In this document: piece by piece, positions 1-64,000 of the stretch | Position numbering within the stretch: position 1 is the first letter of the stretch | Layout of the letters: the number at the start of each line of letters is the position of its first letter | IMG/VR virus record: IMGVR_UViG_3300046323_000419 | Location: 1 to 64,000 of that record | Source: a virus | DNA: 64,000 nt | Direction: 5' to 3' (one strand) | Program-made: the position numbers and the translations under genes | Notes under the pieces: model-generated | The model's database searches: none | Told to the model about the DNA's origin: nothing | What the model saw: only the letters and a program-made list of their open reading frames with translations

Positions 1-148
1 TATCTTCTTGAATAAAATGACCATCTTTAGAAATGGCTTGAGGCTCCGATTTAGAGCCTCCTATTTTACCAATTGCTGAAATAATTTTATTATCTTTTTG
101 TAGAAATAATTCTGGATCTGTACCTAAAGTGATATTTTTAATTTTCAT
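1..148 (-). CDS. phiEco32-like COOH-NH2 ligase type 2 (N-terminal part, truncated by window edge)
   Basis: Hand-translated from ATG at 148: MKIKNITLGTDPELFLQKDNKIISAIGKIGGSKSEPQAISKDGHFIQED; the GxDPE, GGxKxxP and QED motifs fit this family; lies next to ATP-grasp and GATase genes. Confidence 0.85.
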   Translation of the reverse strand, partial: MKIKNITLGTDPELFLQKDNKIISAIGKIGGSKSEPQAISKDGHFIQED

Positions 149-157
149 ATTTTTTTA

Positions 158-1147
158 TTAAATTGGAGTTTCTTGTTCTTCATAATAATCTTGATGGTCT
201 TCTTCATAATGATTATCCTCTTCATCATATTGATTATTTTTCCAATAATCTAAAGGACTTTGTAAAAATTGAGAATTATTAGATTTTTTTGATTTTTTAA
301 ATTCTTTTAAATATTTATCAATTAAATTTAAACACATTAAGGATGTTCTTCTTTCGCAATGACTCCATTCGGGATGACCTTGGATACATAAAGAATTTGT
401 ATTTTTATAATATACAATTTCAGGTTCTAAGAAATCTTTTGATAATTCAATTTCTTCATTATCACCATTGAGATAAGTTTTACTTTGAAAATATTCAGAA
501 TATGCAATTAATTCATAATCTTTTTTATTTAAATCGAATGGATATAACATTTGATGATGTGAAGAAGTAATATTATATCTCATTTTATTGTTTAAAATCA
601 TTGAATGATCTCTACAATGACCTTCTACGTGTTGAATTAGTCTTCCTCCACTTAAAACTGTTAATAACTGTGAGCCACGACATATAGAAAGTAGAAAAGA
701 ATGTCCTCTAAATTTATTAAATGTTTCAATTTCCTTTTGATCTCTAGAAATATTAATACTGGTATATTTTCCAACTCTTTCATTATATTGTGCAGGATTA
801 ACATCTTCACCTCCTGTAAATAATACTAAATCAATATCTTTTGTATTTTTTACATCTATTGTTTTATGAACAATAACTTCATATTTTTCATTTAAATATG
901 AAACATAATCTAAAGATGAAGCATCGTTTGCAATTACAATATTTAAAATTTGTTTTACTTCAGGTTCTTTAATAACATTATTCAAATAATTATATATAGT
1001 TTCCACTTTATTTAATATTTCTTCACCTTCAATTTCTTCATACAAATTAGCTGAAATACAAGTGTTTAAAAATGTTTTAATTATACTTTTATTAGTAGTT
1101 ACATCTAATTTATATGATTGTATTTTTTTTAATAATTCTGGATTCAT
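158..1147 (-). CDS. class I glutamine amidotransferase (peptidase C26 / gamma-glutamyl hydrolase-like) with N-terminal extension
   Basis: FTGGEDV, ICRGSQ nucleophile elbow, SSHHQ, QGHPE. Confidence 0.9.
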   Translation of the reverse strand: MNPELLKKIQSYKLDVTTNKSIIKTFLNTCISANLYEEIEGEEILNKVETIYNYLNNVIKEPEVKQILNIVIANDASSLDYVSYLNEKYEVIVHKTIDVKNTKDIDLVLFTGGEDVNPAQYNERVGKYTSINISRDQKEIETFNKFRGHSFLLSICRGSQLLTVLSGGRLIQHVEGHCRDHSMILNNKMRYNITSSHHQMLYPFDLNKKDYELIAYSEYFQSKTYLNGDNEEIELSKDFLEPEIVYYKNTNSLCIQGHPEWSHCERRTSLMCLNLIDKYLKEFKKSKKSNNSQFLQSPLDYWKNNQYDEEDNHYEEDHQDYYEEQETPI

Positions 1148-1992
1148 TTGTTATTATATTTATCTATTAATAATTTTGGTAAAATTTCTATATATTTTTG
1201 ACCTGTAATTTCTCCAAAACTGGCAGCACTACAGCTTTCAAATATAACCCATTCAGGATTTTCTCTTTCAATTCCATCTTTAGCACCTTGAACACCTACG
1301 TCAAATGCGCAAATGTCTAATCCTAAAGCATTTTTTGCTTTAATACAATCTGCAACAATATCATCCCAATTCTTAGGTTTCTTAAATGATGGATTTTCTT
1401 CTAATACCCAATTGCAAACATCATCATGACGTTGCCAAGTACCTTCAGGAGCATCATTTTTAACTAATTTTCTACAAGTATAGAAACAACCAAATTTAGT
1501 TACATGTAATCTATATTCTCTAGTCATTTTTACAAATTTTTCAAATATATAATTATCAAGATTCTTATTTGGTAACCAAGCTAAAAACTCTTCTTCAGTA
1601 TTAAATTTAGTATTACCAATACCTCTTGAACCAAAGTGAGATTTTGCTACAATAGGATAAGGTAACTCTTCAATTTCAATATCATTATTTTCATCATCTT
1701 TAATTGCAAAATAATAAAGACCATCATCATCTATTTGATAAGTAAACCAATTAGCAGTTTTAACACCGACTTCAGTAAATTTCTGTTTCATTAACAATTT
1801 AGAAGCTGAGTTTTTAACTGCTTGAATAGTATTAATTTCCAATCTACCATCTGACTCTGTTGACGATCCAAGTCTTATCACAGATCTAAATGGTAATAAT
1901 GGTAATGTTTGATTCTTAGCTCTTAAAATTGAGTGAGATGGATGCCTACTAAGTAACATCGGACGGAATAATTTATATTTTTTTTTAATCAT
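1144..1992 (-). CDS. ATP-grasp peptide/amide ligase (RimK-like fold)
   Basis: YPIVAK, GSRGIG loop, EYRLHV, CAFDV, IFESCSA. Confidence 0.85.
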   Translation of the reverse strand: MIKKKYKLFRPMLLSRHPSHSILRAKNQTLPLLPFRSVIRLGSSTESDGRLEINTIQAVKNSASKLLMKQKFTEVGVKTANWFTYQIDDDGLYYFAIKDDENNDIEIEELPYPIVAKSHFGSRGIGNTKFNTEEEFLAWLPNKNLDNYIFEKFVKMTREYRLHVTKFGCFYTCRKLVKNDAPEGTWQRHDDVCNWVLEENPSFKKPKNWDDIVADCIKAKNALGLDICAFDVGVQGAKDGIERENPEWVIFESCSAASFGEITGQKYIEILPKLLIDKYNNK

Positions 1993-2692
1993 TGTTTAAA
2001 TTTAATAAGTGATTAATTAATCTGATACTAAAATCATCTCTTTTATCTTCTGGATGCCACTGAACTGTGTGTGCAGGATAATTTGGAAAATAAGTTAATG
2101 CTTCAATACAACCTTCTTCCCAATGTTCTTTTTCTTTTCCATCATATCTACCAATTACTGTTGCATTTTCAGGACAATCTGCAACTACTTGATGATGTCT
2201 ACTATTTACATCAAAATTTAAATCATTATAATCATGCATTGTAGGAATTGTATGTTTAATAAAGTCATAGGTTTCAACTTTATGCATTGTTTTAACCCCA
2301 TCATTAGAGGGGTTAGTTTCATGATACATGTGCTGAATTAATTTAGCTCCAAAATGAACAGCTAAACTTTGATGTCCACGACAAATACCAAATATGGGAA
2401 TTTTAGCCTCAATATATTTAGGTAATAAAACTCTATCAAATCTCTCTTTTTGCATACAGGGTGAACCTGTATAAATATGAGTATCATCTTCAGGTGATAA
2501 ATATCGATAAGGATCTACATCTTGACCACCTGGCATTACCAATAAATCTATATCTCTTATATGTTTTTCAAACGGTGAGATTAGAGATACTTCTCCAAAT
2601 TGTTGCCAAAAGAATAAATATGGTTTAGAAATTCCAAAACTATTTTCTCCTGTAAAATGTCCTATCAGGGCTATTTTTTTTATATTGTTCAT
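1985..2692 (-). CDS. class I glutamine amidotransferase (peptidase C26, PuuD-like)
   Basis: PGGQDVDP, GICRGHQ, VNSRHHQ, VQWHPE. Confidence 0.92.
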   Translation of the reverse strand: MNNIKKIALIGHFTGENSFGISKPYLFFWQQFGEVSLISPFEKHIRDIDLLVMPGGQDVDPYRYLSPEDDTHIYTGSPCMQKERFDRVLLPKYIEAKIPIFGICRGHQSLAVHFGAKLIQHMYHETNPSNDGVKTMHKVETYDFIKHTIPTMHDYNDLNFDVNSRHHQVVADCPENATVIGRYDGKEKEHWEEGCIEALTYFPNYPAHTVQWHPEDKRDDFSIRLINHLLNLNND

Positions 2693-2698
2693 TATTTT

Positions 2699-3112
2699 TT
2701 AATTATTTGTAACACTTGACCACGATTTTTCTTCATTTTTATGTAAAACCCAATCTCCAGATTCTACAATAGAATCTTTAGATAATTCATTTACATAAAT
2801 ATATGTATATGATTTACCCCAAGGTGTATTAATTTCAATTCTATCATAGAAAGTTGATTTCTCTCCAGGATAATATCCTTCTAATCTATTTAAATGGTTT
2901 AAAGTATGTTCGTCAACTTCATAAACTTCCATTACAACAGAATGATTTCCATTTAATTTCAATCCTGGATAAGCCGAAAGTGAATGTAAGGTATATTCTG
3001 GTTCTGTTGTAAATGTTCCTTTATATTCAGAATTTGATAAATAATATTGATGGTTTCCCATTCCACGTCTTAAACTACCATAACAAGCAACCAATGTTTT
3101 ATTTTTTCCCAT
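2699..3112 (-). CDS. gamma-glutamylcyclotransferase (AIG2-like)
   Basis: YGSLRRG, AYPGL, EVYEV, LNRLEGY, SGDW. Confidence 0.92.
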   Translation of the reverse strand: MGKNKTLVACYGSLRRGMGNHQYYLSNSEYKGTFTTEPEYTLHSLSAYPGLKLNGNHSVVMEVYEVDEHTLNHLNRLEGYYPGEKSTFYDRIEINTPWGKSYTYIYVNELSKDSIVESGDWVLHKNEEKSWSSVTNN

Positions 3113-3627
3113 TATAATGTTAATGATTTGTTACCCATTACTTTTTTATAATTCAAATATTCAACCCAATCACCATTGACTATAAGATTTTCTTTAGATT
3201 GTTCAACATTTGTAAAATATATTATAATTTTACCAAATGGTGATAACACTTCTTGTTTCATATAATCTTGTGGGTATTCTTCAAGTGATGGATAATAGTT
3301 ATAACTTCTTTCAATTTTATCTAAGGTGATTTCATCTATTTCCCAAACTTCTATTTTAATAGAATTATTTCCATTAGTTTCAACAACACAATTATCATCC
3401 TCATCTATATTATACATATTATAAATAGGTTCTGTAGAATAAGATCCTGTTAATTTACAATTTATTTTATTTAACATTACATTTAAAGAACCATCTTTTC
3501 TATAATCATCATATATACCTACTAAAAACTTTTTTTCCATTTGTGATTGTTTTTTTAATTCCTTCTTTTCCTTTTTTAACTGAGCTCTACTTTTGTAACC
3601 ATCAGATTGTTTGTTAACTTTTCTCAT
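3112..3627 (-). CDS. divergent gamma-glutamylcyclotransferase-like protein
   Basis: Aligns by eye with the neighbouring GGCT (TEPIY, EVWEID, LDKIE, SPFGK, NGDW), but the YGSL motif has become YDDY; basic N-terminal extension. Confidence 0.75.
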   Translation of the reverse strand: MRKVNKQSDGYKSRAQLKKEKKELKKQSQMEKKFLVGIYDDYRKDGSLNVMLNKINCKLTGSYSTEPIYNMYNIDEDDNCVVETNGNNSIKIEVWEIDEITLDKIERSYNYYPSLEEYPQDYMKQEVLSPFGKIIIYFTNVEQSKENLIVNGDWVEYLNYKKVMGNKSLTL

Positions 3628-4076
3628 AACTCTTTAATAGTTACATTTAATACATTATTTGTTCTAGGATTTTTAAATTCGTGAATATGTTTCCAACCAT
3701 TTTTATCTAAAGTTTTCATTTGTGGTGTATTTGATTTTAAATCTGTACACATTAATAATCCGTATTCTAAATGTTTTGCAATATCAATTCTAAAGTTATT
3801 TAAAAGTGAATTGACACCTTTATCTCTGAATTTAATATTTACATATGTCCCTGTACTAATACATATTCCACAACAACCTACCATTTGCAAAAGAGTAAAT
3901 TGAGATATTAATTCGTTTTCTAAATTAACAACTTGAATTTGAAGACCTTTATAAGTATCTTTAACATATACTAAATCTCCTAATGTTAAAGTTTTATAAT
4001 TTCCATACACACCATATTGTATAATTACATCTTGATCTAATAATTCTTTTAACTGTTTTGTATATTTTTCTATCAT
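3624..4076 (-). CDS. GNAT-like acetyltransferase
   Basis: VNIKFRDKGVNSLL resembles the acetyl-CoA binding motif A; NTPQMKTLDKNGWK resembles motif B. Confidence 0.6.
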   Translation of the reverse strand: MIEKYTKQLKELLDQDVIIQYGVYGNYKTLTLGDLVYVKDTYKGLQIQVVNLENELISQFTLLQMVGCCGICISTGTYVNIKFRDKGVNSLLNNFRIDIAKHLEYGLLMCTDLKSNTPQMKTLDKNGWKHIHEFKNPRTNNVLNVTIKEL

Positions 4077-4609
4077 ATTTGTTTTATTTCAGATGTAACT
4101 TTTATTTCATTATCTAAATTTTTTAATTCAATGTATCTATAATATTCACCATATTCACAATCATAATTTAAAAATTCAATTAATTCATCAGGATTTTTAG
4201 ATTTTAAAAAATTAATTAAATTACTAACTTTAAGATGTTTAGATTTAAACTCTTTTTGTAATTTATTAAACTCTTCAATACAATTTTCTTTTTTACAGTA
4301 GAAATATTTAGCGTCTTCTATTAAAATTTCTTTATTTGTTTGTTTTTGATATGCTCTATATTTCCCGTTCATATCTACTCTATGAGATTCTTTTTCTACA
4401 AATAATCCTTGTAAATAATCACATAATAATATAGTTGTTTCAGAAGCTTCTGTTGAAATTCCGTTTATTGCAAGTAATCCACAAAACATATTATTTCGAG
4501 TTTTAGCTTTTTTTAAATCTATTGTATGAATATTTGTTTCATCAACATAATATACTATAGCTTGCTCTAATATATCATAATTGTCTTTTGTTAAAAATGT
4601 ATTTTTCAT
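4073..4609 (-). CDS. hypothetical protein
   Basis: 178 aa ORF coupled to the downstream gene by an ATGA overlap. Confidence 0.7.
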   Translation of the reverse strand: MKNTFLTKDNYDILEQAIVYYVDETNIHTIDLKKAKTRNNMFCGLLAINGISTEASETTILLCDYLQGLFVEKESHRVDMNGKYRAYQKQTNKEILIEDAKYFYCKKENCIEEFNKLQKEFKSKHLKVSNLINFLKSKNPDELIEFLNYDCEYGEYYRYIELKNLDNEIKVTSEIKQI

Positions 4610-4644
4610 AATTTTTTTTTATTTATTAATATTTTTTTATATTT

Positions 4645-5670
4645 TTAAAAAGGTAATAATGTTTCATATATTAATATATGTTCTGCTTGTTCTTTACCGT
4701 AATTTTTAACTAAATCTGAAAAATCTTTAGATTGATATTTATCAGGAATAAAACTATCAACTAATCCAAATTCTTTAGCAAATTTATTTGCAAATATTCT
4801 CCCCCAATTAGGATCTTTATCAAAATCATTATCATATAATAATTCAATATCTGTAAATCTAGATTCTAACTGTTTAAATATATGTTTTTTTGGTAATACA
4901 TTCTCAGATTGCATTGCAATTGCTGGTATTTTTGTAATTTCATATAATGACATTACATCTTTCAATGATTTAGTTATTATTAAAGTAATTCCAGATTCTG
5001 GTAATTGAGTCCATCCTTGCCATACAGAATTATTATGATTATTAATCCATTTATAATTTTCACTAAAAGGTTGATAAATTTTATATGTTTCAATACCATC
5101 TTTCATTTCAATAAAACAATATGCATATTTATCAGCGGGAAAACAATTATTTCCAATAAATATATAACTTATAGGTTGTACATTAAAGAATTCTAATGTT
5201 TCTTTACTAATACTAAACTGTCTCCAAAATAATACATCGTGCGATTGCCATTCTCTAGCTTTTTTACCTAAATAATAACCTGTATATTTAGATAACATAT
5301 CATCTTTAATAATTCTAACTTTAGGTGTATTATCACCACTTTTAGGATATATTTTACATATATAATCATCTTGAAGATTAAAATCATTTGCAACTTTACT
5401 TAACGCTTCAAAATATGTTAAACCGTCTCTTAATCTTAAAAACTGTATAAAATCTCCTTTTCCAAGCTTAAAATCATTAAAACATATTTCATTACCTTCT
5501 CCAACAAAGAATCCAAATGAAGCCTTGTTTTCCTTTCTTAGAGGCGATAATATTAGTTTACCTAACATTACTTCATCATCTATATAATGTTGAAATATTT
5601 CTAATTCGTTAAAGTATTTTAAAATCTCAGATTTAGATATTAATTGTTTTTCTTTATTTAAATTAAACAT
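4645..5670 (-). CDS. DNA primase (crAss-type, TOPRIM)
   Basis: SPLRKENKASF N-terminal domain, ITKSLKDVM, YDNDFD (DxD). Confidence 0.85.
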   Translation of the reverse strand: MFNLNKEKQLISKSEILKYFNELEIFQHYIDDEVMLGKLILSPLRKENKASFGFFVGEGNEICFNDFKLGKGDFIQFLRLRDGLTYFEALSKVANDFNLQDDYICKIYPKSGDNTPKVRIIKDDMLSKYTGYYLGKKAREWQSHDVLFWRQFSISKETLEFFNVQPISYIFIGNNCFPADKYAYCFIEMKDGIETYKIYQPFSENYKWINNHNNSVWQGWTQLPESGITLIITKSLKDVMSLYEITKIPAIAMQSENVLPKKHIFKQLESRFTDIELLYDNDFDKDPNWGRIFANKFAKEFGLVDSFIPDKYQSKDFSDLVKNYGKEQAEHILIYETLLPF

Positions 5671-5672
5671 AA

Positions 5673-5816
5673 TTAATTTTCTAATAGTTTATAATAATTA
5701 CCTAAATAATAATATTCATCTATATAATTATTATGAATCGTTTCTATTGGTATTTTTTTACATCTATTTTCTATTTCTTTAGCTTTAGCAACTAGTTTTT
5801 CAAATATTTCTTTCAT
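5673..5816 (-). CDS. small hypothetical protein (47 aa)
   Basis: Hand-translated MKEIFEKLVAKAKEIENRC...LLEN; stop lies 2 nt before the primase start. Confidence 0.55.
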   Translation of the reverse strand: MKEIFEKLVAKAKEIENRCKKIPIETIHNNYIDEYYYLGNYYKLLEN

Positions 5817-5841
5817 AATTTTTTAATTTTAGTTAATATTG

Positions 5842-5946
5842 AGGTTGAGGCAGGGTTTGAACCTGCACGAGAATATTTTATTGTATAGTTTATTATCCCA
5901 GCGAACCACTATACCTCACCGCGTCTACCAATTCCGCCACTCAACC
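5842..5946 (-). tRNA. atypical tRNA-like element (Leu-type D arm, anticodon arm replaced by an insertion)
   Basis: Acceptor GGTTGAG/CTCAACC, D arm GCGGAATTGGTAGACGC, T arm GCAGG-TTCAAAC-CCTGC; central part contains a GTATAGT/ACTATAC stem and no 7-nt anticodon loop. Confidence 0.7.
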
Positions 5947-6023
5947 ACCATTATAAATTATCTACTATCACCTCACACCAAATTTGTAGATAGGATTGGT
6001 TACTTAATTTATAATATTATTTA

Positions 6024-6584
6024 TTACCAAATATCAGCAGTCTTTTTAACTTCTGTACCTTCACTATCTGCTTTTGGAGCATCAGCTTCAGGACGTTCTA
6101 AAATATCTGTATTACTTGGTTTCAATCTATCAAAACTAGCATTTTGTTTTTGAATGAAATTAAACATTCTCAAACCTAAGTATTTAGATGGTTTAGCTGT
6201 ATATCCATAAGATACAAATACATCTACTTTTTTACCATCTGCGTTTTCTTTAATAACTTTGAATAATGTATTTAAAGCATCTATATATCCATTTACTTCA
6301 GGATATACAAAGTTATCATCAACTACCGCATCTGCAATGGATTTAACACGTTGATACGTCATTTGTTGACGTTTTTCATCATCTTCCGAATTGATATAAA
6401 ATCCTTGATTAATTGGCATACCACCTGATTCATCAGATACTACTAATTTATAATCTGGATAACTATCTGGTTCATCAACTTTTCTTTTTTCAATCGTTAC
6501 ATTAACTCCTATTGCTTTTCCTGCAATTCCATTATTAAATACTGCTGACCCTGCTACTTTTTCATTTAGATTAAATGTACTCAT
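6024..6584 (-). CDS. replication-module protein, possibly ssDNA-binding
   Basis: Between AAA ATPase and primase; acidic tail ending in DIW; function inferred from context only. Confidence 0.5.
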   Translation of the reverse strand: MSTFNLNEKVAGSAVFNNGIAGKAIGVNVTIEKRKVDEPDSYPDYKLVVSDESGGMPINQGFYINSEDDEKRQQMTYQRVKSIADAVVDDNFVYPEVNGYIDALNTLFKVIKENADGKKVDVFVSYGYTAKPSKYLGLRMFNFIQKQNASFDRLKPSNTDILERPEADAPKADSEGTEVKKTADIW

Positions 6585-6739
6585 ATTCTTTATTTATTTT
6601 ATTTATTGGCTTATATATTTATTTAAAATAAGGTTTTTAAAATACCCCCAGAACCTATTAACTGTGCTAACCTACGATTTAGTTGGTGTCATTATTTCTA
6701 AGAGGATTTACCAAGTCTTCGTTCCTGTGTACTTTAGGC

Positions 6740-7507
6740 TTATTCTATAAATATTTTATCCCAATGTGAAGTAAATTTACCATTTTCATCGGATTCTAAT
6801 AATACAATTTCTTGATTTTTAAGATGTTCTGGTCTAGCACCAACAGATAATGATTCTGCGGTTTGAAAGTTTACAATAGTTTTATTATCTTTACGATAAA
6901 CATAACCGATTGCATCAGAATGTGAACATAATATAGAAGGTGTTTTACCTGCTAAATCAATCATCCTCTGAACTAATTCCTTGCCAGAAAATTCTACAAT
7001 CTTATCTTTTGTATGAGCTGAAATAATTAATGTTTCACATAATTCTTCTAATTCTTGTACAATTAATAGTATTGCATTTCTTAAAATACCCCAACCTTGA
7101 CCATTAGGTAATGTTAATATATCATCTCCTTGAAAGTTCCTACCTATTGGGGTAGCTAAATGCATTTTAAGAGCTAAATCTGGAGCATAGTCATTCTCTA
7201 ATGCAGAAATAGTATCTATTGTGATATATTTGTAAACATAACCTTTATTTGCAACATTTGCTTCTTTAATCTTATTAATGACTTGTTTTAAAGCTATGAT
7301 AGGTTTAATATCTTCTTTTCTAGCAATATCTCTTACATTAATTTTTAAAGCGTTTACGTATCCTGCACCGTCTTCTAAATCCAATATTAAATTATTTTCT
7401 AACATTGCCAAAGCTGTAGTTTTGCCTGCTTTTGGAGATGAAAATAATATTAATTTATCTGGATTTACTTGTGTAATTGCTATTTTAGTTGTTGGTAACT
7501 CCACCAT
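6740..7507 (-). CDS. AAA-family P-loop ATPase (Sak4/AAA_24-like)
   Basis: Walker A SSPKAGKT, LDLEDG, Walker B ITIDT, ISAH. Confidence 0.85.
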   Translation of the reverse strand: MVELPTTKIAITQVNPDKLILFSSPKAGKTTALAMLENNLILDLEDGAGYVNALKINVRDIARKEDIKPIIALKQVINKIKEANVANKGYVYKYITIDTISALENDYAPDLALKMHLATPIGRNFQGDDILTLPNGQGWGILRNAILLIVQELEELCETLIISAHTKDKIVEFSGKELVQRMIDLAGKTPSILCSHSDAIGYVYRKDNKTIVNFQTAESLSVGARPEHLKNQEIVLLESDENGKFTSHWDKIFIE

Positions 7508-7985
7508 TATTTAAATAGTTATTAAGTTCGTTATTATATGCATTTGCAGCATCTATTTCATTTGTAAATCTACCAACATATCTGTTTTTACCAGTAGTAT
7601 TAATATAAACTAAATATTTATCACTTAATTTATTTTTAGAAACTCCTGTATATTTACTTGTAGTATTTACTTTATCTTTAGAAACATTTTTTCTAAAACT
7701 AATTATTTGTAAATTTTCTAGTTTATTGTTTAATTTGTTATTATCAATATGATCTACAACTATTTTTCGATTATTTAATTTATAACCTTCAAAAAAAGTT
7801 AAACCTAATAATTGATGTACCATAACATAAACAGATTTTTTATTTTTTCTTAACGTTAGTTTTAAATATCCCGAATTATGTAAACTAGGTTTTAATATTT
7901 TATTTCTAGGACCTATAACATCTGCATTTTTATTAATTTTATAACTATTTTCAAAACCTGGTATATCATACCATTCTTCTATCAT
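7485..7985 (-). CDS. NUMOD4-HNH-AP2 homing endonuclease
   Basis: EEWYDIPGFE (NUMOD4), VDHIDNNKLNNKLENL (HNH), SKYTGV...AANAY (AP2-like). Confidence 0.9.
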   Translation of the reverse strand: MIEEWYDIPGFENSYKINKNADVIGPRNKILKPSLHNSGYLKLTLRKNKKSVYVMVHQLLGLTFFEGYKLNNRKIVVDHIDNNKLNNKLENLQIISFRKNVSKDKVNTTSKYTGVSKNKLSDKYLVYINTTGKNRYVGRFTNEIDAANAYNNELNNYLNNGGVTNN

Positions 7986-8014
7986 ATTTAATTTATTTAT
8001 TTGTTAATTATTAA

Positions 8015-8022
8015 CAAAGATA
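8015..8022 (-). promoter_or_regulatory. Bacteroidetes-type -7 promoter element
   Basis: TATCTTTG on the minus strand, 30 nt upstream of the HNH start codon. Confidence 0.65.
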
Positions 8023-8024
8023 TA

Positions 8025-8064
8025 AATTGTTTTTAGATATTTTTAATTGTTTTTAGATATTTTT
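8025..8064. repeat. 20-bp tandem direct repeat x2
   Basis: aattgtttttagatattttt occurs twice in tandem. Confidence 0.85.
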
Positions 8065-8097
8065 ATTTTACATCTTCAATTTTTTGTATTATTCAAT

Positions 8098-8640
8098 TTA
8101 ATTATAGAAAAAATTATTAACAGAATTTTCATTATAATTTTTAAAATCCAAAGTAGATTTAATTAATGTTTTAGAAGGTTTCCAAGAATGACCCTCATTA
8201 AAATAATTACTTGTATTAATTTGAGAATAAAAATCACAAAATCGTTTTAATTTATTTCTATATTTAGATTTACCAAATTGTAATTTTTTAAAAAATACAT
8301 CATGCATTGGAATAGCTGGATTTATACTACCCAAATTTTCCCATAATAATCTAATAGTTGCACAAATTAGCATATTTTTATATTTATTACCTTGACATTT
8401 AAATTTAAAATATTCTTTCGTTATTTCAGCATTCAAATCATACATATCTGAAACATATTGAAGATAAAACATTTTATATTTTATTGTTTTTTCACAATCT
8501 AAACTATATAAACTTATGAAATCTACATTATAAATCATACTACTATAACAACTTGTATTCGTGTAAAATTTCTCAACATTATTTATTGTATAACTCCATG
8601 TTACAGGACTAGAACTTCCCCAATTATAATTTTTTTTCAT
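8098..8640 (-). CDS. hypothetical protein
   Basis: 180 aa ORF in operon orientation. Confidence 0.7.
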   Translation of the reverse strand: MKKNYNWGSSSPVTWSYTINNVEKFYTNTSCYSSMIYNVDFISLYSLDCEKTIKYKMFYLQYVSDMYDLNAEITKEYFKFKCQGNKYKNMLICATIRLLWENLGSINPAIPMHDVFFKKLQFGKSKYRNKLKRFCDFYSQINTSNYFNEGHSWKPSKTLIKSTLDFKNYNENSVNNFFYN

Positions 8641-8646
8641 TTTTCA

Positions 8647-9771
8647 TTATTTTTTAATATTTTTCATAAATTCATATACTTTATTTAATTCTTCTGTATT
8701 ATTACTATGTGGTAATTCTCGAAAATAATTTACTGCACCATCAAAATATAATGGACAAATAGTTCCACCACCACCTTCACGTCCTCCTAATATTTCAAGA
8801 AATCTAATATTATCCCTAAATTTAGTTATATCATAACCCATATATTCGGGTATTTCATGCCTAAAAGGACTAAATAATCCAAGTATATAATCAAAATCAC
8901 GCTGAGTCATTTTATTATCACCTAAACCATCTAATGAAGGTTTAAGTTTATTATACTTTTTATTTTCAATACTTTCTTGAGCTTGAGCTTGTTGTTGTAC
9001 AACTACGGGAATATATTTAAATCTATTTCTAAGTTTAATTAAATAATCAGAACTAAGTTTGCCTATTGATTCATGTAAAGTCATAGGTAAACCAGTATCT
9101 CTATTTTTCTCAGGTTGAATCAATGAAACATGATCTATAATTATAATTACGTACTCCTCAGGATCGTTAGCTTTATAATAATCTTCAACTTCAATAAATA
9201 CTCCAGGTTTTGTTTCAATTTTTCTTTTAAAAATTTCACCATTTGCTAAAGCATAATCTCTAACTGTTGCATAAATTCCATATCCATTTCTAATATCGTC
9301 TATAAATTCAACAATTTCTTCAATTTTTCTAAAATAAGGTTCATATTTAGAAATTAAATTTAAATTTATTTCTGATAAAATATTATCTTCTTTACTAGAT
9401 CTTAAATCTTTAGGTGCTATTCTAATTCCTTCTTTAATATAAAGAATGTTTGAAAATGCTGATAACATTTTTTGTTCAGCAGTCATTTCTAAAGTGAAAT
9501 AGAAAATTTTTAATCTAATATCTAAACCTTTATCAATAACTTGTTGAATTGTATTATAAAGAAATAGCCAATCTGTAATTTGTGATTTACCAACTTTTGA
9601 ATTTGCAGATACTAAAATTGACTTACCTTGTTCAATACCAGGCATTTCATTTTCAAATCTAGGAAGGCCTAACGGAATAGAATTAATTTTACCTGATAAT
9701 AACCTATTTCTTTTCTCTAAAATATTTTTATAAGTTCTATCGAAAAGACTTATTTTATTTTCAATCTTCAT
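8647..9771 (-). CDS. dnaB: DnaB-like replicative helicase
   Basis: Walker A ANSKVGKS, YFTLEM, IIIDHVSL, VVVQQQ, DFDYILGL. Confidence 0.88.
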   Translation of the reverse strand: MKIENKISLFDRTYKNILEKRNRLLSGKINSIPLGLPRFENEMPGIEQGKSILVSANSKVGKSQITDWLFLYNTIQQVIDKGLDIRLKIFYFTLEMTAEQKMLSAFSNILYIKEGIRIAPKDLRSSKEDNILSEINLNLISKYEPYFRKIEEIVEFIDDIRNGYGIYATVRDYALANGEIFKRKIETKPGVFIEVEDYYKANDPEEYVIIIIDHVSLIQPEKNRDTGLPMTLHESIGKLSSDYLIKLRNRFKYIPVVVQQQAQAQESIENKKYNKLKPSLDGLGDNKMTQRDFDYILGLFSPFRHEIPEYMGYDITKFRDNIRFLEILGGREGGGGTICPLYFDGAVNYFRELPHSNNTEELNKVYEFMKNIKK

Positions 9772-10306
9772 AATTAGAGTATTTATCTATAATACCATAT
9801 TTTATTTGAGCATCCTTATAAGCTTTTGCAGCCCCCTCCTCTTCAAGAAAGTTTCCTAAATTATATCTAACTTTTCCTATTCTTATTCTAGCATTCCATT
9901 TTTTTACATCTTTTTTGAAATGTACTCCTGGATATTTACTAGTTTTATTGGTATTTAAATGATAATGATTAACATTCTCCCTATTAGAAACCCATTCTAA
10001 ATTAGTATAATGATTGTTTAATTTATTCCCATCAATATGATTAACTTGTTTTAAGTTAAATTCATTATATACAAAATGACTAGCTACTAATCTATGTATT
10101 TTAAATGAATAAAGTTTATTATCTTTAGTTATTCTTATTTTTAAATAACCTTTCTTTTCTAAAGAAGGAGTTAACAATCTTTCTTGGAAAAGTCGTTTAG
10201 AATTGGAAATATGAGAGATTTCTCTTTTTAATCTTTTAACATTTCCAAAATTACTTATTTCATAATATTCTTCATAACCTATTATAGGTTTATATATTTC
10301 ACTCAT
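9761..10306 (-). CDS. NUMOD4-HNH-AP2 homing endonuclease
   Basis: YEISNFGNVK, IHRLVA, VNHIDGNKLNNHYTNLEW, SKYPGVH. Confidence 0.92.
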   Translation of the reverse strand: MSEIYKPIIGYEEYYEISNFGNVKRLKREISHISNSKRLFQERLLTPSLEKKGYLKIRITKDNKLYSFKIHRLVASHFVYNEFNLKQVNHIDGNKLNNHYTNLEWVSNRENVNHYHLNTNKTSKYPGVHFKKDVKKWNARIRIGKVRYNLGNFLEEEGAAKAYKDAQIKYGIIDKYSNYED

Positions 10307-10382
10307 TAATTTATTAGTATTTTTTACTAATAATCTTTAAGTTTTTAACATTTTTTAATTTTTTAATAATTTTTAAAGATTA

Positions 10383-10847
10383 TTAATTATTTATTTTAAC
10401 ATCTTCTTTTGTTAACCCCATTAAAGTTATAATATCATCAAATGAATGAATACCTATTCCTGATTCATCAGTTTTAATATATGATTTATTATAGTGAGCA
10501 CAATATTTAGTAACATTACTTTTATTTAAACCATAATAAAACACCCATTTATTGGCACTATCACATAAAACTAAAGATGTTTGATTATAATCATCTAAAA
10601 ACTTTTTTATAACTTTAGCGACAGATTTATTAGAAACTTGAAAATAGGTTTTACTTATTAATACAATTTCATCAAAACTTCTATATTTATTTCTAACACA
10701 TTGAAGTTCTGTAAATTCTAAATTATAATAAGTAGTATTTACAGTTCCTTTTCCAAACGGATTACTGTTAAGTCTTAATACTTTATATAAAAATGTATAT
10801 AAAGTATCTTTAGGTTCTCTAATAACATCTTTTACATATAATTTCAT
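10383..10847 (-). CDS. hypothetical protein (paralog of 11679..12104)
   Basis: Shares YxNxEFTxxQC, RS, LVxCD motifs with 11679..12104. Confidence 0.7.
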   Translation of the reverse strand: MKLYVKDVIREPKDTLYTFLYKVLRLNSNPFGKGTVNTTYYNLEFTELQCVRNKYRSFDEIVLISKTYFQVSNKSVAKVIKKFLDDYNQTSLVLCDSANKWVFYYGLNKSNVTKYCAHYNKSYIKTDESGIGIHSFDDIITLMGLTKEDVKINN

Positions 10848-11500
10848 TAACTATCTAAATTAGATTTATAAAATCCCCATACTTTAATTTCATTATCACT
10901 ATTGGGATTTGTTTCAGGTTCTGTATTAAAATCTGAAATTTCATTTAAAATATCAACAACTTCTTCATCTAAACCACCTCCCGTAATATTACATGACATT
11001 AAATAAATACCAGCATTAAAACCATTGTTTGATTTATTTTTAATATAATTCTTAAAATGATGTTTAATTACAGCTTTTGTTAATAATGATAAATCTTCTT
11101 CAGCATCATTTGCAGTTTCTGTAATAAAATCATAAATAATATCTATTTGATTTCCAATACCAACTACATTTTTAATACCACAGCTAAAATCATCACCATT
11201 ATTCATAATATTTAATTTATTTACAATTACAACAATTTCATTATTAAAATTAATATAAGTTGTATTTAAATTATCACTAGCGATACTATTGATTAAATCT
11301 TGTTCAGTTCTAACAATAACTGGTTCTGGTTCAGGAATAATTTCTTCTTCAACTTCTTCAAATAAGTCTTTATAATATCTGACAGTTTTATTACTGTCAT
11401 TAATAATCATTACAGTTTCACCTTCATCAATAACAACTGTATAATTATTACCTTCTGTAAGTTTATAATTCTTTGGATTTATGCAAATTAATTCTTTCAT
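10847..11500 (-). CDS. hypothetical two-domain protein
   Basis: Small beta-rich N-terminal domain, acidic/Pro linker, C-terminal domain with SCG and NPNSDN. Confidence 0.7.
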   Translation of the reverse strand: MKELICINPKNYKLTEGNNYTVVIDEGETVMIINDSNKTVRYYKDLFEEVEEEIIPEPEPVIVRTEQDLINSIASDNLNTTYINFNNEIVVIVNKLNIMNNGDDFSCGIKNVVGIGNQIDIIYDFITETANDAEEDLSLLTKAVIKHHFKNYIKNKSNNGFNAGIYLMSCNITGGGLDEEVVDILNEISDFNTEPETNPNSDNEIKVWGFYKSNLDS

Positions 11501-11678
11501 TTTATTTATTTTTATAATTTATTTAATATTTTTTGACCTTCTATTTCAGCTTCATTATACGTTTTAAAACCATCGTATGCAGAAACTACATATTGACAAC
11601 CTCTTTTAATATTATAATGAAATTTTTTATCATTTGATTGTGATATATACATAAATATTTTATCCATTTTTATAATTT

Positions 11679-12104
11679 TTATAAATTATCTTTAATTTCA
11701 TTATAATCAGCTAAACTATAACCATCTACACCTTTTTTAGTATAATGGTTTTTCATACTGTATTTGGAAATCCATTCTGCAGAAGTATTTGGGACATATT
11801 TTACAACTACTTTTTGAATTTTATCACACCAAACTAATATCACTGATTTATCTTCTTCAATTAATTCAAATAAGATTTTAACCATTGCTTTCATTGATGT
11901 AGCGGGAAATCTAGATTTAGTTAATTCCCACAATTCTGTAATACTACGACTAGCACCATCAATATTTTCACCTTTACCATTACATTGAATATTGGTAAAT
12001 TCAGGATTTTGATAAGATGGAATTCTTTTACCTGTTAAAAACTTCTTAATAAAATTTTTACGAGTTTTAGTTTTAGGAACGTCTGTTTCTCTTACGTAAA
12101 TCAT
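11679..12104 (-). CDS. hypothetical protein (paralog of 10383..10847)
   Basis: Shared motifs as above. Confidence 0.7.
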   Translation of the reverse strand: MIYVRETDVPKTKTRKNFIKKFLTGKRIPSYQNPEFTNIQCNGKGENIDGASRSITELWELTKSRFPATSMKAMVKILFELIEEDKSVILVWCDKIQKVVVKYVPNTSAEWISKYSMKNHYTKKGVDGYSLADYNEIKDNL

Positions 12105-12105
12105 A

Positions 12106-12288
12106 CTATCTATATTTTTTCATATCTGCAATAAATTGATTACCTTTTTCAACACCCATTCTACCTCTAATTTCAGCACCTTTTGAAAGTTGCCAAGATG
12201 ATGAATTTGTATTTCCAGAAAGCACCTCTTTTGCAAATCTTGTAGTTCTTTCTGATTTATTTTCAGATCTATTTGAATTACTTCCCAT
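12106..12288 (-). CDS. small hypothetical protein
   Basis: 60 aa, tightly packed between neighbouring genes. Confidence 0.6.
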   Translation of the reverse strand: MGSNSNRSENKSERTTRFAKEVLSGNTNSSSWQLSKGAEIRGRMGVEKGNQFIADMKKYR

Positions 12289-12296
12289 AATTTTTA

Positions 12297-12473
12297 TTAT
12301 TTTTTAAATTTTTCTTCATAAATTTCCATTAATCTACTTCTAAGTTTATCATTATCAAGCTTACCTTTAGTCATAAATTCCAATTTATTAATTCTCATTC
12401 TATTGACTAAAGGTAATACAATACTATATTGTGTATAATAACAGGTTTTTTCAAATTCTTCAAAACTAATCAT
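12297..12473 (-). CDS. small hypothetical protein
   Basis: ATG start MISFEEF overlaps the stop of an upstream 32-aa membrane peptide (MEQLFVGILMGFVLGVMIIGFLW...), so it is preferred to the TTG start at 12509. Confidence 0.5.
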   Translation of the reverse strand: MISFEEFEKTCYYTQYSIVLPLVNRMRINKLEFMTKGKLDNDKLRSRLMEIYEEKFKK

Positions 12474-12577
12474 TTTCACCTTTTGTTGATTCGTTCCATA
12501 AAAATCCAATTATCATAACACCTAATACAAACCCCATCAATATTCCTACAAATAATTGTTCCATATTTTATTAATTT

Positions 12578-13186
12578 TTAACTGAGACGAGTTGTCCAAT
12601 CAGTATTATCAACTTCTTTCTCTTCAATGAAAGCACTAAGTCTAGAATCTTCTTCTTTACCATCTTTTTTATAAATGAAATAATGAGCGGCTTGAAGATA
12701 TTGATAATTATTTAATGAATTAATATAGATTTTAGCAGCTTTAAGAATATCTTCTTTGGAATAATTAGGGTTTTCTTTCATCCACCTTTCCATTTTTTCT
12801 TTACAAGCTGATGGTGATCCCATAGAGCCCACTTTAAGACCTTTCCATAGATTTCTATATTCTTCTATAAATTCATCAAAACCTTCGTTTATAACACGAT
12901 TAGATTTTTTAATAATCTTTTTCTCTTTATAATTTGAATAGTTACTATCTATTGATAAAAACTCCAATAATAATTTACCTTTTTCACGAATTATTGAATT
13001 ATCTTTAGTATTTTTTATAAATCCTTTTTCTTCTAACGATAATGCGGTTTCATCATAATCAAAAATTTCTTCTTTGCTAGATTTTATTAACAATAAAAAT
13101 TCTTCAGGAGAAATATTCTGTTCTTTTAGAAAATTTAAATCTAATATAAAAGCTTCTTTCATATCATTTCTTTTTAAATTGTTCAA
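12578..13186 (-). CDS. putative replication initiator / helicase-loader-like protein
   Basis: Winged-helix-like N-terminus (LEEKGFIK), FDEF..LW and ILKAAKIY region similar to phage replisome organisers. Confidence 0.5.
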   Translation of the reverse strand: MNNLKRNDMKEAFILDLNFLKEQNISPEEFLLLIKSSKEEIFDYDETALSLEEKGFIKNTKDNSIIREKGKLLLEFLSIDSNYSNYKEKKIIKKSNRVINEGFDEFIEEYRNLWKGLKVGSMGSPSACKEKMERWMKENPNYSKEDILKAAKIYINSLNNYQYLQAAHYFIYKKDGKEEDSRLSAFIEEKEVDNTDWTTRLS

Positions 13187-13421
13187 ACCAATCCCACATA
13201 CTTATTTCACCTATTCTTTCTTCAATATCAGGTGTGTAATTAGGTCTTACATCAGAGTTTTTATCATACCATTCTATAATTTTTATAAAATTTTTAACTT
13301 CTTCCTCACTATACATTCTTTTTTCTTGCCATTTAGCACCCTCACAAAAAAATGATTTATAATTTCTAAATCTTGTATTATTAAAAAATTTTTCAGTAGC
13401 TTGTTCTAATGTTTCTGTCAT
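13164..13421 (-). CDS. hypothetical phage protein
   Basis: ETLEQA, GAKWQEKRMYSEEEV, WFEQFKKK pattern recalled from Flavobacteriaceae phage proteins. Confidence 0.65.
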   Translation of the reverse strand: MTETLEQATEKFFNNTRFRNYKSFFCEGAKWQEKRMYSEEEVKNFIKIIEWYDKNSDVRPNYTPDIEERIGEISMWDWFEQFKKK

Positions 13422-13493
13422 TTCTTTTTAGTTAAATTAATTACAATCATAGCCATAATAAAGAAGAATAATACTATACCTCATATATTATTA

Positions 13494-13679
13494 CTAATCA
13501 TAATCTTCAATTAAATCTTCATTAATAGATAGTAGAAAATCTTCTTCAGTTTCTTCAGATATTACACCTGTACCATCACATAATGTACAAGTTTGATATT
13601 CAAATCCTTTTTTACCATTAGTTTTAGGAATCATCACATTTGTTGCTCCTATACATTTAGTGCATAATTTAGTTTTCAT
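13494..13679 (-). CDS. DnaJ-type zinc-finger protein
   Basis: CTKCIG ... CTLCDGTG; start taken at MKTKLC. Confidence 0.65.
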   Translation of the reverse strand: MKTKLCTKCIGATNVMIPKTNGKKGFEYQTCTLCDGTGVISEETEEDFLLSINEDLIEDYD

Positions 13680-13753
13680 ATTTTTATTATTTTTTTCTAC
13701 AGTTACATAATGAATTATCACCTTTACAAATGTTACACATCCAATACATATAT

Positions 13754-13957
13754 TTAATAATTGTTTTCATAATATTCTATTTTATTTGATTCGATTTCCC
13801 ACGATTCTTGATTAATTTCTAAATAATCCATAACCTGATGAATAGTTACATCCATTTCTAAATCTTCTTGAATTTTCTCAGATATTAATATTGGATTAGT
13901 AATTTGATGTTGTTCCATGACAAGATCTATTGCAAAAACGTATTCTGGTTTAGTCAT
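13754..13957 (-). CDS. small hypothetical protein
   Basis: 67 aa, starts 2 nt after the polymerase stop. Confidence 0.6.
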   Translation of the reverse strand: MTKPEYVFAIDLVMEQHQITNPILISEKIQEDLEMDVTIHQVMDYLEINQESWEIESNKIEYYENNY

Positions 13958-13959
13958 AA

Positions 13960-15975
13960 TTATTTAAGTTTATCAATAATACTGTAACATTCTTTAATGT
14001 AATAATCATAATTTAAATCGTATTCATATTTTTCATACTTGTTAAATAAAGTACATTTATAACCAGACTCTAAATTTTCATCTCTATTTTCAGCATCAAC
14101 TTTAACATCTTCAATAATATCAAATATATTTAATTGATTTGGATCAAATTTTAATTTATATTTATCAGTTTCAGTTAAGAAATGTTTTTCTAATGGTGGT
14201 AATTTTTTAATTAATTCAACACCTACATTAGATACATAATATCTATTCATTTTAGATAAAGGTTCTTCAATTAAATCATAACCTTTCCAATAACGTTGAA
14301 CTAATTCATTTTTACCTTTCATTTTAGCACCTAAACAGAAATCATATATTCCATAATTTTTTGCAAAAGAATAATCATCATATAATTTATCAGAATTATT
14401 TAAAGTATAAGCATAATTTTGTAAATGATTATAAATAGTTGATTCTATAGATTCATTATTTATAAAATAATTAGCTAATGCAATTGGTACAATTCTTTTA
14501 GAATGATTTTTATGATAATCTCTATCAATTTCAAAACAACCTTTAAATTTAATATTATTATCTGAAATAATATTGATATAATTATTAACGTCTCTTATTA
14601 TAATTTTTTCACAAGTTTGAATTTCTAAAGGAATATTAACTACTTTTTCAATTTCATTACAAGCTTTAATTAAACTATCATAATCAGATTTATGAATTCT
14701 ATACATAGCACCATCAGTATTTTCAAAAATAATAGTTGGTTCTATTTTACAATATTCAAAAACTCGTTCTGTTAATAAAGTTAATATCAATTGTCCATTA
14801 ATACAAATTGCTAATTGCCATTTTGGATCATATAAAAATGCATATTTATCTTTAGATAAACCGTAACTACCATTAAGAATAATTTTTAATACATAATTAC
14901 GAGGATCTTTCTTATCATAAAGTTTTCTATCTTTATAAAATCCCTCATATATACTACTAAAAATTGGTTCTGGAATATGTTCTGGATGTAATTTATTTCT
15001 AAATGAAATATGTGGATAAAATGAAGCATAGTCCACGTCGCATAAAATATAATCATCATCTGTTTCATATACACCAGCTTTACCAAATGAATGTAATCCA
15101 CCTTCAGCATATTCTCTTACAACATTTTTATAAGTTCTACTAAAAGATATTGAATACTTTTTAGATTGTTCAGCATTCATATTAGATGTATCAATCCATT
15201 TATATGAATTAAACTTTTCTAATACTTCTTGATTTAATGGATCATTAAACTTTAAATAATCAAATATTATATCCTTAATGTTTATTTCAGAACGTTCTGT
15301 TCTTAATTTAGAAAGAGTTTTAGTATCTATTTTCATTTCTTTTGATAAATATTTACCAAAGATTTCTTTAGACATTTTGATTTCAGAAGCATTTATTAAA
15401 TTTATACATTCTAATTGAGTATAAAACTTTCTAATTTCAATATGTTTAGAACTAAGATTATAAAATTTCTCAGTGGCTTCAATATCATTTTTGCAGTAAC
15501 TAATAATTTCATCCATTTGACCAAATGTTAATATTGTACCAGGTTTATATGGTAAATCTTCAACATTAGGTAATCTCATAGCAAATTCAAGCCATTTAAG
15601 CGAAGTACTTTTATTTTTATTATCATAGTGCCAAATACGATACAAATCTAATTGAGGTATCTTAATTTGATTATCCCAAATAGCTGAATATTTAGTGTTG
15701 ATAATAGTTTCAACTTCTTTATAAATTTCTTGAGCAGTTAAAAGTTTATTTGATTTTAATATAGTATTATGCAATACTGGATAATCAAAATTAAGATTAT
15801 TAAAACCTATTAAACCTTTAACTTGTTCATTAAGAAACTTTTTTAAATTGATTTGATCAGATTTTCTATCACTTATTTCAAAATAATGATAATTATTTGT
15901 AATAATACATTTAAATACTGCTAGAAAGAAATTGGGATAGGTTTCTAAATCCCAAATAAATAATTGTTTATTCAT
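13960..15975 (-). CDS. DNA polymerase family B with 3'-5' exonuclease
   Basis: WDLET (ExoI), GFNNLNFD (ExoII), YCKND (ExoIII), DYASFYP (motif A), KIILNGSYG (motif B), ENTDG (motif C). Confidence 0.93.
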   Translation of the reverse strand: MNKQLFIWDLETYPNFFLAVFKCIITNNYHYFEISDRKSDQINLKKFLNEQVKGLIGFNNLNFDYPVLHNTILKSNKLLTAQEIYKEVETIINTKYSAIWDNQIKIPQLDLYRIWHYDNKNKSTSLKWLEFAMRLPNVEDLPYKPGTILTFGQMDEIISYCKNDIEATEKFYNLSSKHIEIRKFYTQLECINLINASEIKMSKEIFGKYLSKEMKIDTKTLSKLRTERSEINIKDIIFDYLKFNDPLNQEVLEKFNSYKWIDTSNMNAEQSKKYSISFSRTYKNVVREYAEGGLHSFGKAGVYETDDDYILCDVDYASFYPHISFRNKLHPEHIPEPIFSSIYEGFYKDRKLYDKKDPRNYVLKIILNGSYGLSKDKYAFLYDPKWQLAICINGQLILTLLTERVFEYCKIEPTIIFENTDGAMYRIHKSDYDSLIKACNEIEKVVNIPLEIQTCEKIIIRDVNNYINIISDNNIKFKGCFEIDRDYHKNHSKRIVPIALANYFINNESIESTIYNHLQNYAYTLNNSDKLYDDYSFAKNYGIYDFCLGAKMKGKNELVQRYWKGYDLIEEPLSKMNRYYVSNVGVELIKKLPPLEKHFLTETDKYKLKFDPNQLNIFDIIEDVKVDAENRDENLESGYKCTLFNKYEKYEYDLNYDYYIKECYSIIDKLK

Positions 15976-16194
15976 ATAATTGTGTTACAAAAATATCTCC
16001 ATCTTTGAAGTTTTCTTTTTTAATATATTCCATAATTTTTATTAATTAGTTATTATTTGCTATTTTATTATTCATAATATAGTTTGTTAAAAAATAAATA
16101 TGGGTTACTTGATCAGCTTGTGTCAGCCAATACTCATTTTCACCCATATTTATCAACTAAACTAACTAAACTATATATTATGAAAACATAGTTT

Positions 16195-16264
16195 GAGAGT
16201 GTAAGAAAATCGACTTCCCACTTTCGTAAGTACTTACGCTGTGCTACCAATACACTACCACTCT
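16195..16264 (-). tRNA. degenerate tRNA-like element without anticodon loop
   Basis: Acceptor AGAGTG/CACTCT, D arm GTGT-ATTGGTA-GCAC, T arm GGGAA-GTCGATT-TTCTT; the anticodon arm is the palindrome CGTAAGTACTTACG. Confidence 0.55.
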
Positions 16265-16274
16265 ATTAGTTATA

Positions 16275-16499
16275 CTACAACCATCTAGGTGGTTTTTCTG
16301 GTAATGAAGGTATAATATTAATTAAATATATTATCCAATATACAAATGATATTGGTATAAATATACTCATTAATAAATTTGTTTTAACCTCTTCCCAAGA
16401 ATATTCTGTTTTATTAATATCTTTTACGATATATCTGTTAATATAATAACATATAATCATAATTACTAATAATATTAGTATTGTTATAAATGTTTCCAT
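16275..16499 (-). CDS. small membrane protein
   Basis: Two hydrophobic segments. Confidence 0.65.
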   Translation of the reverse strand: METFITILILLVIMIICYYINRYIVKDINKTEYSWEEVKTNLLMSIFIPISFVYWIIYLINIIPSLPEKPPRWL

Positions 16500-16952
16500 A
16501 ATTCTTTATTTTTAGTTATTTTTTAAACTGTTATTTAAATCTATTCCGTTCCATAAATGAGTAAAAACTATTTCACCATTAGGAAATTGTAAGCGACACA
16601 TTGTTTTCATAATTAGTGCATATTAAATCCACTTTTATAATTCCATTTATATAAAAATGATTTTTTTAAATCTTCTTGTTCAGGATAATATTTTCCTGTT
16701 ATTAACCATTTGATAGGTCTGTAAATTACTAATACAAATATAATAGTTGGTATTAGTAATATTACAGATAATCTCCATAAAAACTTAATCATTTTCTAAT
16801 TCTTCCAAAGTTCCTAACATATTGATAATAATTCCATCAGCGTCAATTATAATTTCTGAAACTTTTTTTGGTGGTTTAGATAAAAGATGAGTTTTAAAAT
16901 CTTCAAACACTTCATCGTGAGTGATATTAATTATTATTGTTTTCATAATTAA

Positions 16953-17243
16953 TTAGATTAAATATTTAATATTTAAATTTATGCGATTATTTCCTTTAAT
17001 AATTTTAGAACCAAATTTATTTGAAAATTTATGTAAATGCATTATATTACATTCTCCACAAATTATTTCAAATTCTTTAATTATTCCAGTAAATGTTAAA
17101 TTTTGACTTCCACAATCAGGATCTTCATCAATATTTCCTTTAAGAAACCATTTAAATTTATCTCCTATTGAAAATATTTTATTATCTGATTTTCTTTTAA
17201 AAGATAATATTTCAATTTGATTATTTAATCTTGAATCATTCAT
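16953..17243 (-). CDS. hypothetical protein
   Basis: 96 aa ORF. Confidence 0.6.
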   Translation of the reverse strand: MNDSRLNNQIEILSFKRKSDNKIFSIGDKFKWFLKGNIDEDPDCGSQNLTFTGIIKEFEIICGECNIMHLHKFSNKFGSKIIKGNNRINLNIKYLI

Positions 17244-17385
17244 TAGTTAAATATTCTTTTAAATATTTTAAAATATAAATAATAATAATTGTTTTAATTG
17301 TTGTTTTAATAGGATTTTCTTTAATTTCGTCAATATATGTATTAACTGTATTTTCTAATTTTGCAATTATTTTTTTCATTTTTAA

Positions 17386-17841
17386 TTATCTTTGAATTGT
17401 TGTTAATTGATTTTTTACTAAATTTGGTATTGTTTCAATAATTACTACACCTATTTTGTAAGTTAGAATTATTATTATTATCATTAAACAATGTTTTAAT
17501 ATTTTTAATAATAAAGAAGATTTTGAATTTTCCATTTTAGGCTTAATTTTTATTTTAGTTTTATTATTTATTAATGATGTATTTTCAATTAAACCATATT
17601 CTTTTAATTGAGTATTTGTCATTTTATCTCTCCAAACACAACTATAATGGTCATTATGACAATAATAATAACTTTTATTGAATATATTATATTCAATTGT
17701 ATTTTCTTCCCATCCATCTGTTTTTGAATGACATATATATTTATACCAAGGTTTAGCAATACATACTAATATTATAATTATTGGTATTCCAGTTATAATT
17801 ATTCCAAATATAAAAGGATGGTTACATATAAAATCATTCAT
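17386..17841 (-). CDS. membrane protein
   Basis: Hydrophobic segments at both ends. Confidence 0.6.
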   Translation of the reverse strand: MNDFICNHPFIFGIIITGIPIIIILVCIAKPWYKYICHSKTDGWEENTIEYNIFNKSYYYCHNDHYSCVWRDKMTNTQLKEYGLIENTSLINNKTKIKIKPKMENSKSSLLLKILKHCLMIIIIILTYKIGVVIIETIPNLVKNQLTTIQR

Positions 17842-17843
17842 AA

Positions 17844-18221
17844 TTAATTATTTAATGAGCAATCTGATGGAATACAATATTGTTTTTCACCACAATCACA
17901 TTTTAATTTATTCAACATTTGAATACCTATATGTTCTTGAACTTCAATTTTTCTAGTTTTAACTGGAATTGACCAATTTTTAGATTTATCATCAAATCTA
18001 AAATCATTTAAAACAAAATTCCAATAAAGTTGCCAAAGATATGTCATATAAGGTTGAGCCAAATAACCATTTTTATTATATATATTCTTTAGTTTACTAA
18101 ATTCATTTTGTTGAACTAATCTTAGATGTTTGAATATTTCCTGAGATTCAATAGCTTTAATCATAGAAGTTATTTTAATTCCTGAATAACCTGCTTTTTG
18201 TAATGTTGTAACTGTTGTCAT
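17844..18221 (-). CDS. hypothetical protein with Cys-rich C-terminus
   Basis: CDCGEKQYCIPSDC. Confidence 0.65.
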   Translation of the reverse strand: MTTVTTLQKAGYSGIKITSMIKAIESQEIFKHLRLVQQNEFSKLKNIYNKNGYLAQPYMTYLWQLYWNFVLNDFRFDDKSKNWSIPVKTRKIEVQEHIGIQMLNKLKCDCGEKQYCIPSDCSLNN

Positions 18222-18242
18222 AATTTGTTAGTTTTAGTTTAA

Positions 18243-18578
18243 TTAAATCACTTTAAATATATTTGCAGTAACTGCAGTAGTATAAGAATGTGTTTGAGGT
18301 AATTCTTCAATTTCTAATAATCTTGGTGGACAACCTCCTCCAAAATAATGAACGCGTTTAATAGTATAAGTTTCATTTGGGTTTACAAAATTATCGTTTT
18401 TGTCATTATGCCAATAACAATTGCAACTCAGTGAACAAGGATTATCGCTAATCATTATTTTATCACCAATATTATAATTTCTTTTTTTCCAAGAATCACT
18501 ATAATTTTTATCTAATTTTTTAAATTCTTCAACTTCTTGACTTGTTGGATTTTTGGGAAATATTATATCTTTTCTCAT
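18243..18578 (-). CDS. hypothetical protein
   Basis: 111 aa ORF. Confidence 0.65.
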   Translation of the reverse strand: MRKDIIFPKNPTSQEVEEFKKLDKNYSDSWKKRNYNIGDKIMISDNPCSLSCNCYWHNDKNDNFVNPNETYTIKRVHYFGGGCPPRLLEIEELPQTHSYTTAVTANIFKVI

Positions 18579-18598
18579 TTTTCTTATTTTTTAAATTT

Positions 18599-18851
18599 AA
18601 TTAAATCACCTAAGTAAGTGGCGAAAATTAATTATTTATTGTATTAAAATTGTAGTATTTAGTGTCTTCGTCTAATAAGCGTACTAGCAGTAAATAATTT
18701 TAATAATTTAAATAATAATTAACTCTTACAAATTTTGTTATTGTAATATTATTAAAGATCTGACGTTATCACTTATAAATAAGTTTCCTGAATTGTCTGT
18801 TTGATTATAATAACTAATTCCTAGCCATTTTAAGGATTAGGTGATTTAATT
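18599..18851. ncRNA. candidate structured non-coding element bounded by a 15-bp inverted repeat
   Basis: aattaaatcacctaa (18599-18613) / ttaggtgatttaatt (18837-18851), with nested stems. Confidence 0.45.
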
Positions 18852-18858
18852 TAAGATT

Positions 18859-19116
18859 TTATTTATTTTTAGTAGTAAACCACCAACAACTATCGGGATT
18901 AGTTAATTCTAAAATTATTAATGATACCAATCCAAATAATATAAAAATTGGTGAAAGCATTATTAATAAACCTAGGCTAGATAAATTATTTTTTTTATGA
19001 AAATTCCAATAACTTTCATTATATCTTACATACCAATATTTTAATACTCCATGATATTCTCTCCATACAGCTATTATACCTAGTAATAACCATATAATTA
19101 TAGATAAAATGTACAT
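18859..19116 (-). CDS. small membrane protein
   Basis: Two hydrophobic segments. Confidence 0.65.
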   Translation of the reverse strand: MYILSIIIWLLLGIIAVWREYHGVLKYWYVRYNESYWNFHKKNNLSSLGLLIMLSPIFILFGLVSLIILELTNPDSCWWFTTKNK

Positions 19117-19117
19117 A

Positions 19118-19507
19118 TTATTGTAAAATTACATTGCCAATATTAAATCTAAGTCTTTTGTTATTTGTTAAAGCATCAACAAATTGTTTTTGAAAAGTTC
19201 TCAAAGAATGTTTGAAACTTAATGAATTAAATTTTTGAAATTCTTTATAATCTCTTTTGGCTACTTTTCTTTCATTTTTAGTGAAATGAAGTTCTTTTTC
19301 TGTTGTAATTGATTCATTTGTTTCAGAATCAATAGTGTACGATATAGCTCTTTTATCCCAAGCTGTATCTTCAAATAATTTATGAAGTTGAGCTTCTGTT
19401 TTTTGACGACCTTTTTCATCAACAAAAGCTTGTTTGTTAATAGGTTGTGCAATTTTAGCACCATTTGCTAATGTGTACGTTACTGTTGTAAATTTTTCTG
19501 TGTTCAT
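19118..19507 (-). CDS. hypothetical protein
   Basis: 129 aa ORF. Confidence 0.7.
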   Translation of the reverse strand: MNTEKFTTVTYTLANGAKIAQPINKQAFVDEKGRQKTEAQLHKLFEDTAWDKRAISYTIDSETNESITTEKELHFTKNERKVAKRDYKEFQKFNSLSFKHSLRTFQKQFVDALTNNKRLRFNIGNVILQ

Positions 19508-19799
19508 AATTTTAATATTTAGTTGTTTTTAATTTATTTAATTTAATTTTTAATAATAAATAGGTTATATTCGAATACAAATATAATTAAATTTCTACGG
19601 CAGTATAGTCAAATACCTATTTTAATTTTATAAAATAACATTGTAGGTTGTCAATCTACATTTCCCCAATTATAAGTTTTATTCTTATATAAACTGAAAT
19701 GAACTCAAATTTACTGCTTATAATTGTTACTCCTACTAGAAAGGGTGCTAGACATTTGCACTAAATGTTATTTATTCACAGTTTACACGGACTGTATTG

Positions 19800-20206
19800 T
19801 GGAGATGGGCGGATTCGAACCGCCGTGTTCCTTGCATTCGTTATATAATTTTATACAGCTTATTGTAAAATTTAATCTTTAATGTCCTTTAAAAACTACT
19901 AAATGTGGACTTTTAATTTACTTCCTATTACTTTATGAACTGGTAAATTAACAGAATCCTCATAACCGTCGATAGGATACGTGTGATTGTATTACTACAA
20001 TCGTTTTAAACTATGCTGCCAATTCTAATTCATTATAAATGATATCATTAGATTTAACTTTAGTTCCACCGTTTAAGATGTTATGAACTACTTGCATATT
20101 TGCTGATACTTGATCTTTGCCGTTTAAAAATATTCACCTTAGTTTACAGTTATCTCTCTGGCTGAATTATATAATTATTAACAATGAGTCAATTCCAGTC
20201 ATCCCC
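19800..20206 (-). ncRNA. ssrA: tmRNA
   Basis: 5' GGGGATGACTGGAATTGAC; 3' GGCGG-TTCGAAT-CCGCC CATCTCC A; G3-U wobble (Ala identity); internal frame ending ...YNELELAA-stop (TAG at 20011-20013). Confidence 0.93.
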
Positions 20207-20645
20207 TTATTTATTTTATTATAAAAACCACTAGAACTAATTATTAATTCCAGTGGTTAGTTTTGTAGCAAACTAAAACTTATTATATGCTACTCTTCTT
20301 CAAAGACTTTTGTCTATGTCAGTGTTTATTTTGTTTTAATTTGAATATTTAATATATAATATTATTGATGTCATAATAATAATGACACAAAATATTGTTG
20401 TACTAAATATTAAATTAGGATGTTTAGAATGATTTTGTGAAAGAATATATCTTTCTATTTTATTTCTATTCATATTCTTTTAATAGATTTTGTGTTATTA
20501 AAAATGATAATGTTGATATTAATCCCCCACCAAAACAGTAGAAAAATATGTCTTGAGTATAAGTTGTAAATATTATATATAAACCTAATAATAGAAATAA
20601 TATCCCCATAATTCCAAATGCTAATGATAATGTTTTCATAGTTTG

Positions 20646-20843
20646 TTATTTATTTTTTAATCCTGTTGTTATACAATGTATTAAATTAACAACTGTTAAT
20701 AATAATAATATATTGTATATTATGGGTAAATTTTCAGTATTATTAATTGTTCCCCAAAACATCATTGATAAAAATAATATTACTGATGTTATAAACCATA
20801 TTTCCCATTTAGTTTGCTGTGGATCATTTGAATATGTTGACAT
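20646..20843 (-). CDS. small membrane protein
   Basis: Two hydrophobic segments. Confidence 0.65.
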   Translation of the reverse strand: MSTYSNDPQQTKWEIWFITSVILFLSMMFWGTINNTENLPIIYNILLLLTVVNLIHCITTGLKNK

Positions 20844-20865
20844 AATTTAGTTAATTTAGTTAATG

Positions 20866-20896
20866 AAAAATAGAGGTGACATTGTGATCACCTCTA
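20866..20896 (-). terminator. intrinsic terminator
   Basis: TAGAGGTGA/TCACCTCTA stem followed by T5 on the minus strand. Confidence 0.7.
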
Positions 20897-21607
20897 TGTA
20901 CTTATATAATATTTATAACGATCGATATTTATATTATATAATCTGTATTTTCATTACACTGAAAACATCTAAAAACAATGTACAATTATTTTAAGTTTCC
21001 CAATTGTAAAATGGATACGATTAATTTTAAGTCATCATCAGGACTACAATATTTTAATGTGATATTATTGAAATGTCCACATTGGTTGTCGTTTACCATA
21101 TAACTTTAAAGATATATAGGTAATAAATTTGTCTGAGTTTTTCATAATTTGTTTTATTTAGTTAGTAATTAATATAAATTTGTAATAAATTGTGTGTGAA
21201 TATATGTAGAATAACTCAATTGAGTTGGTTATATTATTGATGTAAAAGCTATAAGTATAAAAATAATAGGCTTGGTTACCCTATTTGACCGTGTACCAGG
21301 TTGAAGGTGTTGATGTAATACAACATGTTTATTAACAACGTAACAATAGTTATCTCAACGTTTAAAGTGTCGTACGTCACTCCTTTACTATTTTATTCCG
21401 ACTTTACGGATAACTGTATCATTGGTAAAAGTTGCAACTTTACAATCAGTATTTGAGAGTTCACATCTGTACTCACAACAATAATACTAAATCTTTAATC
21501 CTTTATTTCTAAATATTCCATTTAATATTTATACCTTAATATATAGGTGTAATTTATTGTAATAGTCACCAATTAAAGTTTTAGCAATTATAAGTGTATG
21601 TCAGATA

Positions 21608-21615
21608 CAAAAGTA
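21608..21615 (-). promoter_or_regulatory. Bacteroidetes-type -7 promoter element
   Basis: TACTTTTG on the minus strand, upstream of the leftward small-gene region. Confidence 0.5.
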
Positions 21616-21745
21616 CAACATAATATTAACTAAAACTTAATTGACAACATTAACCTATTATAACTTATTATATGATTTACTTGGGTCTTTCAAAGGTTTA
21701 GACAATTTATTATAATCATCACACATAATAAGTTATTATAGAGTC

Positions 21746-21778
21746 AAAAAAATATAAGGACCCCGAAGAGCCCCTATA
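21746..21778 (-). terminator. intrinsic terminator with cUUCGg loop
   Basis: TATAGGGGCTC-TTCG-GGGTCCTTATA then T7, right after the stop at 21781. Confidence 0.85.
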
Positions 21779-21780
21779 GA

Positions 21781-22173
21781 TTATGCTTCAACCGCAATAG
21801 GTTTAGCTGTTTCAACAACAGTATCGAAGTCAAGACCAAAGTCTTCTTCAGTTGCATTGTTACCACCAGCAATAAGATGTGAAGTTCTGATATACATCTT
21901 ACCGTCGTCACCTTTAGAGACAGTTGATAAGAATGTATCACCAATCTTCATACCATGATTGAATGATTTAGCAAAGATTTGTGTAGTAACACCTTTCTTC
22001 TCTTCACCATTAGCGTTGATGAAATCAACAGAACCAAGATAATACATATTCTCTACACCAGAGGCATTGGTAAACTTTTGTGGAGAATTGGTATTAATTG
22101 ACACTAGAGTTGCAGGAAAGTTGAACTCTGTTTTACCTGTAACAGGATTTACGATTGCTTTGAAATTTGACAT
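21781..22173 (-). CDS. hypothetical protein, first gene of the left arm (possibly OB-fold)
   Basis: Probable start MSNFKAIV at 22173; beta-rich with acidic tail; own terminator. Confidence 0.75.
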   Translation of the reverse strand: MSNFKAIVNPVTGKTEFNFPATLVSINTNSPQKFTNASGVENMYYLGSVDFINANGEEKKGVTTQIFAKSFNHGMKIGDTFLSTVSKGDDGKMYIRTSHLIAGGNNATEEDFGLDFDTVVETAKPIAVEA

Positions 22174-22332
22174 AACGATTATAGTTTTTAAATTAGATTG
22201 GGGGAACATCCCCAAAATTTGAAAAGAGTGGGGGTGACTTCTTAGGTTATTTACCATTCACGACCAATATATTTTTTTTGAAAAATTTTAAAAAAAGTTT
22301 AAAAAAAATTTGGAATTGATAAAATAATTCCG

Positions 22333-22340
22333 TATATTTG
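22333..22340 (+). promoter_or_regulatory. Bacteroidetes-type -7 promoter element
   Basis: TATATTTG with upstream TTG; 16 nt before ORF 22357. Confidence 0.7.
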
Positions 22341-22356
22341 TATAAATAATAAATTT

Positions 22357-22683
22357 ATGAGAAAAACAACTATCAATATTCCAATTTATCAATGTAAATT
22401 AACTATAATCCTAGATAAAGATTTATCATATATAACTAAAAAGTATAAAACTATTGATTTATCAGATTATGGTGCAGTAACTATGAGAATTCCAAATAAA
22501 CATAGTGAATACATTATATCATTTGAATATAGTGAAGGTTCTATTATTGCACACGAAATAACTCATCTAGTTAATTACATATTTGAAGATAGAGGTATTA
22601 AATTAGATATTAAAAATGATGAACCTCAAGCTTATTTAACAGGTTGGTTATTTAAAGAAATAGATAAGTTCTTAAATAAATGA
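22357..22683 (+). CDS. small zinc metallopeptidase-like protein
   Basis: IIAHEITH (HExxH) plus downstream DEPQAY. Confidence 0.75.
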   Translation: MRKTTINIPIYQCKLTIILDKDLSYITKKYKTIDLSDYGAVTMRIPNKHSEYIISFEYSEGSIIAHEITHLVNYIFEDRGIKLDIKNDEPQAYLTGWLFKEIDKFLNK

Positions 22684-22686
22684 TGT

Positions 22687-22765
22687 AAACGCTATAGGTG
22701 AGTAACAATTTATGTAAAATAAATCACTTTTTATTAGGATTTTAAATAAAAGTTTCGTATCTTTG
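22687..22765 (+). promoter_or_regulatory. promoter: AAACGCTAT box plus TATCTTTG
   Basis: Box at 22687-22695, -7 element at 22758-22765. Confidence 0.7.
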
Positions 22766-22774
22766 TAACTCAGT

Positions 22775-22948
22775 AAAATAATTACGCAACTTATATAGGT
22801 GGTTGTTGCTATTTCACAGTATATTAATATACAATCCAGGGCAAAAGAGGATATGTGAGTAGATAACGGGTTTTAAGGGTATGACGACTTCAACAAACTA
22901 TATAAGCCAAGGTGTTTCTCAGAAAGCAAATTCTGGGGAAACCCTTTT
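22775..22948 (+). ncRNA. candidate small RNA
   Basis: ORF-free unit between a promoter and a terminator-like hairpin (22910-22948); closing stem cttatatag/ctatataag. Confidence 0.5.
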
Positions 22949-23017
22949 GTGTTTAATTGTTAACTAATTATTTAAATAAACTTATAATAATATTATAGTT
23001 ATAGGAAACTTATATTT

Positions 23018-23050
23018 AGACCTTTCACAACAGTGTTAGGTCTTTTTTTT
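23018..23050 (+). terminator. intrinsic terminator
   Basis: agacct...aggtct followed by a T run. Confidence 0.7.
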
Positions 23051-23101
23051 GCACTAATTTGAACTATTTTATACTTTTTATTAAAATAATTGATAAAAAG
23101 C

Positions 23102-23132
23102 TTGCATATGTCAAAATAATGTTGTATCTTTG
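23102..23132 (+). promoter_or_regulatory. Bacteroidetes-type promoter
   Basis: TTG (23102) and TATCTTTG (23125-23132). Confidence 0.75.
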
Positions 23133-23436
23133 CATAAGAATTAAAATAATAGATAATGAAAGAAGATAATACACAATATTTTAATGACGAATGGAATAAT
23201 ATGAAACCTTCAGATTTTATTGAAAAATATACTAAGATATTAGATAAAGAAGGTGTTCCTCAAAATATAGTTTTAAGAGAGGGAGAGAAGGAATTTATAA
23301 ATAATTATTATAAAAATAAAGATGTTAATAAATAACTTTCAACAATTAGAATGTAGATGTAATCTACCAAGACCAAATAGTTTTACAGGTAATTGTACAA
23401 TATGTAATAAAATAATTAAACCAATAGTAGACAAAG

Positions 23437-23709
23437 ATGCTGATAAATATACAAAATAAAGTTACAGAAATAGAAAATCATATTATAGATAATCAAAAAG
23501 ATATTTTTAATATGTATAATCATTATACTAAAAAATGGAGAGGTTCTAGAATAAATGATCTAAACGTTGGTTTATTCTTAGGAGATGGTAATATACCAAC
23601 AGTTCAAATTTTTGCTAGAAACAAGACAGGTTACATTAAGAAACATATATTGTTTAATAAAACTGGAGATACAATTATAGATACTAAAATTTTAAATACT
23701 ACTTTTTAA
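23437..23709 (+). CDS. hypothetical protein
   Basis: 90 aa, coupled to the next gene. Confidence 0.6.
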   Translation: MLINIQNKVTEIENHIIDNQKDIFNMYNHYTKKWRGSRINDLNVGLFLGDGNIPTVQIFARNKTGYIKKHILFNKTGDTIIDTKILNTTF

Positions 23710-23912
23710 TGAAAAACGGAGAACTTATAGATTTAAGAACTGAAGAAGAAATTAATACTGAAAATAAAATGTTTAGAAATAAAATTAACAACCCTAAAGA
23801 ATTAGAATATTGGAGAAATATATTTCCAACTAAAACTGATAATGAATTAGAAGAATATAGAACTAAGTGGAGTAAAGAGAATCCTAAATATTTAAAATTT
23901 AAAAATTTATAA
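23709..23912 (+). CDS. hypothetical protein
   Basis: TAATG overlap with the upstream gene. Confidence 0.6.
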   Translation: MKNGELIDLRTEEEINTENKMFRNKINNPKELEYWRNIFPTKTDNELEEYRTKWSKENPKYLKFKNL

Positions 23913-23914
23913 TA

Positions 23915-24157
23915 ATGCATACATTCAGTAAAAACGGAATAAGAAAGAAAAATGTTTTAGATAAACTTAATACTAAAAAACAAGTTAAAACATTTTATAC
24001 TAAGTTAAAACAGATTAATGAATTATCTGATTATCTTAAAACATTAGAAGAACCTGTTACAGAAAATAACATTGATTCTATTGTACCAGAGTTAATTGGT
24101 AGAGATTTAGATTCAATGGAAAAGAATTTAATATTAAATCGACTAAGTAATGAGTAA
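23915..24157 (+). CDS. hypothetical protein
   Basis: Tightly packed ORF. Confidence 0.6.
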   Translation: MHTFSKNGIRKKNVLDKLNTKKQVKTFYTKLKQINELSDYLKTLEEPVTENNIDSIVPELIGRDLDSMEKNLILNRLSNE

Positions 24158-24428
24158 GGAAATAACACTAAATAATATCTATAACTTCATAGAAGGTAAT
24201 ATTAGATTAAGAACTAAGACTCTTCAACCTACACATATTAAAGAACAGATTGCACATAGGTTATTAAAATGTTCTAATGATTGTGCTAAGAAAGGAGAAT
24301 GTATTATATGTGGTTGTGATTTTCCAGATAGAGCATATTCTACAGAATCTTGTAACACCGAACGTTTTCCTAATTTTTTATCAAAAATAGATTGGGAATT
24401 ATATAAAATAGATAATAAAATTGAATAA
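24150..24428 (+). CDS. Cys-rich zinc-binding protein
   Basis: CSNDCAKKGECIICGC...C. Confidence 0.7.
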   Translation: MSKEITLNNIYNFIEGNIRLRTKTLQPTHIKEQIAHRLLKCSNDCAKKGECIICGCDFPDRAYSTESCNTERFPNFLSKIDWELYKIDNKIE

Positions 24429-24644
24429 ATGCAGAAAGAATATACAATATACGAAAAAGATTTAAAGAAAGCTTTAGATCAATTAGATACCTTTCAAACT
24501 AAAATGGAATTGTTTACAGGTAAATATCCTAGATTTAGTTATACTGTAAATGTTAATAAACAAAAAGATGGATGGTTAATACTATTAAATATTAAAACTA
24601 AAGATGAGCAAAGAAATACTCAAACAGCTCAACAAACTGTATAA
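24429..24644 (+). CDS. hypothetical protein
   Basis: Abuts the upstream stop. Confidence 0.6.
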   Translation: MQKEYTIYEKDLKKALDQLDTFQTKMELFTGKYPRFSYTVNVNKQKDGWLILLNIKTKDEQRNTQTAQQTV

Positions 24645-24930
24645 GCATGTTGAGTATTATAATACATACACTCCGTTCCCTTTTTATGATACGGAGTGGC
24701 AACAAAATATAAAGAATTATATAAATGAAATTAAAATGGAAAAGAAAGATTACGATAAAGAACCAGTCTTTGCTTGCAAACATTGTAGTACATTAGTTGT
24801 ACCTAATCAATATGAAGTAGATGATGATGGTAATGAAATATGTGGTAGATGTGGAAGTGTAAACGATGTGAAAGAATATAAAAATATATTTGAATATAAT
24901 AAAGAACAGAAGATTAAACCTAAATATTAA
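24604..24930 (+). CDS. zinc-ribbon protein
   Basis: CKHC ... CGRCGS. Confidence 0.7.
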   Translation: MSKEILKQLNKLYKHVEYYNTYTPFPFYDTEWQQNIKNYINEIKMEKKDYDKEPVFACKHCSTLVVPNQYEVDDDGNEICGRCGSVNDVKEYKNIFEYNKEQKIKPKY

Positions 24931-24932
24931 TT

Positions 24933-25313
24933 ATGGAGAACGTTAAAGAAGCAAATATAAATGTAAAAATTAAGAATTTCTTCTTTAGATATATTGAGTT
25001 TTTAAAACCTTTTCATAAACTTCAGAAACAACATTATACAGTGGTTGCTTTATTATTATATTATCATTATCAATTCTCTAAAGAGATTACTAATAATAAA
25101 ATATTATGGAAAACAGTATTTGATTATGATACTAAAATTCTAATCACAGATGAACTAGGTATTACAACACAAGGATTAGAGAATATATATACTAAACTTA
25201 GAAAGTCTAAAGTTATAATTGATAATGAAATATCATCTGTATATATTCCTCAAATGAATAAGAAGAATAAAGTGTTTACTATTAATATTAATTTTAACAT
25301 TATAGATGGATAA
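24933..25313 (+). CDS. winged-helix DNA-binding protein
   Basis: ITDELGITTQGLENIYTKLRKSKVI HTH-like pattern. Confidence 0.6.
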   Translation: MENVKEANINVKIKNFFFRYIEFLKPFHKLQKQHYTVVALLLYYHYQFSKEITNNKILWKTVFDYDTKILITDELGITTQGLENIYTKLRKSKVIIDNEISSVYIPQMNKKNKVFTININFNIIDG

Positions 25314-25728
25314 ATATTATACACCAGAAATAGAAGAATTTTATGTTGGGTTTGAATACGAAACTTCTTATCTACAAGATTATGATACTTGGAAAAAAGA
25401 AGTTTTAGAAAAAGATGATGTAGGATATTTTCATTCTATTTATTTTGGAGATGCTGTTTCTACTGAATTTAGAGTTAAATATTTAGATAAAGAAGATATT
25501 GAAAGTTTAGGTTGGTTTCATAAATATGATGATTTTTCATTTGGAGAATTTATTAAATCTAAAAACGAAGAAGTTGATTATCATTTAACTTTTGATTACG
25601 ACAATAAAAGTTTAATTGTAGGATTGTATAATAGTGAAGATACTGAATTTTATGATAATATATTTATAGGAAATATTAAAAATAAATCTGAACTTAAAAA
25701 ACTTTTAAAACAATTACAAATTGGATAA
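25306..25728 (+). CDS. hypothetical phage protein
   Basis: YYTPEIEEFYVGFEYE, RVKYLDKEDIESLGW, IKNKSELKKL. Confidence 0.7.
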   Translation: MDKYYTPEIEEFYVGFEYETSYLQDYDTWKKEVLEKDDVGYFHSIYFGDAVSTEFRVKYLDKEDIESLGWFHKYDDFSFGEFIKSKNEEVDYHLTFDYDNKSLIVGLYNSEDTEFYDNIFIGNIKNKSELKKLLKQLQIG

Positions 25729-26020
25729 AATTCAAGAGAAGAAAGTAAATGATATTATTCATACAATAGGTTTAAATAATAACCTTAGAGATTGTGAAGT
25801 AAAAGAAATAGTTGAATCACAGTTTAGGTTTATGTATGAGGAGATTAAGAAAATGTCATTAGATACAATGACTGCGGAAGAAATTGATAATTGTAAAACA
25901 AACTTCTTTTTTAAATACTTAGGAAAAGTATATACATCAGGAGAAATAGTAGATAAACATAAATATAGAATACAAAAAAGCAAAGAAGAAAAGGATGAGA
26001 GAGAACGTAACCGCATATGA
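25721..26020 (+). CDS. HU/IHF-like DNA-binding protein
   Basis: Helix pair followed by FFFKYLGKVY; position upstream of terminase as in crAss-like phages. Confidence 0.55.
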   Translation: MDKIQEKKVNDIIHTIGLNNNLRDCEVKEIVESQFRFMYEEIKKMSLDTMTAEEIDNCKTNFFFKYLGKVYTSGEIVDKHKYRIQKSKEEKDERERNRI

Positions 26021-26375
26021 TGCAGTAGAGATTAGTAAAGAGTGGTTAGAACAACCAATGTTTAATAAAGTAGTGATTACTTTAAATACAGAGAATACAT
26101 TAGATAGTTTAGATTTATCTGATAATGCAATGAGTCAGTTTCAATACGTTATTGCTAAAGGTTCAAATGTAATAAGTGTTGAAGTGGGAGACAAAGTTAG
26201 ACTTAGTTTAGATAAGATGACAAGTAAGAAAGTTAATCCCAATAATACACATGAGGATATTACAACAATTGAATTAGATCCTATTGAATTTGATGGTAAA
26301 ATATTTGCAATTATTGAAGATAGATTAATTAAAACTAGATTTACAAATTCTAAAGAACTACAAACAAACGAATAA
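25995..26375 (+). CDS. GroES-like co-chaperonin
   Basis: PMFNKVVI, VIAKG, VEVGDKV, IEFDGKIFAIIEDRLI match the Cpn10 strand pattern. Confidence 0.7.
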   Translation: MRENVTAYDAVEISKEWLEQPMFNKVVITLNTENTLDSLDLSDNAMSQFQYVIAKGSNVISVEVGDKVRLSLDKMTSKKVNPNNTHEDITTIELDPIEFDGKIFAIIEDRLIKTRFTNSKELQTNE

Positions 26376-26388
26376 ATTATAATTAAAT

Positions 26389-26583
26389 ATGGACAAAAAA
26401 CAAGGATTAGGTATTATTGAACAAGCTTTACAAATAGCAAATAGTAAAGGTGCTTTTAAATTAGAAGAATCTTCTACAATTTTTACAGCATTAACTGTAG
26501 TTAAAAATACCTTACAAGAATCTGTAGAATCTGTAGAATCTGTAGAAGTTAAAGAAGAACTACCAAAAGTTAAAACTAAGTAA
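26389..26583 (+). CDS. small hypothetical protein
   Basis: 64 aa with ESV x3 encoded by a 9-bp tandem repeat. Confidence 0.7.
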   Translation: MDKKQGLGIIEQALQIANSKGAFKLEESSTIFTALTVVKNTLQESVESVESVEVKEELPKVKTK

Positions 26584-26592
26584 TTAAACTAT

Positions 26593-26622
26593 AACCCAAC
26601 CTGAGAAATCTAGTTGGGTTTT
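26593..26622 (+). terminator. intrinsic terminator
   Basis: aacccaac/gttgggtt stem plus T. Confidence 0.6.
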
Positions 26623-26647
26623 ATAGGTATAAAACAAAATTAAAAAT

Positions 26648-27211
26648 ATGAATGGATTTTTGTTAAAAGATGGTGTTCTAACTGTAGAAGATCAGTTATG
26701 GGGATTGGAACCCTTTAAAAAAATATTAAAGCGCGATAAGAGTCGTAATAAAGATTTAGCATTAAAAGAGATGTTATTTATATATTACTATACAGATATT
26801 AAATCTGATTATCTAATTATAGATATTAAATTTAGAACTGAAGAAATCATAAAAGATTTACAACTTTCTGATAATTGGAAAATAGATTCTGTAATGCAAG
26901 ATGCAATTAATTTCTATGAAGAAAGAAGTTTAACTGTTATTGGTAAATTGTATAAAAATGCTTTATTAGCTGCTAATGATATATCAGAATATCTAACTAA
27001 GACTAAAGAGTTATTAGAAGAACGTGATGATAGAAACAAACCAGTGACTACTCTAACAACTATTGTAGGTGGTATTAGTAAGATTAAAGTTGTAATGCAG
27101 GATTTAAAAGCTGCAGAAAAAGAATTGATTAAAGAGAAAGTAGAAACTGAAGGGCGTATGAAAGGTCAACAACAAATGGGTATGTTTGAATCTGGCTTAC
27201 AAATAAATTAA
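26648..27211 (+). CDS. packaging-region protein, possible terminase small subunit
   Basis: Helical protein upstream of the terminase; TerS call rests on position only. Confidence 0.5.
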   Translation: MNGFLLKDGVLTVEDQLWGLEPFKKILKRDKSRNKDLALKEMLFIYYYTDIKSDYLIIDIKFRTEEIIKDLQLSDNWKIDSVMQDAINFYEERSLTVIGKLYKNALLAANDISEYLTKTKELLEERDDRNKPVTTLTTIVGGISKIKVVMQDLKAAEKELIKEKVETEGRMKGQQQMGMFESGLQIN

Positions 27212-27213
27212 TT

Positions 27214-27354
27214 ATGGAAAATTGGCAAAAATGTCCATTATGTAATGGAACAGGAAAAGATGTTGTAACTAAAATAAATGAAACCTCATCTATATGTACA
27301 GTATGTAATGGTAAAAAAATAATATCAATGTTAACTGGTAAACCACCAAAATAA
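27214..27354 (+). CDS. 46-aa DnaJ-type zinc-finger protein (absent from the ORF track)
   Basis: MENWQKCPLCNGTGKDVVTKINETSSICTVCNGKKIISMLTGKPPK; fills the gap between its neighbours. Confidence 0.75.
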   Translation: MENWQKCPLCNGTGKDVVTKINETSSICTVCNGKKIISMLTGKPPK

Positions 27355-27355
27355 T

Positions 27356-28816
27356 ATGGAAGAATTACACTTTGGAAAAGAAGCAAGAGATAAAATTATA
27401 GAAGGGATTAATGATTTAAATAAAGCAGTTAGTTCAACAATGGGGCCAAATGGAGCTACTGTTATAATACCTAATAAAAATAAATATGGTGAATATATTA
27501 TAACTAAAGATGGTGTTTCTGTTGCAGAACAAATTATATTTAAAGATCCATTAAAAAATATTGGTGCAAACTTAATTAAACAGGTTGCTAGAAAGACTGT
27601 AGAAGATGCTGGAGATGGTACAACTACTAGTATAGTATTAGCTACAGCATTTGTTAACAATCTAAAAGATTTCAAATCTATAGATATTAACAAAGCTTTT
27701 AATGAAATTATACCAAAAGTCATTGAACAATTAAAACTTAATTCACGAGAATTAAAACATGAAGATATTAAACACGTTGCTAGCATATCTGCTAATAATG
27801 ATTTACAGATTGGTGAACTTATTCAACAAGCTTATAACCATTCTGATATAGTTAAAATTGAAGAGAGTTCTAATATAGAAGATATATTAGATACACTACC
27901 AGGAATGTCACTTCCAGTAAGTTACTTTTCTAAACATTTTATTACAAACCAATCTAAAGGAACTTGCGAATTTACAAATGTTAATACTTTAGTTATTGAT
28001 AGTAAGTTAGAAAAGTTAGAAAACTTTAGATCTATACTAGAATTAACACAGCAACCTAATAGTTCATTATTAATAATTGTTGAGGATATTCACGAACAAG
28101 CTCTTAGAAAGCTTGAAACTTTTGTTCTATCACAATCATTACCGATATGTGTTATTAAGTCACCAGGCTTCTCTAAACACCGTAAAGATTTATTACAAGA
28201 CTTATGTTACTTTACAGGAAGTACATTAATTACAGATATATCTAAATTTTATAATACAGATGTTCTTGGTAAATTACAATCTTGTAAAATATCTAAAAAT
28301 AATAGTATATTAGTTAAAGATGATTCTATAGATGTTTCTGATAAATTAGAAAACCTAATTGAATTATCTAAAAATATAGAATTAGCTGAACACGATAAAG
28401 ATTTAATTAAACAACGTATTGAATACCTTAAAGGTAAAATATCTATTATTAAAGTTGGTGGTAAATCAGAACTAGAAATGAAAGAACGTTTTGATAGATA
28501 TGATGATGCTGTTAAAGCGGTGGCTTGTGCATTAGAAGAAGGGATTGTTGAAGGTGGTGGTATTGCATTAGCTAATATAGCTTTAAATATAACAGATACA
28601 AAAGATATAATTTTTAAAATAACAGATGCTTTATGTTCTCCAAATAATACAATTATAAATAATGGTTCTGAAATAAATAATAATAATATGTTTGAACAGA
28701 ATATTATAGACCCATTAAAAGTAACTAGATGTGCATTAGAAAATGCAGTATCAGTTGCTAAAGTTATACTAAGCACCGAAGCTGTAGTTTTAAATTCTGA
28801 AGAATGGATGAAATAA
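27356..28816 (+). CDS. groEL: chaperonin GroEL (Cpn60)
   Basis: TMGPNG, ITKDGVSVA, AGDGTTT, IKVGG, EEGIVEGGG, IIDPLKVTRCALENAVSVA. Confidence 0.95.
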   Translation: MEELHFGKEARDKIIEGINDLNKAVSSTMGPNGATVIIPNKNKYGEYIITKDGVSVAEQIIFKDPLKNIGANLIKQVARKTVEDAGDGTTTSIVLATAFVNNLKDFKSIDINKAFNEIIPKVIEQLKLNSRELKHEDIKHVASISANNDLQIGELIQQAYNHSDIVKIEESSNIEDILDTLPGMSLPVSYFSKHFITNQSKGTCEFTNVNTLVIDSKLEKLENFRSILELTQQPNSSLLIIVEDIHEQALRKLETFVLSQSLPICVIKSPGFSKHRKDLLQDLCYFTGSTLITDISKFYNTDVLGKLQSCKISKNNSILVKDDSIDVSDKLENLIELSKNIELAEHDKDLIKQRIEYLKGKISIIKVGGKSELEMKERFDRYDDAVKAVACALEEGIVEGGGIALANIALNITDTKDIIFKITDALCSPNNTIINNGSEINNNNMFEQNIIDPLKVTRCALENAVSVAKVILSTEAVVLNSEEWMK

Positions 28817-31074
28817 AATCCCTTTATAAAATGAATAAATTCCAAACTCCTTTAACTGAGGAAATTAAAAACTCAGTTCCAAGGGAGGTTTGGTTAGAAT
28901 TGATAGATATTATAAGTTCAATTACTTTTATTAAAAATTTAATTAACACAGAAGATATTAGAGGTTATGCTAAAGACAAACCTAAATCTAAAGATTATGA
29001 AGATGGTAGAATAGAAGTTGATTTAACTAATCCTCACATATTAGAGGATATGGATTTCTTTAGAGAGAAAGCTTTATTTTTTGAAAAACACGGTAAATAT
29101 ACACATCTTACACCTAATCCAAATCCTAAATCAGAATATGGAATGTTTTGGAAACAAGAATTATATAGATGGAAATACGGATTAGTTAGAGAATCAGATG
29201 GTGAATGGATTCCTGGAGAATTATATTTCTATTGGAATTATTCTCCAATTTGGTTAGTGGAACAAGCTGGTACACAATCTGATGGTGCTAAATCACAAGG
29301 TGAACGTGTACGTAAGTTTGCTAAACCTTGGTTAGGGGATTACCTATTTCACCATTATGTTGAACAATGTAAACGTAGAGGTAAACATGGTAAGATGCTT
29401 AAATGTCGTGGTGTAGGTGCGTCCTTTAAGGCTGCATCTTGGAGTCCACGTAACATTTATGTATATCCAGGTTCTGGTAATCCTAATTTTCATTTAGCAT
29501 CTGATAAAGGATTCTTATCTGGAGATAAGGGTATATGGGGTAAAATTGTAGATTGTTTAGATTGGATTGCAGAAACAACACCTCTTGAGAGGATGAGAGT
29601 TGTAGATAGAGCTGGTAGTACATTAGAAATACAATTAGGATTTAAAGATGAATATGGTGTACGTAAAGGTAACTTAGCTTCTGTGCATGGTATATCATTA
29701 AAAGATAACCCAGATAAAGCTAGGGGTATTAGGGGGCCTTTAATTCATTATGAAGAAGATGGTCTTTTCAATAATCTTGAAAAAGCTTGGAACGTAAATA
29801 GAAAAGCTGTTGAAGATGGTAATACCACATTTGGATTTATGATCGCTATGGGTACAGGAGGAGTCGAAGGTGGTTCATTTGAAGGTTCTGAAAAACTATT
29901 TTATAGTCCCGGAGCATATAATGTTTATGGTATTCCAAATGTATTTGATAAAAACGCAAATGGTGATACTTTATGTGGTTTCTTTTGGGGAGCTTATATG
30001 AATCGTAAAAACTGTTATAATGAAGAAATAGGAGAACCTGATATTATTAAAGCTTTAATTGAAATATTATTAGATAGACATTTAGTTAAATATAGTTCTA
30101 CAGATCCATCTGCAATTACTCAAAAGAAAGCTGAGGAATGTGTTACTCCACAGGATGCAATTATGCGTACCGAAGGTACAGTATTTCCTGTATCAGATCT
30201 TAAGGATTATTTAGAAACCATAATGGTTAGGAAAGAATCATTTTTAGCTGAACATTATGTTGGAGAATTAGTTAGAACAGGTGATGGTAAACTTAAATGG
30301 AGATTAAATAATGATAAATTTCCATTACGAAGTTATGATAAAGATAATGCTAATCGTGAAGGTTGTTTAGAAATATTTGAAATGCCTTCAGAAAATGCGA
30401 ATGGTGAAATAGCACATGGTAGATATATTGCAGGAATTGACCCTATTGATGCTGATTCAGGAACCTCTTTATTCTCAATTCAAGTAATGGATTTATTTAC
30501 AGATAGAATTGTTGCAGAGTTTTCAGGTAGACCTAGATTAGCAGAAGAAGCTTATGAAATATCACTAAGATTGTTAGAATTTTATAATGCTATTGCTAAT
30601 TATGAAAAAAACTTAAAAGGTTTATTTAGTTATTTTGATAAAAAGAATGCGTTATTTAGGTTATGTGATACCCCTCAAATTCTTAAAGACATGCAAATGA
30701 CTAAAGATATGGGGTATGGTAATACATCTAAAGGTACAATGGCTAACGCTGAAGTAAATAAGTGGGGTAGAAAGTTGCAAGCTGATTGGATGAATACTTC
30801 TTTAGAAGATGAAGAAAATCCTGGTAAATTAAAACTACATACATTAAGAGGTTTGGCATATATTGAAGAATGTATTAAATGGAATTCTGATGGTAACTTT
30901 GATAGAGTGTCAGCAGGTGGTATGTTATTTATACTTAGAGAAGATAGATATAAAAGAACACAATCTGCAATAGCTAATAAAGATAAACAAGTTGAAACGT
31001 TAGCAAATGATAAATTTTTTAATAGAAATTTTAATAAACCAAACGCTATGAACGGAAAACAAATACACTATTAA
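28804..31074 (+). CDS. terL: terminase large subunit
   Basis: LKCRGVGASF (Walker A variant), RGIRG, YEEDG (Walker B), AGIDPID nuclease motif, NFDRV. Confidence 0.9.
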   Translation: MDEIKSLYKMNKFQTPLTEEIKNSVPREVWLELIDIISSITFIKNLINTEDIRGYAKDKPKSKDYEDGRIEVDLTNPHILEDMDFFREKALFFEKHGKYTHLTPNPNPKSEYGMFWKQELYRWKYGLVRESDGEWIPGELYFYWNYSPIWLVEQAGTQSDGAKSQGERVRKFAKPWLGDYLFHHYVEQCKRRGKHGKMLKCRGVGASFKAASWSPRNIYVYPGSGNPNFHLASDKGFLSGDKGIWGKIVDCLDWIAETTPLERMRVVDRAGSTLEIQLGFKDEYGVRKGNLASVHGISLKDNPDKARGIRGPLIHYEEDGLFNNLEKAWNVNRKAVEDGNTTFGFMIAMGTGGVEGGSFEGSEKLFYSPGAYNVYGIPNVFDKNANGDTLCGFFWGAYMNRKNCYNEEIGEPDIIKALIEILLDRHLVKYSSTDPSAITQKKAEECVTPQDAIMRTEGTVFPVSDLKDYLETIMVRKESFLAEHYVGELVRTGDGKLKWRLNNDKFPLRSYDKDNANREGCLEIFEMPSENANGEIAHGRYIAGIDPIDADSGTSLFSIQVMDLFTDRIVAEFSGRPRLAEEAYEISLRLLEFYNAIANYEKNLKGLFSYFDKKNALFRLCDTPQILKDMQMTKDMGYGNTSKGTMANAEVNKWGRKLQADWMNTSLEDEENPGKLKLHTLRGLAYIEECIKWNSDGNFDRVSAGGMLFILREDRYKRTQSAIANKDKQVETLANDKFFNRNFNKPNAMNGKQIHY

Positions 31075-31120
31075 TATATAATAAATTATTTTGAATTAGA
31101 ATTAAAATGTTGTATATTGT
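31041..31120 (+). promoter_or_regulatory. putative portal promoter: AAACGCTAT box plus variant -7 element
   Basis: Box at 31041-31049, TTG at 31091, GTATATTG at 31112-31119. Confidence 0.55.
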
Positions 31121-31142
31121 AAAGTTAAATAAATTTAAATAA

Positions 31143-33539
31143 ATGGAAGGACGTAATTTAAGAATGCAACAACCTCGACAAAGGTTACCATATAATAAAA
31201 AAGATAAAGATTGGAGAAAAGATAATATTGATTTTTCAGATAAATATTCTTTTTATCACGATGATGGCGTAAGGCGTACATTTAAAAATAAAATTATTAA
31301 TTATAATCTTTATAATGGTATTTTAGATATGCAGGATTTAACAGAAGTTGTTAACCCTCATCATTTAGAAGCTAGTTATGTACCTCAACAAATACCTCAT
31401 ATTCCAATTATTGTACCTAAGATTGATTTATTAGTTGGTGAGGAAATTAAACGTAGATTTGATTGGTCTGTTATTGTAACTAATCCTGATGCAATTACTA
31501 AGAAAGAGGATGATAAGAAGAAATTTTTATTTGAAAAACTTAGTAAAATGTTAGAAGAAAACTATCAAGAGGATGAATTAAAACAAAAAATGGATGAGTT
31601 AGGTAAATATATGAAATATACTTGGCAAGATCTTCGTGAAAAAATGGCTAATCAAATTCTTAGACATTATTGGCAAGAGTTAAAATTTGCTGAAAAGTTT
31701 ACAGATGGTTTTAAAGATGCTTTACTTGTTGCAGAAGAAATATATTTAGTTGATATATCTCACGGAGAACCTACTTTTGATAAATTAAACCCATTAAAAG
31801 TTCATGCTATTAGAACTGGTAATTCCAATAGATTTGAAGATGCTGATATTATTATAATGGAAGATCATAAATCACCTAATCAATTAGTAGATGAATATTA
31901 TGATGAACTTAAACCTGAAGAAATTGATTATTTATTAGAATATTCTACAAGATCAGGTAAAGGTACATATTCTGACGATCAAGATAATCATACATTATTT
32001 AGAGATAGAACAGACTCTGCAGGATTATTTGAAAGTATGACTCAAATGGCTGAATTAAATGGTCATTATTTTAATACTAATTATACTGATGAAAATGGTA
32101 ATATTAGAGAATTAAAAGTTAGATGGAAATCATTACGTAAAATTAAAAAGATTAAATTCTATGATGAATATGGTGAGGAGCAATTTAGATTTGAATCTGA
32201 AGAATATAAAACAGATAAAAATTTAGGTGAAGAATCAACAGACTTTTGGGTATCTGAAGGTTGGGAAGGTGTTAAATTAGGTAAAGATATTTATCTTAAA
32301 ATGAGACCTTTACAAGTTCAATATATTAAAGCTAATAATCCATCTAAAGGTCATCTAGGTATAATTGGACAAGTATATAATACCAATCAAGGTAAAGCTG
32401 TATCTTTAGTAGATAGAGCTAAAAATTTCCAATATATGTATGATGTAATGTTTGATAGACTTAATAAAGCTATATCTACAAATTATGGTAAGATATTAGA
32501 ACTTGATTTAGCTAAAGTACCAGCTAACTGGGAAATTGAAAAATGGATGCACTTTGCAGTAGTAAATAAGATTGCAGTAGTAGATTCATTTAAAGAAGGT
32601 CAACATGGTCATTCTACGGGCAAACTTGCTGGTAATATGAATACAGTTGGTGGTAGAGCTATTGATATGGAAACTGGTGCTTATATACAACAACATATAC
32701 AATTACTTGAATTCATTAAAATGGAAATGGGTGAACTTTGCGGTGTATCAAGACAACGTGAAGGTCAAATTTCTAATAGAGAAACTGTAGGAGGTGTAGA
32801 ACGGTCTGTAAATCAATCAAGTCATATTACTGAATATTGGTATATGCAACATGAAGCTGTTAAAATTAGAGTGTTGGAAGCATTTTTAGAAACAGCTAAA
32901 ATTGCATTAAAAGATGTTGAGAATAAAAAAGTACAATATATCTTAGATGATCAAACTATTGAGATTCTTAATATGGAAGGTGAAACTTTTGCTGAATCTG
33001 ATTATGGGTTATTAGTATCTAATACACCTAAAATTATAGAACTTGAACAAGCTATTAAACAGTATGCTCAAGCATTTATTCAGAATGGTGGTTCAATGAC
33101 TACAATTATGGATATTTACTTTAGTCCATCATTAATGGATATGAGACGTAAGTTAGAAATTGCTGAAGAACAAATGCAACAAAATCAATCTCAACAAGCA
33201 CAAGAAGCTAATAAAACTCAACAAGAAGCTAATGCTGCTATGGTTGATTTAGAAAATAGAAAACTTGAACTTGAAGATTTAAAAAATCAAAGAGATAATG
33301 AAACTAAAGTTTATATTGCAGAATTAGGACAAGATAATGATAAAAATGGGATTGTTGATGATGGTATTGGAGATCCTTTAGCTCAAGAAAAATTTCAATT
33401 TGATATAAGTAAAGCTAGAAGTGATTATAATCTTAAATTAAAATCTTTAGAACAAGATATGATTAAACATAATGATGATGTAGAATTAAAGAAAGAATCA
33501 AATCAAATTTCTAGAATTAAAAAGAAATCAACAACATAA
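31143..33539 (+). CDS. portal protein
   Basis: 798 aa after TerL; IVPKIDLLVGEE, GVSRQREG, ETVGGVER and a coiled-coil C-terminus as in crAss-like portals. Confidence 0.88.
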   Translation: MEGRNLRMQQPRQRLPYNKKDKDWRKDNIDFSDKYSFYHDDGVRRTFKNKIINYNLYNGILDMQDLTEVVNPHHLEASYVPQQIPHIPIIVPKIDLLVGEEIKRRFDWSVIVTNPDAITKKEDDKKKFLFEKLSKMLEENYQEDELKQKMDELGKYMKYTWQDLREKMANQILRHYWQELKFAEKFTDGFKDALLVAEEIYLVDISHGEPTFDKLNPLKVHAIRTGNSNRFEDADIIIMEDHKSPNQLVDEYYDELKPEEIDYLLEYSTRSGKGTYSDDQDNHTLFRDRTDSAGLFESMTQMAELNGHYFNTNYTDENGNIRELKVRWKSLRKIKKIKFYDEYGEEQFRFESEEYKTDKNLGEESTDFWVSEGWEGVKLGKDIYLKMRPLQVQYIKANNPSKGHLGIIGQVYNTNQGKAVSLVDRAKNFQYMYDVMFDRLNKAISTNYGKILELDLAKVPANWEIEKWMHFAVVNKIAVVDSFKEGQHGHSTGKLAGNMNTVGGRAIDMETGAYIQQHIQLLEFIKMEMGELCGVSRQREGQISNRETVGGVERSVNQSSHITEYWYMQHEAVKIRVLEAFLETAKIALKDVENKKVQYILDDQTIEILNMEGETFAESDYGLLVSNTPKIIELEQAIKQYAQAFIQNGGSMTTIMDIYFSPSLMDMRRKLEIAEEQMQQNQSQQAQEANKTQQEANAAMVDLENRKLELEDLKNQRDNETKVYIAELGQDNDKNGIVDDGIGDPLAQEKFQFDISKARSDYNLKLKSLEQDMIKHNDDVELKKESNQISRIKKKSTT

Positions 33540-33616
33540 ACGCTATGGGCGAGATTTAACCAACTAAGAATTTTACAATTTTTAGTTGGATTTCGTTATA
33601 AAATAGATTATCTTTG
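33538..33616 (+). promoter_or_regulatory. capsid-operon promoter: AAACGCTAT box plus TATCTTTG
   Basis: Box at 33538-33546, -7 element at 33609-33616. Confidence 0.75.
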
Positions 33617-33654
33617 CAAACTTAGAATAAAACATAACAATAATAAATAATCGA

Positions 33655-34737
33655 ATGGAAGACGATAATGAATTAGGTATGGGTTTATTTGAAGGAAACC
33701 AAGAATTAAATTTTAATTTTGCGGTTCCTGAAGATGACAATATCGAAGAAGAAGAAAATGAAAATAACATAAATGTAGAAGATACTACATTAGACAATAA
33801 TAACCACGTTGAGGACAATAGTTCAGAGGAAGTAGACGAGGAAGATGTTGAAGATGAAGGTGGTGAAGGCAGTGAGTCTTCTTCCAACTTATATTCTTCT
33901 TTAGCTGCCTTTGTTCACGAACAAGGTTTACTACCTTCTCTAGACATCGATTTAAAAGAAATTAAATCTGCTGATGATTTTGCTAATGTCTTTAATAAAG
34001 AATTAGATATTCAAGCGGAGTTAAGATTAAATGATTATTTAGCAAACTTAGATTTAAATAAAATAGGTATTGCTAAAAAAGATATTCAAGACCTTAACAC
34101 TATTAATTCTGACTCATTAAAAAATGACATTGATTTAGCTAAACGTATAATTTACGATGATTATCTTAATCAAGGTTTAGATGATAAAAAAATTAATAGA
34201 ATGATGAATCGTTTAATTGATTTGGGGGAAGATGCTATTTTAGAAGATGCTGAAGAATCATTAGAAAGTCTTAAAGAATTTAAAAATCGTGAGATTGAAA
34301 AAGAAACTCAATCTTATAAAGAAAAGTTAGAAACTGATAAAATTGAACAATCTAGATTAGATGAGCAAATGAAAAAAACCATTTATGATTCTAAAGATTT
34401 AATATCAGGATTGAAACCAAATAAATCATTGCAAGATAAAGTTTATAAATCTATTAATGATATTGTAGGTAAATCTCCAGATGGTGCTTTTGAAAATAAA
34501 TTCATGCGAGAACGAAGAGAAAATCCATTAGAATTTGAAATTAGAATGTATCACTTTTATGAACTTACAAATGGTTTTAAAGATTTAAGTAAAATTTCAA
34601 CAACTGCTAAATCAAGTGCTGTAAAAGATTTAGAGCAAATTGCACGTAAAACAAAACTAAAAGATAATGGTACTCCATTATGGGCACAAGATGAAAATAC
34701 ATATAGTAATTTTTCTGGACATGTCCTAAATATATAA
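33655..34737 (+). CDS. putative scaffolding protein
   Basis: Very acidic N-terminus, helical, lies between portal and major capsid. Confidence 0.7.
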   Translation: MEDDNELGMGLFEGNQELNFNFAVPEDDNIEEEENENNINVEDTTLDNNNHVEDNSSEEVDEEDVEDEGGEGSESSSNLYSSLAAFVHEQGLLPSLDIDLKEIKSADDFANVFNKELDIQAELRLNDYLANLDLNKIGIAKKDIQDLNTINSDSLKNDIDLAKRIIYDDYLNQGLDDKKINRMMNRLIDLGEDAILEDAEESLESLKEFKNREIEKETQSYKEKLETDKIEQSRLDEQMKKTIYDSKDLISGLKPNKSLQDKVYKSINDIVGKSPDGAFENKFMRERRENPLEFEIRMYHFYELTNGFKDLSKISTTAKSSAVKDLEQIARKTKLKDNGTPLWAQDENTYSNFSGHVLNI

Positions 34738-34809
34738 TAAAACAGATATTTAAAGGTTACGTTAAATATTTGCAATTAACAAGTAACTATAAAAAACAAA
34801 TAAATAAAT

Positions 34810-36321
34810 ATGAGTGCAGGTAAATTTATCATGACTAAGTCTCAAGCTTGGTCTGGGCTTACTTTAAAAAATCACATCTCTCAATTGTTTGGTTCTCAAC
34901 CACAATTGATTTCCCCTTTGACAACTGTATTGTTGCAAAATTCAGGAATGAAAAATTTGGATACAACCTTATCGTTATTCCCTGAGAAAATTATTGCTAC
35001 TGCAGATGATTTTGTATGGAAAGTTGTTGGTTCAGATGAACGTAATATTGCGTTAGTTGAAGCTAGATATAATGGAGCTGTTGTAGACGGTAACACTGTA
35101 GGTGTTGGTGCGGCTAGAGCAACATTTGAAATGGTATTCGCTGAAAAATGGTTTACAAAAATGCATTTGATTGCTGGTAATAGACCAGATACATATCAAA
35201 TGAGAATTATTGAGGATCCTTATGAAGAAGGTTCTAATTATGTTTATACTTGTGAAGTATGGGGTGGTCAAGAATCTCTATTAGGTATTCCAGGAGATGA
35301 ATTTTTACCAGGAAACAGATTCTCTATTGAGGGTGCTCCTGTTGAGGATGAGTTATCAATTCAAGGTGCAGGTATTCAATTTACTTCCCCTTTCTTAATG
35401 AGAAACTCTGTTACTTCAATTCGTATGGAACATAAAGTTTCAGGTGCGATGATTGATTGTAAAATTCAACCAGTATATCATGCAGGTATTGAAACAAGAG
35501 ACCCTAATACAGGGAAAGTGCATAGTTCTACAACTTGGATGCAAGAAGTTTATTGGCAGTTTGAAAAAGCTTTGTCTCGTATCAAATCTCGTACTATCAT
35601 GTTTGGTAAAACAAATCGTGATGAAAATGGACGTTTCTTGAATAAAGGTAATGCTAATATTGAAATTAAAGCTGGTTCAGGAATTCGTGAACAAATGGAA
35701 GTTTCTAACACAACTTACTACAATAGATTTTCTATTCGTATGTTAGAAGATTTACTATCTGAATTATCAGAAGGTAAGTTAGATTGGGGAGAAAGAAAAT
35801 TTATGTTGCGTACAGGTGAAAGAGGTGCAGCACAATTCCATAGAGCTGTAGCAGAAGTTGCTTCAGGTTGGGCATCTTTAGGATTTGATAATACAGGTAC
35901 TAATGCAATTAAAAATGTGTCTTCTAAATTTCACGCTAATGCATTTTCTGCAGGATTCCAATTTACAGAATATAGAGCCCCTAATAACATTCACGTAATG
36001 TTAGAGGTTGACCCAATGTATGATGATAAAGTTCGTAATAAAATTCTTCACCCAGATGGTGGTGTAGCTGAATCTTACAGATATGATATTCTTTACATCG
36101 GTTCAATGGAAGAGCCTAATATCCAAAAAGTAAAAGTTAGAGGTTCTGATGAATTGCGTGGATATATGGCAGGTATTAGAGATCCTTATACAGGTCGTAG
36201 AGGTGGAACAATGCAATTGATGGAAGATTCTGCAACAATGACTGCTCTTGTAGAAGGGGTTGGTTCATTGGTAAAAGATGCTTCTAGAACTGCATCTTTG
36301 ATACCATCATTGTTAAACTAA
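34810..36321 (+). CDS. major capsid protein
   Basis: 503 aa; WSGLT..NH start, AGSGIREQ, GFQFTEY, DPMYDD, HPDGGVAESY as in crAss-like capsid proteins. Confidence 0.9.
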   Translation: MSAGKFIMTKSQAWSGLTLKNHISQLFGSQPQLISPLTTVLLQNSGMKNLDTTLSLFPEKIIATADDFVWKVVGSDERNIALVEARYNGAVVDGNTVGVGAARATFEMVFAEKWFTKMHLIAGNRPDTYQMRIIEDPYEEGSNYVYTCEVWGGQESLLGIPGDEFLPGNRFSIEGAPVEDELSIQGAGIQFTSPFLMRNSVTSIRMEHKVSGAMIDCKIQPVYHAGIETRDPNTGKVHSSTTWMQEVYWQFEKALSRIKSRTIMFGKTNRDENGRFLNKGNANIEIKAGSGIREQMEVSNTTYYNRFSIRMLEDLLSELSEGKLDWGERKFMLRTGERGAAQFHRAVAEVASGWASLGFDNTGTNAIKNVSSKFHANAFSAGFQFTEYRAPNNIHVMLEVDPMYDDKVRNKILHPDGGVAESYRYDILYIGSMEEPNIQKVKVRGSDELRGYMAGIRDPYTGRRGGTMQLMEDSATMTALVEGVGSLVKDASRTASLIPSLLN

Positions 36322-36372
36322 TCAAGTCAATTAGAATAGTATTCTAATTACTGACACGTAAGTGTTTAAAAT

Positions 36373-36400
36373 AAATAGGGGGTGTAAAAGCTCCCTATTT
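36373..36400 (+). terminator. terminator-like hairpin after the major capsid gene
   Basis: aaataggg...ccctattt. Confidence 0.65.
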
Positions 36401-36445
36401 AACTAATTATAAAAATCTTTCGGAAGAAGACAAATAAAAAGAAGA

Positions 36446-37300
36446 ATGGAAAAAACAATTAAAGGTAATTTTACATTACCAAATGAAATAGTTACGCTTA
36501 GATATATTCATAGAAATAGAGGAATGGCCGCTAATGTAGATAAAAATCACGTAATTGCAGGTGGTTTATTATCAAAAGCAGTTCGTAAGTTTTGTACACC
36601 TCTTATGAGAAATGGGTCAATTGCTAATATTTTAAGTAATGATGAAAAAGAATATTTAGAATCTATTACAGGTTTAAATTTATCTGTATATGGTGATTTT
36701 TGGAATACATTTAGAGTAGCTTTACATAAAGAAGATGCTAACAATAGATTAGATTTAAGTAATGCAATGGATTTTATTTCATATAAAATTTTAGATTCAT
36801 TAAAGAATGAGATCGCTCCCAATTGGGTTAGTCGTAATTCTAAACAAACTTATCAATTTGCAATTTGCAGAGAAAATGAAGAAATGTTAGAATCTAAAGG
36901 TAAATATGATGCTAAAAAAGAAGCATTTAAAATGTATGGTAAAATCGAGGATGATAAAGAAAAATTACTTAGTGTTCTTAAATTACTTACAAACAAACCT
37001 ATTTCACCAGAAGTTAAGTTGGATTGGTTGCAACATAAAGTTGAAGAATTTATTGACAATGAAGCTGTCAAATTTGTTAGTGTAATGAATGATAAAACTC
37101 TTTATACAAAAATGTTAATTAATACAGGAATTGATAAAGGTGTAATTGTTAAAAAATCAAATAAATATTCAACGGAAGATGGTTTAGATCTTTGTAATTC
37201 AGGAGAAATTGCTACATTTGATAATGCAATCGCTTATTTAGATAATATAAAGAATCAAGATGTTCGCAGTTTGATCGAAGCCAAGATAAATAAAAAATAA
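36446..37300 (+). CDS. conserved virion protein following the major capsid gene
   Basis: Synteny with the crAss-like capsid module. Confidence 0.7.
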   Translation: MEKTIKGNFTLPNEIVTLRYIHRNRGMAANVDKNHVIAGGLLSKAVRKFCTPLMRNGSIANILSNDEKEYLESITGLNLSVYGDFWNTFRVALHKEDANNRLDLSNAMDFISYKILDSLKNEIAPNWVSRNSKQTYQFAICRENEEMLESKGKYDAKKEAFKMYGKIEDDKEKLLSVLKLLTNKPISPEVKLDWLQHKVEEFIDNEAVKFVSVMNDKTLYTKMLINTGIDKGVIVKKSNKYSTEDGLDLCNSGEIATFDNAIAYLDNIKNQDVRSLIEAKINKK

Positions 37301-37302
37301 CT

Positions 37303-38049
37303 ATGACTAACTTAGAGTTTAAAAATGAATTTTTAATATCTTACAATGCGATTGCAAGTAATTCGGCACCGGGAATAGATGATTACGAACTTAGTGTTTA
37401 CTTAACTCGTGCACAATTAGAAATTGTTAAAAATTATTATGATCCTTTAAGTAATCGTAAACAAAAAGGTTTTGAAGCTACTGAAAAAAGACGTAGAGAT
37501 TTAAATCAATTAGTAAAAGATTATAAAACAACTGATACAATATTAAATGATTTTAATATCGATTCGTTAGCAAAGTTTTATATAGTACCTAATGATTTAT
37601 TTTTAATAGTTAACGAAAAAGCTAAAGTAACTTCAGAGGATTGTTATAATAGTAAAACTTTAACTATTAAACCAATGTCTTATGACGAATATGATATTCA
37701 GATTGATAATCCATTTGAAAAACCAAATGAGAAAATTGCTTGGAGATTAGATTTATCAAATGTTAATAATGTTAAAGTTGTTGAGATTATATCACCTTAT
37801 AATATTTTAGGATCATTGGAATATCAAATTAGATATATTAAATATCCAAAACCTATTATTATTACAAATTTAAACACCACTTTTCCATCAGACAATTTAA
37901 CAATTGATGGAATTTTTGCAGAAACACCTTGTGAATTAAATGCAGAAATCTGTAGAGAAATATTAGATAGAGCTGTACTATTGGCTCTAGCAGATTATCG
38001 TCCACAGAATTTACAAGTAAAAGCTCAAATGAGCCAAACAAATGAATAA
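37303..38049 (+). CDS. head-tail ring (adaptor) protein
   Basis: EF...YN..SNSAPGIDDYE.SVYLT.AQ; CEL...EILDRAV. Confidence 0.75.
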   Translation: MTNLEFKNEFLISYNAIASNSAPGIDDYELSVYLTRAQLEIVKNYYDPLSNRKQKGFEATEKRRRDLNQLVKDYKTTDTILNDFNIDSLAKFYIVPNDLFLIVNEKAKVTSEDCYNSKTLTIKPMSYDEYDIQIDNPFEKPNEKIAWRLDLSNVNNVKVVEIISPYNILGSLEYQIRYIKYPKPIIITNLNTTFPSDNLTIDGIFAETPCELNAEICREILDRAVLLALADYRPQNLQVKAQMSQTNE

Positions 38050-38083
38050 ATAAATATTATTATAAATTAAAACAAATTAAATT

Positions 38084-39091
38084 ATGTTTACACCAAATAT
38101 GACAGGTGAGATGATGATTGGAAATGCAGTAGCCACAGAAACAACTTCTGCTACTTTTATTGCTACAGCATCAGACAAAGAATTAAAAGTAATTTCTAAA
38201 GATGGTACTGCTGTTGCAGCTAAAAAACCATTTTATGTTTTACAAAAAGCAGATGGAATTCCTGGAGGATTTGAATTTTCAGATAAAGTTGACCCTCGAT
38301 ATGTGGAAAAAGTTACAGTTACTACTTATTCTGCTGAAGTATTGGGTTCTTATAAAGTAGATGGTTTTAACACTGCAGGTGTTGTAGCAGCTAAAAGAAC
38401 TTATGAAGTTGAAGTTAGATTGGAAGATCAATTATCTCCTGAAAACTTTACAACTATTCAAGGATATTATGTAACAGGTCAAGTAATTGGTTCTGATACA
38501 CCAACAACCGTTAGAGATGGTGTTTTATTATCTTTAAATAAAAATCTATCTAATCGTGGAGCAGATGAATTTACAGCAGTTGCTGACGGTACTGGAATTT
38601 TAATTACAGAAAAATATCAAGCAAACCGTGTTGGTAGAGATACTGGTCGTAAATTACAATTTACTGTTAAAGGTAAAGTTTTTGAAAATGTACCTACAAA
38701 TGGTGAAAGTTCAAATCTTGGACTTTTAATTGCAACTCAAATAACAGTACCGAAACCTGGAAATGGAGATGGTAAATGGGTTACTAATGCTGAGTATGTT
38801 CTTAAAGGATTTAAATATGATCCATCAAGAGAATACGGATTTCCAGCAAATTTTGGTAATTTAACACCAACATATGCTTCTGGATCAGGAGTATATAATC
38901 TTATTCATATTAAACATTATATGCCCCGTACAGAAACTTCTGTGGAACGTCAATATAAAGTTTTAACTATTGCAGTAGATAAAGTAACTGATACATTGGC
39001 AAACAATGCTAATACTAACTCCATTCTTACTCAAATTAGAACAGCAGTTGATACATACGCAACTGTACCAGCTAACTTAGCAGTAGTATAA
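38084..39091 (+). CDS. auxiliary capsid / structural protein
   Basis: Ala/Thr/Val-rich, followed by a terminator; synteny with the crAss-like capsid module. Confidence 0.65.
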   Translation: MFTPNMTGEMMIGNAVATETTSATFIATASDKELKVISKDGTAVAAKKPFYVLQKADGIPGGFEFSDKVDPRYVEKVTVTTYSAEVLGSYKVDGFNTAGVVAAKRTYEVEVRLEDQLSPENFTTIQGYYVTGQVIGSDTPTTVRDGVLLSLNKNLSNRGADEFTAVADGTGILITEKYQANRVGRDTGRKLQFTVKGKVFENVPTNGESSNLGLLIATQITVPKPGNGDGKWVTNAEYVLKGFKYDPSREYGFPANFGNLTPTYASGSGVYNLIHIKHYMPRTETSVERQYKVLTIAVDKVTDTLANNANTNSILTQIRTAVDTYATVPANLAVV

Positions 39092-39114
39092 TAACACAAA
39101 TAAATAATAACCTA

Positions 39115-39162
39115 AAAAGGCTGATTGTAAACATTAATTTGTACGCAGTCAGCTTTTTTTTT
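39115..39162 (+). terminator. intrinsic terminator
   Basis: aaaaggctgattg...cagtcagctttt plus T run. Confidence 0.8.
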
Positions 39163-39172
39163 ACACAAAAAT

Positions 39173-39754
39173 ATGGCAGCAGCAGCGATACAGAATTTTG
39201 AAATATTAAATGACGGGCAACAACTTGCAATTGATGTAGAAACTATTGAAGGGAGTTTAATAACTTCAATCAAATTATGGAATATTGATGCTTTTAAAGA
39301 TGAATCTTTAAGTATTGATTTAGATTATAAATTAGAACAAATTAATAATAAAGAAGTTTTTATAGTTACTGCTACAGAATTAAATATACCTTCTTTTACA
39401 GATATTTGGTTCATTGAAATTGAAAGTGATTATGAAGGTACAGAAGGTTGTACAAGTTGTCAAGACCCTGCATTAGGAATTACTTATAATTTACAACCTT
39501 ATTATAAATGTATGTTAAATTATTTATTAGAATCAGAAAAATCTATAGATAGTAATTCTATAAATGCTTATTCAAATAATTTAACAATTACTGTAAATTT
39601 ATTAATTGACTCTATTGAAAAATCATTAGATGTTGGATATTATTTACAAGCAATTGAAATGTTAAATAATCTTAAAAAACTTTGTAATATTTCTAAATGT
39701 AAAAATTGTCAAACAGTTATATGTAGTTCTTGTAGTAAATTTATACAACAATAA
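39173..39754 (+). CDS. tail hub/collar-like protein, Cys-rich
   Basis: Position before the fibre genes; CxxC clusters. Confidence 0.55.
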   Translation: MAAAAIQNFEILNDGQQLAIDVETIEGSLITSIKLWNIDAFKDESLSIDLDYKLEQINNKEVFIVTATELNIPSFTDIWFIEIESDYEGTEGCTSCQDPALGITYNLQPYYKCMLNYLLESEKSIDSNSINAYSNNLTITVNLLIDSIEKSLDVGYYLQAIEMLNNLKKLCNISKCKNCQTVICSSCSKFIQQ

Positions 39755-39756
39755 TT

Positions 39757-40467
39757 ATGCAACAAATAAATGAAAAATCACATTATTCTACAATAATTAG
39801 CTCTTTAAATAAAGAATATAAAAAAACTAAAATTGGTAAATCAATGACTCCAAATGACATTTATTTATTAGATGTTATATATAATTTATTACAAGGATGT
39901 TGTTTAGAATTAAGTAATATAGAAACTAAAAAGCTTTTAAAAATATATAATACTCTTTCACATACTTCTAAAATAATTTGCAATAATAATTATCAAGAAA
40001 TTTATCAAATGAGTAAAAAGAATAAATTTATTCAAGCTGAAAAAACAGACTGCAACACAATACCATTACAACCAACTATAGATAAAATTTATTATTGGCA
40101 AGAAGAATCATATATTACTATAATTGATGATATAATTCCATTAACATACATTGAAAATTATTTTACAGATAAATTATTTGATAAATATTCTAATTTTAAA
40201 GATATAGGTAAAACTATAAATTATGAAAATGTAGGTAGAATTTGTTTTTATGCTACAGAATCAGATGATCAAAAATTTATAGTTACAGATATATTAAATA
40301 ATGACGTTACTGATATATTTGATATTGTATATTTAGTCGATTCAAATGATACAATATTTGTATCCAAAGATTTTTATACACCTAGCGATATATTTTTTAA
40401 ATTTACAAAAACAAACAACACAAACGATTCAATATTTGATATTGAATTTAATAACATATTTCAATAA
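39757..40467 (+). CDS. tail-associated protein
   Basis: Position in the tail module. Confidence 0.55.
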   Translation: MQQINEKSHYSTIISSLNKEYKKTKIGKSMTPNDIYLLDVIYNLLQGCCLELSNIETKKLLKIYNTLSHTSKIICNNNYQEIYQMSKKNKFIQAEKTDCNTIPLQPTIDKIYYWQEESYITIIDDIIPLTYIENYFTDKLFDKYSNFKDIGKTINYENVGRICFYATESDDQKFIVTDILNNDVTDIFDIVYLVDSNDTIFVSKDFYTPSDIFFKFTKTNNTNDSIFDIEFNNIFQ

Positions 40468-41363
40468 TGAGTAAAGAACAAATAAAAACACAAATAGATA
40501 CAGATATTACTAATAAAACATCTGTAAAAAGTATTTCACCGTCAAACGTAGGTGGAAATATGAAAAACGTTGTAGACCTAATTCCAGATGTAAAAACAAA
40601 TGGAACTGTTCTTGCTGTAAGCGGTTCAAAAGCTACTTTACAATATGATATAAATAATGTAAATAAATCAGGAGGTTCAGAAGTTAAATTACCAACAACA
40701 ATAGAAGTTGGTAAAGAAGTTTTATTTTTAGCAAGTAATTATGCAGGAGCAGTTAGTGTTTATGTAAATGATGCAGGAGATATAAAATTATCAGGTGGTG
40801 CAAATGGTATATCAGGAAATCAACAAAGTTTACAAATAAATGCAAATGAAGCATATAGATTTATATATAGAACTGATAATTATTGGTATTTTGAAAAAAT
40901 AATAGATATACCTACAAATTTATATCAATTACAGTCTGAAAGAACAACAGATGGAACTTTAGTTACTAATTCAAATTTCAAATATCCAACAGAACAAGCG
41001 GTTAAAACATATGTGGACGCAAAAGATTCAAGACCTTATAAAATTTATACTGCAATTCTTTTTCAAAATGGAACAAACTCACCAACTGCAATCGTATTGG
41101 AAAATACCTATGGAGTAAATTTTAATTGGTCAAGAACAGGAATTGGAAACTATAAAGTTTCAAATTCTGAAGGTGTTTTTGTTAATGAAAAGACAATTAG
41201 TTTTTTTAATAATTCAGACGACCAAAGATCAATATCTTCTTTTTATGATTCAATAAACGATTATTATGTATCTCAGTTTTTAATAAACAGCTCAGGAGAC
41301 CCAAACATATCACCTTTTGATGGTTTCTATAAAGCAATGATAGAAATTAGAACTTATAATTAA
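40467..41363 (+). CDS. tail fibre/spike-like protein
   Basis: YPTEQAVKTYVD fibre segment plus beta-rich domains. Confidence 0.6.
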   Translation: MSKEQIKTQIDTDITNKTSVKSISPSNVGGNMKNVVDLIPDVKTNGTVLAVSGSKATLQYDINNVNKSGGSEVKLPTTIEVGKEVLFLASNYAGAVSVYVNDAGDIKLSGGANGISGNQQSLQINANEAYRFIYRTDNYWYFEKIIDIPTNLYQLQSERTTDGTLVTNSNFKYPTEQAVKTYVDAKDSRPYKIYTAILFQNGTNSPTAIVLENTYGVNFNWSRTGIGNYKVSNSEGVFVNEKTISFFNNSDDQRSISSFYDSINDYYVSQFLINSSGDPNISPFDGFYKAMIEIRTYN

Positions 41364-41374
41364 AAATAATAAAT

Positions 41375-42937
41375 ATGGCAAATCAATATAGTGCTGATGT
41401 ACCTAAAGGATTCAATGTACCTAAGCAGGTACGATTAGATTCAATAACAAGTATTCAAAATGAAAATACTCTTAAAAATTTAGGCATCGGTAATAATTTA
41501 GCATTTAAATATTATGAAGGTTTAAAAGTTTATTGTAAAGATGAAAAAACAGAATATGTTTGGAGAGAAGTTATAGGTCTTGAAACAGGATTATTAGATA
41601 TATCTTTTATTTACCCTACTTATAATACAGTAGATGGAATTAATTATTCTGGAAAATCTTTTAATTTCTTTAGTACTGATATTATGAATTTAGATCCTTT
41701 AGAATTTAATGTTATAAATAAAACTGTATGGAATAATGGATTTAATAATTTACCAGCAAATACTTCTTTTGGAGAAAACTCTTTATCAAGTATAACTACA
41801 GGTGATTATAATTCTGCATTCGGAATGAGTTGTTTAGAGTTTAATACAACGGGTGGAGGAAATGTTGCTGTTGGTATCAGTGCGTTGAGAGAAAATACCA
41901 CAGGTTCTAATAATACTACTTTAGGTGTAAATGGACTATACTCTAACACTACAGGAAGTTCAAATACCGCTATCGGTTCTACAGCTTTGTTTGCGAATAC
42001 TACAGGGGGTTCAAACACTGCAATAGGGCAATCAACATTATCTGAAAATGTAAATGGTTCTTTTAATACTGCAATTGGTAGATCAACTTTGTCTGCTAAT
42101 TCAACTGGTTTAAGAAATACGGCTATTGGATACCTTTCACTATCTACAAATACTACAGGAAATGATAATACAGCTATAGGTGTAGATTCACTAACTGCTA
42201 ATCTAAGTGGAAGTAAAAATACAGCTTTAGGACAATTAGCAGGGCGTTATTTTGGCACAAACTCTGAATTAACAAATGCAACTAATTCTATTTTTTTAGG
42301 AGTACAAACAAGAGCGTTAGTAAATAATTCAAATAATGAAATAGTTATAGGATATGATGCTGTAGGTGCAGGGAATGATACTATCACATTAGGAAATGTT
42401 AATATTGTTAGAACAGTGCTTAGAGGTGTAGTTGCTAATACTACAGCTTATACCGTTTCCACATTACCTACTGGAGCTAGAGGAGACAGAGCGTATGTGA
42501 CAGATGCTTTAACACCAACATCTTTAGAAACTTTGACAGGTGGTGGAAACGTAACTTGCCCAGTGTTTTATAATGGAGTAAATTGGGTCAGTAATTTATC
42601 TTCCAATAATTCAGATTTAACAAATTTACAAAAAACTATTACGTATCCAGCAGACTTTACAGGTACAAACTATACTATAACAAATGCAGATAATAACTAT
42701 ACAATAATAGTAGATAATACTACCACTGCAGTCACTATAACAGTACCTAGTGGACTAATGTCTAAAATAGGAGTAGGTTTTATACAAAAAGGAACAGCAG
42801 ATGTGACATTTGTAGCTTCAGGAACAACAATTCAAAATCCTATAGGGCTAAAAAGCAAAGGTCAATATTATCAAACATTTATTGAACAAGAACTTGCTAC
42901 AAACGTAATATATCTATTAGGAAATACTAAAGTATAG
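41375..42937 (+). CDS. tail fibre with 14-aa beta-roll repeats
   Basis: About ten NTAIGxxxLxxNTTGx repeats (approx. 41760-42240), YadA-head-like. Confidence 0.8.
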   Translation: MANQYSADVPKGFNVPKQVRLDSITSIQNENTLKNLGIGNNLAFKYYEGLKVYCKDEKTEYVWREVIGLETGLLDISFIYPTYNTVDGINYSGKSFNFFSTDIMNLDPLEFNVINKTVWNNGFNNLPANTSFGENSLSSITTGDYNSAFGMSCLEFNTTGGGNVAVGISALRENTTGSNNTTLGVNGLYSNTTGSSNTAIGSTALFANTTGGSNTAIGQSTLSENVNGSFNTAIGRSTLSANSTGLRNTAIGYLSLSTNTTGNDNTAIGVDSLTANLSGSKNTALGQLAGRYFGTNSELTNATNSIFLGVQTRALVNNSNNEIVIGYDAVGAGNDTITLGNVNIVRTVLRGVVANTTAYTVSTLPTGARGDRAYVTDALTPTSLETLTGGGNVTCPVFYNGVNWVSNLSSNNSDLTNLQKTITYPADFTGTNYTITNADNNYTIIVDNTTTAVTITVPSGLMSKIGVGFIQKGTADVTFVASGTTIQNPIGLKSKGQYYQTFIEQELATNVIYLLGNTKV

Positions 42938-42940
42938 GAT

Positions 42941-43327
42941 ATGAATAATTTTAAAAAAAACATATTTAAAAGTATGATAGATATAGTTGTAGTTACACCT
43001 TCTATAACATTTTCACCTAATACCCCATGTATTTCTGACGCAGGGATATTTGACACTACTCTTACAGGAACAGTTACTATTATTGGAGCAAGTTATGAAT
43101 TTAGAGCTACTGCTTATACATATTCATCGCCTGCAGGAAGTATAAACACAGCAGTTTCTATGAACGGATTGACAAATATGATTGCAGAAAGAACAACTAT
43201 AGGACAGTCTATTTCAGCTTCTTCAGTAACATTAGAACCAGGAATTCATACATATCAAATTAGAGTAAATTCAAACAGTAGTTTAGGTTCAGGGGGGGGA
43301 TGTATTGATGTTACACAAGTAGCGTAA
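42941..43327 (+). CDS. small beta-rich fibre-associated protein
   Basis: Ser/Thr-rich, directly after the fibre gene. Confidence 0.6.
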   Translation: MNNFKKNIFKSMIDIVVVTPSITFSPNTPCISDAGIFDTTLTGTVTIIGASYEFRATAYTYSSPAGSINTAVSMNGLTNMIAERTTIGQSISASSVTLEPGIHTYQIRVNSNSSLGSGGGCIDVTQVA

Positions 43328-43370
43328 TAATATATTTTTCAATAATAAATTAATATAAAATATAAATATA

Positions 43371-43754
43371 ATGATAATAGAATGTAATGCAATATCTCAA
43401 AATATTAACGAATTATTAATCGCTTTCCAAGATTGTAAGAAAATTAAAAATTCTGATTTACGAAAAATGGTAGAATTAATATCTGCTGTTAATATTTGTA
43501 ATAATGGAGGTCCAAATTATGATACCTTAATTACAAATGTATATAATACAAGTCAAACTGTAACATATCCTATTAATAGTTTTCATAGTTTTAGTTTAAG
43601 TATAATTTCAGGTAGTATTGTATATAATGGAGTAACCTTACCTGAAGGAGCTGTTAAAAATATAGAATACACTACTTTAAATCAAATACCAGTTTCATTT
43701 ATTGTAAATACTGCAAGTCAGGTATTAGTTGAATATTTAATCGAAACAGTTTAA
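43371..43754 (+). CDS. tail-associated protein
   Basis: Position in the tail module. Confidence 0.55.
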   Translation: MIIECNAISQNINELLIAFQDCKKIKNSDLRKMVELISAVNICNNGGPNYDTLITNVYNTSQTVTYPINSFHSFSLSIISGSIVYNGVTLPEGAVKNIEYTTLNQIPVSFIVNTASQVLVEYLIETV

Positions 43755-43755
43755 A

Positions 43756-45969
43756 ATGGCTAAAATAACATCAACTTTACCTTCTAAAGGGTTAGGAATT
43801 TCGATACATAATAATTTACAAGGTTTAAACGTAGGTGATTATCAACACTTAACCGTTGCAGAAAAATCAGCGTTGGTTAGTGGTTCAGGAACTACGAATA
43901 GAATACCAAAGTTTAATAGTTCAAATACGTTAGTAGATAGTTCTATTTTAGATACGGGGAATATATTAATAGGTACTACAACAGATAACGGAGTAGACGC
44001 TTTACAAGTTACAGGAAGCGTAGGATTAAATACCGCCCCTACAACAAGCGCAGGGGGGTATGACATTCTTACAAGGAATACAAGTACAGGACAGGTTGAG
44101 AAAGTGGCTAGTAGTGTAATTGAAAACATAACTTTCCCATCTGATTTACCTATATTACATAGTACTGCGAAAAAATTGAAATTCGTAATGTACTGGCCAC
44201 AATTATCTCCATATATGGATTGGTGGAAAGAATTAGACAACAATATGTTTAATTGGTCAGATATTGATAGTGACTTGTATATGATTAAATTTAGTCTAGG
44301 TGCTAATGCGGTAAGAATATTTATATATTATGATAACCAATTTAGACAAACCGGAACTTTAGGCTGGACGGATGGGGCGGGGAATCACAACCCAATTAGA
44401 CTTGATCAATTAAAACAATTCATTTCGTTAGCCGAAGAATTTGAACTGGATGTCATTGTAACAATGTATCAATTACTTCCAGCATTAACTCCAGCTGACA
44501 ACTGGGATTTCTTGGAAACAGACATTGAACACTATACGTCATTTCATACATGGATTTTAAATGGGATTAAAGAGCATAAAAACGTAACTTGTTACAATCT
44601 AATGAATGAACCTGATGGATATGGAGTATTTGCGGATCCAGCATTGGGTGGTAGAGTATTGACATTTTTAAATATATTAAGAAACGTAGGTAAAACAGTT
44701 GCTCCAAATTTAAAATGTATTGTTAATGCAACAACACATGACAATTCATTTAGAAGATTCCCAAATACACCAGCGGAAGCTAATAGTATCTATGACATCA
44801 CAGATGTTTTGGCTCATAATTCATTTAGATGGGCAGATACAGGTGATTGGCCTGGAACAAATTTTCAAACTCAATTGGCTTATTTGAACGCGAAAAACGT
44901 TCTGAACAAACCTATTGCAATGATGGAATGCGGTTTTCCGGCTAACTATGCTCAACAATTAGTAGAAGGGTTTCCATTATTTAACGAATCTGGCGAACTC
45001 ATTGAAGGTAATGCGAGTTCTACTGATGAAAGCATAGTTCCTCAAGGAAATATATTTGATAGACCTATTGGACGAGTAGGTGGTTTACCGCACACACAAG
45101 ATAACCAAGCCAAAAGTGTTGGAGAAGCAATTGCAATGGCAGAAAGATATGACTTAGATGGTCTTGGAATTTGGTCAGCATTTGATCATAAAGCAAAATT
45201 TCTTATTGGTCCAAATGCCGCACCATACGTGTACCGTGACCCATTTGGACTTATTGATAAAAACAGAGTAGTGTTACCAGCAGGTAAACTATTCAAGTAC
45301 GCTTTAACAGAAAAATATCCATATAATTTAAAACACAAGTTGTCCTTATCATCAGGTACAGTAGGTGGCGATGCTAGAATTAATGGACTTGGAGGATATA
45401 ATACAGTAGATACAACTAAAAATACCCCCAATGGTGTTTATCTAGGTGTTGGAGGGTCTTATTGGAATTCAGAAGCGTTAGCAGTTTCATTTCCAACTAA
45501 GATAGTGTTAAATTTTACAATTAGGACAGCTTATACTCACCAAGAGCCTATGATCATAAGTATTCTTACTAATGGTAAGCAGCTTGATTTTAGATATAAA
45601 GTTTATGGAGTAAATTCTTGGCAACGATTAGATGCGACAAGCGCAGATATTGATAGAGGTTGGGCAAGCAACTCACCTGTTTTAGGAGTTGGAAATCACT
45701 CTTTAATGATAGATTTCTCCACAGTTGACTTAAGTCCTACAATAACTATCGATGGGATATTGTTAGATTATTCTGCTTCAGGAATCGAACCTTTTGATTT
45801 ATGGATGTTGGCTGATGGATTTAGAATTGTAGTTAGAAATAACTCAGATTCTCCAATAGATTTAAAAGAAATCCTTGCACAAGGTACAACAGAGGGAGAA
45901 AGTATTGTTATGAACCGAGAATTTGCAAAGCCTATAATTAGAAAAGAACTTATACCAAGAAAATTGTAA
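43756..45969 (+). CDS. tail spike with clan-A (GH5-like) glycoside hydrolase domain
   Basis: Fibre-type N-terminus (HNNLQGL..GDYQHLT, SGTTNRIPKF), LGANAVRIF, MNEPD (acid/base), PIAMMECGF (nucleophile), GLGIWS. Confidence 0.75.
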   Translation: MAKITSTLPSKGLGISIHNNLQGLNVGDYQHLTVAEKSALVSGSGTTNRIPKFNSSNTLVDSSILDTGNILIGTTTDNGVDALQVTGSVGLNTAPTTSAGGYDILTRNTSTGQVEKVASSVIENITFPSDLPILHSTAKKLKFVMYWPQLSPYMDWWKELDNNMFNWSDIDSDLYMIKFSLGANAVRIFIYYDNQFRQTGTLGWTDGAGNHNPIRLDQLKQFISLAEEFELDVIVTMYQLLPALTPADNWDFLETDIEHYTSFHTWILNGIKEHKNVTCYNLMNEPDGYGVFADPALGGRVLTFLNILRNVGKTVAPNLKCIVNATTHDNSFRRFPNTPAEANSIYDITDVLAHNSFRWADTGDWPGTNFQTQLAYLNAKNVLNKPIAMMECGFPANYAQQLVEGFPLFNESGELIEGNASSTDESIVPQGNIFDRPIGRVGGLPHTQDNQAKSVGEAIAMAERYDLDGLGIWSAFDHKAKFLIGPNAAPYVYRDPFGLIDKNRVVLPAGKLFKYALTEKYPYNLKHKLSLSSGTVGGDARINGLGGYNTVDTTKNTPNGVYLGVGGSYWNSEALAVSFPTKIVLNFTIRTAYTHQEPMIISILTNGKQLDFRYKVYGVNSWQRLDATSADIDRGWASNSPVLGVGNHSLMIDFSTVDLSPTITIDGILLDYSASGIEPFDLWMLADGFRIVVRNNSDSPIDLKEILAQGTTEGESIVMNREFAKPIIRKELIPRKL

Positions 45970-45994
45970 AATAAAATGACAAAAACAATAGAAA

Positions 45995-46087
45995 ATGAGT
46001 AAATTTTTAAGCCTTAATTGGCAGGACTTCCGGAAAAATATGTTAATGACACTACTAACATATGGTGGTTATTTACAAAAAAACTAA
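45995..46087 (+). pseudogene. possible holin remnant (30 aa)
   Basis: MSKFLSLNWQDFRKNMLMTLLTYGGYLQKN resembles the ends of small phage membrane proteins with the middle missing; lies at the start of the lysis cassette. Confidence 0.3.
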
Positions 46088-46112
46088 ATAAAAACTAAAT
46101 AAAAACTAAAAT

Positions 46113-46484
46113 ATGATAGATAGTGAAGATGCTAAAGATGTATTAGTTAAAGTTATTGATACAGAACCTAATAATAGAAGTTGGGTTTTGTCATTAATTC
46201 TAAATATAATTTTAGCAGCAGCCTGTTTTTTTTGTTATTCTAGAATGATAAATGCTGAAAATAGAGAAGTAAATTTATCTCAAAAATTAGATATTCAAAA
46301 ATCTTTAAATTTAGCAGATAGTAAAGATTGTTTAAAAGCAATTAGAGAAGCTGAAAAAAATAAAGATTTAGAATGGTCTATTAAAGTAGATAATTTACAA
46401 ACTATTTACAATAAAGAATTAAAAGAAAAAGCTGAAAAATTAGAAAGGCAGATTAAAGAAATTAATAAAAAAGTAGGTAGATGA
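46113..46484 (+). CDS. membrane-anchored coiled-coil protein, putative holin/lysis factor
   Basis: One TM segment plus coiled coil, upstream of the endolysin. Confidence 0.55.
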   Translation: MIDSEDAKDVLVKVIDTEPNNRSWVLSLILNIILAAACFFCYSRMINAENREVNLSQKLDIQKSLNLADSKDCLKAIREAEKNKDLEWSIKVDNLQTIYNKELKEKAEKLERQIKEINKKVGR

Positions 46485-46663
46485 AAATATATATATGTTT
46501 AATTTTAATGTTTGTAACTACAACAAGTTATAAGAAATCTGATAAAATTTCTTTTATACAAGAAAGATTTTTAATAGAAAAAAGTTTAAATCATACAGAA
46601 AAAGAAATTGAAAAAATTAATAAAATCTTAGATAATAAATATCACAAATTTAAAACTAAATAA
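46481..46663 (+). CDS. small secreted/membrane protein of the lysis cassette
   Basis: Signal-like N-terminus; ATGA overlap. Confidence 0.55.
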   Translation: MKIYICLILMFVTTTSYKKSDKISFIQERFLIEKSLNHTEKEIEKINKILDNKYHKFKTK

Positions 46664-46671
46664 ATATTATC

Positions 46672-47259
46672 ATGGATAAAGCTTTAGAATTAAGTGAAAA
46701 ATATAAAAGTTTACTAAATAAAAATAATATTAATACATTATTAAGATTATCTCATTTTTTTGCACAATTAACTCATGAAAGTGGTTTAAAACCAATTAGC
46801 GAAAATTTAAATTATTCTGAAAAAGGTTTATTAACTATTTTTAAAAAATATTTTAATAATATTACAGCTAAAAAATATGCTAGAAACTCTGAAGCTATAG
46901 CTAATAAAGTTTACGCTAATCGAGGAGGTAATGGTAATGAAAAATCAGGAGATGGTTGGAAATATCGTGGTAAAGGATTTATACAAATAACTCTTAAAGA
47001 TAATTATAAATCTTTATCTAAAGATACAGGTATTGATTATTTTAATAATCCTAATCTATTATTGACAGAAGCTGATAGTATGATTTCATCAATATGGTAT
47101 TGGAATAAAATTAATGGTAATAAATATGCAGATAATGATGATTTAGATACTATTAGTGATTTAATAAATATGGGTAAAAAGACAATTAAAATTGGAGATT
47201 CGAATGGCTATATAAATAGGCGTAATCATTTGAATAAATTAAAAAAATTATTTAAATAA
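46672..47259 (+). CDS. endolysin, glycoside hydrolase family 19
   Basis: HFFAQLTHESG, ENLNYS, GDGWKYRGKGFIQIT. Confidence 0.92.
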   Translation: MDKALELSEKYKSLLNKNNINTLLRLSHFFAQLTHESGLKPISENLNYSEKGLLTIFKKYFNNITAKKYARNSEAIANKVYANRGGNGNEKSGDGWKYRGKGFIQITLKDNYKSLSKDTGIDYFNNPNLLLTEADSMISSIWYWNKINGNKYADNDDLDTISDLINMGKKTIKIGDSNGYINRRNHLNKLKKLFK

Positions 47260-47265
47260 AAGATT

Positions 47266-47898
47266 ATGAATATAAATTTAAAAGAAATTATAATATGGAT
47301 ATTAATATTAATTTTATGTTTTTTTATAGGTAGATGGACATCTCCTGTAGAAACTAAAATTGTAAAGATAACTATACCATCAACATCAGGTAATTCATCC
47401 ATTATAAATAACCCTAAACCTATTATAACAATTAAAGATAGCCTAGTCTATAAAGATAGTTTAATTTATACTGATAATCCAATTAATAAACAAATCATAC
47501 AAGATTATCTTGAGTTAGAAAATAGATATACTGGATTAGAATTAAAAACACAGCAGTTATTAAAATTTGTAAATCTTTCACAAATTAGAAAATATCAAAT
47601 TCCTTTTGAGAATGATACTATTAAAATTATAGGAGATATAGAAGTTCAAGGTGAATTAAAATCTTTAAAATATAATTGGATAATTAAAGAAAAAACTTTT
47701 GATACTACTGTTGAAATTAAAAAACCAACAATGAATTTATTATTAGGGGGTAGTGTATCAAATAATATAGATTTAAATAAGTTTAATATTAATGCTAATA
47801 TAGGTATTCAACGTAAAAATGGTGACCTTATATTAGGCTCTTATGGAACATTTGATAAAACAATTCAAGTTGGATATTTAGTTAATTTAAAACTATAA
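47266..47898 (+). CDS. putative spanin-like membrane protein
   Basis: N-terminal TM segment (FFIGR), C-terminal amphipathic beta strands, follows the endolysin. Confidence 0.55.
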   Translation: MNINLKEIIIWILILILCFFIGRWTSPVETKIVKITIPSTSGNSSIINNPKPIITIKDSLVYKDSLIYTDNPINKQIIQDYLELENRYTGLELKTQQLLKFVNLSQIRKYQIPFENDTIKIIGDIEVQGELKSLKYNWIIKEKTFDTTVEIKKPTMNLLLGGSVSNNIDLNKFNINANIGIQRKNGDLILGSYGTFDKTIQVGYLVNLKL

Positions 47899-47953
47899 TA
47901 AAAATAATTATAAAATAATTGCAATTTTATTAGGTTTTTACAAAAAAATATAT

Positions 47954-47961
47954 TATCTTTG
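47954..47961 (+). promoter_or_regulatory. Bacteroidetes-type -7 promoter element
   Basis: TATCTTTG 24 nt before ORF 47986. Confidence 0.7.
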
Positions 47962-47985
47962 TAATTATTAATCAACATATTATAT

Positions 47986-48930
47986 ATGAAGCTGGAAGAA
48001 ATAAAAGAATTTTTAAGAAATAAACAAGGATATATTAAATTTGGTGCTTATAAATTATCAACAATATTAGATGTTGATGAAGATTTATGTTATCAAGCAT
48101 TAGGTGAAATTCGTAAAGAATTTAAAAATAAATACGAATATAAAAAACCTTTATTTGAAGATTATAAAAATAGAACTATCGATAATAAACCTAAAACAAC
48201 TGAAGACGTTTTTAAAAATGCTTTTAAATATACAACATTATCTAAAACTCCTCATGAAAGTTTTATTAAAAAATCTAAAACTGGTAAAAATGTTTTAGTT
48301 ATTGGTGATTTACACGAACCTTTTTGTTTAGATGGTTATTTAGAACATTGTATCAAAACCTACAGTAAATATAAATGTAATGAGGTAGTGTTTATAGGCG
48401 ATATAATAGATAATCATGCTAGTTCGTATCACGAAACTGATCCAGATGGATATAGTGCCGGAAAAGAACTTAAATTAGCGATACAACGAATAAAACAATG
48501 GTATAGTGCTTTTCCAAAAGCAACTATAATCATAGGTAATCACGATAGACTTATAATGCGTAAAGCACAAACAGCAGGTTTATCGAGAATGTGGATTAAA
48601 GACTATGCTGAAGTACTGGGTACACCAGGTTGGAATTTTACAGATTCAATTGAAATAGATGACGTATTATATATTCATGGAGAAGGTGGTACTGCTAGAG
48701 CAAGGGTGCGTAGAGACTTACAATCTATTGTACAAGGTCATTTACATAGTCAAGCATATATTGATTGGTGTGTAGGTGCTAAATTTAAACTATTTGGAAT
48801 GCAAGTAGGATGTGGAATTAATCATGAATCTTATGCAATGGCATATGGTAAAGAAGGTCCTAAACCTGCTATAGCATGTGGGGTAATTCTTCAAGGTGAA
48901 GTACCGATAAATATAATGATGAATTTATAA
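47986..48930 (+). CDS. calcineurin-like metallophosphoesterase
   Basis: GDLH, GDIID, GNHD, YIHG, GHLH. Confidence 0.92.
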   Translation: MKLEEIKEFLRNKQGYIKFGAYKLSTILDVDEDLCYQALGEIRKEFKNKYEYKKPLFEDYKNRTIDNKPKTTEDVFKNAFKYTTLSKTPHESFIKKSKTGKNVLVIGDLHEPFCLDGYLEHCIKTYSKYKCNEVVFIGDIIDNHASSYHETDPDGYSAGKELKLAIQRIKQWYSAFPKATIIIGNHDRLIMRKAQTAGLSRMWIKDYAEVLGTPGWNFTDSIEIDDVLYIHGEGGTARARVRRDLQSIVQGHLHSQAYIDWCVGAKFKLFGMQVGCGINHESYAMAYGKEGPKPAIACGVILQGEVPINIMMNL

Positions 48931-48943
48931 ATAACAAAATATG

Positions 48944-48972
48944 ACCCCAGCCATAACGGTCTGGGGTTTTTT
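48944..48972 (+). terminator. intrinsic terminator
   Basis: accccag...ctggggt plus T run. Confidence 0.8.
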
Positions 48973-48985
48973 ATTAAATAAACAT

Positions 48986-49666
48986 ATGAAAATAAATAAA
49001 ATAATTTACGATATTCGTACTGCAATAAGAGATACTGTGGATGATCAACGTTTTTCCGACAGGTATTTAATTCATCTATACAATTTAAAACGTAGTAAAT
49101 ACTTACGTAATGATGCTAATAATTTACAAAAATTAATAGATAATTCAATATTACAGAAATTCTGTATGGATATGGAAGAAGTATCCGTTAATGAATGTGG
49201 TTTAGACTACGATTGCGACACGATAATGCGTTCAAAGACCATTATACCAATTCCATTAGAATTACATCTTAAATCAGCTATAACAGAGGTTAAACCAACT
49301 GTTAAAATAAGTAAACCATTTAACTTTGTTAATAAAGAACGAGCTATTTGGAGTCAGTATTCACCTTTTGCAGAATCAATCTATGCTTTTTTAGATACAG
49401 ATAAGTATTTGTATTTAATTAGTAAATCTGAAACAGTTAAATTAATTGACTGTATTACAGTAACAGGTATATTTGAAGATCCTTTAGAATTACAAAATTA
49501 TAAAAATTGTTGTGGTTGTGAAGAACCTAAATCTTGTTTTGATATAGATGACACTGAATACCCATTACAATCACATCATATTGATTCAATAAGAGGTGAA
49601 ATCATACAAACTCTTGTAGGCTCTTTAAAATTACCTCAAGATGAAATAAATAATGCTAATGATTAA
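48986..49666 (+). CDS. tail ring protein
   Basis: Start MKINKIIYD (the 48941 start would run through the terminator); GIFEDP, YPL, DEINNA. Confidence 0.7.
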   Translation: MKINKIIYDIRTAIRDTVDDQRFSDRYLIHLYNLKRSKYLRNDANNLQKLIDNSILQKFCMDMEEVSVNECGLDYDCDTIMRSKTIIPIPLELHLKSAITEVKPTVKISKPFNFVNKERAIWSQYSPFAESIYAFLDTDKYLYLISKSETVKLIDCITVTGIFEDPLELQNYKNCCGCEEPKSCFDIDDTEYPLQSHHIDSIRGEIIQTLVGSLKLPQDEINNAND

Positions 49667-50171
49667 TCTCAGAGGAGAAGGTCGTATTAATACGGATTTT
49701 GGTATTAAAGATTATTACGATTATTATAAATCTAAATCTAAAGAACCTAAATCTAAAACTTTATTTGATAAAGTAGTTTATGATTTTAATAAAAGAATTG
49801 TAGAAAGTATTATTAATGAGGGTTTAGAATTTACACCTGTTAAAACTAAATTTACATTTTGTATTAGAAAGAATAAACGAGGTATTAAATTAGTTGATAA
49901 TAAAGTTGTGAACACTCATCCTATTGATTGGAAAACTACAACTCAATTATGGGAAAATGATGAAGAAGCTAAAGATAAAAAGTTAATTATTAGATTTTTA
50001 AATAATCATACATCTAAGTATGTATTTAGAATTTTAATGTTAAAGGGTAAAGGTAGTTATTTAAATAAAAGATTTTTTAGATATAAACCGCCACGTTCTT
50101 TTCAAAGAACTTTAGCTAAAAGGATACTAAATCCAAATTTAGAAAATTATGAAGCATATAGACAATATTAA
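49653..50171 (+). CDS. IHF/HU-like protein of the crAss tail module
   Basis: Basic; PIDWKTT..LW, FLNNHT, RxxQRxLAK. Confidence 0.65.
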   Translation: MLMINLRGEGRINTDFGIKDYYDYYKSKSKEPKSKTLFDKVVYDFNKRIVESIINEGLEFTPVKTKFTFCIRKNKRGIKLVDNKVVNTHPIDWKTTTQLWENDEEAKDKKLIIRFLNNHTSKYVFRILMLKGKGSYLNKRFFRYKPPRSFQRTLAKRILNPNLENYEAYRQY

Positions 50172-50183
50172 ATATATAAAATT

Positions 50184-50894
50184 ATGATGACAGGACGTAC
50201 TGTAAGTATTGGAAATATACTATGGAAAGTATTAAAACAACCAATTGTACAAGATTTAAAATATGAAGATGCTGCAGAATATGCAATTGAATATTTAAGA
50301 TTAATAGGCGCTTCTTTAGTTTTTGAAGATAAAGTTGAACGTATTAAACTTAATAATTATAAAGGATTATTACCTGTAAATTTAATCAATATTAAAGGAG
50401 TTGCTTATTCAGATTCTGAATGTGAAGGTGGTGTTGCTATGAGATACGCTAGTAACATTTATCATACAGATATTCAAAATAATAGAGATTGTGATGTTTT
50501 TCAAGAACACACATATATAACTCAAAATAATGTTATAACAACCTCAATGAAAGATGGTTGGGTTAATATTTCATACAGTGCATTGGCTACAGATGAATTT
50601 GGTTACCCTTTAATACCTGATAATGAATCGTTTAAAGTTGCTTTAGAATATTATATTATTCATAGAACTTTGGAAGGATTATGGTCAATGGGTAAAATTA
50701 CAGATAAAGTGTTTCAATATTATGAACAAAAGCGCCATTATTATTCAGCACAAGCTACTAATTCAATGATTATTAAAAATATGGATCAAATGGAAACTAT
50801 GATGAATTCAATTAATCGAATGATTTTAGATGTCAATCCACAAGAAACATTTTATAAAAATTTTGGAATAAAAGAAGTAATTAAACAAAAATAA
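50184..50894 (+). CDS. tail tubular / ring protein
   Basis: DEFGYPLIPDN..FK.ALEYYI; position before the muzzle gene. Confidence 0.75.
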   Translation: MMTGRTVSIGNILWKVLKQPIVQDLKYEDAAEYAIEYLRLIGASLVFEDKVERIKLNNYKGLLPVNLINIKGVAYSDSECEGGVAMRYASNIYHTDIQNNRDCDVFQEHTYITQNNVITTSMKDGWVNISYSALATDEFGYPLIPDNESFKVALEYYIIHRTLEGLWSMGKITDKVFQYYEQKRHYYSAQATNSMIIKNMDQMETMMNSINRMILDVNPQETFYKNFGIKEVIKQK

Positions 50895-50896
50895 TT

Positions 50897-53800
50897 ATGA
50901 CAAATAAATTTATTACACATAGTTATGTAGGAATGCAAAAAGATATTTCAAATAGTAAATATCAACCAAATTTTTATTATGATGCAAAAAATATAAAGAT
51001 TAATGCTACAACCGATCAAAGTACTTCATCAATTACAAATGAAAAAGGTAATAGTTTACTATTTTCAATACCGATTCCTATAATTAATTATGAGACTAAT
51101 GTAATTAATTACGCTAGTAAAACATTATCTTATACAACTTCTGAAATTATAGGAGATAATCAAAGTTCAATTCAGTATATAATTGGTAACACTACTTATA
51201 GAGAGGGTGCTATATTATTTACAACTGATAATTTAGGGTGTGATTGTGTATGGAAATTTAGATTTTCAGATAATGATTTAGAGTTATTGTATTTAAGAAA
51301 CATGGGCTTTAGTACATCTAGACCCATTCAAGCTATTAATAATTTTGAAAATATAAATATTGATAAAGTATATTGGGTAGACGGTTTAAATCAATTAAGA
51401 TTTATAAATATAGAACATTCAATAATTAATGAAGATTTAGAAGAATTAATTGATATACCATTAAGTGTTATAAATATGGTTGGTAAATCTACATTAACAC
51501 AGCCTGTTATAACTAATATATCTGTTGGAGGAATCCACACTTCTGGTAGAATTCAATACGCATATAATTTATATAGATTAAATTCTTCTCAAACTAAAAT
51601 AAGTCCTTTTAGTGAACTAATATCTTTAGACAAAGGTGCGTTAGGTGGAGGTGAAATAAATGAATCAGTTAGTTCAGCACCTATTATAACTATTACTAAT
51701 ATTGATACATCATATACTAATATTAGAATATATGCTATTAAATATACGTCTTATAATGAAATACCAAGTATATCATTAATTGATGATAGGGCTATACCAT
51801 CAACTGGTATTATTGAAATATTTGATGATGGTAATATAATTAGTACATTATCTTTAGAAGAGTTTATATTTTTAGGTTCGGATATAATAATACCAAAACA
51901 TATTAACACAAAGTTTAATAGATTATTTTTAGCAAATTATAATGAAATAAATTTTAATGTAGATATCGATACTAAAGCATATTCTTTTGCCCCAAGTGGT
52001 GAATCTATTATATACAAAGATTTATTCTTAGATGGGAATGTTCCAAATGGAACACCTTTCATAATAGTAAATGATATTGATTATGATAACCCAGAACTTA
52101 TTAAACATGATAGTGTAAACTTAAATTATAATGTTTATAAATACCAAAAAGACGGAATTACATTAGGTGGAGAAGGTAAATATTTGAAATATAAATTAAC
52201 TCAAGATACAGTTTATAATAAAAATAATCAATATTTTAAAGATGATGAAATATATAGAATAGGTATTGAGTTTTTTAATAATTATGGTCAATTTTCACAA
52301 CCTAAATGGATTGCTGATTTTAGAGCACCAAGTGGTAATTTAACTGGTAATTATAATACTTTAGAAGTTACTTTAAAACCAGAATTATTTAGTTGGTTAT
52401 CTACAAATGTATTTGAATCAGATTATCAAAAACCTATTGGTTATAAAATTATGATAGCTGAACGTACAATTAACGATAGAACCATTATAGCCAATGGATT
52501 AGTTAGTCCAATGATGGTTAATGATAAATCAAATGAAGATATACCTATTGATTATTCTAGTGTAAGTGATGTAAATTATGTTAGAGATAAAGCTAAAACA
52601 TTACCTAAATTACCAAATTTTACAACTAGAAATTGTAATACATTTAGCAATTATGGATTAGTTCAACCATTATATAAAGCTAAACATTTAAAAGATATGA
52701 ATACTCTTCGTAATTCACCTGATACTGAAATACAAAGAGCAGATGTTGGTTCAGATACTTCTGGTAGATTATATCAATTTAATTCAATGTTACAACTATA
52801 TTCACCAGAAGTAATGTTTGGGAATACAGTTTCAGTTTCTGATAGTACTAAATTAAGGGTTAAAGGTTCATTGAAAAATAATATAAATAATTCATGGAGT
52901 AGGAAATACGAAGCTTCTCAATCTATTATTTTAGATGAAGTTAAAGCATTAGGTGGATTAACTCAAGCTTATTCAACATCATTTGATCCAATTCTTGGGG
53001 AAGCTGCTGCACCATTAAATATGGGGTTGATATCTCATCCAGCGGATTCTAATCCAGATAGAGTTACTCATACAATGTTTCATAGAGGTTATGGTAATTT
53101 AGAACCTGAACTTGGAATTAATGATTTGTTTACACCTTCAATTTCTGAAACAATTTTGGATATTTATGGAAAACCAGAAGTGACTGAAAAAGGTCAATCT
53201 GGTACAAATTATAATAATGATCCAAATTACAGATATGTAAATTCACTACAAGGTGTATTAACAGACGCTAATACTTATTTTGATAATGATGGTAAATTTC
53301 AAAGAAGAATTGTATCTATAAATAGTTATGGTAATAGATGTATTACAATTGTACCAGGATTAAATAATCCATCAATAAATCATTGGGATAGACCTAAATT
53401 AGAATCTATATTTTTAAGTACAGGTTTAAGTGGTGACAACAATGGTATAATAGTTGAACTTATAAAAAATGATAATGAAATTTATTTAGGTAATATATAT
53501 GGAGGTAATAGTTATGAAGATAAATTAAGAACTAATTATATTGAAATTGGAACATTTAAAGAATTAAATTCATTAGATACAACTATAAATATATCATCAC
53601 CTGGTGACACATACGTTAATACTTTTACTTTTGCTAGAATTGTTAGAACAGATGTTGATATTATGGCGGAAGGAACATATGTATTAGAAGAGATTGTTCA
53701 ATTTATAACTGAAACAACTATAGATTTAAAAAATAGAAATGATTTAAGTTTGCAACCTTGGGATGCTAGATTTCAACCTTATGATTCAGAGTATCACAAA

Positions 53801-54934
53801 TATAATAAAGTTTATTCCCAATTACCAAATTTAGCACAAAGAAGAAGTGTTGATTATAATACAAAACGTTTTAATAATTTTGATACAAATGTAATTGCTA
53901 CTAAAGTCAAATCTGCTGGTGAAATTATTGATAATTGGACTGATATTCAAACTAATGAAGTAATTACTTTAGATGGTAAACATGGATCAATTAATTCATT
54001 AACTAGTTTTAATGATGAATTATATACCATTCAAGATAAAGCTTTAGCATTTCTTTCTATTAACCCTAGAGTTCAAGTTCAGGGTCAAGATGGTTTAGCT
54101 ATTCAATTGGGTAGTGGTAGTGTATTAGATAGATATAAATATATATCTACTGATTCTGGAACATTAAATAAATGGAGTGTGATAACTAGTCCTCAAAGTA
54201 TGTATTATTATGATACTTTAAATAGTTCAATAATGTCATTTAAAGGTGGTTTAGAGAACTTAACTGACTTCAAAGGTCTACATACATTCTTTACAAATAA
54301 TATATCATCAGAGGTTCTTAAAATTGATAATCCAATATTAAAAACAGGTGTATCTTCAGGGTATGATTATAGCAATCATGATTTATTTATGACATTTAAT
54401 CAAACTGGTAAACCTTCTTTTACATTATCATATAATGAAACTAGAAATCAATTTATATCATATCATGATTATTTACCAAGTAATTATATCAGTAAAGGTG
54501 ATTATACATTTACAACTAATCCTTTAAACACATCTATTTACAGACAAGGTATAGGAAATTATAATAATTTTTATGGAGTAAACTATTCATCATATGTCGT
54601 ATTAAATGTAAATCCTGAAGTTAATATGGATACAGTATTTGACAACATAATGTATAAATCAGAAGTTTATCTCAATGATGTGGATCAACCTAATAAAACC
54701 TTAACTAAAGTTAGGCTTTATAGTGAATATCAAGATTCTGGTTTAATACCGTTAACATTAAGCAGAACAGGTAATCTTAGAAGAAAGTTTAGAGATTGGA
54801 ATGCTATTTTACCTAGAAATCAAGGTTCTAGAGAAAGAATTAGAAACCCTTGGGTTAAATTAGTATTACAATTTGATAATACTTCTAATTATAAATTAAT
54901 ATTACATGATGTGATAATTTCATATTCTGTATAA
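50897..54934 (+). CDS. tail stabilisation (muzzle) protein
   Basis: 1345 aa; GMQKDIS..., ITNEKGN, KVYWVDGLNQLR, RIRNPW. Confidence 0.8.
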   Translation: MTNKFITHSYVGMQKDISNSKYQPNFYYDAKNIKINATTDQSTSSITNEKGNSLLFSIPIPIINYETNVINYASKTLSYTTSEIIGDNQSSIQYIIGNTTYREGAILFTTDNLGCDCVWKFRFSDNDLELLYLRNMGFSTSRPIQAINNFENINIDKVYWVDGLNQLRFINIEHSIINEDLEELIDIPLSVINMVGKSTLTQPVITNISVGGIHTSGRIQYAYNLYRLNSSQTKISPFSELISLDKGALGGGEINESVSSAPIITITNIDTSYTNIRIYAIKYTSYNEIPSISLIDDRAIPSTGIIEIFDDGNIISTLSLEEFIFLGSDIIIPKHINTKFNRLFLANYNEINFNVDIDTKAYSFAPSGESIIYKDLFLDGNVPNGTPFIIVNDIDYDNPELIKHDSVNLNYNVYKYQKDGITLGGEGKYLKYKLTQDTVYNKNNQYFKDDEIYRIGIEFFNNYGQFSQPKWIADFRAPSGNLTGNYNTLEVTLKPELFSWLSTNVFESDYQKPIGYKIMIAERTINDRTIIANGLVSPMMVNDKSNEDIPIDYSSVSDVNYVRDKAKTLPKLPNFTTRNCNTFSNYGLVQPLYKAKHLKDMNTLRNSPDTEIQRADVGSDTSGRLYQFNSMLQLYSPEVMFGNTVSVSDSTKLRVKGSLKNNINNSWSRKYEASQSIILDEVKALGGLTQAYSTSFDPILGEAAAPLNMGLISHPADSNPDRVTHTMFHRGYGNLEPELGINDLFTPSISETILDIYGKPEVTEKGQSGTNYNNDPNYRYVNSLQGVLTDANTYFDNDGKFQRRIVSINSYGNRCITIVPGLNNPSINHWDRPKLESIFLSTGLSGDNNGIIVELIKNDNEIYLGNIYGGNSYEDKLRTNYIEIGTFKELNSLDTTINISSPGDTYVNTFTFARIVRTDVDIMAEGTYVLEEIVQFITETTIDLKNRNDLSLQPWDARFQPYDSEYHKYNKVYSQLPNLAQRRSVDYNTKRFNNFDTNVIATKVKSAGEIIDNWTDIQTNEVITLDGKHGSINSLTSFNDELYTIQDKALAFLSINPRVQVQGQDGLAIQLGSGSVLDRYKYISTDSGTLNKWSVITSPQSMYYYDTLNSSIMSFKGGLENLTDFKGLHTFFTNNISSEVLKIDNPILKTGVSSGYDYSNHDLFMTFNQTGKPSFTLSYNETRNQFISYHDYLPSNYISKGDYTFTTNPLNTSIYRQGIGNYNNFYGVNYSSYVVLNVNPEVNMDTVFDNIMYKSEVYLNDVDQPNKTLTKVRLYSEYQDSGLIPLTLSRTGNLRRKFRDWNAILPRNQGSRERIRNPWVKLVLQFDNTSNYKLILHDVIISYSV

Positions 54935-54944
54935 AAATAACACT

Positions 54945-54990
54945 AAAGGTATAGGTAATATTTTAAAGAATATAATCTATACCTTTTTTT
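54945..54990 (+). terminator. intrinsic terminator
   Basis: aaaggtatag/ctataccttt plus T run. Confidence 0.75.
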
Positions 54991-55038
54991 GATTATAAAA
55001 TATACAATAATTTACTAGGAATAATTAATTTGAAATCG

Positions 55039-55046
55039 TATCTTTG
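55039..55046 (+). promoter_or_regulatory. Bacteroidetes-type -7 promoter element
   Basis: TATCTTTG upstream of ORF 55083. Confidence 0.7.
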
Positions 55047-55082
55047 TAATCCAACAAAGATAATCGTAAAATATACATAAAT

Positions 55083-58000
55083 ATGTTACAACCAAAAAAG
55101 AAATCAACAAACTCAGAAATTAAAAATAGTGATATTTTTTATAAAGAATATTTATCTTCACCAAAATATAAAGAAAGATTAATAAAACAAAAATATAATA
55201 ATCCAGATAAAGTAATAAATGATAGAAAATCACAGTCTTCTAAAACTAAAATAAATGAGATACCTTATTTAGGACAATTTACTTCAAAAAATACAGGTTC
55301 TTATTTTATTCCAGAAAATAATACAATTGATTATGATGCCTTTGATTTAAAATTATATCCAGGTTCAAATAAAGAAGATATTATAGTTCACGAACGTTCT
55401 CATTCAGCTGGGGCTTTAAAATATAAAAAAAATAATAATTTAACTTTGAATGAAAATGAAACAAAAGATATAAATAATAAAAATAAAATTAAAGGTGACC
55501 ACGAAAAGAATGCTTGGGAAGCTAAAGCAGATATGGACGTTTTAAGATATTATTTAAAAAAAGATAATATTTATGATACAGGTACTCAAGATTTTACACC
55601 TGAGTTATTAAATAAATCTAAAAATAAATATAAAGATAATACAACAATTAAACGATTTTTAGATCGATTTTCAGATAAAGACGCTATATATTTAATGAAT
55701 AATATAGCAATGAATAATGAACAAAAAAATGAACAAGTAATTTCCGCATATGGAGGTGAAATAAATACAAATATGAATAGATATGCACAAGGTGGAGATC
55801 TTACTCAATTTAATACTGGAGGAACTCATGAATCTTCCCCAATAGGTGGAATCCCAATAGGTAACAATAACTTTGTAGAACAAGGTGAAACTAAACAGGA
55901 TAACTTTATTTACAGTAATAGAATATTTTTAGATGAAAATGTAATCTCTCAATATAATCTACCTAAATCTTTAATTGGTAAATCTGTAGCAGATGCTACT
56001 AAATTAATAGATAATAAATTTAAAGGTAGGAATGATAAGATTTCACAATCTACTAAAAACTCAATGTTATCTAAAATCGCAGAAGCTCAAGAATCTATGA
56101 AACCTCAAGAACCTGAAATGGAACAATCACAAGAGGGTGATGAGCAACAACTTCCTGAAGATATGATTGATTCTAATCAAATGGCTTGGGGAGGGTTTAC
56201 AGATAGTACAATAGGTCAAGGTTTTGGTGAAGAAGCTACTGGTGCACAAAAATCTGCAGCATTAAGCGCGGGATTAGGTGTAGCAACAACTACTTTGGAT
56301 TTAGGTAATGTTGCTTTTGGTAAAGCTGCTCAAGATATATCTGGTACGGCTGAATCAGGAAGAGTTGGCGGAGTTGGAATGATAGGTGGTTCAGCAATTA
56401 AAGGTGCTAGTGCTGGTGCAGCATTTGGGCCATTAGGTGCAGGTATCGGAGCAGCTGTAGGAGGTTTGGCAGGTTTAGCAGGTTTAGGTAAAGCTCGTAA
56501 AGCTGAAGCTTTAAATACTCAACGATTTGCGATGAATACTAATAGAAGTTTATCTGATAATTATTCTGCAATGGGTGGTAGAATAGATCCTAAAAAACCA
56601 ACTGAGCAAACTGTAAATACTCTTCAAAGAGGTATAGATGTAGCTCAATTGATTGGTCAAAAATTTTTTAAAAAAGGTCCATTATCGATTGTTCCAGGAA
56701 CTGTTGGTTCAGCATTTGGAGTACTTGATTCTTTTCAAAATAAAAGAAATATTAATCCCGCAGATGTAATAGGACTTATTCCAAATCCTGTTACTCAAAT
56801 ATTATCTGAAACAATAGATCAGGGTGCTCGTGAGAAAAGAATGACGCATGAATTTGCAGAAAAGTCAAGAAAAATAAATCCTAAAATAGAACTTAAAGAG
56901 ACAGAAAATACAATAAAAGATACTTTTGGAAAAAGAAGTTATGCTGAAGGAGGATTTATTAAGCAATTTGCATATGATGATAAAATGAATCAAATGGAAG
57001 ATGGTGGTTATTATGATAAAAATAATCCTTATTTTATGACAAATCCAGGACAAATAATTCCAAATAACCAACAAACAGTATCTTCAAGTCAAAAAGTTCC
57101 TTTTCCTAAACCACCAACAGCTGATTATGATACTAATATTATTAAAAACGTACATGATGCAATAGGAATAACTCCAAGTATGCCAGGATATGGTAAAGAA
57201 TGGGGTAAAAAAAGTAATCAAGCTTATTATAATAGTGTGATAAACGATAAAGAATCTATGAAAAATAATCCTTCATTTGGAAAAGATTTTAAAACTATGA
57301 CACTTACAAAAAACCAAATGTTACAACCAAATTTTCCAGAATCAGCACAAAAAAGATTTGGATTAACAAAAGAAGGTTATAAATTTACTCCAGAAACTCC
57401 AATCATTCCTCAAAGAGAAGATCCTATTATAACTCCAACTCAAACTAAAGCTGGATTTGAAGCTTACTACGCTAACGCTAAACAAATTGAAGATACTAAG
57501 AAAAATAGAACACTTGTAGGTAAAGGTTTAAGTTATGCAAATGATAATCTTGGTAATTTAGCAAGATATGCTCCAATTGCAGCAAATGCTTTACAATTAG
57601 CACAACTTAAAAAACCTCAAGGTGAAAGATTAGATAGATTAGGTAATCGTTATAAACCTGAATATGTAGATGAAGCACAATTGCAAAATATTGCAAATCA
57701 AACTATGAATAATTCAGTTAATGCTATTGGTCAATCTGGTGCATCTCAAGGTCAATTAAGGTCTTCTATTATAGGTTCTCAATTACAACGAACTAAAGCA
57801 TTATCTGATAGTTACGGTCAAGCTGCAGCTCAAAATAGAGCTACTAATGATAGAGCTCAAACATTTAATTTAGGTGTAGATAGTGCTAATTTACAACAAT
57901 CTAATTCTGAAAAAGATATTAATGCTAGAGACCAAGCTGCTTATAGAAATGCTAAAAGAGAATATATAACAGGTATTGGTGAAGGAATTGGAGATATTGG

Positions 58001-58202
58001 TAAAGAACAGACTCAAAAAAAGATAATTGCTAAAACATTGGGTTATAAATGGGATGGAGAATATGTTAAAAGTCCCGATGGAACAGTTGTAACAGATCCT
58101 GATACTGGTAAACCTATGACTGGAGAAAAATTAAAAGAATTACAATCAACTAAGGATAAAAAAGCATTAGGTGGTTATTTAATAAAAAATAAAGTAAAAT
58201 AA
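55083..58202 (+). CDS. virion cargo/ejection protein with N-terminal zincin-like domain
   Basis: IVHERSH (HExxH) plus WEAKAD; GGTHESSPIGGI; Gly/Ala-rich hydrophobic segment. Confidence 0.75.
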   Translation: MLQPKKKSTNSEIKNSDIFYKEYLSSPKYKERLIKQKYNNPDKVINDRKSQSSKTKINEIPYLGQFTSKNTGSYFIPENNTIDYDAFDLKLYPGSNKEDIIVHERSHSAGALKYKKNNNLTLNENETKDINNKNKIKGDHEKNAWEAKADMDVLRYYLKKDNIYDTGTQDFTPELLNKSKNKYKDNTTIKRFLDRFSDKDAIYLMNNIAMNNEQKNEQVISAYGGEINTNMNRYAQGGDLTQFNTGGTHESSPIGGIPIGNNNFVEQGETKQDNFIYSNRIFLDENVISQYNLPKSLIGKSVADATKLIDNKFKGRNDKISQSTKNSMLSKIAEAQESMKPQEPEMEQSQEGDEQQLPEDMIDSNQMAWGGFTDSTIGQGFGEEATGAQKSAALSAGLGVATTTLDLGNVAFGKAAQDISGTAESGRVGGVGMIGGSAIKGASAGAAFGPLGAGIGAAVGGLAGLAGLGKARKAEALNTQRFAMNTNRSLSDNYSAMGGRIDPKKPTEQTVNTLQRGIDVAQLIGQKFFKKGPLSIVPGTVGSAFGVLDSFQNKRNINPADVIGLIPNPVTQILSETIDQGAREKRMTHEFAEKSRKINPKIELKETENTIKDTFGKRSYAEGGFIKQFAYDDKMNQMEDGGYYDKNNPYFMTNPGQIIPNNQQTVSSSQKVPFPKPPTADYDTNIIKNVHDAIGITPSMPGYGKEWGKKSNQAYYNSVINDKESMKNNPSFGKDFKTMTLTKNQMLQPNFPESAQKRFGLTKEGYKFTPETPIIPQREDPIITPTQTKAGFEAYYANAKQIEDTKKNRTLVGKGLSYANDNLGNLARYAPIAANALQLAQLKKPQGERLDRLGNRYKPEYVDEAQLQNIANQTMNNSVNAIGQSGASQGQLRSSIIGSQLQRTKALSDSYGQAAAQNRATNDRAQTFNLGVDSANLQQSNSEKDINARDQAAYRNAKREYITGIGEGIGDIGKEQTQKKIIAKTLGYKWDGEYVKSPDGTVVTDPDTGKPMTGEKLKELQSTKDKKALGGYLIKNKVK

Positions 58203-60031
58203 TGAATAGATACGATACCGCAAGTGTTGCTAAATTTTCACCATTATCTTTTCAGGAATTATCTGCTGCACCATTAGCAATGCGTCAAAAACACGATAGT
58301 TTAGATGCTCAAAGAGAATTATTAAGACAAGGATTAGCTAAAACTAATCCTCACGAAAAATATTATGAAGAAGCAGTTAGATTAAAAGATGAATTAAATA
58401 ATCAAATAACCTCTCAAGCTGAATTATTAGCTAAAGAAGGTGTTAATCCAAATAGTCAAGCTGATTTTTTAAAATTAAATCGCGATTATCAAGAAACAAT
58501 GTCACCTACTGGTAAATTAGGTATGATAAATGCTCACAATGTTAATTTACAATCTACTTATAAAAATTATATTGATGAAGCAATTAAAGCTAATCAATCT
58601 CCAGCAATGGCTAAATTACACGCAGATATGGCAATTAAAAAACATCTTCAACAACCTTTATATGATGAAAGAGGTAGAGTAGTTGATTTTAGTGCTGGTA
58701 ATGCTGCTCCAGAATATATGGATAATATTAAATGGATCAATGATTTAGCCGCCAATGTTGGTTTTGACAAAACTAGCTGGGCTCAAGCTAGTAGTGGCTT
58801 AAGTAAAAGTAATGACGGTACTAGATTTGTAGTTAATTCTAGTGCTAAAGGATTAACTAAAGACAATGTTGAAAGATTAAATAGATTAGCAGAAAGAGCT
58901 AATAGTGAAGTATCAAATCCTACTAGTAGAATTAGACAAAATATTGATTATAATTTTCAAAATCCACAAACAGAATTAAACAATATGTTAAATCATTTAT
59001 ATTCTAAACGTGAAAGAGAAGATGGTGTAACAGATAGAAGTTATTCTAAAGATAATCTTAATTGGAGTGATAAAGGAAAAGATAAGTTTAAAGATTCAGA
59101 ATTACAAGGTTATAATTTAAGTGATGGTAAAACATTTGCAACAAATACTAATTTAATGAAAGAGGCTGGTTTAATTGGTGGAGGGTTTGATCAATTTACA
59201 CCTGAAGAAAGAGCTAAACAAAGTGGTATTAATGCTCCATTATTTAAAGTTAATCCTACAGCTCAGTCTACGTCTACAACTAGATCCCCTGAATGGAAAA
59301 AATTAGCAAGTTCTATAAATAGAACGCTACCTTCTAATCAACGTTTTAAAGAAGGTTCTAAAGAGGAAGAGTCTGCAGTTAAAAAGTATTTAACTAAGTA
59401 TGGTAATACCACAATTCAAAATAGAGTTGTAGACCCTTATAGTCACAACACAGGATTAATGTTTGCTGATGAAACTTTAAAAGACGTTACAAAAGCTCAA
59501 CAAAATCTATGGAAAAGAGTTAAAAATGGTTCTTCTACATTAGTAGATGATGAAGGTAAAGAATACACTAAAGACGAAATTGCAAAAATTTCTAAATTTT
59601 CGTATGACGGAGATTTAACAGCAGACTCAAACGTAAGCGTATTTACAAAAGATAAACGAAAAAATTATATACCTCATTTTGGAACAATAGTTATAGGTAC
59701 TGGAGATGATGCTAAACTTAAAAATGTTTATGTTTCTAGAAATTCTGATGATTTTGAAAAACCTCAATACAAGGGAGCGGTTGATAAAAATAAAATTAAC
59801 AATATTGTAAAATCTGGACCAAATAGATACCATACTTTTAAAGTAGACGGTATAAAAGCTTTTAAAAATTATGGAATGAAAAATGTGGAAATGAAATATA
59901 ATGAAGAAAGTAAATCTTATGATTTAAGTTTTATTGATCATAAAGGTCAAAATAGGGATTTAAAATTTCAAGACGATGAAAATGGTACTGCGGAAGCTCG
60001 TTTAAGTGAATTTTTAATAGAAGGTAATTAA
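58202..60031 (+). CDS. virion cargo/ejection protein
   Basis: MNRYD...FSPLSFQEL..P start; coupled to its neighbours. Confidence 0.7.
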   Translation: MNRYDTASVAKFSPLSFQELSAAPLAMRQKHDSLDAQRELLRQGLAKTNPHEKYYEEAVRLKDELNNQITSQAELLAKEGVNPNSQADFLKLNRDYQETMSPTGKLGMINAHNVNLQSTYKNYIDEAIKANQSPAMAKLHADMAIKKHLQQPLYDERGRVVDFSAGNAAPEYMDNIKWINDLAANVGFDKTSWAQASSGLSKSNDGTRFVVNSSAKGLTKDNVERLNRLAERANSEVSNPTSRIRQNIDYNFQNPQTELNNMLNHLYSKREREDGVTDRSYSKDNLNWSDKGKDKFKDSELQGYNLSDGKTFATNTNLMKEAGLIGGGFDQFTPEERAKQSGINAPLFKVNPTAQSTSTTRSPEWKKLASSINRTLPSNQRFKEGSKEEESAVKKYLTKYGNTTIQNRVVDPYSHNTGLMFADETLKDVTKAQQNLWKRVKNGSSTLVDDEGKEYTKDEIAKISKFSYDGDLTADSNVSVFTKDKRKNYIPHFGTIVIGTGDDAKLKNVYVSRNSDDFEKPQYKGAVDKNKINNIVKSGPNRYHTFKVDGIKAFKNYGMKNVEMKYNEESKSYDLSFIDHKGQNRDLKFQDDENGTAEARLSEFLIEGN

Positions 60032-60033
60032 TT

Positions 60034-63000
60034 ATGTTAAATAATAGAAAAAATATATATCCTAAAAAAGATTTAGATGCGGCTCTAGAAAAAATTCACA
60101 AAGTAGATAAAAAAACTAAACTAGATGCTTATTTAAATGAATCAGAAAACAAAACTTTCAGAAGTAATACAATTGGTAAATCTGATTATGATAAAAATTT
60201 AAATTTAGAAAATATTGATACTACTAATGAACAAACTATTGACACATCTATTAATGAACACCGCGCTAACGAACAATCTTGGCAAGCTCATTTAGGAATT
60301 GGTGCAGTTAGAACTGTTGCTAAAGCAGCTACAGAAGTAGCTAAACTTCCTGGAGTAATTGGTGGTATTGCAATGTCACCATTTGCTGATGAAAACGAAG
60401 GTTTTGAAACAGCATTTAACAATCAATGGATTAAATTCTTTGATGGTTTAAATGAAGATGTTAAAGAAGCTTTACCTGTTTATATAAAAGAGTCTGTTAA
60501 AAATGGTGATTTCTTTACAAAAATAGGTTCTTCTGCGTTTTATGCCACAGAAGGTGCTGATGGTGCGGGATTTATGTTAGGGGCTATGGCCCCTGGTGCA
60601 TTATTTAAATTGTTTGGTGGTGCAAACGCATTATTTGGAGCATCTATTAAAGCTGCTAAATTAGCTAAATATGGTGAAGGAATTGAAGCTGGTAGAAAAG
60701 CTTTAAAAGCTGCTAATATTACTATTAAAAATATTGACCAATATATGATACCTGCTTTTAATACCATTGCTGAATCTGGCGCAGAATCTAAAGGAGTTTG
60801 GGATGGTATGGAATCTAGAAAAGGTGACGCTCATAAAGAATATATGAGTAAATTAGATCCAAATAATTCTAGATACCAACAAGCAATATCTTTAAAAAAT
60901 GAACAGTTAGATCAATTAAGACGTTCTGGTGAAATATCAATAGAAGAATATAATCAACAATCTGCAAATATAGGTACGGTTGTAGCTGAAGAAATGTTTG
61001 AAAAAGATTTTAAAGAACAAAAAGCTTTAGCTGCTCAAAATTCATTTTTTAAAAACGTAGTTATAGTAGCAGGTCCTAACTATATCCAAGCTAAGTTATT
61101 ATTTGGTAAAACCCCATCTAAAGTTTTATTAGATAAAATTGGTGGTCTTGGTGAAAAAACTATTAAAAATACTGTTAAACAAGGTGTTAAGAATTTTGCT
61201 AAAGGATTTGCATCAGAAGGAGCTGAAGAAGTTGGTCAAACAGCAGTTGAACATAGAAATATTGAACAAGGTTTAAAATTTAAACTTGGTGATGATATGG
61301 GTGATGATTATAATCCGTTAACCTTTGGGGAAGACTTTATTAAAACTTTAGGAACTACAGAAGGTCAAATTGCTGGATTTTTAGGTGGTATAATGGGAGC
61401 ACCAATGTCAGCAGTAGGTGGTTATAAACAAGATGTTCGTGATAGAAAACAAACTGAAAGACTTCGTGAAAAAATCAATGGTGCTTCTACAGCTTACGCA
61501 GATATTAAGAATACTAATATTTACGAACAGGAAGAATATACTAATCCTGAAACAGGTGAAGTTGATTTTAGAGATAAAGAAGTTGATGGTAAAAAAGTAT
61601 TTATACCTGAAAATGTTGCAAAAGTTAAAAAAGCTTTAGATTTAATTGAAAGAGACTCTCAAATTTATGATAAAGCAATTGAAGAAGGTGATACTGAAAC
61701 AATTGAAATGTTAAAAGGTAAAGCTGAGTTCAATCTTATTAATAAATTTATAGGTGAAGATGAAGTTACATTAGATGCTTTAGGTGAATATTTAAAAGTA
61801 GCATTTCCTACTCAAAAATCTGAAAATATTTCTGAAGAACAGATTAAATTAAATAAGGAAAATCTTGAAAGAGTTGATAAAATAATGAAAAAAGCAACCT
61901 CTCTTCAAAAAGATTTAACTTCTTATAAAGATATGGCTGCTTCACTTATTAGAATTAATAATCCAGAAGTTACAGAAAAACATCTTACAGATTTTATGAA
62001 TAGAGTAGCTAATACTTTTATATCTGAAAGAGCTGAAGAATTTGATGCTAAAGATAAATTAAATAAGTTAGAAAAACAAAAATCGGATTTATTATCTAAT
62101 TCTACAGTAATTGAAATTGATAATCCTAATTATATTGAAGGAATAAGTTCTGAATTAGATAAAACAACTAAAACTAGAAGTAATAATCCTAGATTAGATT
62201 TAATTAATTCTCAAATCGCTAAAGTTAAAGAACAACTTAAAGATTTTGAAGAAGCTACAAATAGTACTATATGGGATAATGAATATTTAAATAATAAAAT
62301 TAGTAATGAAGTTAAAGTTAGACAAAAACTTCAAAAAGCTACATCTCCAGAAGTAGTTGAAAAAGCTGATGAAGTTTTGCAAACAATTAATAATGCAACA
62401 ACTCCTGAAGAATTAAATAATCTTCCTAAAACTAATACTCCAGCAGATACAGTAATTCAACAAAAAGCTGATAAAAAGAAAACTGAATTAAAAGCTGCTA
62501 AAGAAGCTGAAGAAGCTGGTGTTATAACTAATGCTAAAGAAGATGATAATGCTTTTAATGGTACATCTACAACAGAAACTCATTCAACAGAAGGTTCTGA
62601 TATATCTGATGAATTAACTCCTCAAACAGGTGAAAATACAACAGAAGAAGATGATAAGGAATCTAAATTAATAAATCCAACACAAGGTAAAGGTGTAAAA
62701 CTTATTAGTTATGATAGGAAAAATAATGAAGTTTTTAGTTGGATTAAAGAACAATTTCCTGAAGGTTTAGCTTTTGAAAGAAATCCAATTAATAAAATAG
62801 GACAAGAAGTTAGTTTTGAAATTAATGAAAATCCTACTGGTAATAGTTCTGTTTTAGAAATTGAAAAAAGAAGAAAAAATGATATTGAAAGATATGATGA
62901 AAGTGATAAAAGAGGAATAGAAAAAATAAATCCTGATGCGGAAAGTACTAAAGGTTCACCTTTTAAAGTTGGAGCTAAATGGAATGATGGATATAAAGTA

Positions 63001-64000
63001 ATTATTAATAGTAGTACTGCTGATGAAAACTATATTGGAAGGGATGACCCTTATATTGTTATTTCTAAAATAATAAAACCTGCACAATTTGACGAATCTG
63101 GAATAATGACAAAAGCTCCAGTTGTTGATGTAATGTTATTTAATACTAAAGAAGAAGCTGATAAATTTATAAAAGAAAGATTAGAAAAAGTAAAACTTTC
63201 AGCAGGGAAAAGACAAATTAAAGCAAATGAAAAATATGATGCAGAAATTAAAGCTTTACCTCAAAATAAATCTAAAGTATCTGAAGCTTTAACTGCTTTT
63301 AGTAATAAAGATTTTTCTAATATTCAATTATTGATAGATTACCTTCCAATTAACATTAAGTTAGCTGAAGGAGCTTATTTACCTATTGAAACAAGACGTG
63401 TTAATGGTGAAATGAATCCTGAAACAGAAATGTTAAGAAAATCATTAATAACTAATCTTATTAATGGTATTCCTATTGAAAGTATGAATTCTACTATAAC
63501 AGGTCAATATAAAGGTGTATTACAAGTTGAATCTCCAATTGCTGAAAATAGTCTTTTAGATTTAACTGGTGTTACAGATTTAAAGTATATTAAAGAAAAT
63601 ACTTATTTTGTAAATATTCACGGTCAATTAGAAAATATATTAACAGGTCAAACTAGAGCTTTTCAAAATAAATTTACTAAAGATTTAGATAGAACTAAAA
63701 ATTATGCTGCTGGAGAAATCTATTTAATGATCCCACAAGCAGATGGCATATCTCAGTTTCCTTTAAAACTTAATATCAGTAAATTATCTATTGAAGAATC
63801 TGAAGGTTTATTTGAAATTTATAGAGAAATTTTAACACAAGATAAAGGTTCTAATACAACACTATCTGAAATTAGTCCTGAATTGTTATCTATAATTCAA
63901 AATGTATTTGGAGAAGAATTAAAAGTAATTACAACACCTGCTAAACAAAAGGATATTAAATTAGGTGAAATTATAGATTTATTAGTTTATGAATCTGATA
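60034..64000 (+). CDS. very large virion protein, truncated by window edge (region where crAss-like phages encode giant cargo / virion RNA polymerase proteins)
   Basis: ATG at 60034 (MLNNRKNIYPKK...); frame appears open to the end of the window; RANEQS, AESGAES, SEGAEEVGQ motifs; no RNA polymerase catalytic motif seen in the part present. Confidence 0.75.
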   Translation, partial: MLNNRKNIYPKKDLDAALEKIHKVDKKTKLDAYLNESENKTFRSNTIGKSDYDKNLNLENIDTTNEQTIDTSINEHRANEQSWQAHLGIGAVRTVAKAATEVAKLPGVIGGIAMSPFADENEGFETAFNNQWIKFFDGLNEDVKEALPVYIKESVKNGDFFTKIGSSAFYATEGADGAGFMLGAMAPGALFKLFGGANALFGASIKAAKLAKYGEGIEAGRKALKAANITIKNIDQYMIPAFNTIAESGAESKGVWDGMESRKGDAHKEYMSKLDPNNSRYQQAISLKNEQLDQLRRSGEISIEEYNQQSANIGTVVAEEMFEKDFKEQKALAAQNSFFKNVVIVAGPNYIQAKLLFGKTPSKVLLDKIGGLGEKTIKNTVKQGVKNFAKGFASEGAEEVGQTAVEHRNIEQGLKFKLGDDMGDDYNPLTFGEDFIKTLGTTEGQIAGFLGGIMGAPMSAVGGYKQDVRDRKQTERLREKINGASTAYADIKNTNIYEQEEYTNPETGEVDFRDKEVDGKKVFIPENVAKVKKALDLIERDSQIYDKAIEEGDTETIEMLKGKAEFNLINKFIGEDEVTLDALGEYLKVAFPTQKSENISEEQIKLNKENLERVDKIMKKATSLQKDLTSYKDMAASLIRINNPEVTEKHLTDFMNRVANTFISERAEEFDAKDKLNKLEKQKSDLLSNSTVIEIDNPNYIEGISSELDKTTKTRSNNPRLDLINSQIAKVKEQLKDFEEATNSTIWDNEYLNNKISNEVKVRQKLQKATSPEVVEKADEVLQTINNATTPEELNNLPKTNTPADTVIQQKADKKKTELKAAKEAEEAGVITNAKEDDNAFNGTSTTETHSTEGSDISDELTPQTGENTTEEDDKESKLINPTQGKGVKLISYDRKNNEVFSWIKEQFPEGLAFERNPINKIGQEVSFEINENPTGNSSVLEIEKRRKNDIERYDESDKRGIEKINPDAESTKGSPFKVGAKWNDGYKVIINSSTADENYIGRDDPYIVISKIIKPAQFDESGIMTKAPVVDVMLFNTKEEADKFIKERLEKVKLSAGKRQIKANEKYDAEIKALPQNKSKVSEALTAFSNKDFSNIQLLIDYLPINIKLAEGAYLPIETRRVNGEMNPETEMLRKSLITNLINGIPIESMNSTITGQYKGVLQVESPIAENSLLDLTGVTDLKYIKENTYFVNIHGQLENILTGQTRAFQNKFTKDLDRTKNYAAGEIYLMIPQADGISQFPLKLNISKLSIEESEGLFEIYREILTQDKGSNTTLSEISPELLSIIQNVFGEELKVITTPAKQKDIKLGEIIDLLVYESD

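Follow-up and report, generated by a model that had tools for sequence, protein, structure and literature searches.

The first 4,076 nucleotides of the window, by which we mean the whole 64,000-nucleotide stretch analyzed (positions 1 to 64,000 of the IMG/VR virus record IMGVR_UViG_3300046323_000419), hold seven co-directional, close-packed minus-strand genes. Neighboring genes overlap by 1-8 nt or are separated by gaps of 6-9 nt, and a search of the minus (coding) strand for a terminator-like site across 1-6200 found none. Ordered from the GNAT-like gene to the start of a COOH-NH2 ligase gene, the genes are the following.

3624-4076, minus strand: GNAT-like protein, 150 aa, a sporadic accessory (PF00583 via homologues)
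3112-3627, minus strand: GGCTb, diverged GGCT-fold paralogue, 171 aa (GGACT E 9e-4 and AH_C E 7.5e-5, both under cut-off)
2699-3112, minus strand: GGCTa, canonical GGACT/AIG2-like gamma-glutamyl cyclotransferase, 137 aa (PF06094 E 8.5e-19; phrog_2520 E 3.8e-23)
1985-2692, minus strand: C26a, Peptidase_C26/class I GATase-fold amidohydrolase, 235 aa (PF07722 E 1.7e-25)
1144-1992, minus strand: RimK-like ATP-grasp ligase, 282 aa (phrog_2599 E 2.7e-21; TIGR00768 RimK family E 7e-9)
158-1147, minus strand: C26b, Peptidase_C26/class I GATase-fold amidohydrolase, 329 aa (PF07722 E 2.8e-14; phrog_7218 E 7e-34)
1-148, minus strand, running off the window: COOH-NH2 ligase type 2, 5' end (49 codons of a 270-aa gene)

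The ORF coordinates and tight junctions bear out the seven-gene cluster of the original prediction, and its fold assignments withstood a profile search of each ORF, that of the GNAT-like protein only via homologues and that of GGCTb by paralogy. The two ends of the contig share 130 nt, one mismatch aside (L004:16235-16364 repeats window positions 1-130), and therefore the cassette goes on at the far contig end. There lie the remainder of the COOH-NH2 ligase (genome 99569-100233 = L004:15570-16234) and the further amidoligase and class II GATase genes that had been anticipated to the left of position 1. Together with the boundaries of the cassette, these are as follows.

Genome 97650-99566 = L004:13651-15567, minus strand: class II (Ntn) amidotransferase (GATII), 638 aa (GATase_6 E 1.3e-6)
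Genome 95918-97648 = L004:11919-13649, minus strand: Amidoligase_2, 576 aa, glutamine-synthetase (GS) fold (E 3.7e-5)
Genome 95233-95937, outside the window: diverged uracil-DNA glycosylase (UDG), following Amidoligase_2
4645-5670, minus strand: DNA primase, bounding the cassette upstream (phrog_12622 E 2.8e-57)
4073-4609, minus strand: 178-aa orphan ORF in the primase-cassette interval, outside the conserved cassette

Flanked by the primase on one side and the UDG on the other, the cassette is transcribed together with replication genes. The primase is 41% identical to that of phage phi14:2 and ends in ...YETLLPF. The orphan ORF had no match in Pfam, PHROG, or NCBIfam and no homologue in 11 related loci (0/11).

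Where two ligases had been proposed, the cassette is predicted to encode three ATP-dependent carboxylate-amine ligases with catalytic motifs, plus the class II GATase. The ATP-grasp ligase itself gave nothing above cut-off in Pfam, but its profile matched only ATP-grasp enzymes in PDB (PurK, Ddl, LysX), and its relatives have weak matches to PF02222 and PF08443. Its Mg motif in this clade is E-S-C, a Cys replacing the Mg-binding Asn of the usual E-x-N. Joined over the junction, the COOH-NH2 ligase matches PF14395 COOH-NH2_lig (E 1.8e-6) and phrog_3815 (E 3e-69) and carries the GS-type motifs GTDPE, EYN, GGH, and EYR. Amidoligase_2 has here an N-terminal domain of ~190 aa and, in this clade, an SSB-like acidic-aromatic C-terminal tip, [DN]-D-x-[PS]-[FY]; 112 of 120 homologues end in F/Y, and only the closest relatives have the tip. 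This tip resembles the -PF end of the adjacent primase. GATII, a GlmS/PurF-type Ntn amidotransferase with every catalytic residue kept, is predicted to be synthesized as a proenzyme bearing a hydrophobic propeptide or leader of 28 aa. The leader is missing in two thirds of its family, and the residue preceding the catalytic Cys varies (S, N, Y, G, A, T, or F). Its C-terminal domain was found only fused to such amidotransferases (110 cluster representatives), and in 76/77 crAss-like loci the gene immediately precedes that of Amidoligase_2.

The remaining genes only partly fit the duplicated gamma-glutamyl enzymes of the original prediction. C26a (Cys104, His212, Glu214) and C26b (Cys156, His258, Glu260) both have intact triads, but they are separate old orthologue groups rather than simple duplicates. 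C26a is 42% identical to the copy of the Leptolyngbya phage Lbo-JY46, a cyanophage. C26b shares 42-51% identity with its counterparts in cr108_1 and contig L014, which lack both the clade-specific N-terminal extension of ~65 aa and the acidic C-terminal tail (...YEEQETPI) of C26b. Among the best NCBIfam neighbors of the C26 proteins are hydrolases of gamma-glutamyl amides (gamma-glutamyl-CDP-amidate hydrolase and PuuD, the latter a neighbor of C26a), all far under cut-off. The GGCT pair is likewise one of GGCT-fold paralogues, as BLASTP values of 1e-11 to 1e-21 between the two groups make clear, but only GGCTa keeps the YGSLR motif and the LEGY Glu in alignment. GGCTb, with a Lys-rich N-terminus of 33 aa, has neither catalytic hallmark (no YGSL motif, no Glu at the catalytic position) and is therefore probably no cyclotransferase. 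The GNAT-like sequence itself gave no family match, whereas 10 of 14 homologues match PF00583 GNAT (best E 1.7e-5); its family comprises 130 homologues, a few of them JGI-named GNAT, with an invariant motif G-C-C-G-I-C. The gene occurs in 2/9 close relatives. A jumbo-phage contig (L025) carries three GNAT-like paralogues beside two COOH-NH2 ligases and one GGCT.

Among 74 crAss-like contigs with full upstream flank, each gene of a four-gene core (ATP-grasp, COOH-NH2 ligase, GATII, and Amidoligase_2) occurs in 74/74 loci. C26 (70/74) and GGCT (61/74) are frequent accessories and GNAT (4/74) is a rare one, outside the conserved part of the cassette. Co-conservation in related phages holds; only 16/74 loci have two GGCT genes. 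In 72/74 loci a primase gene is no more than 10 kb away from the cassette, and 56 of these 72 primases end in PF. No conserved small tag or carrier protein was found in or beside the cassette across the 74 loci.

The block is a crAss-like (Steigviridae/Asinivirinae-type), enlarged copy, in an uncultured phage, of the phiEco32-type phage amidoligase cassette, which was reportedly recognized from sequence by Iyer, Abhiman, Burroughs, and Aravind in 2009 (Mol Biosyst 5:1636) and to which Pfam PF14395 and PF12224 belong. Gordonclarkvirinae and Bruynoghevirus (LUZ24, PaP3, tf) are among its carriers, and a matching gene set is present in both of these groups and in one cyanophage. Carriers number in the hundreds of phages. 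The proposed link to phiEco32-type clusters stands. Shared with them is a co-directional grouping of COOH-NH2 ligase type 2, Amidoligase_2 with an adjoining class II GATase, RimK-like ATP-grasp, GGCT, and a C26-type amidohydrolase. However, protein identity to those carriers is only 23-38%, and gene order is changed here (GATII before Amidoligase_2). Peculiar to the present copy are the pair of C26 genes, the additional degenerate GGCT, a GNAT-CCG gene, the putative GATII propeptide, and the N-terminal domain of Amidoligase_2, whereas it has no equivalent of the paralogous pair of ~320-aa unknowns in Bruynoghevirus.

The cassette is not new in Crassvirales, having been annotated before in Cellulophaga phage phi14:2 and in cr108_1. 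The closest cultured carrier, phi14:2 (gp048-gp052; KC821624; Crassvirales, Steigviridae, Asinivirinae), shares the primase-UDG position, with 30-49% identity, and has in the same order GGCT, ATP-grasp, COOH-NH2 ligase, a 638-aa GATII with leader, and Amidoligase_2 with the N-terminal domain. Unlike the present copy, it has a single GGCT and neither C26 nor GNAT, its Amidoligase_2 lacks the SSB-like tip (ending in ...SDFWK), and its ATP-grasp retains E-x-N. The uncultured gut crAss-like phage cr108_1 (MT774385; Asinivirinae, Pipoluvirus) shares the ATP-grasp, one C26 (42% identity to C26b), COOH-NH2 ligase, GATII, and Amidoligase_2, followed by the UDG, but it has no GGCT, two paralogous unknowns (329 and 300 aa) after the ATP-grasp, a 492-aa GATII with a Met-Cys start, and an Amidoligase_2 without the N-terminal domain. 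In line with the original prediction, a literature search found no experimental product of the cassette; papers citing Iyer et al. 2009 treat it as a putative peptidoglycan/secondary-metabolite module and name no tested product (PMC11945000, PMC10580990, PMC11706807).

We give about an even chance to a pathway that attaches, elaborates, and removes gamma-glutamyl groups on a small amine or short peptide. Gamma-glutamyl protection and deprotection are known for putrescine (PuuA/PuuD), butirosin (BtrJ/BtrG), and ergothioneine (EgtA/EgtC), and the cassette shares with these pathways a GS-fold or ATP-grasp gamma-glutamyl ligase combined with a removing enzyme of C26, Ntn-GATase-like, or GGCT type. 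By analogy, its ligases would equip a short peptide or an amine of low molecular weight with one, two, or three amide bonds, of which one or more would be gamma-glutamyl; GATII would give Amidoligase_2 glutamine-derived ammonia or else hydrolyze a gamma-glutamyl amide; and the C26 enzymes and GGCTa would then take off the gamma-glutamyl group as glutamate or 5-oxoproline. The four-gene core would perform the chemistry, with C26, GGCT, and GNAT as interchangeable tailoring or recycling accessories. The three named pathways are mechanistic analogues rather than demonstrated relatives, with NCBIfam scores far under cut-off, and they have one ligase and more tailoring enzymes, whereas the cassette has three ligases and neither oxidoreductase nor PLP enzyme. 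Some cassette members may be non-catalytic, because the ATP-grasp has Cys for the Mg-binding Asn and GGCTb lacks its hallmarks. The original prediction went further, to a write/erase cycle with a protein or envelope target and a role in superinfection exclusion or anti-defence, none of which can be read from the sequence.

MurT/GatD, in which a Mur-ligase (MurT) and a class I GATase (GatD) carry out glutamine-dependent amidation of the peptidoglycan stem peptide, offers another comparison. Here too a glutamine amidotransferase gene adjoins an ATP-dependent ligase gene, and the pair could form one amidating enzyme, albeit with a GS-fold ligase in the place of MurT and a class II Ntn GATase in that of GatD. 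It is unlikely that the cassette modifies cell wall precursors, with ligases adding or amidating stem-peptide residues (as MurT/GatD amidates D-iso-Glu) and hydrolases trimming them, the altered wall excluding other phages or preparing lysis. The adjoining class II GATase and ligase fit glutamine-dependent carboxylate amidation, the hydrophobic leader could anchor the GATII proenzyme at the membrane, and this is the standing hypothesis in carrier-phage papers, passages of which attribute it to Iyer et al. 2009 (PMC11945000; PMC10580990). Yet the cassette lacks a Mur-ligase, transpeptidase, flippase, and export signal, its enzymes are all of cytoplasmic type, and it always lies among replication rather than lysis genes; the leader is absent from most of the GATII family, and the varied residue before the catalytic Cys misfits signal peptidase or a lipobox. 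Amidoligase-GATase pairs have also been reported in viruses assigned in silico, and uncertainly, to murein-less archaea (PMC11706807). Quite unlikely in our judgment is the protein form of the write/erase idea, in which a GS-fold ligase (as PafA) or a RimK/TTL-like ATP-grasp would tag a protein of the host or the phage with glutamate or a peptide and the C26, Ntn, and GGCT enzymes would act as deamidases or isopeptidases. GS-fold ligases can act on proteins, as do PafA/Dop in pupylation, and RimK acts on a protein C-terminus, so that a protein target may apply; the RimK family is nearest to the cassette ATP-grasp, GGACT enzymes act on gamma-glutamyl-epsilon-lysine, and two cassette enzymes have acidic C-terminal tails. 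These tails are, however, clade-specific and not cassette-wide, the loci offer no conserved tag or carrier, and C26 and GGCT enzymes are mostly known on small molecules.

The least probable reading is a specific small-molecule case in which the GS-fold ligases would attach gamma-glutamyl groups to putrescine or spermidine in the manner of PuuA/PauA, the GNAT would acetylate these polyamines, and the C26 enzymes would act as PuuD, thereby controlling the polyamine pool during infection. A GS-like ligase with a C26 hydrolase matches the Puu/Pau pathway, PuuD being a neighbor of C26a, and GNATs include polyamine acetyltransferases. In a yeast two-hybrid screen, early protein gp9 of the carrier LUZ24 bound PauA2, a gamma-glutamylpolyamine synthetase of the host (PMC4635203), but that interaction is unconfirmed and involves a different gene; moreover, the cassette has no polyamine transporter, oxidase, or aminotransferase, and three different ligases and an Ntn amidotransferase would be left unexplained. 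Very unlikely, too, are replisome-tethered enzymes that act on nucleotides, on the bases of DNA, or on proteins of the replisome, as when they extend a base modification of the amino-acid type. The primase-UDG position in crAss-like phages, the location beside primase/helicase in Bruynoghevirus, and the SSB-like tip with the -PF ends of neighboring primases all favor this idea, and Lee et al. 2021 described viral contigs in which genes for thymidine hypermodification have amidoligase and amidotransferase genes as neighbors (PMC8989533). Nevertheless, the tip is limited to the closest relatives, and the cassette proteins showed no domain of nucleic-acid-binding or glycosylase-like type. A genome search for a ThyA-type hydroxymethylase and for TET/JBP found neither, though ThyX is present; by that search the genome therefore has no 5-hydroxymethylpyrimidine source, and a role in thymidine hypermodification is unsupported by any hydroxymethylase or TET gene. 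The replication-module position and SSB-like tip nonetheless fit a replication-linked role and a free-metabolite role equally well.

Assignment with Pfam, PHROGs, and NCBIfam profiles, together with homologue matches, bore out the gene list originally read at the left edge of the window, where every gene lies on the minus strand. The window spans the first 64 kb of a viral contig of 100,363 bp whose ends (window 1-130, genome 100234-100363 in whole-contig coordinates) share a 130-nt repeat with one mismatch (C/T, window position 57). This overlap implies a closed or terminally redundant genome; CheckV rates it complete, and IMG/VR classes the record as linear. The expectation that more genes lay left of position 1 proved right, as joining the contig ends completes the COOH-NH2 ligase gene that leaves the window and places beyond it, in order, a 638-aa class II (Ntn) amidotransferase (GATII), a 576-aa Amidoligase_2 protein (ATG at genome 97648), and a 234-aa protein. 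The remaining features are as follows.

4645-5670, minus: DNA primase (phrog_12622, E 2.8e-57), preceding the cassette in transcription order
4073-4609, minus: 178-aa ORF that matches nothing
3624-4076, minus: 150-aa GNAT-like protein (10 of 14 homologues match PF00583)
3112-3627, minus: 171-aa GGCTb, a diverged paralogue of GGCTa
2699-3112, minus: 137-aa GGCTa (GGACT PF06094, E 8.5e-19)
1985-2692, minus: 235-aa C26a (Peptidase_C26, E 1.7e-25)
1144-1992, minus: 282-aa ATP-grasp protein (phrog_2599, E 2.7e-21; TIGR00768, RimK family, E 7e-9)
158-1147, minus: 329-aa C26b (Peptidase_C26, E 2.8e-14)
from 148 leftward out of the window, minus: 270-aa COOH-NH2 ligase (PF14395, phrog_3815), complete once the contig ends are joined
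genome 95233-95937 (L004:11234-11938, the other end of the same genome), minus: 234-aa protein assigned by position and weak identity to crAss uracil-DNA glycosylases (UDGs)

The full cluster thus comprises three ligases that depend on ATP, three amidohydrolases (one of class II, two of C26 type), and a pair of GGCT-fold proteins; the ligase families of the original prediction stand, and their number rises from two to three. Gene junctions within the cassette are overlaps of 1-8 nt or gaps of 1-9 nt, and no terminator-like site was seen on the coding strand across it. A sigma-70 promoter scan gave 53 sites versus 52 expected, which is chance level, and was not used. The 234-aa protein had no match in a Pfam search and shares 23-25% identity with the annotated UDGs of Cellulophaga phage phi14:2 and gut phage cr108_1 at the equivalent position. 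On these grounds it is a putative diverged crAss uracil-DNA glycosylase, whose function may have diverged too.

RimK-like ATP-grasp and GGCT/AIG2-like genes share one co-directional block with the ligases, the arrangement that marks the phiEco32-type amidoligase cassette (Iyer et al. 2009). The block is therefore a new, enlarged member of this known but biochemically uncharacterised kind, and the kinship originally proposed with phiEco32-like clusters holds on PF14395, PF12224 with its adjacent GATII, the RimK-like ATP-grasp, and the GGCT alike. Primase and cassette proteins alike have their closest kin in Crassvirales. An Amidoligase_2 profile retrieved 77 crAss-size viral-contig loci, which were scored with purpose-built HMMs; in 74 of them the upstream flank is complete. 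ATP-grasp, COOH-NH2 ligase, GATII, and Amidoligase_2 each occur in 74/74 loci. C26 enzymes are present in 70 (at least two copies in 45), GGCT proteins in 61 (two copies in 16), and the GNAT family in 4; 72 loci have a primase no more than 10 kb away. Co-conservation in related phages, on which the original reading hinged, is thus borne out, and crAss-like phages carry a strict four-gene core versus exchangeable accessories. GATII is directly upstream of Amidoligase_2 in 76/77 loci, and the pair is also adjacent in Bruynoghevirus.

The same families are clustered in Bruynoghevirus, a phiEco32-like phage, and a cyanophage, and the COOH-NH2 ligase alone matches 307 phage records. Phage phi14:2 (Steigviridae, Asinivirinae) carries GGCT, ATP-grasp, COOH-NH2 ligase, a 638-aa GATII, and Amidoligase_2 between primase and UDG, and the cr108_1 variant has one C26 enzyme and two paralogues of unknown kind. 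In the Leptolyngbya cyanophage Lbo-JY46 (PP438436, 1736-14494), the cassette lies directly downstream of the NAD-salvage genes for nicotinate phosphoribosyltransferase (PncB) and PRPP synthetase (PrsA) and comprises an SNO-type GATase, GGCT, COOH-NH2 ligase, C26, a 536-aa ATP-grasp, a 729-aa GATII, Amidoligase_2, and a second C26.

Among the core ligases, the COOH-NH2 ligase is of type 2 (PF14395, E 1.8e-6, 27.8 bits against a cut-off of 25; phrog_3815, E 3e-69), and Amidoligase_2 matches PF12224 (E 3.7e-5, 24.2 bits against a cut-off of 22). Both retain the glutamine-synthetase-fold motifs (acidic, His, and Arg), which are invariant out to 46% identity. Amidoligase_2 found no match in a PDB profile search, and the best score of its N-terminal domain in the ESM Atlas was 0.78, under the useful range. 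The 282-aa ATP-grasp protein, which has 1,611 metagenomic homologues, falls below Pfam cut-offs; its relatives match PF02222 and PF08443 weakly, and a PDB profile search with the protein itself returned ATP-grasp enzymes only. It retains K117, the Gly-rich loop GSRGIGN, E151, and D231. Where the Mg-binding E-x-N motif is expected, the window's clade has E-S-C; phi14:2, cr108_1, and two further loci (L014, L015) have E-[VI]-N. An AlphaFold2 model of this protein from an 8-row alignment (pLDDT 50) was too poor for use.

GATII matches GATase_6 (E 1.3e-6), and its catalytic Cys, R-G, G-H-T-R, N-A-H-P, H-N-G, and D-S-E motifs are all invariant in the alignment. Cys29 aligns with Cys1 of the PurF and GlmS structures and is preceded by a 28-aa hydrophobic leader; roughly one in three GATII family representatives (~22/65) has a homologous leader, and the remainder begin Met-Cys. 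Some class II amidotransferases remove their own propeptide autocatalytically. The residue ahead of the catalytic Cys varies freely among homologues, which speaks against a lipoprotein or Sec signal and fits autocatalytic removal of the leader, so that the GATII of one subclade would be a proenzyme. The C-terminal part (~350 aa) is contained in only 110 of 1.8 billion cluster representatives and, in full-length matches, sits C-terminal to an amidotransferase of the GATII kind. Its AlphaFold2 model, a confident one (pLDDT 85), predicts a beta-hairpin-rich domain and a long helical hairpin. No PDB structure reached E <= 0.001 in a Foldseek search, whose best weak matches, at E 0.3, were choline-binding/CROP repeat proteins; VIA-align picked up nothing beyond the generic helical hairpin (Z about 8), leaving the beta domain without a solved-fold match. 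A co-complex prediction for GATII 29-638 with the catalytic domain of Amidoligase_2 (185-500) scored 0.00; run without controls, it bears neither way on binding.

The accessory proteins qualify the claim of duplicated gamma-glutamyl enzymes: there are indeed two C26 and two GGCT-fold genes, but neither pair is a simple doubling of an activity. Both C26 proteins have a Cys-His-Glu triad (Cys104, His212, and Glu214 in C26a; Cys156, His258, and Glu260 in C26b). Recent duplication was rejected for them, each having closer orthologues in distant phages than its neighbour. GGCTa keeps the YGSLR motif and LEGY, with the catalytic Glu, across relatives. GGCTb has YDDYR at the YGSL position and Tyr or Ser at that of the catalytic Glu (5/5 clade members aligned), together with a Lys-rich N-terminus. 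The fold is related to that of the GGACT/AIG2-like cyclotransferases, but the evidence does not support counting GGCTb among their active members. Since it lacks both hallmarks yet is 59-73% identical within the clade, its role is probably non-catalytic or altered.

An invariant G-C-C-G-I-C motif characterises the family to which the 150-aa protein belongs. Among 14 homologues, 10 match the GNAT profile PF00583 (best E 1.7e-5) and 9 match PF13508; the window protein itself has no match, and PDB profile matches to acetyltransferases are weak (E 0.26-0.75). The family also occurs beside two COOH-NH2 ligases and one GGCT in a 452-kb jumbo-phage contig and is probably a genuine but optional cassette partner. 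The stretch examined in that contig (IMGVR_UViG_3300035661_000001, L025:1806-9498) encodes a pair of COOH-NH2_lig proteins of ~500 aa, one GGACT protein of 324 aa, and, in tandem, three GNAT-CCG paralogues; ATP-grasp, GATII, and Amidoligase_2 were not detected there.

In the pathways of PuuA/PuuD, BtrJ/BtrG, and EgtA/EgtC, a gamma-glutamyl group is attached to an amine, the conjugate is worked on, and the group is then removed. Because the enzyme classes of the cassette are those of such attach-and-remove pathways, we consider the chances about even that the core builds amide bonds in several steps, with a small amine or a short peptide as substrate. The core ligases would form successive amide bonds on this substrate, GATII would either provide Amidoligase_2 with ammonia or hydrolyse a gamma-glutamyl amide, and the C26 and GGCT enzymes would take off or recycle the glutamyl group. 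Polyamine neutralisation, a special case, is the least probable of the readings weighed here. The original interpretation is partly supported, and the observation beneath it is confirmed.

Carrier-phage papers that cite Iyer et al. 2009 regard the set as a putative module for modifying peptidoglycan or for secondary metabolites, one that might block superinfection (PMC11945000, PMC10580990, PMC11706807). Modification of cell-wall precursors, which accords with the first of these proposals, appears unlikely, and protein tagging, for which the same ligases would serve, is rather more doubtful. A replication-linked modification, which the neighbouring primase and the C-terminal tips described below would suit, strikes us as very improbable. 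Thymidine hypermodification of the kind encoded by the clusters of Lee et al. 2021 is opposed by the absence of its starting enzymes, a ThyA-type hydroxymethylase and TET/JBP as the source of 5-hydroxymethylpyrimidine: the complete genome gave no PF00303 or PF12851 match, and ThyX is present. As the original prediction held, no experimentally defined product or activity of the cassette was found in the literature searched. The cassette is among the most widespread phage enzyme sets without a known product, a question that dates from 2009. To it the present copy adds the core/accessory split, a putative proenzyme GATII in one subclade, a GGCTb that is probably no enzyme, and an SSB-like tip. 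By itself it is no more testable than already cultured carriers and does not settle the product; its close relatives are abundant in metagenomes, and phi14:2 is a cultured one.

The bacterial SSB C-terminal tip is DDD[IL]PF. In this clade, Amidoligase_2 has a hypervariable ~70-aa linker followed by a terminal E-x-[DN]-D-[SL]-[PS]-[FY], and its acidic-aromatic tip [DN]-D-x-[PS]-[FY]-COOH resembles the SSB tail signature (...VDDNLF in the window copy, ...DDNLPF or ...DDLPY in relatives). The last residue is F or Y in 112 of 120 Amidoligase_2 cluster representatives, and the pattern [DN][DGN]xx[FY] fits 106; the SSB-like tip is limited to the closest relatives and, as far as we found in the literature searched, has not been described for this cassette. 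The primase ends in [LIVM]-P-F-COOH in 56/72 loci (L026-L102; ...YETLLPF in the window), which suggests a conserved docking tip at the C-terminus. PF endings occur in 68/1,674 plus-strand ORFs of at least 100 aa in the same loci (56 primases, 4 Amidoligase_2, and 8 others), that is, in 12/1,602 outside primases. The acidic C-terminal tail of C26b ends in ETPI, NLPI, or NLPL.

These termini hint, with a low probability, that Amidoligase_2 is tethered to a replication protein and the cassette physically coupled to the replisome in this crAss-like clade. If so, the Amidoligase_2 tip and the primase -[LIVM]-P-F would dock on one hub protein, and the pathway would act at replication forks (on DNA, nucleotide pools, or replisome proteins), not on the cell wall. 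The tip offers a concrete handle for finding the partner protein. A PF00436 search of the phage found no SSB. A 113-aa ORF outside the window (genome 78220-78561, plus strand), among structural/cargo genes, ends in ...NEDNDDTCVPF, an SSB-like acidic PF tail.

Some cassette genes are interrupted in relatives. The COOH-NH2 ligase gene is in two pieces, separated by an inserted ORF, in four close relatives (L005, L010, L026, and L030); in L010 the ORF (12266-13039, plus strand) encodes a LAGLIDADG homing endonuclease (PF14528, E 9.5e-15), a sign that this cassette gene may harbour an intron or intein. The C26b gene is likewise in pieces in another locus (L013). In the window, an HNH/NUMOD4 homing-endonuclease-like ORF (7485-7985, minus strand; PF13392, E 2e-6) separates the AAA_24 ATPase gene from the replication gene that follows.

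Follow-up and report, generated by a model that had tools for sequence, protein, structure and literature searches.

A crAss-like flavobacterial phage with a one-piece tmRNA gene and a putative 36-residue tag containing a conserved peptide core

About 2.3% of phage genomes carry a tmRNA gene (PMC9004378), and phage tmRNAs have been described for the mycobacteriophage Bxz1 group, for Bacillus phage G and, in two-piece form, for marine myophages (PMC4131195, PMC9004378). The reason why phages possess such genes is unsettled, and the published ideas are generic, namely that hijacked ribosomes are kept running and that host proteins are recycled (PMC9004378). The peptide tag of a tmRNA is most commonly 10 aa long (PMC11915505), and its frame is set by sequences upstream of the resume codon (PMC2481249). 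Here, we ask what is encoded by a tmRNA-like locus within 64,000 nt of viral DNA (positions 1 to 64,000 of the IMG/VR record IMGVR_UViG_3300046323_000419; from here: the window) and which tag it specifies. A preliminary description of this DNA had proposed a phage-encoded tmRNA with a complete tRNA-Ala-like domain, and a tag of either 36 or 19 aa depending on which of two candidate resume sites is used.

A complete one-piece tmRNA gene of 407 nt was found on the minus strand at 19800–20206 of the window, within a 100-kb crAss-like phage genome. The match to the Rfam model RF00023 spans the full model (positions 1–374) at 19797–20206, minus strand, with 32.1 bits and E-values of 5e-11 in a 1-kb search and 1.2e-12 in the whole 100-kb genome, which is better than chance. 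This hit was taken in E-value mode; an Rfam scan at the gathering threshold returned no match at the tmRNA locus because 32.1 bits fall below the gathering score of 47. ARAGORN called no gene in the window at default settings and recovered a 408-nt tmRNA at the locus with the setting -ps90. The check by ARAGORN and Rfam that had been suggested was thus negative at defaults and positive with permissive settings. The fold z-score of the tmRNA, calculated against dinucleotide shuffles, was −2.67. The following elements were located in and next to the gene:

19800–20206, minus strand: one-piece tmRNA gene, with G1 at 20206 and the discriminator A at 19800
19799–19797, minus strand: trailer CAA, no CCA, from reading the sequence
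20200–20206, minus strand: 5′ strand of the acceptor stem, GGGGATG, with G3 at 20204
19801–19807, minus strand: 3′ strand of the acceptor stem, CATCTCC, with U70 at 19803 opposite G3
19808–19824, minus strand: T-arm GGCGG-TTCGAAT-CCGCC, in which 5/5 pairs covary among 70 sequences and 0 are broken
20160–20187, minus strand: 5′ strand of helix 2, pairing with 19829–19861, with compensatory changes in most pairs according to RNAalifold
19829–19861, minus strand: 3′ strand of helix 2 with the conserved AAGCTGTA (RNAalifold, 70 family members)
20133–20159, minus strand: PK1 region AGAGAGATAACTG-TAAA-CTAAGGTGAA, containing the hairpin CAG-AGAGAUAA-CUG
19985–20002, minus strand: perfect 7-bp hairpin GATTGTA-GTAA-TACAATC, helix-5-like, 8 nt past the stop codon of the tag frame
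20226–20258, minus strand: terminator-like hairpin and T-run of the upstream gene, ending 20 nt before G1 of the tmRNA

With the acceptor stem, the G3:U70 pair, the T-arm and the discriminator A all readable, and with a full-length RF00023 alignment inside a phage genome, both the phage-encoded tmRNA and its complete tRNA-Ala-like domain were confirmed.

The parent IMG/VR record has 100,363 bp and is rated complete by CheckV. Its phage genes include those for a DNA polymerase (13960–15975, minus strand), a primase, a helicase, a large terminase, a portal and a major capsid protein, and the stretch from the DNA polymerase to the tmRNA has the same gene order as in the Crassvirales member Cellulophaga phage phi14:2. 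Neither an integrase nor ClpP was found in the phage genome, and SmpB, previously noted as missing from the window, is also missing from the remainder of the 100-kb genome. Gene content and gene order identify this genome as that of a lytic, crAss-like flavobacterial phage. Since the phage lacks SmpB, its tmRNA must rely on host partners. PHROGs and Pfam gave no informative match for the six ORFs nearest the tmRNA, and a promoter search on the minus strand just upstream of it found no TAnnTTTG element and sigma-70-like matches only at chance level. A host-gene remnant left at an attachment site was considered as well and rejected: the gene is complete, an integrase is missing, and its PK1 motif has a single match among the prokaryotic species genomes described below.

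A blastn search matched 35 phage records, all of them Cellulophaga phages (phi14:2, Calle_1-3) or FpV4-like phages of Flavobacterium psychrophilum; the matches, at 75–79% identity, were confined to the 5′ 115 nt, while the 3′ domains differ. With RF00023, Calle_1 (86.6 bits) and FpV4 (58.2 bits) pass the gathering score and phi14:2 (46.0 bits) falls just short of 47. The loci of the window, phi14:2, Calle_1 and FpV4 have in common the sequence AGAGAGATAACTG...CTAAGGTGAA followed by TTTAAAC/T GGN. The exact PK1 motif AGAGAGATAACTG-N(2-12)-CTAAGGTGAA was used as the query of a family scan, so that its invariance within the family set is by construction. Viral contigs of IMG/VR that carry it number at least 119, and a set of one-per-species genomes from 185,579 prokaryotic species gave one match. 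This sole match (L124, JBIPLT010000239.1) comes from a Flavobacteriales MAG and lies on a contig of 4.9 kb; the phage-like tmRNA on that contig is the only one over the cut-off in the MAG, and the contig is probably phage DNA that was binned into the MAG. The name of L124 and that of the viral contig L005 carry the same metagenome number, 3300034064. By this distribution, the lineage is restricted to phages, where its carriers span at least three unrelated taxa. When the ORFs within about 3.5–4 kb of about 120 loci were clustered in search of a conserved partner gene, no cluster comprised more than 29 loci and none included the window. A tblastn search with the 36-aa tag against phages returned phi14:2 only, at E=10, the query being too short.

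RNAalifold predicted 44 pairs from 70 family sequences, with compensatory changes in 29/44; positions 4–6 of the acceptor stem covary (GC/CG/AU/UA). All full-length family members (90/90) have G3:U70 and the discriminator A, and 0/90 encode CCA. The acceptor stems differ among relatives with near-identical flanks and tag regions, GGGGATG in the window being replaced by GGGGTCG, GGGCTCG, GGGGGTG or GGGGACG in a comparison with L115, L030, L017 and L022; L115, L030 and L022 were confirmed to carry a 3′ strand that compensates for the change, the 3′ end of L017 being outside the fetched locus. Turnover at positions 4–6 is fast yet constrained, with G3:U70 untouched. The PK1 hairpin has an optional fourth closing pair, which is Watson-Crick in 20/20 variants having one (A:U, C:G, G:C, U:A). 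For a second PK1 stem, pairing of the AGAGAUAA loop with the U-rich tract and of TTCAGCC with GGTGAA were tried, and neither was conserved across the alignment. The sequence AGGTGA inside the invariant 3′ element of PK1, CTAAGGTGAA (20133–20142, minus strand), could base-pair with six nucleotides of the anti-Shine-Dalgarno sequence of the 16S rRNA and sits 12 nt before the resume codon, where host tmRNAs have nothing comparable; this complementarity could be due to chance.

The 3′ half varies within the family, and that of the window aligns poorly, with low posterior probability in the Rfam alignment. In its PK2-PK4 region only local hairpins were seen. The GTGGTGGA box of most relatives is absent, and the GTCC...GGAC 3′ hairpin present in the window is common to one subfamily. 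The sequence of the hairpin at 19985–20002 is specific to the window, the closest relatives carrying a different sequence there (GATTTGGTAAATTAGAATTCGCG...), which suggests a local replacement of the helix 5/PK2 region.

How the phage gene relates to the tmRNAs of its hosts was judged from 41 Flavobacteriales genomes, in which the host tmRNAs score 118–181 bits with RF00023 and encode tags of 9–10 aa, mostly GENNYALAA. For 30 Flavobacteriales host tmRNAs, the resume codons called by ARAGORN lie in the context ttTAAAT/C-GGC GAA AAC, of the type TTTAAAY-GGN. The phage tmRNA resembles them in its tRNA-Ala-like domain with G3:U70 and discriminator A, in the long helix 2, in the TTTAAAY-GGN context, in a tag that opens with G or D and ends with a hydrophobic residue and A-A, and in the first 20 nt of the window gene, which are up to 80% identical. 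It differs in tag length (36 versus 9–10 aa), in a conserved, predicted-helical tag core that is missing from host tags, in GC content (31% versus 45%), in its Rfam score (32 versus 118–181 bits) and in its PK1 sequence, which is invariant among the phages and found only once in the species genomes; moreover, it sits in a lytic phage without SmpB. The earlier statement that CCA must be added is supported by a gene reading A-CAA, and the need for host SmpB by the lack of a phage SmpB. The non-encoded CCA is no peculiarity of this phage, as it might have seemed: most of the 30 host genes end in ...CTCCAC followed by a base other than C, and 1/30 encodes the full CCA. Because host genes mostly lack an encoded CCA, the ACAA end is ordinary and needs no special explanation.

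The central question concerns the tag, for which three features of the window have to be considered:

20011–20121, minus strand: tag reading frame, with the resume codon GGC at 20121–20119, 36 codons and the stop codon TAG at 20013–20011
20074–20112, minus strand: conserved tag core QVSANMQVVHNIL, tag residues 4–16, from the alignment of 80 tags and codon analysis
20068–20076, minus strand: second TTAAAC-GGT, codons for Leu-Asn-Gly, in frame and 17 codons downstream of the first

Read from the sequence, the frame at 20121–20011 gives GKDQVSANMQVVHNILNGGTKVKSNDIIYNELELAA followed by a stop, as had been stated. It is an internal frame without a start codon; its product opens with GKDQVSANMQVV, contains the Q-x-x-A-N-M-x-x-V core and has a hydrophobic C-terminus, ...ELELAA, before the stop. 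TTAAAC-GGN does occur twice in frame, at 20127–20119, where the full context is TTTAAAC-GGC, and at 20076–20068.

Among the matches listed, comprising 119 tags, the resume codon is located 10–11 nt past the PK1 motif in 115; the first codon specifies G in 98 and D in 21, with K or N as the next residue, and the tags are 24–49 aa long with a mode of 35. In one large subfamily, an in-frame TAA located three codons before the G codon shuts the frame. The core Q-[VI]-x-A-N-M-x-x-V / A-N-M is found in 118/119 of these listed tags and is thus better conserved than the terminal AA, which about 90% of them possess. In an alignment of 80 distinct tags, Q4, A7, N8 and M9 are invariant, V12, A35 and A36 are conserved to at least 90%, and the core extends to the pattern Q-[VI]-x-A-N-M-x-x-V-[FHY]-[SN]-[IL]-[IL]. 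As the set had been collected by the PK1 motif and not by the tag, this conservation is an independent observation.

The codons of 83 distinct sequences were analyzed. Third positions of the core vary (Ala GCT/GCA/GCC/GCG, Asn AAC/AAT, Val GTA/GTT/GTG, Gln CAA/CAG), and the two-fold degenerate codons for Asn and Gln show the synonymous alternative only. The summed entropy at the three codon positions is 11.8, 8.6 and 17.1, respectively, and the ratio of synonymous to non-synonymous pairwise codon differences is 11186:19821 for the tag frame, compared with 3457:28213 and 1391:28886 for the two alternative frames. Since core codons vary at synonymous third positions only, the core is translated, and these substitutions show that purifying selection acts on the peptide. 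In the tag of the window the invariant Q occupies position 4, and translation therefore begins at or just before it, that is, at GGC 20121. AlphaFold2, run with the 80-tag alignment, predicted a helix at residues 2–17 with a pLDDT of about 80; the hydrophobic moment of the core is modestly above that of shuffles (p about 0.07). In the RNA, RNAalifold proposed a 4-bp pairing of GCUA, in the Ala-Asn codons of ANM, with UAGC near the tag end (alignment columns 148–151 with 233–236, window about 20103–20100 and 20020–20017). At one of these pairs the family has UA 34, UG 23, AU 4 and CG 3 times, and the window itself breaks that pair.

Which alternatives could account for this locus? The second TTAAAC-GGT would, if translation resumed there (20070), yield the 19-residue tag GGTKVKSNDIIYNELELAA; the hexamer before GGT is identical to that of the first site, and ARAGORN at relaxed threshold reports this tag, being alone in placing the start there. 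Its tag calls within the family are mutually inconsistent (19 aa for the window, 11 aa for phi14:2, 22 aa for Calle_1) and, in the relatives, fall on three different positions unrelated to this one, so they were given no weight. The second site is 62 nt away from PK1, whereas 30/30 host resume codons follow a TTTAAAY-type context like that of the first site. Relatives recode the Leu-Asn-Gly stretch as CTT AAT GGA, CTT AAC CTT or TTG AAC, a nucleotide context that is not conserved, and the core, which must be translated in view of its synonymous-only variation, lies upstream. From these comparisons the second site is best read as a coincidence of Leu-Asn-Gly codons and a 19-aa tag is extremely unlikely, so that of the two lengths proposed earlier only 36 aa stands. 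Nor did the resume codon map close to the stop and give an ordinary short tag, an outcome the preliminary description had allowed for; it was placed at 20121, with a tag of 36 residues. That the long frame is kept for reasons of RNA structure or spacing, the peptide being just a longer spacer before an ordinary AA degron, would fit the GCUA/UAGC pairing with its partial covariation and the retention of the C-terminal AA. However, the variation is three-periodic, the residues Q, A, N and M stay fixed even where their codons are two-fold degenerate, the core outdoes the terminal AA in the listed tags, and a helix of 4 bp is insufficient to explain 13 constrained codons; we consider this explanation very improbable.

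A decoy RNA, with its frame unused, that titrates away SmpB of the host or stops trans-translation there would be compatible with a phage devoid of SmpB and with the degenerate 3′ domain in the window, and a phage tmRNA of this kind, the TLD-only molecule of mycobacteriophage DS6A, is reported to have an inhibitory effect (PMC4131195). Against this, 119 relatives among the matches listed keep the frame open, and its amino acids are subject to purifying selection, which requires translation, so there is hardly any room left for a decoy. Finally, the gene might be a decaying passenger copy without function in the window phage. Its Rfam score is the lowest among the relatives examined (32 versus 46–87 bits), ARAGORN fails at default, and the sequence past the stop codon is unique. 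Nevertheless, the acceptor stem, G3:U70, T-arm, helix 2, PK1 motif and resume context are intact, as are all invariant tag residues and the stop codon; the acceptor stems of near-syntenic relatives differ by compensatory pairs only, and the GTCC...GGAC variant of the 3′ hairpin is common to a subfamily. Decay is thus a highly unlikely account of the locus. We conclude, with a probability of roughly 0.8, that a lytic crAss-like phage infecting a member of the Flavobacteriaceae carries at this locus a functional tmRNA gene of the one-piece type, and we take its 36-residue tag, as supported by the family alignments, to be real.

For this functional tmRNA, the following course of events is proposed. 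The minus-strand transcript would be trimmed to release the tmRNA, its CCA end would be finished by a host enzyme, and host alanyl-tRNA synthetase would charge it with alanine via G3:U70 and the discriminator A. Together with host SmpB, the RNA would then enter stalled ribosomes, and translation would resume at GGC (20121), appending Ala plus 36 residues ending in ELELAA. In this way the phage may supply extra rescue capacity during infection. According to the preliminary description, it would perhaps also counter defences that cleave tRNA or mRNA, and its long tag may alter which protease or adaptor is engaged.

The tag itself looks like a host tag stretched from within: it has the G-K/N start and the ...LAA end with about 25 residues between them, which include a predicted amphipathic helix formed by the extended core. 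By analogy with work on E. coli, it is expected still to act as a degradation tag because of its host-like start and its end of a hydrophobic residue and A-A (the canonical LAA in the window). Since at least 119 phage contigs conserve a helix among its additional residues, it probably does more than mark proteins for destruction. A specific partner for the conserved core is plausible from its sequence conservation, and any such partner would more probably be a host factor that is itself conserved than a protein of the phage, because the carriers share no neighbour gene and belong to at least three unrelated taxa. The helix may serve to dock a host proteostasis factor that is distinct from, or acts besides, the protease that reads the C-terminal AA. 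Tentatively, and at less than even odds, we suggest that it docks a flavobacterial adaptor, another protease or a chaperone, and that the tmRNAs of crAss-like phages, Pervagoviridae and Fipvunavirus re-route, sequester or protect the products of stalled ribosomes, beyond boosting rescue of the host type.

The nearest precedent is the 27-residue tmRNA tag of Mycoplasma, for which an adaptation to Lon instead of ClpXP was proposed (Gur and Sauer 2008, as cited in PMC8403727). According to that citation it is likewise unusually long, with extra residues thought to redirect protease recognition; it has no sequence similarity to the phage tag and is cellular, not viral, whereas the hosts of the window family keep a short tag. 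Other phage tmRNAs have in common with the present one that a phage-borne rescue RNA relies on host SmpB, but they belong to unrelated lineages, and no tag core conserved across families was found reported for them in the literature searched. Closest are the tmRNAs of Calle_1, phi14:2 and the FpV4-like phages, which agree with the window in their PK1 motif, in the resume context and in the ANM core, with tags of 30, 38 and 35 aa, respectively; that of phi14:2 has the syntenic position beside the DNA polymerase. Their tags end in MVA (Calle_1), VGV (phi14:2) and VAA (FpV4-like), in contrast to LAA in the window. A description of the conserved long tag was not found in the literature searched, in which papers on these flavobacterial phages only count the tmRNA gene.

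The long-tag lineage offers a concrete handle on the unsettled question of why phages carry tmRNA genes, as it presents a peptide motif that is more strongly conserved than the canonical degron, absent from host tags and common to unrelated phages of one host group. If this motif binds a host factor, these viruses would have tailored what ribosome rescue yields and not its capacity alone, and a testable system would be at hand in two culturable pairs, Cellulophaga baltica with phi14:2 and F. psychrophilum with FpV4. Were the docking reading true, the tag would contain a functional, virus-specific peptide module that differs both from the known degron and from adaptor sites of the SspB type.

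There is a practical side to these results, since ARAGORN and Rfam at default settings miss or mis-call long-tag tmRNA genes. Among the records of phi14:2, Calle and the FpV4-like phages, only the Calle locus is annotated as a tmRNA, as published for Cellulophaga phage Calle_1 (PMC8776804); those of phi14:2 and the FpV4-like phages hold what are probably spurious ORFs, or nothing, at the locus. In the phi14:2 record (KC821624.1, about 4031–4502), four short ORFs annotated as 'hypothetical protein', gp011-gp014, cover the unannotated tmRNA and are probably spurious. The tmRNA gene of Flavobacterium phage FpV4 is likewise unannotated in the public record.

Two further elements of the genome were recorded. 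At 5842–5946 of the window, minus strand, lies a 105-nt tRNA-like element that matches RF00005 with 36.6 bits, over the cut-off, and receives no ARAGORN call; it is the only tRNA-type match in the 100-kb genome. At 27356–28816, plus strand, just upstream of the terminase, a GroEL-like chaperonin is encoded (PF00118, 143.5 bits; phrog_5725). The chaperonin and the tmRNA together suggest that this phage brings its own parts for protein quality control.
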